Source: an uncultured cyanobacterium (GTDB lineage Bacteria; Cyanobacteriota; Cyanobacteriia; Phormidesmidales; Phormidesmidaceae). From it: a DNA stretch of 64,000 bases. A program made the position numbers and the translations under genes. Below, one piece after another: positions 1 through 64,000 of this stretch; within the stretch, counting starts at the first letter, position 1, and every line of letters begins with the position of its first letter. The DNA lies in the NCBI GenBank assembly GCA_963793265.1, contig CAWBZI010000006.1, positions 224,001 to 288,000 on the forward strand, given 5' to 3'. The notes beneath the pieces are model-generated. The model had not been told where the DNA came from. It saw only the letters and a list, made by a program, of their open reading frames with translations, and did no database searches.

Positions 1-133
1 CAAAAATTCAGACAGAGAAAGTAGTTTAAGCAATATTGAGTAATTAATATTAGGATAGAAATAATGAAGCAAGATTGTTCATACTTCGCTATGCCACTGA
101 CCTCCGTACCCCTAATCCAGAGGAAATCTATAC

Positions 134-1012
134 GTGTTGCCTAAGTCTTGGGTGTGGTGTGGTGCTTTGAGCATGGCGCTCTTATTAGCGACTGTTACGA
201 TCAAAACGCAGGCCCAGCAGTCTGAGTCATCACCAGGATTCCTGGTTGGTGCCAAGGAACAAGCGACCAATAACGACATTCTAGAGACAGTGGTTTCGAG
301 CGATGTGGTGTACTTAGCTGAAACCCATAGCGACCCTGCCGACCATGCCGCTCAGCTAGAAATCGTGCAGGCGCTTAGCGAAAAGCGCGACGTTGCCATT
401 GGCCTAGAAATGTTTCAGCGGCCTTTTCAACCCGTTTTAGATAGTTACTTAGCCGGTAGCCTCACCGAAGCAGACCTGATTGAGCAAAGCGAATACGAAA
501 CTCGCTGGGGCTTTGACTGGGAGTTTTATGCGCCTATCGTGCGCTACGCAAAAGCTAACGATATTCCTTTAATTGCGCTAAATACGCCCGCTGAAATTAC
601 GCGCAAAGTAGCCCTCACTGGCTTGGAGAGTTTAGCCGGTGACGACCTCACCTACATTCCGCCTGTCGCTGATATTAGTACTGACAATGAAGACTATAAA
701 GCTTCTATTGCAGAGGTGTTTAGCGCTCACGGTGATATGGGCCATAGCTTGAACTTTGAGAACTTCTTTGCAGCGCAAGTGCTGTGGGATGAAACCATGG
801 CCGAGCGTGTAGCCACTCAGCTACAGACTGAGCCTGAACGACAGGTTATTGTATTAGCCGGTGAGGCCCATATCCTTTACGGCTACGGTATTCCAGATCG
901 AGTTGCCCGGCGAGTGCCTGAAGTCGATCACGTTAGTGTATGGCTAGCGCCCGATTTTGAATCGACTAGCGAACCGGACGCGGCAGATTTTGTCTGGCTA
1001 ACATCCGAGTAA
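134..1012 (+). CDS. ChaN-family (haem-uptake/Tiki superfamily) exported protein
   Basis: Signal-like N-terminus; [43 protein letters not shown] motifs. Confidence 0.85.
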
Positions 1013-2106
1013 GTCTGCGCCTTAGACGCGCGAAGCTGACCGCAGGCGGCGTCCTTCTCAAGGCCGCGCGAATAGCGAACGCTGACGGCGATGCCCTTAT
1101 CTTTGAGCTGCTGCGTAAAGTCTTCTACCCGCTGGCGAGTCGGGCGCTTGTAGTCTACTTCGGTGATGGGATTATAAGGAATCAGATTCACGTGACTTTG
1201 GAAGCCGCGCAACTCACTGGCAAGCTCTAGGGCGTGCTCCGGCAGGTCGTTGAGATCAGCGAGCACAATGTACTCAAAGGTGACCCGTCTACCAGTGAGC
1301 TTAACGTAGTCTTTGCACTCGTCTAGCAGATCCGTTAGAGGGTAGTGCTCGGCGCTGGGAATGAGCTGAGTGCGGAGTGCCTGGTTGCTGGCGTGCAGGC
1401 TCACGGCCAAAGTGATTTGCAACTGCTGCTCGGCCAGGCGGCGAATATGGCCGGGGATGCCGACGGTGGACACTGTAATCGAGCGCTGACCAATGCCGAT
1501 GTCTTGATTGAGCGATCGCACCGCAGCCACCACATTCGTCGTATTCAGTAAGGGCTCACCCATGCCCATAAACACAATATTGCTCACCCGCCGCTCAAAG
1601 TCTTCTTGAACGGTAAGCACCTGATCGACAATTTCGTAGGTTTCTAGATTGCGTGCAAAGCCGCCTTTACCCGTGGCGCAAAAGTCGCAGCCCATCGGAC
1701 AGCCAATCTGCGATGAGACACATACCGTCAATCGCTTATCAGAAGGAATGCCGACTGCTTCAATAATGTGGCCGTCGGTCAGCTTGAGCAGGTATTTGAC
1801 GGTGCCGTCAGGCGACTCAGAGCGAAAGTGGATATGCGATCGCCCCACCGGAAAATTCTTTACCTCAGCCCGCCACTTTTTAGAGAACACCGTCACCTCA
1901 TCTAGTGACCGAATCCCCTTTTGATAAATCCACTGATGAAGCTGCTTGCCGCGGTAAGCGGGCTGGCTATGCTGCACCACCCATTCGGTCAGCGATTCGA
2001 CGGAGCGACCGAGCAAAGGCATCTCGCTGGCTAGGCTTGAGCCCCGCAGCATATCTGGTTCGGCAGAGACATCTGCTGCTAATGCGTTGGCCGTCGTTGC
2101 AACCAT
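928..2106 (-). CDS. rlmN: 23S rRNA A2503 C2-methyltransferase (radical SAM)
   Basis: [18 protein letters not shown] (CxxxCxxC), MGMGEP, DAACGQL. Confidence 0.95.
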
Positions 2107-2267
2107 AAAACCTATAAACCAGGGCTAGAAATACTGATCAAAGAATACACGAGGTTCGATTGTAGCGACTATCGATACCAATCGTTTGTAGAACCAGTTT
2201 GCAAGAACAAATAGTAACAGCCGGAGAGCGTAAGGTCTTACGCCCTCCGACGCGGCAACGCCAAAGA

Positions 2268-3050
2268 TCACTGTCGAAGGTCACCATCGTTCATCAAATC
2301 AACCAAACCCTCAGTCAGCGCTTTGGGATCCATAAAGAGCACCTTAGAATTATCGCTCTCGCCAATTTTCTGATTAGCCGCCACGTAGCGCTGAGCTAGC
2401 AAATACTGCAATACTTCCTTGCCGTTACCTGTCGCTTCCAAAGCCTGAGAAAGCAACCGCATCGACTCTACGTCAGCCTGAGCCTCTGAAATTTTAGCGT
2501 TCTTCTCATACGAAGCCGCCCGCTCCTTTTGCATCGCATCAAGCACATTCTGAGGCGGATCAAGCTTTTGAATCTCAACTCGGTTTACCTTTAGCCCCCA
2601 GGGCGCAGTCGCCTCGTCAAGCACATCAAGCAGCGCGCGGTTGATATCGTCTCTCGAAGAAAAGAGCTGCTGAAAGTCCGTTTTACCCACTTCCGAACGC
2701 AGCGTCGTAATCACTAGCTCCTGCATTGCAAACTCCACGTCTTCAACGGCGTAGTAAGTGCGCTCCAGGTTGTAAATGCGCCAGTAGATAATAGCGTCTA
2801 CTTCGAGGTTAACGTTGTCTTTGGTAATCGCTCGCTGCGGCGGAATATCTAAGGTTTGCTCGCGCAAGGAGTCTTCGAGCACGACTGAATCTAGCAGCGG
2901 CACAATAATATTCAGGCCCGGTTCGAGCGTACTTCTGTACCGGCCCAGCCGCTCTACTAATGCGGCATTGCCCTCTTTGATAATGCGTACCGATCCGACA
3001 CCGTAGCCAACAGCGATAAACGCAAGGATGGCAATAATTGAAGAGAACAT
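2268..3050 (-). CDS. SPFH/stomatin-like membrane protein
   Basis: N-terminal TM; VERLGRY...PGL, AITKDNV, WGLKVNRVEI. Confidence 0.9.
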   Translation of the reverse strand: MFSSIIAILAFIAVGYGVGSVRIIKEGNAALVERLGRYRSTLEPGLNIIVPLLDSVVLEDSLREQTLDIPPQRAITKDNVNLEVDAIIYWRIYNLERTYYAVEDVEFAMQELVITTLRSEVGKTDFQQLFSSRDDINRALLDVLDEATAPWGLKVNRVEIQKLDPPQNVLDAMQKERAASYEKNAKISEAQADVESMRLLSQALEATGNGKEVLQYLLAQRYVAANQKIGESDNSKVLFMDPKALTEGLVDLMNDGDLRQ

Positions 3051-3349
3051 GGGCGGTGGCTCTTGAAGTGTGCTCTCTACTTAGCACATCGGACTAAGAA
3101 AGTATAGATGAAAATATCAAGCTTCGTCCTAACGCATCGCAACGCTCCCGTGTGTTTCGCTAGAAACCCAATAATACCAGTGGGCACGTTAGTAACATCT
3201 GAACCTATTTTACACGCGACTTTGACGCGACTCGCTTTCTCTCGTTTTTATGGGCGATCGCAACCAAGTCTATTTGATTTCTGTCTAACTTTTGACTTCT
3301 GAACTCATTAGGTTCAATCGATATTACCCAGTTTTTTTGATATAAATTC

Positions 3350-4108
3350 ATGCGCGTACAAAATATTTTCACGTGGGGCGTGCTTGGCGCGCTATCAATG
3401 ACTTTCAGCGGCAGTTGGCTAATGCCCACCCAAACAGCATTAGCGAATGCTTCGACTACCACGGCCAGTTCCACAGCTGCTTTAGCCGCCGAGCCAGCGC
3501 CAAACACCGCCCGTCTGAATCTGGCTCAGATGCACATAGCTCAGGTAAACAACGCTGATTTGGCCTGCTATCTTCGTAGCTTAGAAGGCATTCAATACGA
3601 CTTGAGCGCGCTATGTGGTGGCTTCGTAGCGCAAGAAGTTGTGCTGCAAACCGGCGACGTGCAGGTAACGCTGCGCTGGGACACCTCCGATGATTTGGAT
3701 CTATACGTACAAGATCCTGCTGGCGACGAAGTATATTACGGCAACCCAGCAGTTGCTTCAGGTGGACTGCTAGACGTAGACGCGAATGCAGGATGCGCTC
3801 AACAGATGGCTTCGCCCGTAGAGAACATCTACTGGCCGACCGATGGCGGCGTGCCAGGAGACTACGTAGTCACCGTCGATTTGTTTAGCTATTGCGGTGA
3901 CGAAGTACCGATTAACTTTACGCTAACAACGCTGGTGAAAGGCGAAACCCAAACTCAAACCGGCACCGTTTCTAGCGATCAGCCCTCGGTTAGCTTCCCG
4001 TTTACATTCCCCGAAGCAGGCACAGCTCCCGCGGGGGCAGAAGCCGAAGCGCTACCAACAGTAGCACCAAGCGGCCAACCGGCTATGCCCGCGCCAGCAG
4101 CAAGTTAA
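3350..4108 (+). CDS. Exported YfaP/DUF2135-like protein
   Basis: Signal peptide; GDVQVTLRWD-DLDLYVQDP, GGLLDVDAN, PVENIYWP. Confidence 0.7.
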   Translation: MRVQNIFTWGVLGALSMTFSGSWLMPTQTALANASTTTASSTAALAAEPAPNTARLNLAQMHIAQVNNADLACYLRSLEGIQYDLSALCGGFVAQEVVLQTGDVQVTLRWDTSDDLDLYVQDPAGDEVYYGNPAVASGGLLDVDANAGCAQQMASPVENIYWPTDGGVPGDYVVTVDLFSYCGDEVPINFTLTTLVKGETQTQTGTVSSDQPSVSFPFTFPEAGTAPAGAEAEALPTVAPSGQPAMPAPAAS

Positions 4109-4145
4109 TCTTTAACAACCGTCAAAAAGATTCATTAGCAAGCGT

Positions 4146-4181
4146 AAAACAGCCGCTCTTTGCAAAGAGCGGCTGTTTTTT
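4146..4181. terminator. Bidirectional intrinsic terminator
   Basis: aaaacagccgctcttt-gc-aaagagcggctgtttttt between convergent genes. Confidence 0.85.
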
Positions 4182-4206
4182 GATCAAACTTCCTGCAACC
4201 GAACGG

Positions 4207-5892
4207 CTACTTTGCGGGTAGCTCCAGAGGAATTTCCACAATAAAAGCCGTTTGATTATGGCTACTTTCTACTTCAATAGAGCCTTCTAAGTGGCTAATA
4301 AGCTTCTGGGCAAGCGCTAAGCCTAATCCCGTGCCGCCTTGCTTCCAAGGATCGGCGCTCGGCACCCGATAAAACTTGTCAAAAATGCGCTGACGCTCCT
4401 CTTCAGCAATTTCAACCCCCGTATTCACAACGCTAAAGCGCATACTGCTCGCGCCGCCTGACACTGAAATATGAATGCTGTGATTAGGCGGCGTGTATTT
4501 GCAGGCGTTATTGATTAGCTCTGCTAGGACGCGCTCAAGGCTAGCTAAATCAGAAATGAGTTCGGGCAAATTCTCAGGAACGGTAACTATAAGGGTCTGA
4601 TCCCGGCTCTTGGCACGTGGCTTGAAGCCATTGACCAAGTTGGGTAGCCAGTTGGTCAAGTCAATAGGCTGAAGCAGCATAGGATGGTTGCCGACATCGA
4701 GCCTTTGCAGATCTAGCAGATCGTTGATCAGGCTAATTTCCCGTTCACACTCTTCTTTTAGAATGCGGTAGTAGCGGGCGAGACGGCCCTGCTCTATTTG
4801 GGGCTTTTCTAGCTCGTTATCCAGGTCGTATTCCTGATTGAGCGTAACCCCCAGAAGCTGAAGCGCCACGCGCATACTGGTCACAGGCGTACGCAATTCG
4901 TGAGAAACCGTACTAAGAAAGTCGTCTTTGAGCGTGTTTACGCGCTCTAGCTCGCGGACTTGGGATTGAGATTCTTGATAGAGACGGGCCTGGCGAATGG
5001 CGATCGCACACTGATTGGTCACCTGCTCCACCAGGCGAATATCAATTTCAGTCAGGCAAGAATCGGCATCATTGATCAGCCACAGATCGCCTAAAACATC
5101 GCGATCGTCTCTAATTGGCGCAGCAAACATCGACACCAAACCGCGTTCAGGATTAGGAAAGGTCGAGCAAAACTGTAGATATTGTCCGGCTAGCAAAAGC
5201 TGGTATACCTCCGAGTAGGCTTCCATTTGCGAAACCCGGCCCCGCATCGGCGCAATCCCTGCCGAGCACTCATGCAGTACCGTCGAGGTGCCCTGCTCTA
5301 GGTCATATAGCGCGGTGTTTGCGGCTTTTATATTGAGCGCTTTTACCAGCTCGTCAACCGCTGTCTGTAAAATCTGCTGCTCGTCTAAGCTATCGCGAAC
5401 GCGATCGGTAATTCGCTTCAGCGTCGCCTCTAAATGCAGCGCCGTATCGAGCTTTTCTTGATTGGCCTGAAGCTGCTCGGTGAGCATTCTATTAGCCGCT
5501 TGGGTGCTGGCCAACTCGGTCACGTTTTGCAGGGTATTAATTAGCGCTGGCTGGCCGTCTATATCAATAAGCTGCCGGTGACCAATCACCTGACAGTTGC
5601 CATTAAACGTAAGCGGCTCGGTGCTAGGCTGCTGCGAGGCAAAAAAGAGATCGTCTTGCCCAGCAAGCTGATGAGCAATCTGCTGAGGCAAAAAGTCCGT
5701 TTCGCTACGACCGATAATGGCCTCTGCGCTTAAGCCAATCAAATCAGCGCCCGCAGCATTGACGTAGATCCACCGGTGCTGATTGTTTTTCACATAGACA
5801 GGCTGAGCCGAGTGGCTCGTGAGGGCTGAGGCGATCGCGCCTAGAAGATTGGACATAGCAATTGACCCGGACTGGCTAACTGAAAGGCTCAT
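4207..5892 (-). CDS. PAS-GAF sensor histidine kinase
   Basis: PAS-like N-terminus, GAF (CAIAIRQARLY), H-box VSHELRTP, ELINNACKY, GGTGLGL. Confidence 0.9.
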   Translation of the reverse strand: MSLSVSQSGSIAMSNLLGAIASALTSHSAQPVYVKNNQHRWIYVNAAGADLIGLSAEAIIGRSETDFLPQQIAHQLAGQDDLFFASQQPSTEPLTFNGNCQVIGHRQLIDIDGQPALINTLQNVTELASTQAANRMLTEQLQANQEKLDTALHLEATLKRITDRVRDSLDEQQILQTAVDELVKALNIKAANTALYDLEQGTSTVLHECSAGIAPMRGRVSQMEAYSEVYQLLLAGQYLQFCSTFPNPERGLVSMFAAPIRDDRDVLGDLWLINDADSCLTEIDIRLVEQVTNQCAIAIRQARLYQESQSQVRELERVNTLKDDFLSTVSHELRTPVTSMRVALQLLGVTLNQEYDLDNELEKPQIEQGRLARYYRILKEECEREISLINDLLDLQRLDVGNHPMLLQPIDLTNWLPNLVNGFKPRAKSRDQTLIVTVPENLPELISDLASLERVLAELINNACKYTPPNHSIHISVSGGASSMRFSVVNTGVEIAEEERQRIFDKFYRVPSADPWKQGGTGLGLALAQKLISHLEGSIEVESSHNQTAFIVEIPLELPAK

Positions 5893-6109
5893 TACGCAAT
5901 TAAACGGTTGTCAATGTAGATAAGGTGCCCCACTTCGTCTCAAAATATAAGCCAATATTGATATATCCGCTGTGAGAGCCGTCAGCGCTAGAGAAATACA
6001 CATAAATACTTGTGAAGCCTTTAAGCAAGCCAGCATATTTACCAGCTTAGGATGACTTATCGAGACACCATTTGGCAGTTTCATCCTCTAGTCATTAACT
6101 TTATTGCTT

Positions 6110-6796
6110 ATGTCTTCAGCCGATTTAACCGGTTCTGGCCTGTTCTTAGTTTCGCCTGACGTTACAGCAAGCATCGAGAAAGCAGGCATCAAGCAGAATA
6201 GCGGCGCGCCGCTGAAGTTAGGCGTGATGGCCTCGGGCAGCGGTAGTAACTTTGAGGCGATCGCGACTGCTATCAATCAAGGCACCCTCAACGCGCGTGT
6301 CGAAATTGTCATCTACAACAATCCCAAAGCAAAAGTAGTCGAGCGAGCGAGTCGCCTAGGGATTGCCACAAAACTGCTAGACCACCGTACTTTTGAGTCG
6401 AGAGAAGCCTTAGACGAAGCTATTGTGCAGGCACTGACAGCAGCAGGCGTCGAATGGGTAGTGATGGCAGGTTGGATGCGGCGGGTCACACAGCGGCTAA
6501 TCTCAGCATTTCCCCGACGCATTTTGAACATTCATCCGAGCCTGCTGCCTAGTTTTCCGGGGGTAAGAGCAGTAGAGCAAGCCCTAGCGGCTAAGGTAAA
6601 AATTGCAGGCTGTAGCGTTCATTTTGTAGAGCTAATCGTCGATAGCGGGCCGATCATTATGCAAGCAGCCGTACCCGTGCTCGCTGATGACAGTGTAGAA
6701 ACGTTGCAGGCCCGCATTCAGGTACAGGAGCATCGGATTTTTCCGCTGGCCATAGCGATCGCCGCTCAGCAGGCAGCTAGCAATCCAGACAGCTAG
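6110..6796 (+). CDS. purN: Phosphoribosylglycinamide formyltransferase
   Basis: ASGSGSNFEA, MAGWMR, LNIHPSLLPSFPG, DSGPII; ATG at 6110 preferred over TTG at 6104. Confidence 0.95.
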   Translation: MSSADLTGSGLFLVSPDVTASIEKAGIKQNSGAPLKLGVMASGSGSNFEAIATAINQGTLNARVEIVIYNNPKAKVVERASRLGIATKLLDHRTFESREALDEAIVQALTAAGVEWVVMAGWMRRVTQRLISAFPRRILNIHPSLLPSFPGVRAVEQALAAKVKIAGCSVHFVELIVDSGPIIMQAAVPVLADDSVETLQARIQVQEHRIFPLAIAIAAQQAASNPDS

Positions 6797-7550
6797 CAAG
6801 CCAGACAGACAGCTAGATCAATATAGATAGATCAAACAGCAACCGTTTAAACCTAGAAAGCATAAAAACTCAACAACATAAATCAATGGCTTTCCCAATG
6901 TTTTATAAACCGTTGAGATACTGTAAAGATCAGGCGTAAGTATCAATGCGCTAGTGGATTCACTTAAGTGTTACTGATAATATTTTGAGAAGCGGATAAA
7001 GGCCAAGGCAAAGTATTAGTAATAACTAGCAAAGAGTTGACTTTCGGCTATTTTCTAGGCAGACACAATGCTTATTGACCTGCGTCATCTAACGCCCTCA
7101 GCAAACAACAGTTAAAGACAATTAAAAATAGTGATGACCTATCTATTTGCAATGCTAGCAACCGTCAGCTTGTACTATTTACTGGAATAAAGCTTATTTA
7201 CGCGATTAAGGTCTATAAACAAGGCTTTACGAGTATAATTAACGCTTTATCTGGCTTTATCAATTCCTCCTAACAGGCTAAAACTTAGCGGCTTATACGG
7301 ACAAGCGATCGTTACTTTGTAGAAGAGATATCAAATAATATAGTTCTTTTAACGGAGTTAACTATCAACATAAGTTGCTATGTTTTAGTTGCCACAAATA
7401 TGGCTCATGGGTGGACGTCAACTCCCTATTGATTGCGAACGTAATTGCGAGCGTTTGTTTTACTCTTTTTCGTCTTTTGATGAAGTTTTTATCCGGAGGA
7501 TAATAACAATTCAAAGAAGATAGAAATGTGAGTCATTAGGGTTCAACAAA

Positions 7551-7829
7551 ATGTTCGGAATGTCAAATTTTAAGTTATCGAGTGCTAAGTCAACTGCGAG
7601 ATCTAATGAGCTTGAATCGTTAGTGCGCACAGCAATGCTAAACGGTGAGCTTTCTCCCGGTGTGGCCGCGCAAGTAGAACAGTATCGCGCGGGCAAGCCT
7701 TCTTGTGAAGAAAGACGAATGCTCGCTATTTTAGATGATGCGATCGCCGATGGCTGCGTCATCCCAGTAGAGCTATCGGTAATGCCCTCACGTCGTCAGG
7801 TTGCCTACAGCTTTATCGAGCGGCGCTAG
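7551..7829 (+). CDS. Small hypothetical protein
   Basis: Protein-like helical composition; resembles small conserved cyanobacterial proteins (impression only). Confidence 0.55.
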   Translation: MFGMSNFKLSSAKSTARSNELESLVRTAMLNGELSPGVAAQVEQYRAGKPSCEERRMLAILDDAIADGCVIPVELSVMPSRRQVAYSFIERR

Positions 7830-8041
7830 AATAGCGCTACGACTAATAGGTGCTACAGCCAACAGGTGCTACGGCTATCAATTGCGATCAGGCAGTATCA
7901 GAAGGCATGGAGATGCGCTTTTAGGCAGATGGCGTCAGCGTTCACAACTTTTACACTTTTAAATAACTCCGTAGCCTATATATTCTTAGAGCTACAAACA
8001 AGACGGTTTTTTGCCGTCTTTTTATTTGCTGAGCGCGCTAA

Positions 8042-8761
8042 ATGTCATTGACCAGTCCCCTCGAAGTTTCTCGCTGGATGCTATTTTCTATGGGCATCCG
8101 CATCCGGCTGCATCATGCAGAGCGCCTGCCCACGTCGCCCTTTTTGATGATCTCAAATCATCGCAGCTTCTTAGATGCGCCTTTGTTAATAGCCGCCTCA
8201 GCTAAGCCCGTGCACTTTGCCTGCCATCACTACATGTCGCAGGTGCCAGTGATGCGTAATGTAGTCGATGCGCTGGGCTGCTTTCCGCTAGACGAGCCGC
8301 AGCAGCGGGGGCGTAAGTTCTTTAAGCAGGCAACTGAGTTTTTGCAATCACAAGAATCCATCGGCGTCTTCCCCGAAGGCACCGACCCGATGATTGAAGT
8401 CCCTAGTCCCTCTCAGGTTGGCCCTTTTCAGCGAGGCTTTGCACATCTGGCCCTGCGCGCGCCCGTAGAAGAATTAAAGATAGTGCCCGCAGCTATCTTG
8501 GCGCTAGAAGAAACGCAGCGTTCTGCTGTGCCGTTTCAGCTACTGAGCTGGTTTGATCCGACTGAGCCCTTATTCCAGCAGTCCGGGTTGCATCCGGCGG
8601 TGATTTATCGGAAGGTAGCAGTGGTGATTGGCGAGCCTATTGCAATTAGCGACTGGGTGAAGCAGGGCTACGGCGGCAAGCGCTCTGGAAAAGTCGCCAC
8701 CGAGTTGAGCGAGCAATGTCACGATAAAGTTCAAGCCCTGCTTAAGGCAGGCTGCTATTAA
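8042..8761 (+). CDS. Lysophospholipid acyltransferase (PlsC/LPLAT family)
   Basis: NHRSFLD (HX4D) and VFPEG motifs. Confidence 0.9.
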   Translation: MSLTSPLEVSRWMLFSMGIRIRLHHAERLPTSPFLMISNHRSFLDAPLLIAASAKPVHFACHHYMSQVPVMRNVVDALGCFPLDEPQQRGRKFFKQATEFLQSQESIGVFPEGTDPMIEVPSPSQVGPFQRGFAHLALRAPVEELKIVPAAILALEETQRSAVPFQLLSWFDPTEPLFQQSGLHPAVIYRKVAVVIGEPIAISDWVKQGYGGKRSGKVATELSEQCHDKVQALLKAGCY

Positions 8762-8763
8762 CT

Positions 8764-9660
8764 GTGGTCGATGCCCAAAAACAAGCCAAAGATCAGGCCC
8801 AAGATCAGGCCCAAGACCAGGCTAAAAAACGAGCAGGCGAGGAGGTTTATGCCGACTATATTTCTAACCTTGCAGACAATGCGCCTGCTGCTAGCGCGGT
8901 TCGCCTGCAAGCGCCTAGACCCGCTCAGCCAAACAAGCCGCTATTTGTGTTTTTACCAGGGATGGACGGCACAGGCACACTGTTGCGATCACAGCTCGAT
9001 CGCTTAGTACCCTGGTTTGACATTCGCTGCGTCGCGATTTCGCCTCAAGACATGACGGGATGGGAGCTGCTAGCACGACGAGTAAGTCAGCTTATCAGCA
9101 AAGAAATTGGCGAGCGGCGGCGGGCGGTTTATCTGTGCGGCGAATCGTTCGGCGGCTGCTTGGCTATGAAAGTACTGACGCTCTCGCCCCATTTGTTTTC
9201 GCGAGTCATTTTAGTTAATCCAGCCTCTTCTTTCAGGCGATTGCCCTGGATGCAGCTAGGCTCGCTACTCACCCGGCGGCTGCCTAACATGGCCTACAGA
9301 TACAGTGCTAGGGGGCTCGTACCTTTTTTAATAGAGCCTTTTCAAGTTCCTCGGCGCGATCGCGAAGCCCTAGAAACAGCCATGGGCTCAGTGCCCGCCA
9401 AAACGGCAGCCTGGCGAATGGGCCTATTAGGGAACTTTGAAGTAGAGCGACTGCCGCTAGAGCGCATGATGCATCCGGTACTGTTGATTGCAGGTAGTAA
9501 CGATCGCCTGCTGCCTTCTGAGCGAGAAGCCAAAAGTTTGCAGGCCCGATTTCCTAACGCGCAGCTCACAATCTTGCCGGGCAGTGGCCATGCTTGCCTG
9601 CTAGAGCAAGGCATTAACCTCCAAAAAATACTGCGCCAGCATTCGTTTTTAGACGCTTAA
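8764..9660 (+). CDS. Alpha/beta hydrolase (ELT/PES hydrolase-domain-like)
   Basis: FLPGMDGTG, GESFGG nucleophile elbow, DRLLPS, SGHACLLE. Confidence 0.85.
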   Translation: MVDAQKQAKDQAQDQAQDQAKKRAGEEVYADYISNLADNAPAASAVRLQAPRPAQPNKPLFVFLPGMDGTGTLLRSQLDRLVPWFDIRCVAISPQDMTGWELLARRVSQLISKEIGERRRAVYLCGESFGGCLAMKVLTLSPHLFSRVILVNPASSFRRLPWMQLGSLLTRRLPNMAYRYSARGLVPFLIEPFQVPRRDREALETAMGSVPAKTAAWRMGLLGNFEVERLPLERMMHPVLLIAGSNDRLLPSEREAKSLQARFPNAQLTILPGSGHACLLEQGINLQKILRQHSFLDA

Positions 9661-9755
9661 TCATGTAAGTTGCTAGGCAAGATAGGGCGTATTGCCTTTA
9701 TTATTTAAAAACCAAGCGTAAAGCCCAAAAGTAAACTTCTTTAACTCTAAAGCCC

Positions 9756-10475
9756 ATGTCAAAGTTCTTTGGCTGGCTTCATCAGCTAAGCCGTCAGTTC
9801 ATCTGTTTTTTAGCGATCGCTCTATTGGCGACCCAAGCCGTAGCGGCTCCCGCTATGGCTACCGGCCTCTACAGTATGCCAGCGACCGCCAGCGATCAAA
9901 CCTGGGTCATTGACGATGCCGACCAGATTTCCAGGCTCAATGAAGGCAAGCTCAGCAGCGCTCTAAAGCAGCTATCTGCCGACACGGGTAACGAGGTTCG
10001 CTTCGTCACCATCCACCGGCTGGACTACGGCGAAACTGCTCAGTCGTTTGCCGATAAGCTCGCAGAACGCTGGTTCCCAACGCCCGAAGCCAGAGCCAAT
10101 CAGACGGTTATCGTACTTGATGATGTCACCAACAATATTGGTATTAGCGTGGGCAAGAGCACTGCAAATGTGCTGCCAGAAGACATCGCTCAGAGCGTGA
10201 CAGACGAAACGATGAAGGTGCCTTTGCTGCGCGGCAATCAGTACAACCAGGCATTTTTGAACGCATCCGATCGTCTGGTTGCGGTGATTTCTGGTGAGCC
10301 CGACCCAGGCCCGCCAGAGTACGACAATACAATAGACACCGATAGAAACTACGCCACGGCTGAAGAAACAGAAGCCACTCGCGGATCGTCTACAACGCTG
10401 GTGATTGTGCTGCTGATTGCAGCGACTGTCATCCCTATGGCCACCTACTACTGGTACATATCAGCAGGCGGCTAG
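9756..10475 (+). CDS. psb32: Photosystem II repair protein Psb32 (TPM domain)
   Basis: Signal peptide; VRFVTIHRLDYGET, PDPGPP, C-terminal TM IAATVIPMATYYWY. Confidence 0.85.
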   Translation: MSKFFGWLHQLSRQFICFLAIALLATQAVAAPAMATGLYSMPATASDQTWVIDDADQISRLNEGKLSSALKQLSADTGNEVRFVTIHRLDYGETAQSFADKLAERWFPTPEARANQTVIVLDDVTNNIGISVGKSTANVLPEDIAQSVTDETMKVPLLRGNQYNQAFLNASDRLVAVISGEPDPGPPEYDNTIDTDRNYATAEETEATRGSSTTLVIVLLIAATVIPMATYYWYISAGG

Positions 10476-10500
10476 GTTCTTTTATTGACTATTAAAAAGA

Positions 10501-10536
10501 AAAAAGGGAGGCACCTGCTACGGGCCTCCCTTTTTT
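10501..10536. terminator. Bidirectional intrinsic terminator
   Basis: aaaaagggaggc...gcctccctttttt between convergent genes. Confidence 0.8.
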
Positions 10537-10559
10537 AATGGCGTGTTTTCTCAACGTTT

Positions 10560-10946
10560 TTACAGCAAGAGAATACCAACGATAACGGCAGCAGCAGCAA
10601 ACAATAGCGGCCCAGCTTTATCTGCTTCAGGAACGCTATCAATGGTATTAGCGAACTTTTGGCTAGGCTCTAGAGAATACGAGAGGCTGCGCTGACGCTG
10701 TTGAAAGCTTTTGAGCGGTGGCGACACCACAGGCGGGAGCTGCTTGTGAAAGTTGCAGTTAAGACAGTCGAAGGTATTAGGCGATCGCGTGATAATAGAG
10801 TACTTGCTGCACTTAGGACACTCTAAAGGCCCAGATACAGAAGGCGATCGCAATCGACCAGGCATGAGCGAGCTTGAGTCTAACAGGCTAGGCGATCGCA
10901 TATTGGGGTTGTGACGGGGCAAGCCTGATGTAGATGAGGTTTGCAT
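10560..10946 (-). CDS. Hypothetical zinc-ribbon protein with C-terminal membrane anchor
   Basis: CPKC...CLNC pair; hydrophobic C-terminus. Confidence 0.65.
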   Translation of the reverse strand: MQTSSTSGLPRHNPNMRSPSLLDSSSLMPGRLRSPSVSGPLECPKCSKYSIITRSPNTFDCLNCNFHKQLPPVVSPPLKSFQQRQRSLSYSLEPSQKFANTIDSVPEADKAGPLLFAAAAVIVGILLL

Positions 10947-11351
10947 GATAGAACACCTGAAATAGTGAGAGAGTTGTAGATGATGGCGGTGAATTATGCG
11001 GAGAACAGCGCTGCTTTTAGTAGCACTGATGTCTCCGTACTATCACCGCCTTACTAATCTCATGGATAGGCAGACAGTTTCGTCCGAAGAATCACGCGAT
11101 CGCTGCTTTGCCTGCAAGAGATACCTGTAAAAAGGCGTAGATTTACTCAGACAGGATTTTGTTAGGGTGGGGAATATACCCAATTTATTCGCTAGGCTTA
11201 GCAGGAAGTGTTAAGTTGCGGCAGAGGGCTGTAAAAAGACTGCCATGAAAAGATTGCCGCGAAAAGATTGCTAGAGAAAACCTGCAAGTAAAAAGACCCT
11301 CAGAAGACTACCGTAGAGAGTAAAGAGAATTTGATTGGGAACGCCTCACCT

Positions 11352-12467
11352 ATGGACTGGTTGAATCGACTGCCGCGCTGGATGATTTGGGGTGTCGCTC
11401 TGCCCTTGGTGGCATTAAACGGGTGGGTGGCCCTGCAAATATTTTCTTTTTTCCAGTCGCAGCTCACTATTTTTTTAACGGCGACGCTGCTCTCTTTTGT
11501 GCTCAACTACCCAGTCGAGCTACTGTCGCGATTTCGGCTGAGGCGATCGCTAGCCATCGTCATCGTGCTACTCACATCGATCTCAATATTAGGTGTGTTG
11601 GGCGTATTGCTCGTACCGCCGCTAGTCGAGCAGCTTAACGAACTCACTGGCCGCCTGCCCTCCTGGCTAGACTCTGGCACCGCACAGCTCACAGCATTGC
11701 AAGACTGGGCAATTGGCCTCGACTTACCCATCGATCTCTCCCGGCTTTCGGTGCAGCTACAGGGCAAAATTACCACTCAGCTCCAAAGCTTGAGCGCGAG
11801 CGTCATCGGTTTGCTACCCGATGCCATTAGCGGAGTCATTGACCTGGGTCTAACTGTCGTTTTGACCTTTTACTTGCTGCTGCATGGCGATCGCCTGTGG
11901 GACGGCATTTATCAATGGCTCCCCGAAGGCTGGAACGAGCACGCTAGGCCGCTGATTAAGCGCAACTTTCAAAACTATTTTCTAGGCCAAATCACCGTCG
12001 CCCTACTGATGGGCACGGCTATGACGATTGCCTTTGTGGCTATTCAGGTACCTTTTGGCCTGCTCTTTGGGATTGCGGTTGGCGTTATGGCAATCTTCCC
12101 GTTTGGCCCAGCGCTTAGCATTACGGTGATTAGCTTTTTAACGGCGCTGAAGAGTATCTGGCTTGGTGTGAGAGTCGTCACGGTTGCAGCGGTAATAGAT
12201 CAGGTGGTGGAGAATGCGATCGCACCTCAGCTTATCGGTGGTTTTGTTGGCCTAAATCCAGTTTGGATCTTAGTTTCGCTGCTGATAGGAACCAAGATTG
12301 CAGGCGTACTAGGACTGATTGTTGCCGTGCCTGTGGCTAGCTCTATCAAGAACCTATTTGAAGACAGCCGCCTGCCGCCTTCAGGCGCTGGTGAAGTCTC
12401 TACAGCTAAGCAAAACGATTCTGAGCAGCCGCCTTCAGAAGGGACTACCGCAGTCGCTTCCGCGTAA
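11352..12467 (+). CDS. AI-2E family transporter
   Basis: Multi-TM; VLTFYLLLHG, VGLNPVWILVSLLIG, GLIVAVP; ATG at 11352 preferred. Confidence 0.9.
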   Translation: MDWLNRLPRWMIWGVALPLVALNGWVALQIFSFFQSQLTIFLTATLLSFVLNYPVELLSRFRLRRSLAIVIVLLTSISILGVLGVLLVPPLVEQLNELTGRLPSWLDSGTAQLTALQDWAIGLDLPIDLSRLSVQLQGKITTQLQSLSASVIGLLPDAISGVIDLGLTVVLTFYLLLHGDRLWDGIYQWLPEGWNEHARPLIKRNFQNYFLGQITVALLMGTAMTIAFVAIQVPFGLLFGIAVGVMAIFPFGPALSITVISFLTALKSIWLGVRVVTVAAVIDQVVENAIAPQLIGGFVGLNPVWILVSLLIGTKIAGVLGLIVAVPVASSIKNLFEDSRLPPSGAGEVSTAKQNDSEQPPSEGTTAVASA

Positions 12468-12507
12468 CTAGCTTCTGCATAACTGCGAAATTCTGTCGCT
12501 GCAAAAT

Positions 12508-13767
12508 CTACAGCGTGCTGGGCAAAGACACCACGAACTCTGTACCCACACCGGGCTCGGAGTGGAAAGTCAGATGGCCGTGATGAACTTCAGTGATAAT
12601 CTCGCGAGCAACGCCAAGGCCAAGCCCTGTTCCTTTACCGACCGGCCTAGTGGTGAAAAACTGATCAAATATCTTAGTCTGAATTTCTTTGGGAATACCT
12701 GTGCCATTGTCTCGAATGCGAACAATTGCGCAGTCGTTTTCAAAAGCGGTAGAGATTGTAATCGCTGGATTGTCTCGGACGACACCTTCAGGGGGCAGGT
12801 CACAAAACTTTTCTTCTATCGCATCTATCGCATTCGCCATCAGATTCATCAACACCTGATTAAGCTGGCTAGGGTAGCATTCTATATCAGGAACGTCTCC
12901 GTACTCTTTGATAATTTGAATTTCAGGACGCGTCTCTTTTTGTTGTATCAAGCTCTGTAAAATCATCAGAATGCTCTCGATGCCATCGTGCAGGCTCGCA
13001 TACTTTCGCTCTGCTTCGTCCAAACGCGAGAATGTTCTGAGCGATTCAACAATCTTTTGAATACGACGCGTGCCCATACTCATAGAGCCTAGCAGCTTAA
13101 CGAAGTCTTCTTGAATAAATTCGAGATTGACTTCCTCAGCGAAGTCTTGAATTTCTAGAGAAGGGGCAGCGTTTTTTTCGTATAGCTGCACGAGCCCCAG
13201 CAAAGACTCTGCGTACTCTTGAGCGGGTGCCAGGTTGCCATGAATAAAGCTTACCGGGTTGTTAATTTCGTGAGCGATCCCCGCGACGAGTTGGCCCAAT
13301 GCGGCCATTTTTTCCTTCTGAACCAGGCTGGCCTGGATTCTACGCAGAGCCAAATGAGCTTTAATTCTAGCTAGGGTTTCGGCCTGATCAAAAGGCTTAG
13401 TGATGTAGTCTACTGCGCCTAAGTTAAGACCTTGAATTTTGTTGACGGTATCCGAAAGGGCCGTCATAAACAGCACTGGAATGTCTCGGGTTTTAGGATC
13501 TTTTTTGAGCTGACGGCAGGTTTCAAAGCCGTCGATGCCAGGCATCATGACATCTAGAAGAATGAGATTGGGAGAGACTTTTTGAACGTTTTTCAAAGCT
13601 TGTTCGCCGCTTTGAGCAATCACAACTCGGTAGTGACAGGTATGCAAAAAGTCGCACAGCACTTTAAGATTAACGGCGTTATCATCGACAACTAAGATAG
13701 TGTCTTGCTGAGAAAGCAGGCTTGCATCTATTCGATCAAGTTCTTTAGGCGCTACGGTTTCAGACAT
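12508..13767 (-). CDS. Hybrid response regulator-histidine kinase (REC-HisKA-HATPase, no sensor domain)
   Basis: ILVVDD, LLDVMMP, DYITKPF; IAHEINNP; GKGTGLGL. Confidence 0.9.
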   Translation of the reverse strand: MSETVAPKELDRIDASLLSQQDTILVVDDNAVNLKVLCDFLHTCHYRVVIAQSGEQALKNVQKVSPNLILLDVMMPGIDGFETCRQLKKDPKTRDIPVLFMTALSDTVNKIQGLNLGAVDYITKPFDQAETLARIKAHLALRRIQASLVQKEKMAALGQLVAGIAHEINNPVSFIHGNLAPAQEYAESLLGLVQLYEKNAAPSLEIQDFAEEVNLEFIQEDFVKLLGSMSMGTRRIQKIVESLRTFSRLDEAERKYASLHDGIESILMILQSLIQQKETRPEIQIIKEYGDVPDIECYPSQLNQVLMNLMANAIDAIEEKFCDLPPEGVVRDNPAITISTAFENDCAIVRIRDNGTGIPKEIQTKIFDQFFTTRPVGKGTGLGLGVAREIITEVHHGHLTFHSEPGVGTEFVVSLPSTL

Positions 13768-13844
13768 CTTTATCGCTTTTTGATGGAGGTTTTCTTTAGT
13801 TTTCCCATTCCGCTTTTTAAGCGGAAGCGATTTTTGAAGTCATC

Positions 13845-13891
13845 AAAAAAAGTTCAAGGCCCGCCGAGTGAAGTGCGCTGACCTTGAACTT
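13845..13891 (-). terminator. Probable terminator downstream of DUF928 gene
   Basis: aagttcaagg...ccttgaactt inverted repeat followed by a U-run on the minus strand. Confidence 0.55.
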
Positions 13892-13968
13892 GTAAAAGAT
13901 ATTAGAGAATCTATAGCTGCTTTTTATCTAGTTCTTACCCTCTGCGCTACGGGCAGTTATTGCAAAAT

Positions 13969-14760
13969 CTAATTAAGAACAGCCTGAACAGTAGACACGG
14001 CAGGCGATAAAACGTCAGTCAAACCGGCTGAGGCTAGTAGCTGGTTCCACTCAGCGGCGATCGCCTCATTGTCGGGTTCAGCCTGGCGCAGTTCATTCAG
14101 CACAATTGCTGCATCGTGCCATAGATTAGCCTGCTGATACAAAAGCCTCGCCTCCATCAGCGGCTCGGCAATGGCTAGCTGCGTTGCAAAGCCCGTGGGC
14201 ACCGACTGCTGAGCAAACCAGTCAGAGGGCGCTACCCGGCGAATACTGCCATAGACAGTCGTGTCGTTTGAGCGATCGCTCACGTTAGGAACAATAGAAA
14301 AATACCACTGATAGTTTTCGTCTGGCGTTAGGGCAGGCATATCAGGCATATCAGCGATGCCCACCGTTACAAAGCCAGCTTCTTTGCTAACCTCAAAGGT
14401 TTTCTCGTAGACTAAAGCGTCGTTGCTATCGCGCAAAACAAACTCAGCGCTATTGTTAGATGCCATCTCAGGAACGTAAAACAATAGCGTAGGATGAGAG
14501 GCGGTGGTGATACTTAAAGGGGCAGGCGTCGTGATAGCAGTTAAAGCGCCGAGCGTATTAGCAAACACAGTTTCGCTGCGAGTGCCCCCGCCTATGCGTC
14601 GGCCAGGCACGCCGTATCGCGAGTCAGAAGCGTCTTCTTTAGCGCCAAGGTTGGATTCTAGAATGGACTGAGCACGGGCAGCCGGAGCGGCTATGCCCCC
14701 GATTACAAAACTACTTAAGCCAAGCAGCAAAAACGAACGAACGAATGGTGTAGTCATCAT
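13969..14760 (-). CDS. DUF928 domain exported protein
   Basis: Signal peptide (AARA); PGRRIGGGTR, HPTLLFYVP, YQWYFSI, LWHDA, WNQLLASAGL. Confidence 0.85.
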   Translation of the reverse strand: MMTTPFVRSFLLLGLSSFVIGGIAAPAARAQSILESNLGAKEDASDSRYGVPGRRIGGGTRSETVFANTLGALTAITTPAPLSITTASHPTLLFYVPEMASNNSAEFVLRDSNDALVYEKTFEVSKEAGFVTVGIADMPDMPALTPDENYQWYFSIVPNVSDRSNDTTVYGSIRRVAPSDWFAQQSVPTGFATQLAIAEPLMEARLLYQQANLWHDAAIVLNELRQAEPDNEAIAAEWNQLLASAGLTDVLSPAVSTVQAVLN

Positions 14761-15270
14761 TATCTTCAAGTTTGATTGTTGTTTATGAACAGGACTACTT
14801 AAGAATGCTGAAACCTTCCGTTAGATGCCAGATAAAACGTCCTGTGTTTGTGTGCTTATATTCTAGGAAAACTGTCCGAATTCATAAATAGAGAAGATAC
14901 CGAATCTCCAAATGCAGATAGTTGTCTCTTAAGCCGTATTGTGCATAAAGACACTGTGCTGCGTGTGGCATGAATCAACCGAAGGTTAGAGTTTTTACGC
15001 CCATAGAAAAAGAAAAGTAAGAAAGCATATTTCTCACGATTACGACGCTTTGCTACTGATAGCCTCTGCAAGCAACGAAATAGAATCTTGAGAGCGTTTA
15101 CCACATCTTTATATCTATCAGTATGTATCTAATAGAAGTGCGTTTTTTTACATACCAAACACGCAATTACTGATTGCTCTTGAACCGAGTTCGTATTATT
15201 ATCCAAAGGAATTTAAAGAATACTTAATGTTTCTTTTAATTCAACCAACTAATTTTAGAGGAGTGTACGA

Positions 15271-15465
15271 ATGAAGTCTGTTATCAGTAAGTCGCTAACG
15301 ATTTCTTTGGCAGTTGCCGCTGCGCTTGCCCTGCCTACGGCTGTCAAAGCACAGGCAGATAGCATGGTAGAGAACGAGACAGCGATCGCGACTATCGAAG
15401 AGAATATTAATACTGAAACCAACTGGTGCTTCAGGGTTCCTGGCTACGGATGGGTATGCGGATAA
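15271..15465 (+). CDS. Small exported peptide precursor with C-terminal Cys-x9-Cys aromatic core
   Basis: AGAGGAG RBS at 15257-15263; Sec signal ending AVKA; acidic spacer; C-terminus WCFRVPGYGWVCG; terminator follows. Confidence 0.8.
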   Translation: MKSVISKSLTISLAVAAALALPTAVKAQADSMVENETAIATIEENINTETNWCFRVPGYGWVCG

Positions 15466-15506
15466 GTTTAGTTTCTCTGTAGCATCTGTCTTTAGATACG
15501 CATTAG

Positions 15507-15545
15507 AAAGGGCCTTAAGTTCTAGTTAGCTTAAGGCCCTTTTTT
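15507..15545 (+). terminator. Intrinsic terminator after the peptide gene
   Basis: 13-bp perfect stem aaagggccttaag/cttaaggcccttt followed by T-run. Confidence 0.85.
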
Positions 15546-15704
15546 GCGCGCATTGAAAAGTTACAGCAAAAGGGTGTTCAGTACAGATTCATATTGGGAA
15601 AACTTGATGGATCGTAGACGTTTCATTAGTTTAGAAACGCTATCAAAAGCTGGTAGGCATAGAAATACGCATTCATCAACCGTTTCAGAGTCCTGTGAGT
15701 TTTC

Positions 15705-17951
15705 ATGTTCAAAAAGTGTTCTTTTATACTTTTTTATTGGAGCAGTTTCTACGCTTTGTGGAGCGGCCCGTCGCTATCGGTAAAAGGTGAGCCCTCCGCT
15801 ATTTATACGGACGGAACAACCCAAACAAATATCACTGGAGACTCAACCTGCCTGTCAGGGTGCACTATCTCGGGCGGCACCCGTATAGGAGACAACCTGT
15901 TTCACAGCTTCAGCGAACTCAGCATACTTGAAAATACGACGGTCACCTTTGCAGATGGCGGTGCAGCTAATATTTTTGCCCGCGTTTCTGAGAGAGCCTC
16001 TTTAGTTGACGGTACGCTAGCGGTCGCTGGAAGCACAGATGCCAACTTCTTCTTAATTAACCCTCATGGAATTGTTTTCGGCCCTAACGCGGTGCTCGCA
16101 ACAGCCGGATCCTTTGTCGCGAGCACTGCTGAGAGCATCATCTTTGCAGATGGCGCGCAATTCAGCGCCACTATTAATACACTTCCTGTACTTATAGTGA
16201 GTGCGCCTATCGGATTACAGTTTGGCTCAAACCCAGGCAGCATCACGAATCGATCGCAGATCGCTCAGGCAGGATTTTCGACTGGGCTACAGGTCAGTAG
16301 CGGACAGACGCTATCGCTAGTGGGGAGCGGCGTCTATTTAGAAGGAAGTAGTCTCACAGCGAGTAGCGGGCAAATAGCCATTGGGAGTGTCAGTGCTCAC
16401 AGCAGCGTTTCTCTGCTGTCTGATTTGACAGTAGAATACTCGGATACATCGGGCTTTGAAGATATTTACCTAACGCCCAGAGCGCTAATAGATGCTAGTG
16501 GAAACGAAGGACATATCTTTATTCGGGGTCGTAATATCGTTTCAGAAGGTGCTGCAATCGCAAACATCACCGCTGCCAACGCGACTGCTGGCTCTGTAAC
16601 ACTTGTATCCGACGAGACTATAGACTTCACCGGAGGAGGAATTTTCCTTTCTCCTGCGTTCGGTAGCGCCAGCGATGGTGCAAACCTGGTGATTTCTACT
16701 AGCGAACTTGCGTTGAAAGGCGGCGCGATCATTTCAAGCGGTACGTTTGGCGCAGGCAATGGTGGAAGCCTAGCCATTGACGCCTCAAATTCTGTTGAGC
16801 TAAGCGGCACAGGGCTGAGCTTTCCTACGCTTATAACGTCCTCTACAGAAGGCAGTGGCACGGGAGGGCAAATCACTATTGATACAAACAGGCTAGCTAT
16901 TACAGATGGCGCTCAAATACAGGCCATTGCTTATAGTCAGGGAACCGGTGGAGATATCACCATCCATGCAGATGAACGCGTTGACATCGCAGGCACTGAG
17001 GAGACAGCTTCTATTGGCACATCTATCAGTGGTATCTCAGCAGCTTCAGGTATAGAAGGTCTGCCTTTTCAGCCCACAGGATCAGGAGGCAGCATATCTA
17101 TCACGACTGACAGACTAACGATTAGCGATCGCGCTCAGGTATCGGTTAATAGCTTAGGGCAGGGGAACGCAGGAGATTTGAATGTTACGGCTCGTACTGT
17201 TCGCCTGGACAACAACGCTCAGGTCACAGCGACAGCGGCCTTTGGCAACGGCGGGAACCTTTATTTAGAGGGGTTGGAGACGCTCTTATTGCGTCGAGGA
17301 AGCGTAATTTCTACTCAAGCAGGAATTAGCGATGGGCAGGGCGATGGCGGTAATATTTTTATCAATGCAGATTTTGTAGTGACTCGTTTGCTTGAAGATA
17401 GTGACATTGTGGCTAAAGCAGCACAAGGGCGAGGCGGCAATATTACGATTGATACAAGGGGTCTGTACGGGATTAGGCAGCGGCGGGCGATCGCAAACAA
17501 TCGAACCAACGATATTGATGCCAGCTCTGAGTTCGGCATTAGCGGCACCATTGAAATAAATCAGCTCGCCGCCGCCGCAGACCTAGAGGGTGCGATACTG
17601 GCAGAACGACCTTTAGAGACAGCGACAGTCGTTAGTAAGCGATGCGATGCTACTGGCAACCGATTTGTTGTAACCGGAAGAGGCGGCGTGCCAGCTTCTC
17701 CTAATAGCTCGGTAGAGATACATTCATTTTTAGATGACTTGGGAGAGAGCTTAGAAGGCGACACGGTAGCTATAGATAGTGAGGAAACTGCTTTTGAAGA
17801 GACTGTTTCTGAGACAATAGCCTCGGTAAAAGATGGCCATTGGGCAGAAGCGACCGGTTGGGGAACGGATGCAAATGGACAGGTCACACTGTTTTCAGCA
17901 AGATCGCAGGACAGTGCGGTGTCTCACATGGCAGGGCACTGCACAGGCTAG
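15705..17951 (+). CDS. Filamentous haemagglutinin N-terminal domain (TpsA-like) beta-helix protein
   Basis: ISGGTRIGDNLFHSF, FFLINPHGIVFGPNA, repeated GNGG/GTGG-xIxI units, C-terminal FVVTGRGGVP. Confidence 0.9.
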   Translation: MFKKCSFILFYWSSFYALWSGPSLSVKGEPSAIYTDGTTQTNITGDSTCLSGCTISGGTRIGDNLFHSFSELSILENTTVTFADGGAANIFARVSERASLVDGTLAVAGSTDANFFLINPHGIVFGPNAVLATAGSFVASTAESIIFADGAQFSATINTLPVLIVSAPIGLQFGSNPGSITNRSQIAQAGFSTGLQVSSGQTLSLVGSGVYLEGSSLTASSGQIAIGSVSAHSSVSLLSDLTVEYSDTSGFEDIYLTPRALIDASGNEGHIFIRGRNIVSEGAAIANITAANATAGSVTLVSDETIDFTGGGIFLSPAFGSASDGANLVISTSELALKGGAIISSGTFGAGNGGSLAIDASNSVELSGTGLSFPTLITSSTEGSGTGGQITIDTNRLAITDGAQIQAIAYSQGTGGDITIHADERVDIAGTEETASIGTSISGISAASGIEGLPFQPTGSGGSISITTDRLTISDRAQVSVNSLGQGNAGDLNVTARTVRLDNNAQVTATAAFGNGGNLYLEGLETLLLRRGSVISTQAGISDGQGDGGNIFINADFVVTRLLEDSDIVAKAAQGRGGNITIDTRGLYGIRQRRAIANNRTNDIDASSEFGISGTIEINQLAAAADLEGAILAERPLETATVVSKRCDATGNRFVVTGRGGVPASPNSSVEIHSFLDDLGESLEGDTVAIDSEETAFEETVSETIASVKDGHWAEATGWGTDANGQVTLFSARSQDSAVSHMAGHCTG

Positions 17952-20588
17952 ATGAAAAAACAGCGGCGCGTTCTCAGGCTTTTATTTGCAGCGCTTTTAG
18001 GCGTGCTGTTAGAGATGGGGAGTGGAAACTATCTTTCTATCGATGATGCCGCATCAGCACAAGCTGCTGTTCAACAAAGGCAATCTCAGCAGATGGAGAA
18101 GCAAGCGGTTGAGCAGCAAGCGGCACAGGCTAGACAGCTATATATTAACGGCCAGTTTTTGGAGGCGATCGCCCAATGGCAGGCGATCGCGCAAACGTAT
18201 GCCGCTCAGCAAAACACACTCGCTCAAGCCAGCGCCCTTAGCAACCTTTCACTGAGCTACCAGCAAATAGGCCAGTGGGATAGCGCGCGCGGGGCAATCG
18301 AGCAAAGCTTGGCGCTCATTCAGTCTACGACAAACAACAGTCAGTCTCAGAGTCAGCAGTGGGCTGTGCTAGCTCAAGCATTAATGACCCAAGGCAGACT
18401 AAAGATGTCTGTAGGACAACCTGAGCAGGCGCTAGCCATTTGGCAACAGGCTACCGAAGCCTATCAAAAGAACAACAATACTATCGGTCAAAGTCGCGCT
18501 CAAATCAACCAGGCACAGGCGCTAAGAGAGCTTGGATTTTACCGGCAGGCGCTTGAGAAGCTGACAACAGTTACGGCTACGATAGACCCACAGCCGCCCT
18601 CACTGGTAAAAGCGATCGCACTTCGCCGCTTAGGAGAAGCCCTGCGGCTCAACGGCCAACTGTCCGAGGCTCAAACAACTCTTTTACAAAGCCTCGTGAT
18701 CGCTATTCAGTTAGAGAGCCCATCAGAAACTAGCGCAACACTATCAAGCCTTGGACATACCGCACGGGCTATAGGAGAGAATGACGCTGCTGAGACTTTT
18801 TACGCTAGAGCGATCGCAGCGCTTGGGCCAAACGCCTCAGCCAGGCAAAGCGTACCGATTCAGCTCGCTCAGCTACAGCTATATGTCAAAACTCAAAAAT
18901 GGACATTGGCGACCGAATTATTGCCCGCAATTCAATCGCAGTTTGACGAACTACCGCTCAGTCGAAAGGCTATTTTCTACGCGATAAACTGGGCAAACAG
19001 CTCAATAAAAATTATTCAGGCTAAGGCTCACACAGACATCAGCGCCGCCGGGTCAAAACCGGTCGCTCAGCAGCTCAAGCAGACAATCGAGCAGGCCCGC
19101 AGGCTGTCGGATATAAGCGCTGAGTCCTATGCGCTAGGCACGCTCGGCCAGCTATACGAACAAAATCAGCAGTGGGGTGAAGCCCAAGTCCTTACGCAAA
19201 AGGCGCTGAGCCTGAGCCTTGCAGGCAATGACGCAGAAATTTCCTATCGGTGGCAGTGGCAGACGGGCAGATTATGGCAGCATTCCAACAATCCCAAACG
19301 CTCTATTCCTAACGCGTTAGAAGCCTATTCTCAGGCGGTAGCAACCCTGTCACAGCTAAGAGGCGACTTGAGCAAAGCGAACAACACCATGCAGTTTTCG
19401 TTTTCAGAAGATGTGGAGCCGGTCTATAGGGAGTTTGTGAGCCTGCTGGTGCAGACTGATGATCTGTCGCCTGACTATCAAAAGAATTTAGCGATCGCTC
19501 AAAACACCATCGAATCTCTCCGGCTTGCTGAACTCGACAACTACTTTCAAGAAGCCTGTATAGACGTGCAGCCGGTAGATATCAGCCAGGTCGATCCAAA
19601 GGCAGCTATTATCTATACGCTCGTTCTTGACGATCACCTTTCAGTCATCTTGAAACTACCCAATCAGCCCTTACAGCATTTTTCAACAGATGTAGGCGCA
19701 CATGAGGTCGGCAAGCTAGCCAAACAAATTAGACAGCAGCTTGTTATTCGCAGCCGCAGGCAGTATTTCGAGCCTGCCAAAAGGATGTATGACTGGCTAA
19801 TTGCCCCTGCTAGAGAGGCGATTGAGCGCAGTGGTGTAAAGACATTAGTATTCGTGCTAGACGGGCCGCTACAGAGCATTCCGATGGCTGCGCTTTATGA
19901 TGGCGATCGCTTCTTAATTGAAGACTACGCTGTGGGCCTCACGTCCGGGCTAAAGCTGATTAACCCTCAGCCCTGGCAGCGCTCAAACCTGAAGGCATTA
20001 ATCGTAGGACTCACCGAGAGCAGGCAGGGATTAGTGCCGCTTCCTTATGTAGCGCAAGAAGTTGAACAGATTAAGGCTAATGTTAGAAGCAACAATCTTC
20101 TTTTAAATCAGAACTTCACCTATAAAGCCCTGTCTCGAAAGCTTAAGTCTTCGCTATACCCTATTGTTCATATAGCAACGCACGGTAGGTTTGGATCTAC
20201 GCCAGAAGAAACGTACTTAGTCGCCTGGGATGAACGGATTAACGTGCGCGAGGTGAATCGGATGCTTCAGGCTAATTTGGGTAGCAGGCAAGGCATAGAG
20301 CTATTAGTGTTGAGCGCCTGTGAAACCGCTAGCGGCGACCAAAAGGCAGCATTAGGGTTAGCGGGCGTCGCTATTAAAGCAGGCGCGCGCAGTACGTTAG
20401 GATCGCTTTGGGCCATTCAGGATGAAGCGACTGCTGAATTTGCAGGGCAGTTTTATCAGCAGCTTGCCCAGCCAGAGGCTACCCGCGCAGGCGCACTGCG
20501 AAAGGCGCAACTGAAGCTGCTAAAAGACCCAGAATATAAGCATCCTATCTACTGGGCACCTTACGTTTTATTAGGAAGCTGGATGTGA
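17952..20588 (+). CDS. TPR-CHAT (caspase-like) protease
   Basis: TPR helices; IVHIATHG and LVLSACETA (His/Cys dyad); [14 protein letters not shown]; hydrophobic N-terminus. Confidence 0.92.
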
Positions 20589-21796
20589 GGTGGCAAATTC
20601 TAAAGGGCTTTGGTCACGGCGGTGTCTGATGGGAATAGCTGGCCCCTGGCCATTGCCGACGAGAGCAGCGGTTTTTTCTAGGGCCGTTCGTAGCCGTTTG
20701 GCCGCGTAGATAGACATGTCACGGGGGACGCTAATGCGATCGCGCAAATACCGCAAACCCACATCGCTCCCACCAGGCGGCATACACACCTCTCCCGTCA
20801 TCATGCTAGTTAGGGCACACCGCAGCGCCTCATCAAACAGCGCTTGTCTAACGGATTGGCCCGCATAATATTTTGCCGATGCTTAAGCACCCGATGCAGC
20901 GCCTCAGCCTTAGAACTCTCCGGTTCAGGATAAGTCACATCCGGCATGTTCTCCCAGGGGCCTTCATCCACTCTCTTTTGATTGCCCGCCGTCTGCGGTT
21001 CGCTATTCTCGTAGCAGCCCCCCATTTGCGGCGGCAGGTCATGAGCGTGCGTATGAAAATCGCTCTGCGTGCCTCGATACGTAGAACGGCTCTCCATCGC
21101 ATCAAACCAGGCCGACAGACGAGGATTCTCTTCTCTAAGAGAATAGCCTTTGTAGTAGTACAAACTGGCGTTCATTCGCTCTACGTAGGGCGTAAAAACA
21201 ATATCTGCAATGCTGAAGTCTTCTAAAAAGTAAGGCCCTGGCGTATTGCTTAAAGCGGCCTCTACCTTAGCGACGACGGCTAAAAACTGCGCTCGATTAC
21301 TTTTCTCCTGCCCAAACCATCCGCTAGGCTGACACAGCCACCCGCACCAAGCTCGAAACAATTCTCTCTCTAGCTGCCGCATTGGCAACACTTTAGGATG
21401 CTGCATACTATAACCCAAAAGCGCTAACGGGCCAAAAGCATTCTCTAACGCCATGAGAATATCGTCGCTTTCTGTGATGACTCTTCCATCTAGCTCAAGC
21501 GCAGGCAGCATCCCAGAAGGCACCTTTTTTTTATACCAGTCTTCTTTTGTTCCATAACAGAACATCGTGACTTTTTTGATACGATAGGGAATTTGCTTTT
21601 CCTCTAGCCACAGCCATACCTTCTGGCAGTAAGGGCACCAGGCATGATTGTCTCGATAGAGCGTTACTCGCACATCTGACTCAGCTTTACCAAACAGACG
21701 CAGCCGGGCTTGGGCGTTAGTTGGGCCATTAACGGTATCAGTTTTAAAGTCGGTTAGAGCTTCTAGGTCTGACCATTCAAGCGGGGCAATAGGCAT
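20571..21796 (-). pseudogene. Glutathione S-transferase family gene split by a single-base frameshift near 20843 (pseudogene or sequencing error)
   Basis: [13 protein letters not shown] motif; after ANPLD the protein-like sequence [18 protein letters not shown]...RDMS continues in another frame, joining ORF 20571..20804. Confidence 0.75.
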
Positions 21797-21883
21797 AGGT
21801 AACAATAGCTGCGAAATCGGGCTGCGAAATCGGGCGTTAAAGAATGCATTTCAGTATAGCGCTATGCCATAATCACAAGCTTT

Positions 21884-22864
21884 TTAGCGAGACTGAAAGA
21901 TGTTTTGAACGGCCTGTTTTGAACAAGATGACGAGGCAGTGTCTAGAGCCTGTACGTCTGCCTCACTTAATCGCCAGCCAAGCGCGCCCGTGTTTTGCTG
22001 CGCCTGACGAAGATTTTTCGCACCGGGAATAGGAATAGCGCCTTTGCAAATACACCAGTTAATAGCGACCTGAGCCATGGTCTTTGAACTGGCATCAGCG
22101 ACTTCTCTAAGGCAGCTCAACAAAGGCTGTACGCCCGGTAATAGCTGACCTAGCGCAAACCCTCGCAACCCCTTGGGTAAGTCTTCTTTAGTCGCATACT
22201 TGCCGGTGAGTAAGCCAAGCGCTAGCGGACTGTAGGCAATCAGTCGAATGTCTAGTTCGTCGCAAACGTCTTTAAGACCCAGTTCGGTGACAGGATAGGT
22301 AGAGAGCAAAGAGTATTGAACCTGAAGCGTTTGAATTTTGATACCTTGGGCAGATAGACGCTTGTGAGCTAGGCGCAGGCGCTTGGGGCCAAAGTTAGAG
22401 AGCCCAACGCCTTGAGCAACGCCCTGCTGACACAGCTCAGCTAGGCCGTCGAGAATGGGGCCCTCCTGCCAGGGGAGATAGTTTGCAGTAGACCAGTGCA
22501 TTTGCACCAAATCTAAATGTCCCAAACGCTGGGCGGACGCTTTACCTGCCGAAACGATGGACTGCTTGGTCAGCCGCCAGGGATAGGGAGCAAGCTTGGT
22601 CGCCAGGCAAATCTGGTCTTTATTTTGACCGTTGTAAGCAGTGTTGAAGCGGCCTAGCAACTTTTCACTTTGACCGCTGAGCTTGCCCGTACCGTAAGAG
22701 TCGCCAGTATCAAACAGCGTGACGCCACGGCTAACGCAGTGGTCAAACACCGCGTTCAGCGCCGAGTCCATGCTTTCTTGGTAGTCCCATAAAAGGCGGT
22801 TGCCCCAGGCCCAGGTGCCGCAGCCCATCTCAGGCAACTTAAGGATAGAAGAGGTAGGCTGCAT
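21884..22864 (-). CDS. Aldo/keto reductase
   Basis: GCGTWAWG, FDTGDSYG, VGLSNFG, AYSPLALG, PIPGAKN; ATG at 22864. Confidence 0.92.
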   Translation of the reverse strand: MQPTSSILKLPEMGCGTWAWGNRLLWDYQESMDSALNAVFDHCVSRGVTLFDTGDSYGTGKLSGQSEKLLGRFNTAYNGQNKDQICLATKLAPYPWRLTKQSIVSAGKASAQRLGHLDLVQMHWSTANYLPWQEGPILDGLAELCQQGVAQGVGLSNFGPKRLRLAHKRLSAQGIKIQTLQVQYSLLSTYPVTELGLKDVCDELDIRLIAYSPLALGLLTGKYATKEDLPKGLRGFALGQLLPGVQPLLSCLREVADASSKTMAQVAINWCICKGAIPIPGAKNLRQAQQNTGALGWRLSEADVQALDTASSSCSKQAVQNIFQSR

Positions 22865-22928
22865 GAATGAAGAAGCGCCGCTGAATGATGTAGCTATCTT
22901 CTCATATCGCACTGGGAATAAGAAAGGC

Positions 22929-22970
22929 AAAAAAAAGGTAAGGAAGCTGTGTAGAGACTTCCTTACCTTT
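22929..22970 (-). terminator. Intrinsic terminator downstream of 23057..23425
   Basis: aaaggtaaggaag/cttccttaccttt stem with A8 run on the plus strand. Confidence 0.75.
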
Positions 22971-23056
22971 GGTGGTTCACGCTAACGCTGTTTTGTTTGT
23001 ATAGCTATGCTTGAATTTGGCTGTGAATGTTTTTTAGGTTGCTTGATGGGCTATGG

Positions 23057-23425
23057 CTAAAAGCCATAGTCAGAGGTGATAGAAACTGAACAGCCCGCAG
23101 CGCTCAGACAAGAGGGCATCGCAACTTTTACAACAAATGTGCCTTCGTAAGGCGCAGTCACGATGGGGAAAGAGTCGATTTGCTCGTCAGCAGCTACAAG
23201 CCTGCCGGTATCGTCATACAAGAACAAATCAAGATCTTGACAGTCTTCATTGCAAGTTGCATAAACATCTTCGCCTTGCAACAAATAGCCCGTCATGGTT
23301 GCAGATTCACTATTTCGCAGCCAGCTTGTGCGATCTTGGGCAACAGCAGCGCTGCTCATACTTGCCAGAGTCATTGCAGCAACAGCAGCACTAGCAACAG
23401 TTCGGAATTTAGCAGTTAAATACAT
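23057..23425 (-). CDS. Small exported Cys-containing beta-domain protein (PPC-like)
   Basis: Signal peptide (AVA-Q); CNEDCQDLDLFLYD motif; C-terminal C-x5-C. Confidence 0.7.
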   Translation of the reverse strand: MYLTAKFRTVASAAVAAMTLASMSSAAVAQDRTSWLRNSESATMTGYLLQGEDVYATCNEDCQDLDLFLYDDTGRLVAADEQIDSFPIVTAPYEGTFVVKVAMPSCLSAAGCSVSITSDYGF

Positions 23426-23856
23426 ATAACAATCTTCTTGAATACAAATATGGCAATAATGATATTGGCCTTAGAGCGACCTGAGAAATAGCGCTCAAGA
23501 GCAAGGGCTTCTTCGGTCGCGCAGACTTAATCGTCTGAACCCAGAATTGACTAGACGGTGCAAAAGTTAACAAGGCGATCGCACACAGCTGGCGCACAAT
23601 CTCTTTAATTCAGCACGCACGTAAAAGAATGCACCTAGGCAAAAACAAAAACAGTGAAATGAATTGATACTGGCATATCGTTTTTGGAGACAGACTTTGA
23701 GAGACGATTGAATGACAGGTAGGCCCCACTGTTCTCTCTTACCCAGTAACAAATGTTGTTCTGGCAACAGAGTATGAAGTTTTTATGAATATGAAACCTA
23801 CCATAGTTGTTCTATTGTCAGTATATTTATCATAAATAGTGCCCTAGCCTCGATAT

Positions 23857-24168
23857 CTAACGACGAGGCTGACATACGCCATGCAAACCAATTGCGGCCA
23901 ATATGGCGCTTAGCAAGGCCCAAATGCCGTCGGCCATAAGATTAATTCGATGAATGTTTTGCTGGGCTTCAGCGACAAAAAGCGCCTCTAAGGTAGACGA
24001 CTGCTGGATTACTGCTGTGAAGTAGTCATAATCTTTCTGTAGCTGATCCCAATCTTGCAGAGCGTAATAGCCGAAAACAATGACGCCGATAACACCGGGC
24101 ACCGTAGTGAGCAGTAAAAGTAGCGCCGCTGAAATGAAAGATCGAAAAGAAGAAGCTGAATTTTTCAC
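23857..24168 (-). CDS. Hypothetical two-TM membrane protein
   Basis: Two hydrophobic segments; start codon uncertain. Confidence 0.65.
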   Translation of the reverse strand: MKNSASSFRSFISAALLLLLTTVPGVIGVIVFGYYALQDWDQLQKDYDYFTAVIQQSSTLEALFVAEAQQNIHRINLMADGIWALLSAILAAIGLHGVCQPRR

Positions 24169-24400
24169 GCTGTTATTTGCAGTAGTTGAGATTTTTTAAG
24201 GAGCTTAAGCAGATGGTCTTGAGCTGTATCGATATTAAAGGTACTTCGTTTTGCGACTGTTAAACCGGAGGACTGGTTACCGTATACAAGTTGCCTTGAA
24301 AGTCGCCTAAATATGTCTAATATATGGGAGGTGTCTGAAGCGTTACTGTTTGAGACATCATTCAGGGTTCTATCCGAGCTGAGAACACGGGCTAAACATC

Positions 24401-25874
24401 ATGGGTGATCATCCATCAACTGACACATCTGGCAGTGAAAAGGCATCTGAGCAAGCAGCAGAGAAGACAAGTGAGGAAATGTCTGAGCAGGCAGTCGAAA
24501 AGCTGGCCGGAGACACTCGCTGATAAAGCTAACCGAAAATCTGCTTGGAAAGGGGCGATCGCACGTTCAATTAGCGTATGGCAAAGTGCCCAGGAAAAAA
24601 TTTCCACTCAGCTTACCGATCGAATACCCACAAAATGGCTACCCACCGATTCTATACAGCTTCGCCAGGTGTATGCAGATGCTCAAAAAAGTGTGCAGAG
24701 CAATGTGCAAAGCAACACCCAAAATATTCTCAAAGCGTTCAGCGTTGACGATCAAAAAATTGTCGAGATTTTGCAGCAGGTACGCGCTGAGCTGCCCACA
24801 ACCGAAGCCCTTTTAATCGGCAAGCCGCAGGCAGGCAAAAGCTCAATCGTCAGAGGCTTAACAGGCGTATCTGCTGAAATCGTGGGTCAGGGATTTCGCC
24901 CGCACACGCAAAACACAGCCCGCTACGCCTATCCGTCTGAAGAGCTGCCGCTGCTGATTTTTACAGACACCGTTGGCTTAGGCGATATCACCCGAGAAAC
25001 CAGCGGCATTGTGCAAGAGCTAACTGACGAACTAAAGCCAGACAGCCGCGCCCAAATCCTGATCCTCACGGTAAAAATCAACGACTTCGCCGTCGATCGG
25101 CTCCGTCAGATTGTGCAGCAGCTTAGAAGCACCTACCCAGACTTGCCCTGCCTACTAGCGGTGACCTGCCTGCACGAAATCTATCCGCCTGAGTGGGAGA
25201 ATCATCCCAGCTATCCCCCTAAGCAGCCGGATCTACACAGAGCGTTTGAGGCTATCAAAGAAGCCTTTGCTGGCTGCTTCGACCGAGCGGTTTTACTAGA
25301 CTTTACGCTTGAAGAAGATGGCTTCGATCCTATTTTCTATGGGCAGACCGCACTGCGAGATACCCTAGCAGAGCTATTGCCTGAAGCTGAATCTAGCGCC
25401 ATCTACCAGCTCATAGACGATCAGGAAATGGCGAGCGCTCAGCTTGGCGATCTGTATCGAGACGTGGGCCGCCGGTATATTTCGGCCTTCTCGGTGATCG
25501 CAGCGACCCTAGCAGCGGTGCCGCTACCCTTTGCAACGATGCCGGTACTCACAGCGCTGCAAATTTCGATGGTGGGCGTGCTAGGTCAGCTATACGGGCA
25601 AAGGCTGACGCCTTCTCAGGCGGGCGGGGTGGTGAGTGCGATCGCGGGCGGTTTTTTTGCGCAAGCAATCGGGCGAGAGCTGATTAAGTTTGTGCCTGGC
25701 TTTGGAAGCGTTGTAGCGGCCTCGTGGGCGGCGGGCTATACCTGGGCGCTAGGGGAAGGAGCCTGCGCTTATTTTGGTGATTTGATGGGCGGGAAAAAAC
25801 CTGACCCTGAGAAAATTAAGCAGGTGATGGCTGAAGCGTTTGAATCGGCAAAAGAACGATTTCGTAATAGCTGA
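24401..25874 (+). CDS. Era-like GTPase / YcjF-DUF697 protein; N-terminus probably frameshifted at ~24509
   Basis: GKPQAGKS (G1), DTVG (G3), C-terminal AAVPLPFA/DUF697-like helices; ATG 24401 frame joins the main frame if one G is removed. Confidence 0.8.
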
Positions 25875-25904
25875 GGATTGGATAGTCATAGGATTGCTGC
25901 ATTG

Positions 25905-25930
25905 GAGGGCATACGATCTTATGCCCCTAC
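25905..25930 (-). repeat. REP-like GTAG palindrome
   Basis: Minus strand GTAG-GGGCATA-agatcg-TATGCCC. Confidence 0.6.
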
Positions 25931-26420
25931 AGTTTTTTGTTTTTTCAAATAGGCTTCTCGTTTTGAGACGTTTTAGCAGCTGAGAGCGAATTTTAAAGCA
26001 TTTATAAAGAGATTTCTGGACATAGCTTAGAGAAGCTTTCTCAGTAGTGCTTAATTAACAAAACCGCCTAGTTATCTGCATAGTAGGCACCAATAGCAGC
26101 ACTAAGATGTCCGCTATGGAGCACTGCTAACCCTTGAGAAATCAGAACCATATCAACACAACTACTATTTATATAGCCGAATGTGAAGGTTCTGTGAATG
26201 TCTAAACAACCCCATAGCTATGACAGATCTGCCCGCTAAGCTTTACTAAATCAGCTGCGCTCAAGTCAATGCCTGCATACCTTTACGGCCTCTTAGCATT
26301 GATTACTTTATTTAATATCAAAACTTTCTCATAAGAAACGCGTAGGCAAGCTCTTGAAGCCCTCTTTTGATGGACTTTACTTAGGCGAGCTTTTTAGTCC
26401 TCAGGTTTCTTCTTCATTTT

Positions 26421-26891
26421 ATGACTTTACCAAACTCACTAAAAGCTACCGTCCGTAATAGGGCATCAGTCGCCACGAGACATCCGCTTGAGCGATCGCA
26501 CCTCAACAACATACTCAATCGATTCAACCCGACCGAGATTGAATTTCCGCCTGAAACTAGCGGCGTTTATACCGATTTAGCGATTGCTGAATACAAGCTG
26601 CGAATGTACGCGCTGGCGTGGACAGCGATAGAGGCAATAGTAGGGCCAAGCCTGAGCGTGTTTTTAATTTTGGAGCCGATTGAGGGCAGCTATCTGCCGA
26701 TGGATACTCGGCTGACGGTGAAAGAAAATAATTTACTGGTTGATGAACCTAACCTGCGCTGGACAAATCATCCGACATATCTGTATACGCAGGTATTCGG
26801 CGCACGAGAAGAGGAGTTTACGGTCGAGATTTTGCTGCCTAACGCACATCCCTATGAGCTGCCCTCGTTGATGTTTACTCAGCACAAATGA
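26421..26891 (+). CDS. Hypothetical protein resembling the C-terminal part of DUF1822 proteins
   Basis: YTDL..KLRMYALAW, LIL...LP..RLTV, YLYTQVFG..EEFTVEI..LP pattern (recalled similarity). Confidence 0.55.
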   Translation: MTLPNSLKATVRNRASVATRHPLERSHLNNILNRFNPTEIEFPPETSGVYTDLAIAEYKLRMYALAWTAIEAIVGPSLSVFLILEPIEGSYLPMDTRLTVKENNLLVDEPNLRWTNHPTYLYTQVFGAREEEFTVEILLPNAHPYELPSLMFTQHK

Positions 26892-26944
26892 ATAGATTGA
26901 ATCGATAGAATAGAGCCTGAACGTTCAAGAGCGCCACAGGATCT

Positions 26945-27841
26945 ATGACCACATCCGTCGAATCATCTACGCTTTCACCAATCGAACAGCGGCTAGAGCC
27001 ACATATCCAAGATCTTGGCGGCTTTAAGGCACGACGCGCGCTGCCCCAAGACGACCGCACGCTTGTCGGCCCGTTTATCTTTTTTGATCATCTAGGGCCT
27101 GCCACGTTTCCGCCTGGTAAAGGCGTAGATGTCAGGCCGCATCCTCACATCAATTTGGCGACGGTGACCTACCTTTTTGAAGGGTCGCTGATGCATCGCG
27201 ACAGCCTGGGCACGGTGCAAGAAATCCGGCCTGGCGCAGTGAACTGGATGACGGCAGGCAAGGGGATTTCGCACTCTGAGCGATCGCCCGAAAGCACCCG
27301 CGATCAAACCGTCACGCTCCACGCCATTCAAACCTGGGTAGCCCTGCCTGAGTCTGACGAAGAGGTAGACCCCTCTTTTTATCACTACGCCTCAGACGAG
27401 ATGCCGCAGTGGCAAGAAAATGGAGCTACCGTCAAGCTGATTGCTGGTAAAGCTAACGGTCATCGTTCGCCTGTGCAGGTTTATTCGCCAACGTTGTATT
27501 TAGACGTGCAGCTAGAAGCAGGTGGCGCGTTTGAGGTCGCCGCAGACTATAGCGAACGCGCAATTTATAGCGTCACGGCTGGATTAAGCGTGGCGGGTGA
27601 GGCTTTGGAGCAGCATCGATTGGCGGTGCTGAGGGCAGGAGAGGCCGTCACTATTGAGGCGAGTGCGGCAGCGCGGTGCGTTGTGATTGGAGGAGAGCCA
27701 GTGGGCGATCGCATTAAATGGTGGAATTTTGTCTCTAGTCGGCCCGAGCGAATTGAGCAGGCGAAAAGAGACTGGCGCAGTAAAGAATTTGTACAAGTAC
27801 CTGATGATGATGAGTTTATTCCTTTGCCAGAGATCCTGTAG
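26945..27841 (+). CDS. Pirin family protein
   Basis: GPFIFFDH, RPHPHI, HRDSLG, WMTAGKGISHSE, QTWVALP. Confidence 0.95.
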   Translation: MTTSVESSTLSPIEQRLEPHIQDLGGFKARRALPQDDRTLVGPFIFFDHLGPATFPPGKGVDVRPHPHINLATVTYLFEGSLMHRDSLGTVQEIRPGAVNWMTAGKGISHSERSPESTRDQTVTLHAIQTWVALPESDEEVDPSFYHYASDEMPQWQENGATVKLIAGKANGHRSPVQVYSPTLYLDVQLEAGGAFEVAADYSERAIYSVTAGLSVAGEALEQHRLAVLRAGEAVTIEASAAARCVVIGGEPVGDRIKWWNFVSSRPERIEQAKRDWRSKEFVQVPDDDEFIPLPEIL

Positions 27842-28359
27842 GTAGAAGATAGGCATCAGGTATAGAAACGTAGCCTAAGCGATTTAGCTTAAGCTACTTA
27901 GCGTATGCAGCAGTAAAGTAAAGACACCTTTAGGCCGTTGTTGCTAATAACTAACCGTATATATAGGCCATAGCATCAGCTAACACGCTTATATGTACGG
28001 TTTTGCACTGTCTTAATTGCTGATATCAGGCGATCGCAACAATACTTCATTAAACATTATCTCAAGTTTTCCGGGTGTAGAAAGCAGCTTTTTATACCTT
28101 AGCAATATGAATTGCACGTGAGAAATCTCTAGAGATATCAACATCTTTGCAGCGGGATCATTCCCCTGACGCTCCCTACTTAAGTAGTCATCAGCAATAG
28201 GTACGTATCAAAAATATTAATTAGAGTGTGAATTTACTGTTTCAAACAGATCTTTTATTACTAGCCACTCCTATTATCAAGACCTAATTCTACGTAGATA
28301 TGGCAAAAAATTGCCGTATGTAGGAGATATCTGGTGTACCTACCTCTTGAAGATTCACT

Positions 28360-31300
28360 ATGTCTAATAGCAGTTTTGGCGCTCACTCTGGCCTGGGATC
28401 TGGCCTTGATGAGATACTTATTCCAGCCATTACCAATACAGAAATATCTAGCTCACCTTTAGCAGGCAGGCTCGCTAACAACCTGAACCAGCAGGGCAAT
28501 CATCTGGTTGTAATTGATTCGGCGGTAGACAATATCGAGCAGTTGATAGCCGGGATCGACTCAGCCCGAGTTGTGGTGTTGGATAGCGATCGCAATGGCA
28601 TTGAACAGATTTCAGAAGTTCTAGCAGAATACGTCAGAGTGCCGGGAGAAAGTGATCAAACAGCCCCAGGCACAGATGATTTAACGGGGGAACCACTCGA
28701 TAGCCTGCACGTAGTCTCTCACGGCGAGCAGGGCCAGGTTCAGCTAGGCAACACAACGCTAGACACTGAGGCGATCGCGCTTTACGAAACAGAAATATCC
28801 GGCTGGGGCGAGGCCATCTCTTCAGAAGGCGACATTCTGTTCTACGGCTGTAACCTGGCGGTCGGCACCGCCGGGCTTCAGTTTGTTGATCGGCTCTCGC
28901 AGCTAACCGGGGCCGATGTTGCCGCTTCTGACGATTTGACCGGGGCAGGCGGTGACTGGGATTTAGAGGTGACCACAGGCTCTATTGAAGCGCAGGCAAT
29001 TTTAGATAGTGTGACGCAAACCTCTTACTTAGGCACCCTAGCAAGCTACAACGGCAACGAATATGTGCTGACTGACGGGCCAAAAACCTGGGAAATTGCG
29101 CAGGCTGAAGCGAGAAACATAGGCGGCAACTTAGTTACCATTAATGATGCGGCTGAAGAAGCCTGGCTAAAAGAGACGTTTGGAACAGATGAGGGCTTTT
29201 GGATAGGGTTGAGCGATCGCGTTAATGAAGGTCAGTTCACCTGGGCCAACGGTGACGCGGTGACCTACACCAACTGGTTCCCTGGCGAACCCAACGACGC
29301 AGGCGGCGCTCAAGACTACGCCCGCATGAACTTTTTGGGCAGCAAACAGTGGGACGATGCAGGCAGCGGCAGCTTTTTTACAGGCATTATTGAAATCGAG
29401 CCCGTTCCTGTCAGCGGTGAAAAAACCTACAACGGCAGCACCTACGTTTTAACCGGCGAAAAAAGCTGGGAAGCCGCTCAAGCCGAAGCCGAAGCCAAAG
29501 GCGGGAACCTAGTGACTATCAACAACGCTGCTGAAGAAGCCTGGATTCAGGAAAACTTCGGCACCAACCGAGACTTTTGGATAGGCTTTAACGACATTGA
29601 AACCGAAGGGCAGTTTGAATGGGCCAGCGGCGAAGCAGTCACCTACACCAACTGGGCACCCGGAGAACCCAACAACGGTGCAGGCTTTGGCGAACAAGAC
29701 TATGGCCGTATGAACTTTGGCGCTAATAACGAGTGGGACGACCACTTTGCCAACATCTCCCTACAGGGTCTGATCGAAATTAAGGGCGATGTTCCGCCTG
29801 ATCCCGAACCGCCAATACCTGAGCCACCTAATCCAGAGCCACCCGATCCAGAGCCGCCAACAACAAATCCAGGCAACATTTCTATTAAAACCAATCTCAT
29901 CAATATTGGAGAGAATGCGGGCAGCGCTCGAATTAATATCGTACGCACAGGCGGGCGAGACGGCGATTTGACGGTAGACTATCGCACGTTTGATGAAAGC
30001 GCTGAAGTTGGAGAAGACTACGAGGAAACGACAGGCAGCGTTGTCTTCTTTAACGGCGAAATTCAAAAGAGCGTCTCGATACCTATCATCAACGACGATG
30101 AGTCAGAGAGCAACGAACGCTTCAACTTCACGATTGACAACGTGCAGGGCGGCGCTGGACTTGCGGCCCCTCGAACCGCTCAAATTACAATCGTCGACGA
30201 CGATGGTGAGCCCCCAATTCCGAAAAGCTTTGGTGGCAATCAATACGTCCTCACTAACGGCTCAAAAAGCTGGGAAGAAGCTCAGGTCGAAGCTGCAGAG
30301 AAAGGCGGTAACCTAGTCACTATCAACAGCGCTGAAGAGGAAGCCTGGCTACAGGCGAACTACGGCATTAACGAAGACTATTGGATTGGCCTGAACGATG
30401 TCGCCACCGAAGGGCAGTTTGAGTGGGTCAGCGGCCAAGACCTTAACTACACCAACTGGGCGGCAGGAGAACCTAACAATGGCGCAGGCTTTGGCGAACA
30501 AGACTTTGTACGCATGAACTTTGGCAGCACCAACGAATGGGACGACTACACGAACACCCTCACCTTACGAGGCGTCATCGAGATTGGCGGTGACAATACG
30601 CCCGATGACAATCCCAATCCATCCAATCCTCCAAATCCACCCAATCCCACTGGAGAGCCAACTGCAACAACCGTTTACAGCGGCCTCAACCGGCCTGTTG
30701 CAATTGAATGGACGCCGGACAGCTCCAAAATGTTTATCGCTGAAAAAGGAGGCGCGGTTAAAGTCGCTGAAGACGGCAACGTGCTACCAACAGACTTTAT
30801 CAATATTGCCGATCAGGTTAATACGGCCAACGATCGCGGCCTATTAGATATTGCCATTCACCCCAATTTCCCAAGCACGCCCTACGTTTACTTGCTCTAC
30901 AGCTACGATCCGCCAGAAGCAGCAGGCAACAGCGGTCTAGCCGGGCGAGACGGCGGTGGTAACAGGGCAGGCCGACTAACCAGGGTTACAGCGGATGCGA
31001 GCAACGACTATCGCACGGCGGTGAGCGGCAGTGAAGTTGTTTTGGTCGGCAAAAACAGCACTTGGGAGAACTTTAATGGCTTTGTAGATAGCACCGTCAA
31101 CTTCGACGAGCCGCCCGCGGGTATTTTGCCAGGCGGCGGCAATTTGCAAGACTTTATGGCCGCAGACAGTAATTCTCACTCGATTGGTTCAATAGAATTT
31201 GGCAGTGACGGATTGCTCTATGCCAGCAACGGTGACGGTACTTCCTACAATCGCCCTGATCCACGCACCAAGAGGGTTCAAGACGTTGACAACCTTTCTG

Positions 31301-31899
31301 GAAAGATTCTCCGTATCGATCCGATTACAGGGCAAGGCGTGAGCAGCAATCCGTTCTACAACGGCAATCCTGATTCTAACCAGAGCAAGGTTTATCAGCT
31401 AGGATTGCGCAATCCGTTCCGCTTTGTAATGAGCCCAACGACCGGGCAGCCTGTGATTGGTGATGTGGGCTGGAAGACATGGGAAGAGATTAATACGGGC
31501 GGTGCGGGTGCGAACTTTGGCTGGCCGTACTTTGAAGGAGAGAATCAGACGGGAGAATACAACACGCTACCGTCAGCGATAGAGTTCTATGCAAGTAACC
31601 CTGATGTGACCGATCCGAGCCTGTCGCTCAACCATAGCACTGGCATTAACGCGATTATTATGGGTGACGTTTATGACGGCAATACTTACCCAGATAAATA
31701 TGATGGCGACGTTTTCTTTAATGATGTAGGGAGAGGGATTGTGAGCCACGCCAATATAGATGGCGCGGGCAATATTACGGGTGCGGAGGAGTTTATTAGA
31801 GATAGTGTGTTTGTGGTGCAGATGCGAACCGGGCCGGATGGTGACTTGTACTATGTTGATTTGAATGATGGAGAGGTGGGTAAGTGGGAGTTTGCTTAA
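28360..31899 (+). CDS. Multidomain protein: DUF4347 - C-type lectin x2 - Calx-beta - C-type lectin - PQQ-dependent sugar dehydrogenase (GSDH)
   Basis: VSHG/FYGC DUF4347 motifs; three FWIG/YWIG...NW.xGEPN...WDD repeats; Calx-beta VDYRT..SA..GEDY; RGLLDIAIHPNF, GKILRIDP, GLRNPFR, GDVG, WEEIN, NFGWP. Confidence 0.85.
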   Translation: MSNSSFGAHSGLGSGLDEILIPAITNTEISSSPLAGRLANNLNQQGNHLVVIDSAVDNIEQLIAGIDSARVVVLDSDRNGIEQISEVLAEYVRVPGESDQTAPGTDDLTGEPLDSLHVVSHGEQGQVQLGNTTLDTEAIALYETEISGWGEAISSEGDILFYGCNLAVGTAGLQFVDRLSQLTGADVAASDDLTGAGGDWDLEVTTGSIEAQAILDSVTQTSYLGTLASYNGNEYVLTDGPKTWEIAQAEARNIGGNLVTINDAAEEAWLKETFGTDEGFWIGLSDRVNEGQFTWANGDAVTYTNWFPGEPNDAGGAQDYARMNFLGSKQWDDAGSGSFFTGIIEIEPVPVSGEKTYNGSTYVLTGEKSWEAAQAEAEAKGGNLVTINNAAEEAWIQENFGTNRDFWIGFNDIETEGQFEWASGEAVTYTNWAPGEPNNGAGFGEQDYGRMNFGANNEWDDHFANISLQGLIEIKGDVPPDPEPPIPEPPNPEPPDPEPPTTNPGNISIKTNLINIGENAGSARINIVRTGGRDGDLTVDYRTFDESAEVGEDYEETTGSVVFFNGEIQKSVSIPIINDDESESNERFNFTIDNVQGGAGLAAPRTAQITIVDDDGEPPIPKSFGGNQYVLTNGSKSWEEAQVEAAEKGGNLVTINSAEEEAWLQANYGINEDYWIGLNDVATEGQFEWVSGQDLNYTNWAAGEPNNGAGFGEQDFVRMNFGSTNEWDDYTNTLTLRGVIEIGGDNTPDDNPNPSNPPNPPNPTGEPTATTVYSGLNRPVAIEWTPDSSKMFIAEKGGAVKVAEDGNVLPTDFINIADQVNTANDRGLLDIAIHPNFPSTPYVYLLYSYDPPEAAGNSGLAGRDGGGNRAGRLTRVTADASNDYRTAVSGSEVVLVGKNSTWENFNGFVDSTVNFDEPPAGILPGGGNLQDFMAADSNSHSIGSIEFGSDGLLYASNGDGTSYNRPDPRTKRVQDVDNLSGKILRIDPITGQGVSSNPFYNGNPDSNQSKVYQLGLRNPFRFVMSPTTGQPVIGDVGWKTWEEINTGGAGANFGWPYFEGENQTGEYNTLPSAIEFYASNPDVTDPSLSLNHSTGINAIIMGDVYDGNTYPDKYDGDVFFNDVGRGIVSHANIDGAGNITGAEEFIRDSVFVVQMRTGPDGDLYYVDLNDGEVGKWEFA

Positions 31900-31922
31900 G
31901 AGGGCTGCGTTTCGATAATGTT

Positions 31923-32060
31923 CCGAGCCCCTCACCCTAAATCCTTGAAAGACACAGTTTAGTGACACCTTGGCAGCATAGGGCGTTTTCCCTGGGGGAG
32001 AGGGACTTCAGATCTGGCTCCCTTCTCCTTAGGGAGAAGGGTTGGGGATGAGGGCTTCGG
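31923..32060. repeat. Cyanobacterial short dispersed palindromic (MITE-like) element with an apparent internal insertion
   Basis: Terminal IRs ccgagcccctcaccc / ggggatgagggcttcgg; internal cccttctcc-tt-agggagaaggg hairpin. Confidence 0.7.
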
Positions 32061-32084
32061 TGTGTTGGCAAACTGCGATATCTC

Positions 32085-34640
32085 TTACCGACGGCTCTTT
32101 TCTAGGGTGCCTCGGGTGACGCCAAGCTGACTGGAAAGATTAAGACTTTTCCACAAGTCGCTGCCGCTGATCTCTCCTGATAAAAGCTGTTGATAGGCCG
32201 CTAGCGTACGGGCTACCTGCGCTGCTGGTTCGTTTAAAAACTCGATTCTGAAGTGGCGCGCGCCTTTGCTAACTAAAAGTGGAAGAAATTCTGCGCCAGT
32301 TTGGGCGCGGCCATTAAAGAGCGTGTTGCGACAGCCTGCGTCGGCTTTGAGGATATGTTCGGTGTTGGCACGATCGCGCAAAGCCACCTCATGCGTATCG
32401 CAAGGCCGTCCGCAGTTTGTAAAATCTGTTCCTTCTGATAAAAACGCACAAAAAACGCAGTGCTCCATATGGAACATAGGCATATGCTGATGAATGGTGA
32501 TATCGAACCACTGAGGCGGCGCAGTTTCTAACAAGTCTTGAAGCTGCTGTACGTTGAGATCGTAAGAGGCACTGAGCCTTTCGAGGTTGAATTCTCTTTT
32601 AAAGTAGTCGGCGGTGATAGGGTTGGCGACGTTTAGTGAGAAGTCTCCAATGCAGCGATCGTCTCTAAAAAAAGCAAGCTGATCATAATTGCGAATCAAA
32701 TACCCGTCTGCACCCGCTTTACGCACCTGCTCCAAAATGTAGTATTCGCTAGGCTTGGTAATACGCGGTGGGGCAATGAAAATCTGAGTGGTAGGGCGAT
32801 CGCTTCGCTCCATCTTTTCTTTTGCCTGTTCTACCGCATCACGGTAACGAACAGGATTTTCAAACTCGCAGTAGATTGTTTGAACACCCGCTTCTAGAGC
32901 TGCCTCAAGCTGAGCTAAAGTACGCACTAAAGGAATGAGCTGCGGTTCGGCTTCTTGTTGAGGGCCAATCTCAGGTAACAGATCGCGATGAGAGGCATGG
33001 GAATTGATTGTCCACGCTTTAGGCTGTGATCTTACAGCATCTAGCTGTCCTGTCAGCTCTCGACGAAGCTGGTTGAGCGCGCTAACCGGCAGCATCAGCT
33101 CACCTTCTAAATGATTCTTGAGTTCAAGCAGCTCAAAGGCGGTATTGCCGAGCCGGGCAAACTGTTGAGTTAATTTCTCAGTCGTTAGCGGCTTATTACG
33201 CGCGAAGACAAGCTGAGTTTCGGTGGTTGCCTGAACGCGGTTGCCTTGTTCATCGGAGGCGATCGCCCGCAAGCCTTCTCCCGCGCTGCCAAACACTTCA
33301 ATCGTAATTGCCCGCTTAAACTTTGGCTGCTCGCCACTGTAGGTTTGGCGCAGCGATTTATCTAGTTCAGGGTCACTGGTTTTCCAGAGGCGATCGCCCA
33401 CCCGCACCCGGCTCAGATCCACATCATCGCGGCCAAAGCTCACCAAAGTCTCTTTTCCCGCCTGCACCACGCCATACAGCCGCCCGCCCTGCTCATCATC
33501 AGGATTACCCGTATCAATCACCACACCATCGCCCGGCTTTACTGGCACCCGTGGCTTGATCGCAATCTGACTTTCTCGCTTATGCTGACGAATTTGCGAA
33601 ATCTCTCCAATATACGCGCCTCGTTTTTTACCAAAGCGCGCATGAACCAAAGCCTGGTTATCAATCCCTTGAAACCATCCTGTCGAAAGCCCGCGAGAAA
33701 AAGCCATATCTAAGGCATAGCGCTCATCGGCAGTCGGCGTATAGGCGGCTTTTGCCCGACGAAAGCTGATATCTACAGGTGAGACAGGTAGAGAGTCCGA
33801 AAGGGTATCTACAGCGCGATCTAAAGCCTGGCGATACACCCGCGTGACGTTCGCAACATATTCAGGCGTTTTTAAGCGGCCCTCTATTTTTAGGCTAGTG
33901 ACGCCTGCCTGGATAAGATCGGGAACGACCGGGAGCCCGGAAAGATCTTGTGGGCTTAGGAGGTAGGCGCGATCGCCCAGTTCCACCTTTTCACCATCCG
34001 CAATCAGCTCATACGTCATCCGACAGGCTTGAGCGCACTCCCCCCGATTAGCCGAGCGTCCGCCCAGCGACTCGCTCGTAAGGCACTGCCCCGAATACGC
34101 CACGCACAGCGCCCCGTGCACAAATGTTTCTAGCGGCAGTGAAACCCGCTCTTGCTTAAGCTGCCGCTGAATTTTGTTGATTTCCTTGAGCGAACATTCA
34201 CGCGCGAGCACCACCAAATTGCAGCCAAGCGACTGAGCAAACTTAACGCCCGCCGCCGAAGTTATCGTCATCTGCGTAGACGCGTGAATGGGGAAATTAG
34301 GTGAAAGGTGACGAATGAGACGACAAATGCCAATATCTTGAACAATGGCCGCATCTACGCCTGCAGCCATGATGGTGCGTAGGTAGTGTGCGATCGCCTT
34401 CAGCTCTTTTGGAAACGCCAGCGTATTAAGCGTGATATAGCCCTTCACGCCCCGCCCGTGCAAAAAAGCCATCAGCGCAGGCAAGTCATCTACCGTAAAA
34501 TTATGGGCTCGCATCCGCGCATTGAACTTATCCAAGCCGAAATAAATCGCATCTGCGCCATTTTCTACCGCTGCTTTAGCACTCTCCCAGCTTCCAGCAG
34601 GCGCAAGGAGTTCAGGGATCGCGAGGGCGGTAGATTTCAT
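32085..34640 (-). CDS. Peptidase U32 family protein with DUF3656 (RlhA-like RNA hydroxylase)
   Basis: PELLAPAG, HASTQM, HGALCVAYSGQC, NRGECAQACR, LKIEGR. Confidence 0.88.
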   Translation of the reverse strand: MKSTALAIPELLAPAGSWESAKAAVENGADAIYFGLDKFNARMRAHNFTVDDLPALMAFLHGRGVKGYITLNTLAFPKELKAIAHYLRTIMAAGVDAAIVQDIGICRLIRHLSPNFPIHASTQMTITSAAGVKFAQSLGCNLVVLARECSLKEINKIQRQLKQERVSLPLETFVHGALCVAYSGQCLTSESLGGRSANRGECAQACRMTYELIADGEKVELGDRAYLLSPQDLSGLPVVPDLIQAGVTSLKIEGRLKTPEYVANVTRVYRQALDRAVDTLSDSLPVSPVDISFRRAKAAYTPTADERYALDMAFSRGLSTGWFQGIDNQALVHARFGKKRGAYIGEISQIRQHKRESQIAIKPRVPVKPGDGVVIDTGNPDDEQGGRLYGVVQAGKETLVSFGRDDVDLSRVRVGDRLWKTSDPELDKSLRQTYSGEQPKFKRAITIEVFGSAGEGLRAIASDEQGNRVQATTETQLVFARNKPLTTEKLTQQFARLGNTAFELLELKNHLEGELMLPVSALNQLRRELTGQLDAVRSQPKAWTINSHASHRDLLPEIGPQQEAEPQLIPLVRTLAQLEAALEAGVQTIYCEFENPVRYRDAVEQAKEKMERSDRPTTQIFIAPPRITKPSEYYILEQVRKAGADGYLIRNYDQLAFFRDDRCIGDFSLNVANPITADYFKREFNLERLSASYDLNVQQLQDLLETAPPQWFDITIHQHMPMFHMEHCVFCAFLSEGTDFTNCGRPCDTHEVALRDRANTEHILKADAGCRNTLFNGRAQTGAEFLPLLVSKGARHFRIEFLNEPAAQVARTLAAYQQLLSGEISGSDLWKSLNLSSQLGVTRGTLEKSRR

Positions 34641-34815
34641 GGAGTCTCAAGTGGCGCAAGCTGCGCGTATGGGGCCTACTACAAAGTCTATATCAAACAC
34701 CTGAGGCGTTGGCCTAATACTAAAGGCTTGAGTCGGTGACCGTTACTCCGTAGAATCAAAGGGCATGTGTTGAATTGAAAAAAGCACTCTCAATAAAGAG
34801 ACATTAGGAGAAACT

Positions 34816-35769
34816 ATGGCTGAGCGTCCAATCATCGTTGGCATTGTGGGCGATAGCGCCGCTGGAAAAACGACATTAACACGTGGTATCGCGCAAGTGC
34901 TAGGTGAAGATAACGTTGTAGCCATTTGCACCGACGACTACCACCGCTACGACCGCAAGCAGCGTGCCGAGATGGGCATCTCAGCGCTTGATCCTGAGTG
35001 CAACTATATTGATATTATCGAGCAGCACCTACAGGACTTGAGAAACGGTAAATCCATTCTTAAGCCAATTTACAACCACACCACAGGCGGCTTCGATGCT
35101 CCCGAATACATTCAGCCTAAAAAGTTTGTGATTGTAGAAGGACTGCTGGGCTACTCTACAAAAGCGGCTCGCGACGCCTATGACGTAAAAGTGTACTTAG
35201 CACCGCCGGAAGAGCTACGGGCAAAGTGGAAAATTAAGCGCGATACTCGCAAGCGCGGCTATACAGAGGAGCAGGTAAGAGAAGCCCTACGCAAGCGTGA
35301 GCCTGATTCTGAAGATTTTATCCGACCTCAGCGTCAGTGGTCGGATGTGATTGTTTCTTTTGTGCCGCCTAGCGATGAGGGCGAAGACAAAAACGATTTG
35401 CTGCTAGATGTAAAGCTGGTGCTGCGCCCAACGCTGCCTCACCCTGATTTTACGAACATTCTCAACGATAAGGGCAATGACTTAGGCGATGCTATTCGTC
35501 TGTTGCTCGATCGCGATATGGGTAAGCCGGTAGATGTGCTCTCAGTAGACGGTCATGCGACTGAAGAACAGGTGCAGCAGCTAGAACGGATTCTATGTAA
35601 TGAGGTGCCGTATCTGGGTCAGTTCTGTAGCTTGGAGGGCAATCAGGATGTAGGTAAGGTGGTTGGGACGACAGGGGAAACGCTGCAAAGCTATCCGCTG
35701 GCGCTGACGCAGTTGTTGATTACCTATCACATGCTGAAGGCTGTGGAGCGGACGCGGAAGGTGAAGTAG
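34816..35769 (+). CDS. prk: Phosphoribulokinase-like kinase (second, non-canonical cyanobacterial type)
   Basis: IGIVGDSAAGKT-type Walker A, CTDDYH, KPIYNHTTG, WKIKRDTRKRG. Confidence 0.8.
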   Translation: MAERPIIVGIVGDSAAGKTTLTRGIAQVLGEDNVVAICTDDYHRYDRKQRAEMGISALDPECNYIDIIEQHLQDLRNGKSILKPIYNHTTGGFDAPEYIQPKKFVIVEGLLGYSTKAARDAYDVKVYLAPPEELRAKWKIKRDTRKRGYTEEQVREALRKREPDSEDFIRPQRQWSDVIVSFVPPSDEGEDKNDLLLDVKLVLRPTLPHPDFTNILNDKGNDLGDAIRLLLDRDMGKPVDVLSVDGHATEEQVQQLERILCNEVPYLGQFCSLEGNQDVGKVVGTTGETLQSYPLALTQLLITYHMLKAVERTRKVK

Positions 35770-35793
35770 GTGAAGCGGTAATGTATGGGCGTG

Positions 35794-35822
35794 ATAGGGG
35801 CGTAGCAGTGCTGTGCCCCTAT
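35794..35822. repeat. REP-like palindrome / possible terminator
   Basis: ataggggcgtagc-agt-gctgtgcccctat between convergent genes. Confidence 0.6.
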
Positions 35823-35895
35823 GGGGCTCGATTTAAAGAAGTCGTAGGAACCATCGTCGTATCTGATTCTTCAATAGCACCGACAGCGCGACAGC

Positions 35896-37467
35896 CTATT
35901 CAGCTTTTTCGAGAAGTGAGAGTAAGCCTGATGATTCTTTGAGGGTAACCAAGCTGTTGGCGCAGAGAATGCCAGAAGCGGCGACTGCCGGGACACCAAT
36001 ACCAGGGAGCGTACTGTCACCTACTCGATAAAGACCTTTTATCGGCGTTTTGCAGCTTGGGAAACGGCCTTCTTTTGCTGAAATTGCAGGGCCGTAGGTG
36101 CCTTGATAGCGGCGTAGGTAGCGGCTGTGGGTCAGCGGCGTACCGATTAGCTGTAGCTCAATGCGACCCTGCACATCAGGAATAATTCTCTCCACCGCCC
36201 GAAAGAGCGTTTCAGCTTTCTCTCTCTTTTTCTGCTCGTATTGTTCATCTTTGGCCCAACCCTCATAGGGCTCTAGCGTGTAGGCGTGTACGGTATGATA
36301 GCCCCCTGGGGCCTGCTGCGGATCGAGCACGGTAGGAATAGAAACCATGCAGGTGTTGCCTGGCACGGTGACATCTACCTCGCTATTGTGAACAACAACA
36401 TGGTGAATCGGAACGTCCTCTAATCCTTCAGCGCGGATGCCTAAGTGAAGATGCATAAAGCTATCGACAGCGGGCGTGTTTAGAGACTCAGTGCGGTAGT
36501 CGGCAGGGAGATCTGACGGGTCGAGGAGATGGCTGTAGGTGTCCCAAAGGGTAGCGTTAGAGATGACGGTAGGGGCCATGATGCGATCGCCCCCCTTCAA
36601 TAAAACGCCTTTAGCCACCCCGTCCTCAGTCAAAATCCGATCGACATGAGCATTCAGTCTTAGCTCGCCGCCCCACCGCCGAAGCCCACGCGCCAAAGCA
36701 TCGACAATCGCGCCACTACCGCCCACCGGATAGTCAATCACCGACTGCGCGCGCTCACCAAACATAAACGCCATCTCAGGGGCCACCGTTTCCTCGCACT
36801 TCATTCCTGACAGCAAAAAACACTCTAAGTCCAACAGGCGCTTCAGCCAGGGATCAAGGCTGCTGATATCCGCTACTTTATCCATTACTTCGGCCATAGA
36901 GCGGCCCAGATCTGGCAGATTAGGCAACATCTGTGTCATTGCCCCCGGATAGCGCCGCAGCAGCAAGGGCAGTAGCTTCAAATCAGCCCGTAGCGCCAAA
37001 GTCGGAATCGCTTTGAGCGGCGCGTAAATCTTCAGCAGTCGAGCTTCCAAATCTGCTAAATAACTGGCCGCACCGGGGCTAAACTTTTCAACCGCCTGCC
37101 GGTACTTTTCGCCATTTCCATACACAGGCAACGTGCCTTCGGGAAAGTGATAGTAGCCAAACGGATCGTAAGGCACCGCGTCCAGGGTTTCACCTAAAAC
37201 CGCTAGCACCTGGCTAAGTGGATTAGCCCCATTCGCGTCAGCTAAACCGCAGTAAAAGGAGGGGCCAGAGTCAAAAGTGAAGCTTTCGCCCTGGCTAGCG
37301 CTCTGGCTGGTCTTTTGAGCCGGGCGGGTGAACGAATGCGCCGCACCGCCTGCGATCGCATGACTTTCGCAAACAATCGTTCGCCTGCCATAGCGGGCCA
37401 GTAGCGCCCCAGCGACCAGGCCACCCAGGCCGCTACCAATCACAATTACGTCTGTAGTACTCTGCAT
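35896..37467 (-). CDS. FAD-dependent oxidoreductase, phytoene desaturase/carotenoid isomerase-like
   Basis: VIGSGLGG, FDSGPS, GTPLTH, GTYGP, GDSTLPGIGVPAVAASG. Confidence 0.88.
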   Translation of the reverse strand: MQSTTDVIVIGSGLGGLVAGALLARYGRRTIVCESHAIAGGAAHSFTRPAQKTSQSASQGESFTFDSGPSFYCGLADANGANPLSQVLAVLGETLDAVPYDPFGYYHFPEGTLPVYGNGEKYRQAVEKFSPGAASYLADLEARLLKIYAPLKAIPTLALRADLKLLPLLLRRYPGAMTQMLPNLPDLGRSMAEVMDKVADISSLDPWLKRLLDLECFLLSGMKCEETVAPEMAFMFGERAQSVIDYPVGGSGAIVDALARGLRRWGGELRLNAHVDRILTEDGVAKGVLLKGGDRIMAPTVISNATLWDTYSHLLDPSDLPADYRTESLNTPAVDSFMHLHLGIRAEGLEDVPIHHVVVHNSEVDVTVPGNTCMVSIPTVLDPQQAPGGYHTVHAYTLEPYEGWAKDEQYEQKKREKAETLFRAVERIIPDVQGRIELQLIGTPLTHSRYLRRYQGTYGPAISAKEGRFPSCKTPIKGLYRVGDSTLPGIGVPAVAASGILCANSLVTLKESSGLLSLLEKAE

Positions 37468-37476
37468 ACGGCTATT

Positions 37477-37938
37477 TTAAGCACACTTTGCAGGCATTAG
37501 CGTACGCTCAATATCCGACAAATGCTGCACAACAGTCGCTTCCTCATCGGGCGCAATATTCGTCAGCGTTTGTAAGCGCCAGTCATTAGCACTACGCAAT
37601 TCGCTCAGCTCCTTTTGAATCTTTTCCTTTTCGCGCTGCTTTTCGCCTTCTGCTAGCGTTGCAGCAGACTCTACTTCTGCTAAGCGCTGGTTGAGCAGGT
37701 CTGCTTCGCGCTCGGCAAAGGCAAGGGTCGCCTCAATCTGCGCTTTTGCACCACCTGATTTGACCACTGAATATACTTCCATCAGGCGGTAGTAGGCGTT
37801 GAGATAGGCTTCGTCGCCCTTGGGCAGGGTAGTGTGCAAATTACTGCGTATGCTGGCGGTTTTTTTACGCTGCCGCCACCAGTCGAGCAGTAAAGGAATG
37901 GAGATGCTATTGATGTTAGAAATCGTGCTTATGGACAT
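37477..37938 (-). CDS. Hypothetical coiled-coil protein
   Basis: 153-aa ORF ending 9 bp upstream of the oxidoreductase start, same strand. Confidence 0.65.
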   Translation of the reverse strand: MSISTISNINSISIPLLLDWWRQRKKTASIRSNLHTTLPKGDEAYLNAYYRLMEVYSVVKSGGAKAQIEATLAFAEREADLLNQRLAEVESAATLAEGEKQREKEKIQKELSELRSANDWRLQTLTNIAPDEEATVVQHLSDIERTLMPAKCA

Positions 37939-38208
37939 TTGTTATCTTCTCAACTGAACGTATAGCCGAACGTATACCGGGGGTTGAGACGATCATCAGA
38001 AACTATGATTTTTATATCGGTACTTATATTAGAACGCAATCTTCGGTTATGGAGCTTGTCACAAAAAGAACTTACAAAAGCAAACATACGAGGGAATGCT
38101 GCGCAGCTTTGAGAAAGCTGCCGAGTGCTCTGGCATCCTGTAGGCTTAGAGTAGGGATAGTAGCGGTTCAAAGACATTGGATAAAAGGGCGCGGCCTTTT
38201 TAAGACTC

Positions 38209-38970
38209 ATGGCACTCAAAGCAGCTTTGTTTGGTTTTAACGGCATCATCATCAATGACGAAGACATTCGCCAAACGTTGAGCGGCCTGATCCTTCAGGA
38301 TGAAAACCTGCGGCCTAATCCCGATGATTATCATGATGTGTGTTTGGGGCGGAGCGATCGCGCCTGCCTGAAGGCGCTACTCATCCAAAGGGGCCGCACC
38401 GTTTCACCTGAAGCTTTGGATAAAATGCTGGCCAAAGAAACGGCGACCTATGAAAACTGGCTGGCCGATCTAGAAAAGCTACCTATCTATCCTGGCGTGG
38501 AGGATCTGATTTTTCGCTGCCGGGCCGATCAGGTGAAGATGGCGATTGTAACGGGCGCTGAAAGGCAGCAGGTGATGCAGGTGCTAGATAAAGCAGAGCT
38601 GACTGAGCACTTTGCAGTGGTGGTGGCAGGTGATGATATTTCGGTGGAGGGGAGTAAGCCCGCGCCGGATGGGTTTGTTGAGGCGATCGCGCAGCTAAAT
38701 AAAACCTACCCCGAATTGCAGCTACAGCCAAACGAGTGTATCGCCATTGAAGACTCTTTTACTGGAATTACAGCCGCTAAAAACGCGCAGGTGCCAGTGG
38801 TCGGCGTAGCGCACACCTATCCAAATCATATGCTGCAAAGGCGAGCAACCTGGGTAGTTGACTATTTACGAGAGATTAATTTTGACTGGATTGGAGAGAA
38901 GTTTGGCAGGGGCCGGGTAACTGAAAGTTCTGAGCCTGAGACAACTTCTGAGGAAGCTGAAGAGAGCTAG
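38209..38970 (+). CDS. HAD-family phosphatase-like protein (motif I degenerate: FGFNG)
   Basis: FGFNGIIINDE, SKPAPD, IAIEDS, GITAAKNA. Confidence 0.85.
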   Translation: MALKAALFGFNGIIINDEDIRQTLSGLILQDENLRPNPDDYHDVCLGRSDRACLKALLIQRGRTVSPEALDKMLAKETATYENWLADLEKLPIYPGVEDLIFRCRADQVKMAIVTGAERQQVMQVLDKAELTEHFAVVVAGDDISVEGSKPAPDGFVEAIAQLNKTYPELQLQPNECIAIEDSFTGITAAKNAQVPVVGVAHTYPNHMLQRRATWVVDYLREINFDWIGEKFGRGRVTESSEPETTSEEAEES

Positions 38971-39006
38971 ACTACACACAGTAACCATCGGCAAAGGAAA
39001 GTCGTG

Positions 39007-39798
39007 ATGCCTTCACCATTTCCAGGAATGAATCCATATTTAGAAAATCCTGAACTGTGGCCAGAAGTGCATAGTCGGCTAATTGTGACGCTAGCAGATA
39101 GCCTAAATCCACAGCTTATTCCAAAATACAGAGCGGCTATTGAGCGCAGAGTATATACATTGGATGGAAGCGACTCTTTGCTAGTTGGGATTCCTGATGT
39201 GACTGTGAAGCGCCGGAAAGGTTCTGGCACTAGCCAAAGCAACGTTGCAGTGATGGCCTTACCAAGCAGCCCGGTTAAAGTGCAAGTGCCGATGCCGATT
39301 GAAATTCGCGAAAGCTATTTGCATATCAAAGAGATTGCTACTGGGGAAGTGATTGCGGCGGTAGAAGTACTCTCACCAACGAATAAGCGAGTCGGGAAAG
39401 GCCGAAGTGCTTACGAAGAGAAGCGTAGGGACGTACTTAGCAGCCGCACTCATCTAATTGAAATTGACTTGCTTCGGAACGGTGAAGCAATGACCGTTTT
39501 AGCGGGTGGGCTTAAGAGCGACTATCGTGTTTTAGTTAGCCGCAGCGAGCAACGCCCTCAGGCCGATCTATACGCATTCAACTTGACTGACGAAATGCCT
39601 TCATTTCCAATACCTTTGCAGGTAGAAGATAAAGATCTTGTTGTTGATCTTTTTAGTCTCATTGATCAGGTTTATGAGCGGGCGGGATATGAGGTTGTTA
39701 TTGACTACGATAAACCGCCTGTGCCACCGCTTGGAGGTGATAGCGCTGCGTGGATGGATGAGCTGTTGAAAGAGAAAGGGCTGAGAGCAAAAGGGTAA
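39007..39798 (+). CDS. DUF4058 family protein
   Basis: MPSPFPGMNPYLE, EVLSPTNK, HLIEIDLLR. Confidence 0.9.
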   Translation: MPSPFPGMNPYLENPELWPEVHSRLIVTLADSLNPQLIPKYRAAIERRVYTLDGSDSLLVGIPDVTVKRRKGSGTSQSNVAVMALPSSPVKVQVPMPIEIRESYLHIKEIATGEVIAAVEVLSPTNKRVGKGRSAYEEKRRDVLSSRTHLIEIDLLRNGEAMTVLAGGLKSDYRVLVSRSEQRPQADLYAFNLTDEMPSFPIPLQVEDKDLVVDLFSLIDQVYERAGYEVVIDYDKPPVPPLGGDSAAWMDELLKEKGLRAKG

Positions 39799-39864
39799 AG
39801 TCTTGTATTTCTATCGTAATTTCTTTTGGCAGGAGCGTAAGGCTTTACGCTCTCCGGCTGATAT

Positions 39865-41340
39865 TCAAGTCGCTGTCGGCAAATTCTCTGAGCTGACCGA
39901 GACATCAGAATGCACTTTCGCAATCTCTTTCGGGTCGCCAATCGTCTCTTTAATTTCAGTCTGCAATCGCTCTAGAGTAGAATCAGCTTTCGCCTTCGCT
40001 AAGATATCTTGCATAACCGTATTAACGCCCTGTGGCCCCCACGTGCAGCCCTGTTGCAAATAGCGTTTTGCCGCCTGACCCACCGCGTAAGTGCCATAGC
40101 CTGCGGCCCCGGCCTGCGCGGTCATGGCCCCAGCGTAAGCAGTGAATCCTGAAAAGCTTTCAAAGGCGCTCCAAATCGCCGCTCCACTTTTACCAAAGCC
40201 TAAGATTAAGCTGGTGCCAAACTCGCTGAGGAGTAAAGTGCCTGAGCTGCGAATAATAGACTGCCATAGCGTACTGGCCTCAAAGCGCGTCATTGGGAAG
40301 CCATAAAGGCGGGAGAGCGCGCGAATCATTACGATATCGGAACCGATGCCGCCGAGCATGTCGATAATAGCAATGGGGTTTAGAGAAACTGCGATCGCCT
40401 TATACTTCGCATACTGCCATATCAACTCATCTGCATTCACCTGATTAAGCGCCGTTGTCTCCTTTGCCAAGTTCTGTTCAATTACACCCGCCTGCCGCAA
40501 AGCATTAAGCGCAATCAGCGTCGGCCCTTCTTCTCGCACAATCTTCAACAAAGATGCCCTCAGCGGCTCTATCAGCGCAGGCGGACTCTCCCATTCCTCA
40601 GTTGTGCGACCATCAGGCCACTCCACCCGCACCTGAATCGGCGTCGGCTCAGCCGAAACCATCACAATCTCATCGACTAACCTTGCGCCCTGCGGCAGCT
40701 CGGATTTGTCCTCTGCCTTTTGCCATAGCGCCTGCAAGTTTTTCGCCACAGAATTTCTATCCGCATCTGGATAAAGATCTACTTTATTAAACACAAGCAG
40801 CAGCGGCTTCCGCGTCGCATAAAGCTGTTGAAGTGCGAGATATTCAGTTTGGGTCACATCGCCAGATACAACAAACAAAATGAGATCTGCCTGCTGAGCC
40901 ACTTCTTGAGCGACTTCACCTCTTGATTGGCCTTCTATCTCATCAAGACCAGGGGTATCTATTAGCTCTAGCTTGAGCGTACTTTTTGTCTCGGCACCGT
41001 CTCTATCGGGGAGCCAATACACCGAACGCGGCCATTGGGTAACACCGTTTAGAGGGCCAGTTTCTAAAACTTTTTCCTCCATCAAGGCATTGATAACCGC
41101 CGACTTTCCCCGGCTCACGAGCCCGAACACCGCCACTCGCAGCAGCGAACTGTCAAGCTTATTGAGCAAAGTCGTGAGCTGATCGATACCCGCCTTCACC
41201 GCTGCCTGACGACTGATCTCCTGAGCATCTAGCCGCGTTACTTTTAGCTGCGGGATGTAGCGATCTATCGCCTGGCGCAGGCTAGTGCGGGCCTGTTCGA
41301 CTAGAGGATTTAGCGGTTTGACGGAATTTGCTTTCGTCAT
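39865..41340 (-). CDS. GTP-binding protein with DUF697
   Basis: GLVSRGKS, DTPG, NKVD; C-terminal hydrophobic helices. Confidence 0.88.
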   Translation of the reverse strand: MTKANSVKPLNPLVEQARTSLRQAIDRYIPQLKVTRLDAQEISRQAAVKAGIDQLTTLLNKLDSSLLRVAVFGLVSRGKSAVINALMEEKVLETGPLNGVTQWPRSVYWLPDRDGAETKSTLKLELIDTPGLDEIEGQSRGEVAQEVAQQADLILFVVSGDVTQTEYLALQQLYATRKPLLLVFNKVDLYPDADRNSVAKNLQALWQKAEDKSELPQGARLVDEIVMVSAEPTPIQVRVEWPDGRTTEEWESPPALIEPLRASLLKIVREEGPTLIALNALRQAGVIEQNLAKETTALNQVNADELIWQYAKYKAIAVSLNPIAIIDMLGGIGSDIVMIRALSRLYGFPMTRFEASTLWQSIIRSSGTLLLSEFGTSLILGFGKSGAAIWSAFESFSGFTAYAGAMTAQAGAAGYGTYAVGQAAKRYLQQGCTWGPQGVNTVMQDILAKAKADSTLERLQTEIKETIGDPKEIAKVHSDVSVSSENLPTAT

Positions 41341-41364
41341 AAATTAGCTAGCAGCGAAGGTGGG

Positions 41365-42807
41365 TTAAGCGGCAGTTGCTTTAGCCTGTGGCAGGACAGG
41401 CAAATGAGTCAACGCCTGATCGACAAAGCCTTTGAGTGCTGAGGTTTGCTTGGCGGCTTTGAAGAAAGCTTGGAGGCGATCGCCCATTTCACTAAAGGCA
41501 AACTGTCGCTGCTCAGGCGCAAGCAAACTCTGTTCTGCAAAGAAGTCAATTAGGCTAATGCCCACCATACGAGTAAGATAAGCCGCGCTCACACCCTGCA
41601 AAGCGCCCCCGGCCACATAGGTCGCCGCGTGAGTTTTGAGCAAGCTGCCCAATGCCTGCGTAGAGAGTTCAACAAGACCGAGCTTTACAAGTAGCTCAGC
41701 TAGGGTACCTGCCGCCGTTTTGGCCTGATCTAAAGAGAACTTTTGGCCGTATACCGCGCCCAAGTCCACGATCATTTGCGCATTAATAGCAGTAGAAGCG
41801 AGTAGATCTAGGCTAGGTAGAGGGCTCGCAAACGCACTGCCTGCTGCGATCCACTGCATTTGTTCTACAAGCGGCATTGCCTTCTGTCGGCGCTGAGCGT
41901 TCAACAACTGCTGAGTCTCTAACAACAAGGCTTTGGCCTGGCGAAGCGTGGTAGTCATTACAAGCTGCTGCACTTCGTTTTCGACTAAATGATTTAGCCG
42001 CTCAGTCAATGACGCAAGCTGTGGTGCAGGCTGTTCGGTAAATTCTTCTATCTCGCCATTTTCTTGATGGCGGCGGACTTTGATTGAATTGGGTTTGGCA
42101 GCGATCGCACTCACCCCAATCCCCAAATCTTCCACGCGCGTTTGAATGCGAGCCACCACCGACTGACGATCCAAAGGCGCAAGCTGATCTTGCTTGTTAA
42201 AGACTAGCTGAGTTCTATAGCCCGCTTTTAGCAAATCATGAATGCGCTGTAGCTCAGACTGTGTAAGATCGGCAGAAGTAACAAAAAGAACAAGATCGCT
42301 ATCCGTAGGCGGTAAAGTCTCTTCACCTGCCACTTCTACAATAGAAGTCACGACGGGCTGATCGGACTGTCGCTTTTCGTTCAGTTGCGAGACTAAAGCC
42401 GTTTTGCCGGTAGATTTGTTACCGACCACAGCGAAATTCAGCGATTCTCTGTCAAGATTTGTAAGGAGAGATGCGATCGCTTCCTTTTGCTCCTTTATTT
42501 GCGACCAAATCGGTGCGTCGGCCTTAGTATCCTCCGGCAGCTCCGCCTTTAGCATCTCTAAGCAGCTTTCTATTTTTGTAATAACCGCTTCAACAGCGGA
42601 TTTATCGACCGGGCCTAGCGCCTGCGGAGCTTCAAATTTGATAGTAGAGGGATTGCGTTGCTTGAGCCACCATAGGCCGGAGCCGAGAGCGATCGCGCCC
42701 AGCATCGTAGAGCCGTCTGCCAAGGGAGCATGTCCCACAATGTTCATCAGCCCTAAACTGGCTGATAGACCTAAACCACCGACTAAAATAGGACGCTTCA
42801 GTTGCAT
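41365..42807 (-). CDS. GTPase-like DUF697/YcjF protein
   Basis: RPILVGGLGLS, GNKSTGKT, NKQD, QWIAAGSAFASPLPSLDL. Confidence 0.82.
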   Translation of the reverse strand: MQLKRPILVGGLGLSASLGLMNIVGHAPLADGSTMLGAIALGSGLWWLKQRNPSTIKFEAPQALGPVDKSAVEAVITKIESCLEMLKAELPEDTKADAPIWSQIKEQKEAIASLLTNLDRESLNFAVVGNKSTGKTALVSQLNEKRQSDQPVVTSIVEVAGEETLPPTDSDLVLFVTSADLTQSELQRIHDLLKAGYRTQLVFNKQDQLAPLDRQSVVARIQTRVEDLGIGVSAIAAKPNSIKVRRHQENGEIEEFTEQPAPQLASLTERLNHLVENEVQQLVMTTTLRQAKALLLETQQLLNAQRRQKAMPLVEQMQWIAAGSAFASPLPSLDLLASTAINAQMIVDLGAVYGQKFSLDQAKTAAGTLAELLVKLGLVELSTQALGSLLKTHAATYVAGGALQGVSAAYLTRMVGISLIDFFAEQSLLAPEQRQFAFSEMGDRLQAFFKAAKQTSALKGFVDQALTHLPVLPQAKATAA

Positions 42808-43000
42808 GAATTGATTACCGCGATCTGCTGCTTTTATTGTATAGAGTCTGGCGGAATGTAGGAAGTAGTGAGAACCGGGCTATGGCTTCAACGAAGTCAG
42901 CATATCGGGTACGGTGCAGATTTGAAAGCTGACTAGCGGCTGCGTTACGCAGTTCGATATCGCGGTAACCTTTAGCCAAAATTTACAAAAAACCTTTCTT

Positions 43001-44335
43001 ATGGCACTACCTAACTTTGTTCAAGGCTCCCGACTGCAAAGTCTCGTCAACTGGCTAGCGCGTCCTTACGACTTTTTAGATAAGTGCGCTGCTACCTATG
43101 GCGATATTTTTACTGTCCACTTTTCAGGCTTTCAACCGCTGGTGATGCTGAGTAATCCGCAGGCAGTTAAGGATGTTTTTGCACTGGATACGAAAGATTT
43201 TGATGCTGGCAGAGGTAACAATATACTGTTGCCTTTGTTAGGCAATAATTCTTTGCTTTTGTTGGATGGCGATCGCCACAGGCGCGAGAGAAAGCTGCTG
43301 ATGCCGCCGTTTCATGGGGCAAAGGTGAAGGCTTACGGTGAAACCATTTGCCAGATTGCCGAAGAGATTTGCCAGCAGTGGCAGCCGCAGCAGACTATCG
43401 TAGCGGGTGAGGTGATGCCAGAAATTACGTTGGAGGTGATTCTTCAGACTGTTTTTGGCTTGAGGGAGGGCGATCGCTACGAACAGCTCAAAACGCTATT
43501 AATCAGCCTTCTAGATTTAACCGGCTCACCGCTGAGTTCTAGTCTGATCTTTTTCAAATGGCTGCAACAAGACTGGGGAAGCTGGAGCCCTTGGGGAAAA
43601 GTCGTGCGACAAAAGCAGCAGATATACGATTTGTTGCAAGCAGAGATTGACGAGCGACGAGAACAACAGAATTTTGCGGGCGATGATGTGCTAAGCCTGA
43701 TGCTATTGGCACGTGATGAAGACGGTGAGCCGATGGCGGATATGGAGCTTAAGGATGAGCTGATGACAATGCTGGTAGCTGGGCACGAAACGACTGCTGG
43801 GGTGCTGAGCTGGACGCTGTATTGGGTGCATAAACTGCCGGATGTGAAAGCTAAGCTGATGGCGGAGTTAGAGGCTTTGCCAAAAGGGGCGGATGCAATG
43901 GCGATCACATCCCTTCCATACCTCACCGCAGTCGCCTCAGAATCCCTACGGATGTATCCAATCGCACCTATTACCTCACCGAGAATATTGAACAACACCG
44001 TTACCATCAACGGCCAAACTTTCGAGCCCAATACCTTGATTGCTCCCTGCATTTATTCCATTCATCACCGCGAAGACCTTTATCCTGACTCTAAAGAATT
44101 CAGGCCCGAAAGATTTTTAGAGCGACAGTTTTCACCCTCAGAGTTTCTTCCCTTCGGTGGCGGCAATCGGCGCTGTATCGGATATGCACTCGCTAAGTTA
44201 GAGATTAATTTGGTGCTGGCAACAATCCTGACAAATCACTCTCTAAAGCTGGCAAGTGATGAGGCGGTTAAGCCAAAGCGAAGAGGTGTTGTGATAGCGA
44301 CTAATAACGGTGTGCCTTTAGTAGTCGAGTCCTGA
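43001..44335 (+). CDS. Cytochrome P450 (CYP110-like)
   Basis: AGHETT, ESLR (ExxR), PERF, FGGGNRRCIG haem ligand. Confidence 0.95.
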   Translation: MALPNFVQGSRLQSLVNWLARPYDFLDKCAATYGDIFTVHFSGFQPLVMLSNPQAVKDVFALDTKDFDAGRGNNILLPLLGNNSLLLLDGDRHRRERKLLMPPFHGAKVKAYGETICQIAEEICQQWQPQQTIVAGEVMPEITLEVILQTVFGLREGDRYEQLKTLLISLLDLTGSPLSSSLIFFKWLQQDWGSWSPWGKVVRQKQQIYDLLQAEIDERREQQNFAGDDVLSLMLLARDEDGEPMADMELKDELMTMLVAGHETTAGVLSWTLYWVHKLPDVKAKLMAELEALPKGADAMAITSLPYLTAVASESLRMYPIAPITSPRILNNTVTINGQTFEPNTLIAPCIYSIHHREDLYPDSKEFRPERFLERQFSPSEFLPFGGGNRRCIGYALAKLEINLVLATILTNHSLKLASDEAVKPKRRGVVIATNNGVPLVVES

Positions 44336-44375
44336 TAGGGTTTAGAGTGATCTTGCGATCGCACAAGGCGTATTC

Positions 44376-45251
44376 ATGAAAACAGACAAAGACAACAAGT
44401 GGCTTAGCTGGTATCAACAGTTTGATAAAAGCCACGGTGGAAAGGCGCGTCAGCAGTGGTATAGCGAAACCACTCAGGCGTATCGATGGGCGCGGCCAAC
44501 CTACCCCAAGTCGCTGGTTGATCGCGCTGTAAGCCAGTCTCATTTGTCACAAAAAAGTTCAATCCTAGAAATGGGCTGTGGCCCTGGAATTGCGACGGCA
44601 GCTTTGGCAGCGAAAGGTTTTCGCGTTCAGGGTGTGGAGCCTAGTACGGCAGCTTGCAAGCTAGCGGCAAAAGCTTGTAGGGAATATGGCGATCGCGTCA
44701 AAATCCATAACAGCACCTTTGAAGACTATCCGCTAAACAACCAACAGTTCGATGCAGTCCTAGCAGCCACCTCCTTTCATTGGATAGCGCCAGATGTAGC
44801 CTGCGAGAAATCAGCAGCGGCGCTCAAACCCAATGGAGCGCTTATTCTACTGTGGGCAACTCCACCGCAGCCGGATGCAGAAATCTACGAGTATTTGCAG
44901 CCAGTATACGAACAGCACGGCTTAGCTGAAATGGGCCATGAGCAGCAGCGTGATCAGGCTTACTACCAGGGAAACTTTGAGCGCTTCGCAGACATTGTTA
45001 GCAGCTCGGGCTACTTTCAGCCCACGCCCGTTGCGGTAGAAGCCCATCACTCTATCTATAGTATTGAAAAGTACTTAGCGCTTCTAAGCACGCTCTCTGG
45101 CTATATTGCTTTAGAGCCGCAGCAGCGAGAAGATCTGCTGGAGAACTTAGGCGATCGCCTCACCGAAAAGCTAGAAACGGGTGCACTCGAAACAACCCAC
45201 TGGTTCGCCCTGCAAGTATCGCCTTTAGCACCTGAGCCTCAAACCATCTAA
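44376..45251 (+). CDS. Class I SAM-dependent methyltransferase
   Basis: ILEMGCGPG, FDAVLAATSFHW, LKPNG. Confidence 0.9.
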   Translation: MKTDKDNKWLSWYQQFDKSHGGKARQQWYSETTQAYRWARPTYPKSLVDRAVSQSHLSQKSSILEMGCGPGIATAALAAKGFRVQGVEPSTAACKLAAKACREYGDRVKIHNSTFEDYPLNNQQFDAVLAATSFHWIAPDVACEKSAAALKPNGALILLWATPPQPDAEIYEYLQPVYEQHGLAEMGHEQQRDQAYYQGNFERFADIVSSSGYFQPTPVAVEAHHSIYSIEKYLALLSTLSGYIALEPQQREDLLENLGDRLTEKLETGALETTHWFALQVSPLAPEPQTI

Positions 45252-45374
45252 GGCTTTGTAAAACAAAGTACTCCTTTGCAAAACATGACAATTAGTTATT
45301 TTCTGATACTGATGCGGCTTTGATATGGCAGCATGATCCATGGAAGTCAGCCCCGTTTGAGACACGTCAGCTAA

Positions 45375-46349
<975 letters not shown>

Positions 46350-46364
46350 GGAACGCCGAAGTGC

Positions 46365-47126
46365 ATGTTTGATTATTCGCTTTGCCAGCGGGTGTCGCCA
46401 ACTAGGGCGTGGACGCTGGTAAGTAGTACGCTGCTCTTTGCGTTTTCTCGGCCTTTAATATTGCTAGCGGTGGTGGTGGTCTTCGCTAGCCTGCCATGGT
46501 TGTTAAACCGATCGCGATGGAAAAAGCCAGTGGCGATCGCAAGCATTACCCTATCTGTCATCTATCTTATCGGCATCTCTCCGCTTATCAGCACGTTAGG
46601 CAATCGACTGCTGGTGAGCTTTGTGCCGCCTGATGATGGCGAGAAGGCAGATGCGATTGTGATATTAGGACGCGGGGAACAACAGAATGAGGTGCGATCG
46701 CGTATTGCCGGAGAGCTATGGCAGGCCAAACGAGCACCCGTCATATTCCCGAGCGGTCGCAAAGATGCGCTTGCAATGCAGCAGATTATCAAAGAAGAGT
46801 TTCCTAAAGCTGTTGTAGAAGGCGAGCCGTGTTCTTTAACCACCGATCAAAATGCAGAATTCACAGCGGCGCTGCTGCGTCCAAAGGGGATAAAGACCAT
46901 TATATTAGTCACCGATCCGCCGCATATGTGGCGATCGCTCCTCACCTTCGAGAGCTTTGGCTTTAAAGTCATTCCTCATTTCAGCCCACTATCAACAGCC
47001 ACCAACCCCGTTAAAGAACGCTTTCTAGTCATTAGAGAAAGTTTGGGCCTGCTGAGCTATGGCCTAATGGGCCGGTACTCATCTCGCGACGTACCACCGC
47101 CATCTGTTATCTACGAAGACGAGTAG
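46365..47126 (+). CDS. YdcF/DUF218 family membrane protein
   Basis: ADAIVILGRG, TTDQNA, LVTDPPHMWRS, RESLG. Confidence 0.85.
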   Translation: MFDYSLCQRVSPTRAWTLVSSTLLFAFSRPLILLAVVVVFASLPWLLNRSRWKKPVAIASITLSVIYLIGISPLISTLGNRLLVSFVPPDDGEKADAIVILGRGEQQNEVRSRIAGELWQAKRAPVIFPSGRKDALAMQQIIKEEFPKAVVEGEPCSLTTDQNAEFTAALLRPKGIKTIILVTDPPHMWRSLLTFESFGFKVIPHFSPLSTATNPVKERFLVIRESLGLLSYGLMGRYSSRDVPPPSVIYEDE

Positions 47127-47223
47127 CATTTCTTGAGAAAATTGCCAGAGTAACTATTTATACATCGGTCAAACCATCTTCTTAAATCGGGAACCGTAGC
47201 TTGATGTCTATAGCTGACGAACC

Positions 47224-47811
47224 ATGCAGGCTGCTGAACCCATTGCTTTTAATAACGAGCTAACCAGTTCGCTAGAAAAACTCATCATTAATAATCCCGA
47301 CTTAGACGCATTGGAATCAATGCTCACCGACTTCTTGAAAGAAATGGTGAGAGAAAGTAAGTCAGCAGGCATTGTTCTCGATGAAAGTAACAAATTTTTC
47401 ATTCGCTGTGCGCCTGAGAGCTGGGATCAGCTTCCTTTTCAAAAAACTTGCGATCGCTGGACAAAAAGTAAGCGCATTGTCTTATTTGAATTCTTCAACT
47501 TCTCAGACCGGCTTGAGTTTAAGCTGACACTTGGGCCAGGAGAGAAAGCCAACAAACAGGTTGTTTTTGATGCGATAAAAGCATTAAAAAAATCAGACTC
47601 TCTCAGTAGCAGATCTAATAACAGTAAATTCATCAACAGCACTTTAAAGGCAGATGGATTTAGCCCTATTATTCAGCATGAGGTTCTTGCTCACTTAGAC
47701 TATTTAGAAGAAGATTGGGATGGTATACAGCAAAAAATTAAAAGGTTTTGGGATGAAATGCTCTCTGGTGAAATGAGGAGGATTCAGCAGGCCGTGCTTG
47801 GAGTTGAGTAA
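47224..47811 (+). CDS. Hypothetical protein; possible internally deleted PD-(D/E)XK nuclease-family gene
   Basis: LEKLIINNPDLDALESML directly followed by C-terminal-like region (IRCAPESWD, WTKSKRIVLFEF, LTLGPG). Confidence 0.5.
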   Translation: MQAAEPIAFNNELTSSLEKLIINNPDLDALESMLTDFLKEMVRESKSAGIVLDESNKFFIRCAPESWDQLPFQKTCDRWTKSKRIVLFEFFNFSDRLEFKLTLGPGEKANKQVVFDAIKALKKSDSLSSRSNNSKFINSTLKADGFSPIIQHEVLAHLDYLEEDWDGIQQKIKRFWDEMLSGEMRRIQQAVLGVE

Positions 47812-47833
47812 CATATAAGTTACCGTTATAGAT

Positions 47834-48166
47834 ATGAGGACAGTAGAATACGTAAAACAGGATGGCACCAACCCTTTTCAGCAATGGCTTAATAAGCTAG
47901 ATAGGACAGTCATTGCCAAAGTTCAAGTTGCCAGGGCGCGTTTAGAATCCGGCAATACATCGAATATTAAATGGTTTAGCGGAATTGGTGAGTATCGAAT
48001 CAACTGGGGGCCAGGTTACAGACTGTATTTAGCTCAAGATGGCGACGAGCTTATTGTTTTATTTGGCGGAGGTACAAAGAAAACCCAAAAATCAGATATT
48101 CAAAAAGCTATAAAGCTGAGACAGGAATACAAAGCTCGTAAAAGGAAGGGAAATGAAAATGAGTGA
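47834..48166 (+). CDS. Type II TA toxin, RelE/ParE (addiction module killer) family
   Basis: PFQQWL, RLESGN, GIGEYRINWGPGYRLY, LFGGGTKKTQKSDI. Confidence 0.9.
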   Translation: MRTVEYVKQDGTNPFQQWLNKLDRTVIAKVQVARARLESGNTSNIKWFSGIGEYRINWGPGYRLYLAQDGDELIVLFGGGTKKTQKSDIQKAIKLRQEYKARKRKGNENE

Positions 48167-48572
48167 CCGATTGCAAAAACATGATTCGACTACGTATGAT
48201 ATCAACGGCCTACCATTGACAACTGATGGACGTGAAGTATTTGCTCAGCAAGTTCAGGGCGACCCTGAGCTAGCTATTCTTTTGATGAGCGAAGCCATTA
48301 GCCTTTGTATAAATGGTGAACCTGATGTGGCTAGAATTATGCTAAGGGATCTGGTGAATGCAACTATTGGCTTTGAAGAACTTGCGCAGAGAACTGGAAA
48401 GCCTAGCAAAAGCCTTCATCGTATGCTATCAGCTAGAGGCAACCCAACTATGGATAATTTGATAGCGATTATCGGTGTGCTTCGTATTCATCTAAAAGTG
48501 GAAGAATTCAGCGTTACGCCTACTGCCTCTGAAGCTATCTGTGAGCCTGCGAGCGCCTCTCCTGCGAGATAA
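48159..48572 (+). CDS. Cognate HTH antitoxin
   Basis: Overlaps toxin stop; LRDLVNATIGFEELA, KSLHRMLS-GNPTMDNL. Confidence 0.85.
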   Translation: MSDRLQKHDSTTYDINGLPLTTDGREVFAQQVQGDPELAILLMSEAISLCINGEPDVARIMLRDLVNATIGFEELAQRTGKPSKSLHRMLSARGNPTMDNLIAIIGVLRIHLKVEEFSVTPTASEAICEPASASPAR

Positions 48573-48611
48573 GATACTGCCATGTAGAAAATTGAAAAAG
48601 GAAATTAGGGC

Positions 48612-48914
48612 ATGATTCTCGAAGTCGCAGTTCTAGACGTTAGGCCCAAGCAAAGCAAAGACTTTGAGACAGCATTTTCCCAAGCCCAAGCTATCATTTC
48701 TTCGATGCCAGGCTACGTTAGCCATGAGCTGAACCGCTGCATAGAAAACCGCGATCGCTACATTCTTTTAGTCCGCTGGCAAACACTTCAAGATCATACT
48801 AAAGGGTTCCGAGGCTCTACTAAATATCAGCAATGGAAGAAATTGTTGCATCACTACTACAACCCGTTTCCGAACGTTGAACACTATGAGAACGTATACG
48901 AAGGTAAGCGATGA
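48612..48914 (+). CDS. Antibiotic biosynthesis monooxygenase (ABM) family protein
   Basis: MILEVAVLDV, MPGY, YILLVRWQTLQDH..GFRGS. Confidence 0.9.
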   Translation: MILEVAVLDVRPKQSKDFETAFSQAQAIISSMPGYVSHELNRCIENRDRYILLVRWQTLQDHTKGFRGSTKYQQWKKLLHHYYNPFPNVEHYENVYEGKR

Positions 48915-48936
48915 ATCTAATGAATGCGACTTCTAG

Positions 48937-49599
48937 CTACAGCAAACCCCGATAGCGAATAAACAACAACAGCGCCGCCCACGATCCAAGCGCAACCTTT
49001 ATCGCCACTAAAATATTAAGCAGTGGAATCCAGCCGCCGCTCGTCAGCGTGCCAAGGTTGCCATAGGGCAGCTCTAGCCCAATTAAAATCAGCGCGGCTA
49101 GCACGATAAAAATTAAAACCGAGATTTTTTCTAAAGTAGCCGCGTGCCAGCGCTTATATAGCGCTTCCATACTCGGCAAAGACGTGGTGATCGCCACTAG
49201 GCCAATAGCTGTACCGCCTGCAACGCCCGCAGCAAAACCACCGCCGGGGCTGAGATGACCGCGAATAGCTAGCTCTATGCTGACTAAGGCTGTGATAGTT
49301 GCGCCGATTTGCGCTAAGACAACAGAAGGGTGATCGCTGAATGAGTGGAGCGTGGTGGTGGGCTGTTCATCAGAGAGCAAAAAGCGAACCCCCATTATCG
49401 CAATTGAAAATACAACAACTTCAAAAAGCGTGTCGTACAGGCGGTTTCTAAAGATAATGCCAGAAACCGCGTTCGGAACGCCTGTGTCTTGCACAACCAT
49501 TTGAACGATTGATAGGTCGAAAGCGTCTGGTGCAAAGTTTGGAAACACCAGCATTTTGATGAACAGCGCCACGCCAGCGGCTATGTAGATCCACTTCAT
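48937..49599 (-). CDS. mrpB: Mrp Na+/H+ antiporter subunit B
   Basis: NAVSGIIFRNRLYDT, GHLSPGGGFAAG. Confidence 0.9.
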   Translation of the reverse strand: MKWIYIAAGVALFIKMLVFPNFAPDAFDLSIVQMVVQDTGVPNAVSGIIFRNRLYDTLFEVVVFSIAIMGVRFLLSDEQPTTTLHSFSDHPSVVLAQIGATITALVSIELAIRGHLSPGGGFAAGVAGGTAIGLVAITTSLPSMEALYKRWHAATLEKISVLIFIVLAALILIGLELPYGNLGTLTSGGWIPLLNILVAIKVALGSWAALLLFIRYRGLL

Positions 49600-50162
49600 G
49601 TCGGAACCTCCTTAGAAAGATCTGTTGGGGGGTTAGGCCGAGGATGAGAAGAAGGTAGCTGGATGTAGCCAACAGTTGCCAGATCTGGCGGTAGTCCTGA
49701 TTGCAAAATTCGGTAGAGGTGGTTGACTCGGGTGTCTATCAGGAAGGGGTGCGATCGCAAACAAATGGTATGCACATCCCGGCTCATAAGCGCCGCCTTT
49801 AGTTCTTCAGATGACGCATAGGAAAGCACTTCAAGCCGAAGATGGTGAGGGGCGATCGCAAGCTGAACAGGCGAGAGCAGCGTTTCGTCAAACACGGCAC
49901 ACTCACTTTTGATCACCCCTAGTTTCATCGTCATAGACGAGCGCACCGTAATCGAATACAGCGTAATCGAAAGCATCGTGCCCACTAAGGCTTCGGTTAG
50001 GGCAATATCGGCCGCGCCAAAGAGCGTGTAAGTGAGGGCAGCGATCGCCCCCAAAACGCCGCGAATCACCATCGCTCTATAAGGATTCGTTTGCAGCACC
50101 ACCAAACCCGCCGAGAGTGGCAGCAGTGCGACCAAAGACAATACCAACAAGTTTTCAGGCAT
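49596..50162 (-). CDS. Mrp-associated DUF4040 subunit
   Basis: GAADIALTEALVGT; position in mrp operon. Confidence 0.85.
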   Translation of the reverse strand: MPENLLVLSLVALLPLSAGLVVLQTNPYRAMVIRGVLGAIAALTYTLFGAADIALTEALVGTMLSITLYSITVRSSMTMKLGVIKSECAVFDETLLSPVQLAIAPHHLRLEVLSYASSEELKAALMSRDVHTICLRSHPFLIDTRVNHLYRILQSGLPPDLATVGYIQLPSSHPRPNPPTDLSKEVPT

Positions 50163-50490
50163 TTTGCTCTCCAGAATTATTGTGAGCGTTACTGTGGAAG
50201 CTGTCGTAGTAGCAGTAGGCTAAAACATAGCTCAACACCGTATTCCACATCGCCAAAGAAAATAGCGCCAGCACCAGCAGCGGCCACTCTCTTGGAATTT
50301 CAACCAGCAGACCGGCAATAATGCTCATAGAGCCGAGCGTATCGGAAACAGAGAGGCTATGTAGCTTAAATAAAACAGAGCGGCGCTTGCCAACAGCCGC
50401 AATATCGAGCAAAGGCGCTGAGCCCCAGAGCCAAAATACGGCCCCCACTGCAAAACAAAACGTGCTGACGACTGTTCTTAAAATATCCAT
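50155..50490 (-). CDS. mrpG: Mrp antiporter subunit G
   Basis: KLHSLSVSDTLGS; operon position. Confidence 0.85.
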   Translation of the reverse strand: MDILRTVVSTFCFAVGAVFWLWGSAPLLDIAAVGKRRSVLFKLHSLSVSDTLGSMSIIAGLLVEIPREWPLLVLALFSLAMWNTVLSYVLAYCYYDSFHSNAHNNSGEQNA

Positions 50491-50494
50491 TGTC

Positions 50495-50824
50495 TTAAAC
50501 CTCCCGCTCTGAATTAAGCCTTTGCAAATTGAGTCTTCTCAAGATATGAGCGAGCAGCATCAGCGACGCATTGCCCACGCTCAAAATCAGCACGCCCACC
50601 AAACCAACCATCCAGTCATCTCGCCAAACAGAAATTACCAAAATGATTACGGACGTTTTGGTGGAGATACTGGTAAAAGACAGTAGTTTCGACCAAACCC
50701 CCTCTAGCGGAGCCCGAACTAATAATGTGCTACCCACACGTCTTTGGGGCCTACACGCCTCTTGAAAAAGGCTATAGATAGGCATCATCAGCGCGATGGA
50801 CATTGCAATCAATAGCCAAATCAT
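50495..50824 (-). CDS. mrpF: Mrp antiporter subunit F-like
   Basis: Three TMs, RDDWMVGLVG; between mrpE and mrpG. Confidence 0.7.
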   Translation of the reverse strand: MIWLLIAMSIALMMPIYSLFQEACRPQRRVGSTLLVRAPLEGVWSKLLSFTSISTKTSVIILVISVWRDDWMVGLVGVLILSVGNASLMLLAHILRRLNLQRLNSEREV

Positions 50825-51237
50825 GGTTTTCTCCTGGGGCCAACGCTATGAACAATATATTCACCGCAGCCTGTACCATCGGTTGAATAGTCTACGACAA
50901 TTGTTTTAGGCGTAAAAGTAATTAAAAAGATGTCTAAAAAGATTAGTCCCCGCGTTTGCCGGTGTGGAATTCGCTCGATTACAATGTCTTCTTCGGTGTG
51001 GGGGTCTAGCATCATTTCAATCGCTTCTATATAGGCTCTGGGAATGGCGATCGCAATCTTCCAGAGCATATTTGCCCATTCTTTCCATAGCGGCACAGAT
51101 GCTTTATCAGTAAGGCGATCGCTCAACTGAGGCAATAGCAAGGCGATCACAACGCCAATCGTTATATTCGCCCAACTGGTATCTGCGGTTAGCAAAAACC
51201 AGAGCGTGAGCTTAAAGGCAATATCAAAGACTCTCAT
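50821..51237 (-). CDS. mrpE: Mrp antiporter subunit E
   Basis: WFLLTA, ITFTPKTIVV; ATGA overlap with mrpD stop. Confidence 0.85.
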   Translation of the reverse strand: MRVFDIAFKLTLWFLLTADTSWANITIGVVIALLLPQLSDRLTDKASVPLWKEWANMLWKIAIAIPRAYIEAIEMMLDPHTEEDIVIERIPHRQTRGLIFLDIFLITFTPKTIVVDYSTDGTGCGEYIVHSVGPRRKP

Positions 51238-52706
51238 GGCAGCGTCCACCAAAATAGAAACAACAGTACAAGGCTCATAGAGCCAATCAAATGCTCAAGA
51301 TTTTCAGGCGCGTGAGATAGCTGAATGCGCTTTGCGATCGCTGCTTTTTGAAAGAGACTATGCAGCAACCAGCCGCCGCCAGCCGTAGCAAAAGCCTTTA
51401 CTAAATTGTTGACGGTGTAGACTTCAGGCTGTAAGGCGCTGATAAAAACCAGGCTAACTAGCGATAGCGCCGCCGCTATCCAAAAGCCTCTCGTAAGCTG
51501 GGAGGCCACCTTTCTAGAAAACGGTAAAAAGATAAACTTACCCATCACCGCAGCCGTCCCCACCGCAGCGACATTCATCGCTACAGACTGCCAGCCGCTC
51601 AGCTGATCTAGCGTTAGGGCTTTCGCGTTAAAGCCTGCTAGCACCGGAATTCCACAGACAGACAGGCTCGCGCCTGTCACCACCGCCCAGTGAGAAAAGG
51701 GTAGAGGCGATCGCTGTAATTCATCAAACTGACGGCTCGGCAAATTGCCCACCGACAAAAACAGCACGACCTTTGCTAGCCCATGAGTCAGTGCGTACAG
51801 TCCAGCCGCAGCAGGAGCAACCAGCACAAATCCCAACTGCGAAATCGTGCTCCAGGCCAGTGTCCGCTTGGTGTCTTTTTCGAGCAGGGCGCAGCTCGTG
51901 CCCAATATGGCCGTGCCCACGCTGAAAAGTTGCAGCATCGGCCCAATCTCTTCAACCAGCAGCGCGCAGCGTACCAGCGGAAAAATGCCTGTTTTCACCA
52001 CCGCGCCAGAGAGCATCGCAGAAACCGGCGTATCCACTTCGGCATGGGTGAGCGGTAGCCAGAGGCCAGAGACAAAAACACCGCCTTTGGTGAGTAAGCC
52101 TAGTGCGATAAGTGCGATCGCTTCTCTTGGCGCGTTGCTCAGTCCTTCAAAGGCAAAAGAATGATTAGCCTGATAAACCAGCACCGCCCCCATCAGGTAG
52201 AACAACATAGCCGTGTTGCTCACAAACAAATAGCGCAGGCCCACCCAAATATTACGATCTTTGCGCGGATAGACAATCAACAGAAAAGCGGCCACGCCAA
52301 TCACTTCTAGCGCTACATACAAACTCATAAAGTCTGCGCAGATAAAAATAGAGTTCATGCAGCCGTGTAGCACCGTCACCTGAGCAAAAAAGAACGCTGT
52401 CTTATCGCTCACCGCTCCTGTTCTCGGCCAGCAGTAAGACACAACGGCCATCGTCACCAGCGCATTCATTAAAATGAAATAGCCGCTAAGCGAATCAGCC
52501 ACTAGCGTCACGCCAAAGCTATCGATAAGCTGAAGGTTAGTAGGGGCAAATACAGCAATTCGATATAGTCCATAAACAGCTGAAATCGCAGCCATGCTGG
52601 CTGTTAGATATCGATCTAGCTGAGGTAGCAGATAAACGCTGAATCCCAAAAATAAGGGCAGCGCTATCCATACCACCGTCACCGCACCCAAAGCGTCAGT
52701 AATCAT
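51234..52706 (-). CDS. mrpD: Mrp antiporter subunit D
   Basis: DFMSLYVALE, LWLPLTHAE, SAMLSGAVVK, KRTLAWSTISQLG, HGLAK. Confidence 0.9.
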   Translation of the reverse strand: MITDALGAVTVVWIALPLFLGFSVYLLPQLDRYLTASMAAISAVYGLYRIAVFAPTNLQLIDSFGVTLVADSLSGYFILMNALVTMAVVSYCWPRTGAVSDKTAFFFAQVTVLHGCMNSIFICADFMSLYVALEVIGVAAFLLIVYPRKDRNIWVGLRYLFVSNTAMLFYLMGAVLVYQANHSFAFEGLSNAPREAIALIALGLLTKGGVFVSGLWLPLTHAEVDTPVSAMLSGAVVKTGIFPLVRCALLVEEIGPMLQLFSVGTAILGTSCALLEKDTKRTLAWSTISQLGFVLVAPAAAGLYALTHGLAKVVLFLSVGNLPSRQFDELQRSPLPFSHWAVVTGASLSVCGIPVLAGFNAKALTLDQLSGWQSVAMNVAAVGTAAVMGKFIFLPFSRKVASQLTRGFWIAAALSLVSLVFISALQPEVYTVNNLVKAFATAGGGWLLHSLFQKAAIAKRIQLSHAPENLEHLIGSMSLVLLFLFWWTLP

Positions 52707-53068
52707 GACGTGTAGCTCTCCTCAATCTCATGGCAGTCCAACGTTGGATTGTCTTTAGAGAGTTTCATTACGCCCACTAGCATGAGCGCTTGAATAGAAA
52801 AGCCGATGACAATAGCAGTTAGAATCACCGCTTGAGGCACCGGATCGGCATAGGCTACCGCTTCGAGACTCGCCGCTTCAATACTCTCAGGAGACACTGC
52901 AATCGGCGTGGCGATACCCGTACGAGAGGCGATCACCACATAATAAGCAATCACCCCCGTGCTCATCACGTCCATGGCGATTGTTTTCATCACTAAATTT
53001 TTCTTGAAAATAATGCCAAAGAATCCGAAGAAAACAGTGGCAAACACAAACGCTTCTAAAACAGGCAT
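52703..53068 (-). CDS. mrpC: Mrp antiporter subunit C
   Basis: ADPVPQAVILTAIVIG. Confidence 0.92.
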   Translation of the reverse strand: MPVLEAFVFATVFFGFFGIIFKKNLVMKTIAMDVMSTGVIAYYVVIASRTGIATPIAVSPESIEAASLEAVAYADPVPQAVILTAIVIGFSIQALMLVGVMKLSKDNPTLDCHEIEESYTS

Positions 53069-53083
53069 GAGTTCTATCTAAAC

Positions 53084-53110
53084 GTAAGGGCGCAAAAGAT
53101 GCGCCCAGTA
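53084..53110. repeat. REP-like palindrome between bicA and mrpC
   Basis: gtaa-gggcgca-aaaga-tgcgccc. Confidence 0.5.
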
Positions 53111-53137
53111 TAATAATCTCGTCATTTCGTCGCAACT

Positions 53138-54817
53138 TTAGGCGTAGGCAGCGGCCATCCCAGCAGTGTCATTCTGTTGAATAGCGCTAGCGGCTGATGC
53201 GATCGCCTCACGCCTTCTGGCACAAGCATACTGCGGCGCAATCAGCTCAAATACGCCCAAATCTTCCAGCCGCTTTTTCGTCTGACCGGTCGCCCCCGAA
53301 ATAAACACGTGGCGTCCTTTCTCGACCGCCTCTTTCACCGCATTTTCTACCGCCAAAGAAGCCGTCACACCTAAGTGAGGCACACCGCTTAAGTCAAAAA
53401 CAATCGCATCACAGGCCCCAATCGCATTGTGCTCACGAGAGATTGCTTTGGCCACGCCAAACAGCATCGGCCCGCTCAAAGAGAACAACAGCAGCCGCCC
53501 TTTTGCCTCATCCAAAAAGCGCTTTTCGTCTTCACTTAGCGCCACCGCATCGTCAGCATCTGTAATCGTTTGCACCGACTCAGACTGCAACAGACTCATC
53601 CGCTCAATCGTCAGCACGTTCGCAACAAATACACCAATACCCACCGCCGCAATCAAGTCCACCAGCACCGTCAGCAAAATCACGCCGTACATAATCAAAG
53701 CCCCTTTTACAGAAACCTTGTGCGCCCGCTTCAAAAAGTCCCAGTCAATAATATCGACCCCAACTTTTAGCGCAATTCCTGCAAGCACCGCTAGCGGAAT
53801 CGTTTCTGCCAGGTTTGCCGCGCCCAAAATCACCACCAGCAAAACCCCGGCCCGAGTCAGCCCCGAGAGCGCCGTTCTACCGCCCGATTGAATATTTACC
53901 ACCGTGCCCATCGTGGCCCCGGCCCCCGGAATGCCGCCAAACAAACCCGACATAATATTGCCGAGGCCCTGTCCAATCAGCTCCTTATTAGAGTTGTGCT
54001 CCGTGCGCGTCAGGCTATCGGCCACCATCGAAGTTAGCAGCGCATCAATACAGCCCAACATCCCGAGTACAGCAGCATCTACCATCATAAGCTGGAGCTG
54101 ATCGCCACTGAATGTAGGCGTTTGAATAGCCGGAAAGCCCATTGGGATCTCGTTAATTCTGCGAATGTCTATCCCTGGAAACAAGAACAAAGAGAGCATA
54201 GTGCCTGCAATCAGGGCAACCAACTGAGGGGGCACCAGCTTTTTAAAGCGAGCGGGCATGAACCAAATAATAGCCACCGTAATTACGGCCAACGCAGTCT
54301 CAGCGGGCTGAATATTACTTACCAGATCAGGAATTGCTGCCAGCGTGCCCGTGATACCGCCAGATGGACTTGCCTGCCCTAAAAAAGGAGCAATCTGCAA
54401 AATCACTAAGATAATACCGATCCCAGACATAAAGCCGGAAATTACGGTGTAGGGCATCATCGTTACGTACTTGCCTAGCCGCAGCAGACCAAACACAATC
54501 TGGAACACCCCGGCCATCATCACGACGGTAAAGGCCATCGCCATACCATTGTCAGCATCGGCAGCAATCAGGTTAGCGATGACCGCGGTCATGACAACCG
54601 TCATCGGGCCAGTCGGCTCAGAAATTAAGGTAGGCGTGCCGCCGAAGAGGGCTGCAAAAAAGCCGATTAGCACCGCGCCCCATAGGCCCGATACCGCGCC
54701 CGCGCCCGAGGCGACGCCAAAGGCTAAGGCCATAGGCAAGGCAATCACAGCCGCCGTAACCCCGCCAAATAGGTCACCTTTTACGTTTCTAAGATTAATT
54801 CGGTTTGTTATCTGCAT
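53138..54817 (-). CDS. bicA: SulP-family Na+-dependent bicarbonate transporter
   Basis: GDLFGGVTAAVIALP, LISEPTGPMT, NSNKELIGQGLGN, GATMGTVVN, STAS domain. Confidence 0.92.
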   Translation of the reverse strand: MQITNRINLRNVKGDLFGGVTAAVIALPMALAFGVASGAGAVSGLWGAVLIGFFAALFGGTPTLISEPTGPMTVVMTAVIANLIAADADNGMAMAFTVVMMAGVFQIVFGLLRLGKYVTMMPYTVISGFMSGIGIILVILQIAPFLGQASPSGGITGTLAAIPDLVSNIQPAETALAVITVAIIWFMPARFKKLVPPQLVALIAGTMLSLFLFPGIDIRRINEIPMGFPAIQTPTFSGDQLQLMMVDAAVLGMLGCIDALLTSMVADSLTRTEHNSNKELIGQGLGNIMSGLFGGIPGAGATMGTVVNIQSGGRTALSGLTRAGVLLVVILGAANLAETIPLAVLAGIALKVGVDIIDWDFLKRAHKVSVKGALIMYGVILLTVLVDLIAAVGIGVFVANVLTIERMSLLQSESVQTITDADDAVALSEDEKRFLDEAKGRLLLFSLSGPMLFGVAKAISREHNAIGACDAIVFDLSGVPHLGVTASLAVENAVKEAVEKGRHVFISGATGQTKKRLEDLGVFELIAPQYACARRREAIASAASAIQQNDTAGMAAAYA

Positions 54818-54836
54818 ATTTCAGCCCTCTTCCGGG

Positions 54837-54884
54837 CATAGACTAAATGCTATGAAAAATTTTATTCCATTGATTCAAGTCTAT
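54837..54884. promoter_or_regulatory. Two NdhR/CcmR-type operator boxes upstream of bicA
   Basis: cATAG-actaaatg-CTATg (54837-54854, exact ATAG-N8-CTAT) and ATTG-attcaagt-CTAT (54869-54884). Confidence 0.75.
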
Positions 54885-55190
54885 TCTAAATCCGTCATAG
54901 CCTCTTATAGGAAGATGTAAACATTTATAATGTCAGCCAAAAAAAATCCTGATAGGTGGATCTATTTATAGTGCGAAGAAAGTGGGCTAGCCCTATATCA
55001 GTAACAGGCCCAAAATTTTATACCAGCTTCATACACAGCATCCTGACGGCAGAATTTTTGATTGGAAGTGGTAAAAAGTGCCAAAAAAGCGACGATGTTG
55101 AATTCAACTATTCCTCCTCTATAGACCGCAAGCCTCACGTTTGTACGCTTGCCTTCAGGTCGAGATAGAAGCTGCTGATAATCACTACTT

Positions 55191-57419
55191 ATGTCTACCT
55201 CTTCAAAACGACCCTCTGAGCAATCATTTGAGCAATCCCCTAGCAGTCGCAATCAGCAATCAGCTAACTTTTCTGAAATTGAAAGAACCCTAACCCCCAT
55301 CATTAAAGATTCTAAGAAGGTTACTGAAGTTCTTAAGAAAATTCGGAAGTGGACGAATGGAGAACCCTTCTTAACGCAGCTCATTAGCAGCTACGTCATC
55401 AAGTGTGCCGACCAGATAGGTGAGGAGATAGCCGCTACTATCGTGGATGGCATTGTCGAGGTCAAAATAGTTAAGAACTGGGAAAAGAACGCGGCGTCTG
55501 TTCATCTCAATAAAGTTTGTGAGCCGCTTGTAAATTACAGCATTAGAGATGCTCTTTTAATTTCGTATATTCAGATCCTGCAAAGAGGCGCGATCGCCTA
55601 TACGCAGAGCAGTGAACAGGAAGTCTTGATAAGTTCTGGGCTGGTCACACTCAAAGACGGACAGCTCAAAGTTGCCAATGCCATCTATACAAAAGTTTTT
55701 GATCTGAGCTGGGTAGAGACGCTGCTGCCAGGGATTACTCGGCCTGTCTCTATTGTCTCAACAACTTCAGCCAGCAAAATGCCGCGGTGGCGCAGCCTCT
55801 CCTATAGAGAGTCACGCGGGCGGCTACTGGCGGCTGTGGGCCTTTTTACAGGGTTAACGCTGCTTGCTGTGGCAGCTTACTTCAGCCTGATTGAGAAAGT
55901 AGGCCCAACGAGCGAAAATTCCGCGCCACTGACCACAAGTTCTGAAGAGATAGCGGCTGAGGCTATTGCGCCCTCAAAAGCTGGACAAACGCTGACTCAG
56001 CTCACGCTACTAGGTGATACTTTTAGCGGCTACAGCACTTTTCGTAATACCGACTTTCAGTCTGTGCTAAAAGAGACGGGTATTGAGATTAACTACGGCA
56101 GTGAGTTTGATCAGACGCTTAGAGTTCAGAAATTGAATCAGGGCGAAGCAGACCTCATAGTGACGACGCTTGACCAGTTTTTGCAGCAGCAGCCCAAAGG
56201 CAAAATTGTTGGCTTGATAGACCGCACAGTGGGCGCTGACGCTGTGGTTTTGAACACAAAACGCTTCCCTGAACTTAAGTCCTTACTGGATTTGGAGGCA
56301 GTCGTACAAAGTGCAAAACAGCAGGGCAAAACGCTGGGTATCGCCTATGCAACCGATACGCCTAGTGAATATTTAGCAATGGTGCTAGACGCCCAGTTTG
56401 ATACCTTTGACCTATCAAACTTTCAACTTGAGCCAGCAGCCGATGCCTCAGAAGCCTGGGCGCTCCTGCAAAACCCAACGAGCAATATAGCGATCGCAGT
56501 TCTTTGGGAGCCCTACGTCACCCAGGCCCGACAAAAGGGCTACAGCGTCGTGCTCTCCAGCGCCGACGTGCCTAATACTATCGTCGATGTGATTGTGGCT
56601 TCTGATAGATTAATCGCGTCTAATCCAGATGTGATCTCACGATTTTTAGGAAATTACTATCGACGCATTGACGCCAACGCGAGAGACGCCACACAGCTTC
56701 AAACGCAAATTGCTGAAGACGGCAACCTCTCGGTGAGCAATGCGGTCACGATTATTAATGGCATCAGTTTCTTTACCGCAATTGAAACTCAAGCGTGGAT
56801 GAACGAGGGTATTTTGTCTCAGCGGATTGGCGCAACGGCGGCTGTTTTGTCATTGGCCAATCGACTAAAACCCGCCCAGCTAGAGCGCGTCACAGCGAAT
56901 ACAGACGCTTTTTACACATCACAATTTGTCACTGAAGCAGCCAGCAATACTCAAACCCTCATTGATCTTATTCGAGCCGATAACCCCGCTCTAGCAGATA
57001 AGCTAGCCGGTCAAGGAGATGCGACTACCGGCCCTGACGTTTCGGCTGCGCAAATTCAGCAGGCCGCTGATATTGGGAACCTAAAGGTTCGGGGCGAAGT
57101 TAGCTTTACGGCGGGGGCAGCAGAGCTAACAGTAGCAGGCAAGCAAACACTTGATCGGCTAGCAAGCGAACTCAAAGCATTTAACGGACAAAGCGTTGCC
57201 CTTCGAGTGATTGGTCATACCTCTCGTACGGGAGAGGCTGCTCTCAATCAGCAGCTAAGCGAAGAGCGGGCGCGCGTTGTCGCGAACCACCTAAAGGGTA
57301 CGGGGGTGACGATGAATATCTTGTCTGAAGGAAAAGGGTTTAGCAGTCCCCTGCCCAATGTTGATCCGGCTGCTGCTCAAAATCAAAGAACTGAAATTAG
57401 ACTGGTGCGGGTCGAATAA
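55191..57419 (+). CDS. Membrane protein: AAA_35-type helical N-domain + TM + NMT1/SsuA-like substrate-binding domain + OmpA domain
   Basis: WTNGEPFLTQ, LISSGLV..LKVANAIY; TM; GDTFSGYS, DRTVGADA, WEPYV; IGHTS, LSEERA, NQRTEI. Confidence 0.8.
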   Translation: MSTSSKRPSEQSFEQSPSSRNQQSANFSEIERTLTPIIKDSKKVTEVLKKIRKWTNGEPFLTQLISSYVIKCADQIGEEIAATIVDGIVEVKIVKNWEKNAASVHLNKVCEPLVNYSIRDALLISYIQILQRGAIAYTQSSEQEVLISSGLVTLKDGQLKVANAIYTKVFDLSWVETLLPGITRPVSIVSTTSASKMPRWRSLSYRESRGRLLAAVGLFTGLTLLAVAAYFSLIEKVGPTSENSAPLTTSSEEIAAEAIAPSKAGQTLTQLTLLGDTFSGYSTFRNTDFQSVLKETGIEINYGSEFDQTLRVQKLNQGEADLIVTTLDQFLQQQPKGKIVGLIDRTVGADAVVLNTKRFPELKSLLDLEAVVQSAKQQGKTLGIAYATDTPSEYLAMVLDAQFDTFDLSNFQLEPAADASEAWALLQNPTSNIAIAVLWEPYVTQARQKGYSVVLSSADVPNTIVDVIVASDRLIASNPDVISRFLGNYYRRIDANARDATQLQTQIAEDGNLSVSNAVTIINGISFFTAIETQAWMNEGILSQRIGATAAVLSLANRLKPAQLERVTANTDAFYTSQFVTEAASNTQTLIDLIRADNPALADKLAGQGDATTGPDVSAAQIQQAADIGNLKVRGEVSFTAGAAELTVAGKQTLDRLASELKAFNGQSVALRVIGHTSRTGEAALNQQLSEERARVVANHLKGTGVTMNILSEGKGFSSPLPNVDPAAAQNQRTEIRLVRVE

Positions 57420-57533
57420 GATACTTCTCATTAATTAAATACTTTTACAAATCACACTGATGACAGATCAAACCTTCCTGCACTCTGCCTTTTTATAGAA
57501 GGGTAAGCCGCTAAAAAAATATAGGACATCCCC

Positions 57534-57965
57534 ATGAGCCAAGCTTCTTCCACAGTAGGAACTGTCTCTGCAAACACTTCACCGAACACTTCACTGGCCA
57601 TGCCCACGGCTATTCAACAGTATTTTGATACGGTCAACGACAAGGCATTTGAACAAACAGCAGCGCTTTTTAGTGAAGCGGGTGAGCTAGTGCCGCCTTT
57701 TGAAAAGCCGATACAGGGGAAAGAGGCGATCGCACAATACCTCACAAAAGAAGCCAGCGATATGACCTTTCATCCTTCAGAATGCACACCTGCCGAAGAG
57801 CAAACCCCAGATAGTCACACCTTTCTAGTCAAAGGGAAAGTCAAGAACTCACTTTTCTCAGTCAATGTAGGCTGGCAGTTCGATCTTAATAGCGTTGAGG
57901 AAATTACGTTTGTGAAAGTAAAGCTACTCGCCAAGCTAGAAGAACTGCTCAAGCTCAATCGCTAA
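57534..57965 (+). CDS. OCP C-terminal domain homolog (CTDH/CCP, NTF2-like)
   Basis: YFDTVN..F..TAALF..GELVPPFEKPIQG.EAIA.YL..EA, VNVGWQF, VKLLA..EELL. Confidence 0.88.
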   Translation: MSQASSTVGTVSANTSPNTSLAMPTAIQQYFDTVNDKAFEQTAALFSEAGELVPPFEKPIQGKEAIAQYLTKEASDMTFHPSECTPAEEQTPDSHTFLVKGKVKNSLFSVNVGWQFDLNSVEEITFVKVKLLAKLEELLKLNR

Positions 57966-58223
57966 AGAAAAGCTGACAAAAAGTCTTTGGAAACGAAAGG
58001 ATGATGCATGACTCGTCCAGACGTAAGAGACAACCGAATGTTCTGTTCTAACCTTTGAAGGTAGAAATCATTTGGTATCTATCACTACTATAAATGTACC
58101 GGCGGAAAGGCGTTTGTCTAAAGCGCTTCGCACTTAAGGAAGCCATTTTTACAGGCTACGCATAGCAGCGGTGAGTCGTTGCTATATCCACCGCCATTGA
58201 ACGCATTCATAGAGAATTATTTT

Positions 58224-58709
58224 ATGCCTATTTCAACTTCCACAGCCGATCAAAGCAAGCATGATGCTTCTGACTACACAGATGATTTTGCAGAGTACAA
58301 AGAGCAGTTCGGCAAGCTAAGCGCTGACGACAAACTTACTACGCTCTACAAAATCTACGATGGCTTGGGCGATAGCAGGATCGAAAACCCTGATGACAAC
58401 AAAGAGTCTGACAGTTCTTCTGAGCTATACAACCAGCTCAAAGACAAATCTCAAGACGATCAGCTACAGTTCATGCGTGACGCGCTCTCTGGCTCTGACA
58501 ATGCCCTAACAGGCCAGTACAATGAGCTATCTGATACTACAAAAATCGCACTGTGGTACCGCCTTGCTCAAGGCATGGATAAGAACGATGTTGTCGGGCT
58601 ACCTTCTGACTACAGCCTGTCTGATGAAGGCAAGGATTTGGTCAGCAAAATGAATAGCAATAGTTTCGAACAAAGCTACATTTTTGTTCGCGATGTTGTC
58701 GTTGGCTAA
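58224..58709 (+). CDS. Helical carotenoid protein (OCP N-terminal domain homolog), divergent
   Basis: F.KLSADDKL, QLQFMRD, Y..LS..TKIALWYRLAQGM, P.DY.LS. Confidence 0.8.
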   Translation: MPISTSTADQSKHDASDYTDDFAEYKEQFGKLSADDKLTTLYKIYDGLGDSRIENPDDNKESDSSSELYNQLKDKSQDDQLQFMRDALSGSDNALTGQYNELSDTTKIALWYRLAQGMDKNDVVGLPSDYSLSDEGKDLVSKMNSNSFEQSYIFVRDVVVG

Positions 58710-58939
58710 ATTGAGCCCTCTGCAAGCCTACTTATAGCGGTTAGGTCTAGTGAGGCACAGCCTTTAGGAGAGTTCTCCTGAGCGTAGCTGTACTTTACTA
58801 GACTATTTTTTTGTCCGCGCGCATATGCCGATCCCATGACGGTTGATACCTACCTAAAGACGGAACACAACGCATCGTTGAGGTTGCTAAAACGGAATTA
58901 TCAAGAAATGTATATCTTATACGTCAAGAGGAATCAAAT

Positions 58940-59152
58940 ATGCTTCCACCTGGAGCACACGAGTTTATACTTACCCTGAAAAACGGCATTTGGTCGGTAG
59001 GCACTGCTTCCTGGCTTTTTGGCATTTCAGACAGAACAATCGCGGCTCTGATGGATGGCTATCTTTCTGCGCTTGATATCGTACAGCTATTTACAGCCGC
59101 TTTCTTTTTCGTAAGCTGGCTATTTCTAAAGCCAATGAGGCGACAGGTTTAA
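58940..59152 (+). CDS. Small membrane hypothetical protein
   Basis: GAGGA RBS; SWLFGISDR...LFTAAFFFVSWLFLKP. Confidence 0.75.
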   Translation: MLPPGAHEFILTLKNGIWSVGTASWLFGISDRTIAALMDGYLSALDIVQLFTAAFFFVSWLFLKPMRRQV

Positions 59153-59276
59153 GGGCTGACTCTGATATCTATCTTCAGAGTCACTTGAGAGCGCAATACG
59201 TCTCTCATTTGAGCAAGGAAATCAAAAGAGAAAACCATTTAGATTATATGGGTTACACAATCTAAGGAGGACACAC

Positions 59277-59765
59277 ATGGCAGTCCGCTATTTCTCACTT
59301 GCAGTTGGCTTTATCTATACGCTTATTGGTCTTTTAGGATTTTTTCCTAGTTTCGTTACCCCGTCTCAGTCAATTCCCGAAATCATGACGTTGGTAGGCT
59401 CAGGCACTACTGCTGGATTCGGCTATCTCTTTGGGATATTTCCAGTCACCACGTTCACTAACATCGTTAATATCGTTGTCGGCATCATTGGTATCGCTGG
59501 CTTTTTGGGGACAGAGCCCGGCGCTCGCATTTTTTCTGATGCGCTAGCCGTATGGTTTGGTTTACTAACGCTGTTGGGGCTGTTGCCTGTTGCCAACACT
59601 ACATTCGGCCTAATGCCTATTTACGGCGCTAGCGTCTGGCTCCACCTGGCCACCGCCGTTTTGGCCGCTTACTTTGGCTTTGCTCGTGACAATGGTCGCC
59701 TGCAAAACGATCCGAATAAGCCTCTAGAAGTCGAGAACCCTTACGGCAACACACAATTTCTATAG
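59277..59765 (+). CDS. DUF4383 family membrane protein
   Basis: AGGAGG RBS; GYLFGIFP, TTFGLMPIYG.SVWLH. Confidence 0.8.
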   Translation: MAVRYFSLAVGFIYTLIGLLGFFPSFVTPSQSIPEIMTLVGSGTTAGFGYLFGIFPVTTFTNIVNIVVGIIGIAGFLGTEPGARIFSDALAVWFGLLTLLGLLPVANTTFGLMPIYGASVWLHLATAVLAAYFGFARDNGRLQNDPNKPLEVENPYGNTQFL

Positions 59766-59789
59766 ACGTGGGTTAAAAAGTTAATAGCG

Positions 59790-59826
59790 AAAGGGGGGCA
59801 GATAGCAAATATCTGCCCCCCTTTTT
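59790..59826. terminator. Bidirectional intrinsic terminator
   Basis: aaaggggggcagata-gcaaa-tatctgccccccttttt. Confidence 0.85.
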
Positions 59827-59856
59827 AGATTATCGTACAGGCAAGAAAAACGATTC

Positions 59857-60456
59857 TTATGACGCGGTAGCGAACTCAGAAGAAATTTGCTTGAATTCAA
59901 AACCCGTACCGCCTTGCGCAGTCGGAATGCTATAGACAAGCTGATCAAAGTCTTGAGGTGTCTCTGTAGATGGGTTGTCAGGAATGACAAATCCTTTAGG
60001 TAAAAAAGTACCTCTGTGTTCAGGAGAGAGCAACAAGTTATAGGTACTACGACCAAACGGCTCTGCTAAAAAGACTTCTACAGTGCCGCGAATTTCAGTC
60101 TCAGCGTTCTCAACAACCGTTCGATCGGCGACGTTAGGTTGCAAAATGAACAAACCTGTATCTCTTGGCTGAAGCCGAATGCTATAAACTTGGCTATCGG
60201 GCGTGTTAGTTGCAGGCAGCACCCTGTCGTTGAGTCCGTTCACATCCCAAAAGGCGAGCAGTCCGGCGGCGGAGAGATCAGGATTTTGGGCGCGGAAGTT
60301 GATATTCAAACGGAAGTCGTCGCGATCGCTCAAATTCGCAATCGATAAAAAGTAGCCCTGAATAACCGTACGGCCTGCGCCTAGAATATCGGCTCTGGGC
60401 TGTACCAAAGGCTTAACCAACAGTTCAAAGTTAGAAACAACGGCTGAAATGGCCAT
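59857..60456 (-). CDS. Hypothetical protein
   Basis: Protein-like ORF (SNFELLVKP, RTVIQGYFL, LLSPEHRGTF); ATG at 60456. Confidence 0.75.
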   Translation of the reverse strand: MAISAVVSNFELLVKPLVQPRADILGAGRTVIQGYFLSIANLSDRDDFRLNINFRAQNPDLSAAGLLAFWDVNGLNDRVLPATNTPDSQVYSIRLQPRDTGLFILQPNVADRTVVENAETEIRGTVEVFLAEPFGRSTYNLLLSPEHRGTFLPKGFVIPDNPSTETPQDFDQLVYSIPTAQGGTGFEFKQISSEFATAS

Positions 60457-60665
60457 GATAAAACGCTCTTTAAGTGTAGTGTGCGATATGAACAAGAGCA
60501 GCGTTTGGTGAACCCCGGCTGTTGTTCATGTTGCTATACTGGCTCAGACAAAGAGAAAGAACAGTACCCGCAGGGGTAGTCATATTCGCAGAGAAAATGG
60601 CAGAAAGCAGCTAAAAAAGACTGATAGGACAGTAGCAATTAAAAACCTCTGTGGTTCTTATAATT

Positions 60666-61652
60666 ATGCCAGCTTCTCCTGTTCTTACCTTTCGCTTTCA
60701 ACCCCACTCTCATAGCTGGGTAGCCCTACACCCTCAGCCCAAAGGTGTTATTCAATTTATTGGTGGAGCCTTTTTTGGCACCTATCCAACCTTGTTCTAT
60801 CGCCGGTTACTCAGGCACTTTTATCATTCTGGCTACACCGTTGTTGCCCTCCCCTTTCGCTTTACCTTTAGCCACTGGTCTATCGCGCTCAACTTGCTTG
60901 AAGAACACTATGCCATCCGCAAGTCAATGATTGAAGCGGCGGGCCGTCTGCCAAACTACCAAACAGATGTTTACTTAGACGCTGCTAATTATTACTGGGT
61001 GGGCCATAGCTTAGGCTGCAAATATATTGCGCTGCTAGAGCTGTTGAGCAATCCACAGGAAATCTTTTCGGACTACTGCGATGATATTGGCATTGACGCT
61101 GAGCAGTGGAAGATGATTGAGCGATCGCTTCAACAGCTAAGCACAACCCTGCGCCACTTAGAAACCGACGTTCATAAAATGACTGGAAAGTCCGTCAACT
61201 ACGGCCAACCTTCCATCTGGCATGAAGTGTCTTTACTACTCGCCCCTGCCATCACAGATTTAGACGGCGCGATTCCGCTCAAATCCCTAGAGCGTCTTTT
61301 TAGCAAAGTGCTTGCCGTCTGTCCAACCGTAGCGCAAACACACGAACTCATTGGGCGTAGCGAGCTTTTTAACCTGACGCACCTGATTCAATTTTCAGAC
61401 GATGCGATCGCCCGCCCCACCTGCCAAAAGCTCATTCAAGAACAGCCTAACATCACCCACGCTTCGCTCCTGGGCAAGCACTTAGCCCCGCTAGGCTGGA
61501 AAAACGAACCTGCAAACTTGCTTGAAACCATCGCAACGGCCCAACTGACGAGACTACGGCTCTCCTTGCAAAAAGAAGCGTCTGTTGTGACAAGAGAACT
61601 ATCAAAAGAATCCATAAGAAAAGAGAGCATGGCCGCAACTACGCTCTCTTGA
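60666..61652 (+). CDS. DUF1350 family alpha/beta hydrolase
   Basis: PKGVIQFIGGAFFG, WVGHSLGCK. Confidence 0.85.
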   Translation: MPASPVLTFRFQPHSHSWVALHPQPKGVIQFIGGAFFGTYPTLFYRRLLRHFYHSGYTVVALPFRFTFSHWSIALNLLEEHYAIRKSMIEAAGRLPNYQTDVYLDAANYYWVGHSLGCKYIALLELLSNPQEIFSDYCDDIGIDAEQWKMIERSLQQLSTTLRHLETDVHKMTGKSVNYGQPSIWHEVSLLLAPAITDLDGAIPLKSLERLFSKVLAVCPTVAQTHELIGRSELFNLTHLIQFSDDAIARPTCQKLIQEQPNITHASLLGKHLAPLGWKNEPANLLETIATAQLTRLRLSLQKEASVVTRELSKESIRKESMAATTLS

Positions 61653-61679
61653 TGGATCTTCAGAACAACCACAGGTGGC

Positions 61680-62156
61680 TTAAGTCGCTTTTATCAGCAC
61701 TAAGTCACCTTCAACTTTCGCCTCATAAGTACCTAGCGCCTCAGTCGCAGGCCCCTCAATCACCGCACCATCGGCACTAAACTTGGAGCCATGGCAAGGA
61801 CAGGCAAACTCACCCTCTGCCCACGCCACGCTACAGCCTTGATGAGTACACATAGAATCTAATGCAATCACGCCCTCTGCATTGGCCGGATCGCGAATAG
61901 CCACCACTGGCCCAGCAATAAAGCTTTTGGACGAAAGCGAACCCTCAGCATCTAGCTCAGCAACAGTGCCGAGTGCGGCAAATCCATCGTCACGAATGCT
62001 GCTATCAACTTCTTCAGCGGCGGGCGCTGTGTCCAAGTCCGCGTCAACCGCAGGGGCTTCCGCCGTTTCAGAAGATCCGCAGGCAGCTAAGGCCACTGGC
62101 AGAGAAGTTGCAACCAGTCCTAGCCCAACAAAGTTTAAAAAGTCTCGACGTTTCAT
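61680..62156 (-). CDS. Small Rieske [2Fe-2S] protein, Tat lipoprotein (PetC3-like)
   Basis: KRRDFL Tat motif, LAAC lipobox, CTHQGC and CPCHGS. Confidence 0.9.
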   Translation of the reverse strand: MKRRDFLNFVGLGLVATSLPVALAACGSSETAEAPAVDADLDTAPAAEEVDSSIRDDGFAALGTVAELDAEGSLSSKSFIAGPVVAIRDPANAEGVIALDSMCTHQGCSVAWAEGEFACPCHGSKFSADGAVIEGPATEALGTYEAKVEGDLVLIKAT

Positions 62157-62195
62157 CCTAGATTCACTCCTCTCAATTATTAGATGAATTTGGGC

Positions 62196-63911
62196 TTACG
62201 AATTTGAGCTAACAATTGCCTCGGGAACAGCCGCCTTTGCAAACCATCCCTTATAGCGCGCAGTCGCCGCTAAAACAAACAACAAATCGGCTCCGACGAC
62301 AGCCGCGATCGCCCACTCAGATCCGCCCGTGCCAAAGCCGTAGCTATGCAAGCCCGTACCTAGCACAAAGTTTACGCCATACCAGGCCATCAGCACCGCA
62401 TTAAAGGCCACAACGCTTGCCACGCTAATGCCAAAGTTGCCGATCCAGCCGACTAAACGACCGTGCAGCGGAACCAGATAACACAGCAGCGCAATCAAAG
62501 CCCATGTCTCTTTAGGATCCCAGCCCCAGAATCTTCCCCAAGAGAAGTGCGCCCAAATGCCGCCTAAAATAATGCCAGCGGTTAGCAGCAGTACGCCCAC
62601 TTGCAGCACGTTGTAGTTAAGCTGAGAGAGCAGTTGAATACGCGCCCTCGCCTGTGGAGAAAACAGATAGCTGCCGAGCGCAACGTGCCCGATCCCTAAC
62701 GCTAAAGCAAAACTTGCGTAGCTCAGCGCGATAGTCGGCACGTGAATGCTTAGCCAAAAGTTATCTCGCAAAACCGGGACTAACGGTGAAATGCTCGGGT
62801 CTAATACAGCCGGTAGGCTGTCTGCGAGAACTAGACACATCACCGACAGCGGGGCTGCTGCTAATAGATAGTATTTGGCGCGGTAGATGAGTTCAAAGGA
62901 AAGGGCGATCGCAGAAATTCCAAACCCAACCCAAACCACCGACTCGTACATATTTGTCACAGGCGGACGGCCCGCGACCTGCATTCGCAGCCAAAAGCCA
63001 TAGCTCTGCACGGCCACACCTGCCACAAATAAACCCATTGAGCCCCAGTAGAGTTCTAGCGGCTTTATCCACAGCGTCAGCAGCATTGCGACAAAGGCTA
63101 AAGCGTAGAGCTGCCAGGCTTTTGCAAAGGGATGGAAGTGATTGAAAAAGACTTCTTGCCGCATTGCGCCGCTCACCGGATACACGGTTGGGCTGAGCTG
63201 TCGCAGTCCGCTTTGCAATGATTCAGCCAGCGGGGTGAGCATCGGCAAATGATCGCTCCCTGAGAAGAAAGTTTGCTTCATGATCGTAAAGCTCGCGATG
63301 AGAGGAGAAATCGCTTCGGGGGCGTATAGCGACTGCGCTTCGCTAATGCCCATCCACTTTCCTTTAGGGTCGGTGGGGTGAGGAACGATAGCGATCGCAT
63401 TGTCGTCCACCATTTCTAGCATGAGCGTAAGGCGGTCTTCTAGTGCGATCGCCTCGCGCTCATCCCGGCTTATTTCTTCCTCGGCCAAATCTTTTCGGTG
63501 CGCTTCTCTGACCACTTCACCCAGCGCTTTATTGGTCATCAGCGTTTGAAAGGAGAAATACTTTTGGTCGGGATCTACGCCGATAATCTCCTTCAGCGGG
63601 CGATAGCTAAAGAGCACGAAATTCTCTTCATTCCAGTTGCGATTGTTTAGCCACAGCGATAAAAAAGTCTCCATAGAGCCCTCTTTTACACCATTGCGAT
63701 TATAGGTGGTCGCGCCGTGAATTTTAGCGACTGTCTCTTTAGCGATCGTATCCAGCGGCTTTTTGCGCCCGCCCTGCTGCACCACCATGGTTTCTAACGG
63801 TTCTAAAGGCGAGTGTTGAAACTGGGTAAGCGGAAGGGCAATCAGTAATAGACCCAAACAGAGGCCCACTAGGAACTTTATACTTTCAAACTTTGCAATT
63901 TTCATCAGCAT
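62196..63911 (-). CDS. ccsA: Cytochrome c biogenesis (System II) CcsA-type protein with long N-terminal soluble domain
   Basis: PVTNMYES, PVLRDNFWLSIHV, WAHFSWGRFWGWDPKETW, GLHSYG. Confidence 0.88.
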   Translation of the reverse strand: MLMKIAKFESIKFLVGLCLGLLLIALPLTQFQHSPLEPLETMVVQQGGRKKPLDTIAKETVAKIHGATTYNRNGVKEGSMETFLSLWLNNRNWNEENFVLFSYRPLKEIIGVDPDQKYFSFQTLMTNKALGEVVREAHRKDLAEEEISRDEREAIALEDRLTLMLEMVDDNAIAIVPHPTDPKGKWMGISEAQSLYAPEAISPLIASFTIMKQTFFSGSDHLPMLTPLAESLQSGLRQLSPTVYPVSGAMRQEVFFNHFHPFAKAWQLYALAFVAMLLTLWIKPLELYWGSMGLFVAGVAVQSYGFWLRMQVAGRPPVTNMYESVVWVGFGISAIALSFELIYRAKYYLLAAAPLSVMCLVLADSLPAVLDPSISPLVPVLRDNFWLSIHVPTIALSYASFALALGIGHVALGSYLFSPQARARIQLLSQLNYNVLQVGVLLLTAGIILGGIWAHFSWGRFWGWDPKETWALIALLCYLVPLHGRLVGWIGNFGISVASVVAFNAVLMAWYGVNFVLGTGLHSYGFGTGGSEWAIAAVVGADLLFVLAATARYKGWFAKAAVPEAIVSSNS

Positions 63912-64000
63912 CAACGACCCGAAAAGACGTTCAATAAAGGAATTTCAACTGGCACTTTTTCTACTTCTGCATCGGTAAGGACATCTGCTTCAGCACTGGC
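63911..64000 (-). CDS. 3' end of an upstream gene (partial), coupled to ccsA
   Basis: Open frame ASAEADVLTDAEVEKVPVEIPLLNVFSGR* whose TGA overlaps the ccsA ATG (TGATG). Confidence 0.6.
   Translation of the reverse strand, partial: ASAEADVLTDAEVEKVPVEIPLLNVFSGR

Follow-up and report, generated by a model that had tools for sequence, protein, structure and literature searches.

Gram-positive pheromone systems, among them agr AIP, ComC/CSP and the RRNPP peptides, encode small leader-bearing precursors beside a protease and a membrane receptor. The heterocyst inhibitors PatS, PatX and HetN share an RGSGR motif. Membrane-active hairpin antimicrobial peptides (AMPs) such as protegrin, tachyplesin and arenicin are typically strongly cationic, with a charge of about +4 or more.

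Several proteases of the caspase-like fold have been described. HetF of Anabaena PCC 7120 cuts PatU3 after Arg117 (PMC9457339). Separase cleaves after the Arg of substrates with the motif (S/D/E)xExxR and is inhibited by securin via a large hydrophobic residue at P1 (PMC10317155). The cut sites of craspase vary and lie after M or L (PMC11506125). DdvA of Myxococcus xanthus is an anti-sigma factor in the membrane that serves a defence island and has a periplasmic TPR-CHAT part, and for a periplasmic TPR-CHAT the sensing of an unknown signal protein was proposed (PMC11506125). A CHASE2-DUF928 neighbourhood was noted in Nostoc (PMC5587647). In the literature, covered at the level of titles and abstract openings, no account was found of the input to a cassette of TPS, TPR-CHAT, DUF928 and CHASE2 genes.

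The window analysed here is a stretch of 64,000 nucleotides from an uncultured cyanobacterium of the Phormidesmidaceae (contig CAWBZI010000006.1). It contains a member of an undescribed peptide family that is tied to this uncharacterised signalling cassette.

A small gene for a putatively exported two-cysteine peptide

The peptide gene lies at positions 15271–15465 of the forward strand and encodes a precursor of 64 aa, the same ORF that had been quoted in the first-pass annotation. The ribosome-binding site read there was recovered as well: the Shine-Dalgarno sequence AGAGGAG occupies 15257–15263 (+), 7 nt ahead of the ATG, and an SD-like GGAG/AGGA precedes the start codon in most of 19 peptide loci. 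Behind the gene, at 15507–15545 (+), the 13-bp-stem terminator proposed earlier is present as a perfect stem (15507–15519 with 15530–15542, 10-nt loop) followed by T's, so that hairpin and U tract resemble an intrinsic terminator. The hairpin has a folding energy of −33.6 kcal/mol (z = −4.9), and none of 200 shuffled sequences was equally stable. A simple terminator scan did not return it, the loop limit of the scan being 8 nt versus the 10-nt loop. Hairpins of varied sequence follow the gene in most of 23 peptide loci. A search for a conserved promoter motif on the peptide's own strand yielded none.

Purifying selection was indicated by pN < pS in all eleven ortholog pairs (pS 0.37–0.71, pN 0.08–0.33). 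The gene is single-copy in its own genome, where a crude filter for a signal peptide and two Cys was passed by 2 of 10,195 Met-started frames of 50–80 aa, with this peptide as the sole credible one. The homologs, the excess of pS, the SD-like motifs and hairpins in relatives and the rarity of such frames raise the ORF above chance, and it is confirmed as a real gene under selection.

The precursor begins with a Sec-type signal peptide (residues 1–27; 15271–15351, +), recognised by inspection from its basic N-terminus, hydrophobic core and conserved AVKA/Q, the predicted cut site, and conserved in the alignments A1–A3. An acidic low-complexity spacer follows (residues 28–51; 15352–15423, +). 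The last 13 residues (15424–15462, +) form the core with a PG turn. The two Cys of the peptide, Cys53 and Cys63, and all of its aromatic residues (W52, F54, Y59 and W61) lie in this core, as had been stated before. Mean pairwise identity amounts to 0.53 for the signal, 0.25 for the spacer (over residues 28–46), 0.30 for the pre-core segment and 0.52 for the core scaffold; thus, constraint is weakest in the spacer, not in the core. AlphaFold2 predicted a confident hairpin for the C-terminus only (pLDDT 81–83), with strands at residues 53–56 and 60–63 and Cys53 and Cys63 at their ends, while the segment before the core had low pLDDT. Identity pattern, Cys pair and model therefore agree with the proposed architecture of signal, acidic spacer and disulfide hairpin, in which the disulfide is the deduced element. 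A search with the peptide model against known folds gave nothing at E ≤ 0.001.

Conservation of the Cys pair among homologs, on which the first-pass annotation had made its proposal depend, was found throughout: 48 of 50 non-identical sequences, the set used for Cys and charge counts, have exactly two Cys in their last 26 residues, and the other two have four. The Cys-Cys loop measures 9 residues in 35 of the 50, which carry 43 distinct cores. An all-pairs comparison gave no sign of positive selection on the core (pN 0.35 vs pS 0.69, saturated). In one of the family members, P0026 (G154, L027:1501-1740), an inserted Cys-RRGGGR-Cys accounts for four Cys; the RRGGGR recalls a DUF928 motif described below.

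The family comprises about 50 sequences, whose source labels name Phormidesmis sp. and cyanobacterial MAGs. A search with the single sequence gave 7 homologs with E ≤ 1.1e-11. It was followed by a profile search with 24 matches, 21 of them true members after removal of three long proteins, and by a second one with 30 matches and 28 full-length members, one truncated and one unrelated match being dropped. Within the own genus, 17 of 39 genomes have true members, and so have two of four in genus g11; further ones come from G025, G518 and G514 (in G514 the N-terminal part at a contig end). In a second cyanobacterial family, the peptide is found in three of the four genomes of genus g144, i.e. in 3 of 48 genomes of that family. 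Three profile searches, over 401, 401 and 320 class genomes, yielded genus g144 as the only addition and no other clear member, at 15–21 candidates scored per genome, with fast-diverging cores and with weak matches (E > 7e-4) left mostly uninspected. A DNA pattern of the core, run over 401 genomes, hit 32 of them and was true only for known members among 30 loci read. The same kind of scan in metagenomes gave 82 stretches with no member among the 80 read, and a plasmid search for the peptide had no match. Two metagenome loci (L263:1501-1845, reverse strand, and L306) hold a 114-aa frame that lacks a signal peptide and has a similar Cys-x-PGFG-x-Cys at its end. The surroundings do not look like coding DNA, and the similarity is probably due to chance.

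No Pfam or NCBIfam match above cut-off was obtained for 41 members and no PADLOC match for the peptide. The ESM Atlas returned leads below 0.9 only ('Secreted protein', PagK and 'Osc7112_2153 family'). Titles and abstract openings in the literature contained no description of the peptide family, and Osc7112_2153 was likewise without a paper.

The TPS/TPR-CHAT/DUF928/CHASE2 neighbourhood

Directly after the peptide, an exoprotein of 748 aa with a TPS (haemagglutination-activity) domain is encoded at 15705–17951 (+; PF05860, E 6e-39; TIGR01901). Next to it, at 17952–20588 (+), lies the gene of a TPR-CHAT protein of 878 aa with an N-terminal signal-like helix (PF12770, E 1e-61). An exported DUF928 protein is encoded divergently from the peptide at 13969–14769 (−; PF06051, E 4e-41). 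It had been noted earlier that no RiPP-modifying enzymes are adjacent; this holds for the neighbours DUF928, TPS and CHAT, but the exported CHAT protease two genes downstream had been overlooked.

His744 (20181) and Cys790 (20319) of the TPR-CHAT protein are invariant across 26 orthologs. Its model resembles DdvA (PDB 8ROT/8RW5, the top fold matches), craspase Csx29 and separase, and by sequence and predicted structure the protein is classified as a CHAT protease of clan CD with an intact His-Cys dyad. Its Asp824 is a candidate counterpart of the S1 Asp in separase. Searches of PDB sequences with single CHAT and DUF928 sequences gave nothing; a CHAT profile matched TPR proteins and the TPR part of DdvA. 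A complex prediction for TPR-CHAT (residues 45–878) with the peptide (residues 30–64), the sole pair modelled, reached a score of 0.01, which speaks neither way.

About 110–150 nt upstream of DUF928, or 110–190 nt over most genus g1 loci, a strongly conserved promoter-like element (14872–14909, −) has the core CGGTATCTTCTCT.TTTAT and the consensus CGGTATCTTCTCTGTTTAT. It was found at 13 of 19 loci by exact word and at more by PWM, and peptide-less loci show it too. The own genome holds no second strong copy. The element may be an alternative sigma factor site. Behind a linker of low complexity, the DUF928 proteins themselves carry a near-invariant PGRRxGGGTR, in front of which (E/D)xxR, e.g. 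ETLR, is often present. This Arg-containing segment is an alternative candidate substrate of the CHAT protease.

Linkage of the peptide to the cassette is strict. A TPS-domain gene comes directly after the peptide in all 24 loci with readable downstream DNA (20 with long flanks plus G145, G398, G404 and G531) in two cyanobacterial families, although related genomes are no independent samples; contigs of G100 and G514 end too soon to be counted. The order peptide, TPS and CHAT was observed in 20 of 20 fully read loci, 19 of them with the divergent DUF928 gene and one with a contig end in its place. The G398 peptide at a contig end appeared to be an orphan at first. Its contig has an exact overlap of 23 nt with a contig that starts with TPS, CHAT, DUF928 and a CHASE2 hybrid kinase, from which we infer that the two join. 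The same order from the peptide to the CHASE2 kinase is present in G404, and in G531 the TPS gene has two copies of the peptide gene ahead of it and a truncated ORF behind it, where the contig ends. Between the two families the cassette differs in gene order and in receptor output, and the peptide's position is unchanged.

Some of the loci show irregular reading frames. Between peptide and TPS gene in G398, a short frame (L194:2339-2494, reverse strand) reads as signal-peptide-like sequence plus five residues and may be due to chance. At L162 (G158) and L184 (G149, second copy), the TPS gene is broken up into two ORFs. In the window, a glutathione S-transferase-like gene after CHAT (20571–21805, −) encodes 331 aa, most orthologs having about 400–480 aa; the remainder of its C-terminus runs on in another frame, a frameshift or sequencing error.

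CHASE2 receptors belong to the cassette less regularly. Of the 20 first-family loci, nine have an adjacent CHASE2 gene and seven, the window among them, do not, the rest being at contig ends. The receptors are of the type CHASE2-GGDEF-EAL in L001 and CHASE2-HisKA-HATPase-REC in G398 and G404. Elsewhere in the own genome, a CHASE2-GGDEF-EAL gene (G000:C1:604226-608680) has two DUF928 genes ahead of it and is the best own-genome match (42–47% identity) for all 14 cassette-adjacent CHASE2 proteins of other loci. It may be the displaced partner of the cassette or a paralog. Cassettes of this kind are common in cyanobacteria, and this genome has 10 TPS, 9 CHAT and 6 DUF928 matches, among them four apparent TPS-CHAT fusions of 1178–1976 aa. 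Two TpsB-like genes lie away from the window.

Presence and absence of the peptide were compared over the cassettes, leaving out G074 because of contig breaks. In G031, G097 and G109, peptide, TPS and CHAT are all missing together and DUF928-CHASE2 is retained, which may reflect one deletion of a contiguous block. G146 and G153 have other genes upstream of DUF928. DUF928, TPS and CHAT are present in G155, G159, G066, G090 and the second copy of G149, where neither the peptide nor a remnant was detectable. In a quick CHAT tree, the first four fall into a single nested clade (SH-aLRT 90), consistent with one loss as far as this tree goes. With crude filters, no such peptide was found at the nine other TPS genes of the own genome or at TPS loci of other origin (29 cyanobacterial, five of G398 and 16 on plasmids). 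The idea that a small peptide generally precedes TPS genes found no support at these 29 + 5 genome and 16 plasmid loci. Since five cassettes and most TPS genes do without it, and most cassettes work without, the peptide is an accessory of one cassette subtype and not an essential subunit.

The tandem duplication in G531 (L322:1501-2137) and the g144 species indicate which part of the peptide matters. Each G531 copy has a similar upstream region; their last 20 residues are identical despite 5 silent changes, while the spacers agree in 8 of 18 residues. Each of the three g144 species has a core of its own. From the identical ends of the G531 copies and the differing g144 cores, the functional unit is taken to be the C-terminal segment together with the residues immediately ahead of Cys1, which stays the same within a genome and differs between species.

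Role of the peptide and rival explanations

Our preferred reading, held tentatively and at slightly less than an even chance, is that the peptide is a dedicated exported input to the TPS/TPR-CHAT/DUF928/CHASE2 envelope-signalling cassette. It draws on the strict TPS-CHAT linkage, the joint absence in three genomes, the identical ends in G531, the species-specific cores, the constant place of the peptide in both families, the invariant dyad and fold of the CHAT protein and the protein signal proposed for a periplasmic TPR-CHAT (PMC11506125). The peptide-less cassettes and TPS loci, CHASE2 adjacency in 9 of 20 loci only, an Arg before Cys1 in just 3 of 45 peptides and the lack of positive selection weigh against it. 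Export, disulfide, processing, partner and output are inferred along the following route. The peptide would be made from its own short, terminated transcript and exported via Sec, with signal peptidase I cutting after residue 27. In the periplasm, Cys53 and Cys63 would be oxidised to a β-hairpin with a 9-residue loop. The unstructured acidic spacer could then offer the xTExx-Cys segment to TPR-CHAT or another periplasmic protease for trimming. The hairpin, whose loop differs by species, might act as a self-made ligand for the TPS/CHAT/DUF928 module, with an output via the CHASE2 receptor. The receptor of the Phormidesmis-like lineage is a GGDEF-EAL protein (c-di-GMP), that of the second family a hybrid histidine kinase.

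The candidate recognition or pseudosubstrate site is a T-E-x-N-W motif before the core (15412–15426, +). Cleavage near TETN/W, as suggested in the first-pass annotation, is possible by comparison with related proteases but not favoured, since HetF and separase cut after Arg, craspase sites vary and the conserved residue before the core is Glu. The best-conserved pre-core position is the Glu four before Cys1 (Cys53 in the window) and not the Asn: Glu occurs at −4 in 29 of 50 sequences by one count and, by another, in 25 of 45, compared with 0–6 at neighbouring positions. A legumain-like cut after Asn was down-weighted because Asn stands at −2 in 25 of 50 sequences only and known CHAT proteases prefer Arg.

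If that Glu is read as P4 in analogy to separase, the residue preceding Cys1 takes the place of P1. It is Y in 11, G in 10, W in 9, V and R in three each and I in two of 45 sequences. In this register, the peptides of G404 and G531 would be substrate-like and the window peptide pseudosubstrate-like. A securin-like regulator could be derived from it, in which the uncleaved residues 28–64 bind the exported CHAT protease and keep it inactive until some stimulus displaces the peptide or brings about its degradation; an aromatic residue would replace the P1 Arg, and the members with ExxR-Cys, namely the G404 peptide and both G531 copies, would be cleavable substrate-inhibitors. The many Tyr and Trp at this position recall the hydrophobic P1 residue of securin (PMC10317155), the neighbouring CHAT resembles separase in its modelled fold, and a small, separately terminated gene could be expressed in excess over the protease. 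However, the motif is short with its Glu in only 25 of 45, the Gly of 10 sequences matches neither substrate nor inhibitor, cassettes with intact CHAT and no peptide exist, and the register itself is borrowed from separase by analogy. It would also leave unexplained why the loop is kept exactly within a genome and yet differs between species. This regulator is the main rival of the input reading, though an unlikely one.

A bolder reading would make the species-specific hairpin a cyanobacterial peptide pheromone for quorum or kin sensing, exported, matured by CHAT and read via DUF928/CHASE2 into c-di-GMP or a phosphorelay. In our estimate such a pheromone is possible, if doubtful.

The remaining explanations do without signalling through the cassette. 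The TPS gene is the most constant neighbour (24 of 24 readable loci) and the predicted core is a hydrophobic, aromatic two-strand hairpin, which could pair with or cap the β-helix of the TPS exoprotein or form a variable adhesin tip. Such a structural accessory or cargo is difficult to reconcile with the terminator-like hairpin between the two genes and with the many TPS genes that lack a peptide, and the tandem copies with identical core suggest that a diffusible product is being dosed, and not a subunit in a 1:1 ratio; it is accordingly rated as improbable. Dispensability in one cassette clade and the own promoter region and terminator would equally befit an independent small periplasmic protein, e.g. 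redox- or metal-binding via its two Cys, that hitchhikes with the cassette. But wherever downstream DNA is readable the peptide is never away from a TPS gene, and two families, with cassettes of differing order, output and chromosomal neighbourhood, keep it in the same position; hitchhiking is thus considered quite unlikely. The least probable proposal goes back to the first-pass annotation, which had likened the layout to that of β-hairpin antimicrobial peptides: a bacteriocin-like hairpin freed from a neutralising acidic pro-piece. The order of signal, acidic pro-region and disulfide hairpin agrees with it, as do the net negative spacer in 42 of 45 measurable sequences and the amphipathic aromatic, variable cores. 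The analogy is not supported by the charge. The core has a net charge of 0 to +2 in 41 of 50 sequences (+1 in the window peptide), is negative in six and reaches at least +3 in three (+4 in one), which makes an antimicrobial role unlikely. Moreover, neither a candidate immunity gene nor a peptide transporter lies next to it, and the fixed TPS-CHAT linkage would be left unexplained.

A peptide of 13–20 residues linked to the cassette is cheap to synthesise and would give a direct handle on the activation of extracytoplasmic TPR-CHAT proteins and on the input to CHASE2 receptors. A self-made signal would mean peptide-based cell-cell communication in a Gram-negative phototroph, and a pheromone would provide a ligand for CHASE2 receptors as well as a peptide dedicated as substrate to an exported bacterial CHAT protease, the first of its kind. 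A securin-like function would be a bacterial parallel to separase control.

Comparison with known systems

Like the Gram-positive pheromones, the gene encodes a small precursor with a leader and a variable, species-specific C-terminal core beside a protease, with a candidate CHASE2 receptor adjacent in 9 of 20 loci and in G398 and G404, though not in the window. It differs in the Gram-negative host, in having a Sec signal and a disulfide hairpin in place of a thiolactone or a double-glycine leader, and in its neighbours, which are a clan-CD TPR-CHAT protein, a TPS exoprotein, DUF928 and CHASE2. Pfam/NCBIfam searches gave no homology of the peptide to AgrD/AgrC, ComC/ComD or RRNPP, and the neighbours are of other families. 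With β-hairpin AMPs it shares the prepropeptide with a C-terminal two-strand hairpin, predicted with a presumed disulfide; unlike them, its core is nearly neutral, bacterial and tied to a signalling cassette, with no fold match at E ≤ 0.001. Known cyanobacterial RiPP classes (cyanobactin, microviridin, lanthipeptide and Nif11/double-glycine) had no family match among 41 members, neither modifying enzymes nor a peptidase-ABC transporter are adjacent, and the leader is Sec-type by inspection. The RGSGR motif occurs neither in the window peptide nor in the family cores; P0026 has the RRGGGR insert.

The proteases offer further parallels. Separase and securin (PMC10317155) pair a TPR and caspase-fold protease with an unstructured acidic peptide in which xExx is followed by a hydrophobic residue or Arg, features that the modelled CHAT fold and the peptide in part resemble. 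The likeness is one of analogy: the system here is bacterial and presumably exported, and the mature peptide of 37 residues would have a disulfide hairpin and shows a partly conserved motif. HetF (PMC9457339) is also a cyanobacterial CHAT protease and has a specific substrate, PatU3, in a developmental pathway; by contrast, 42 of 45 peptides have no Arg at the candidate site, and HetF, in this account, involves no secreted peptide. In the EACC2-caspase-CHASE2 systems (PMC8195603), too, a caspase-fold protease and CHASE2 are linked, in gene neighbourhoods that are conserved in multicellular bacteria. Unlike here, caspase and CHASE2 form a fusion that has an ECF sigma factor and DUF1822 as its partners, and the accessible portion of the account makes no mention of a TPS protein, DUF928 or a secreted peptide. 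DdvA (PMC11506125) matches the neighbouring CHAT protein in being an extracytoplasmic TPR-CHAT with a His-Cys dyad, judged here by the signal-like segment. Unlike in DdvA, the CHAT protein would be a separate exported protein tied to TPS, DUF928 and CHASE2 and to a dedicated peptide gene.
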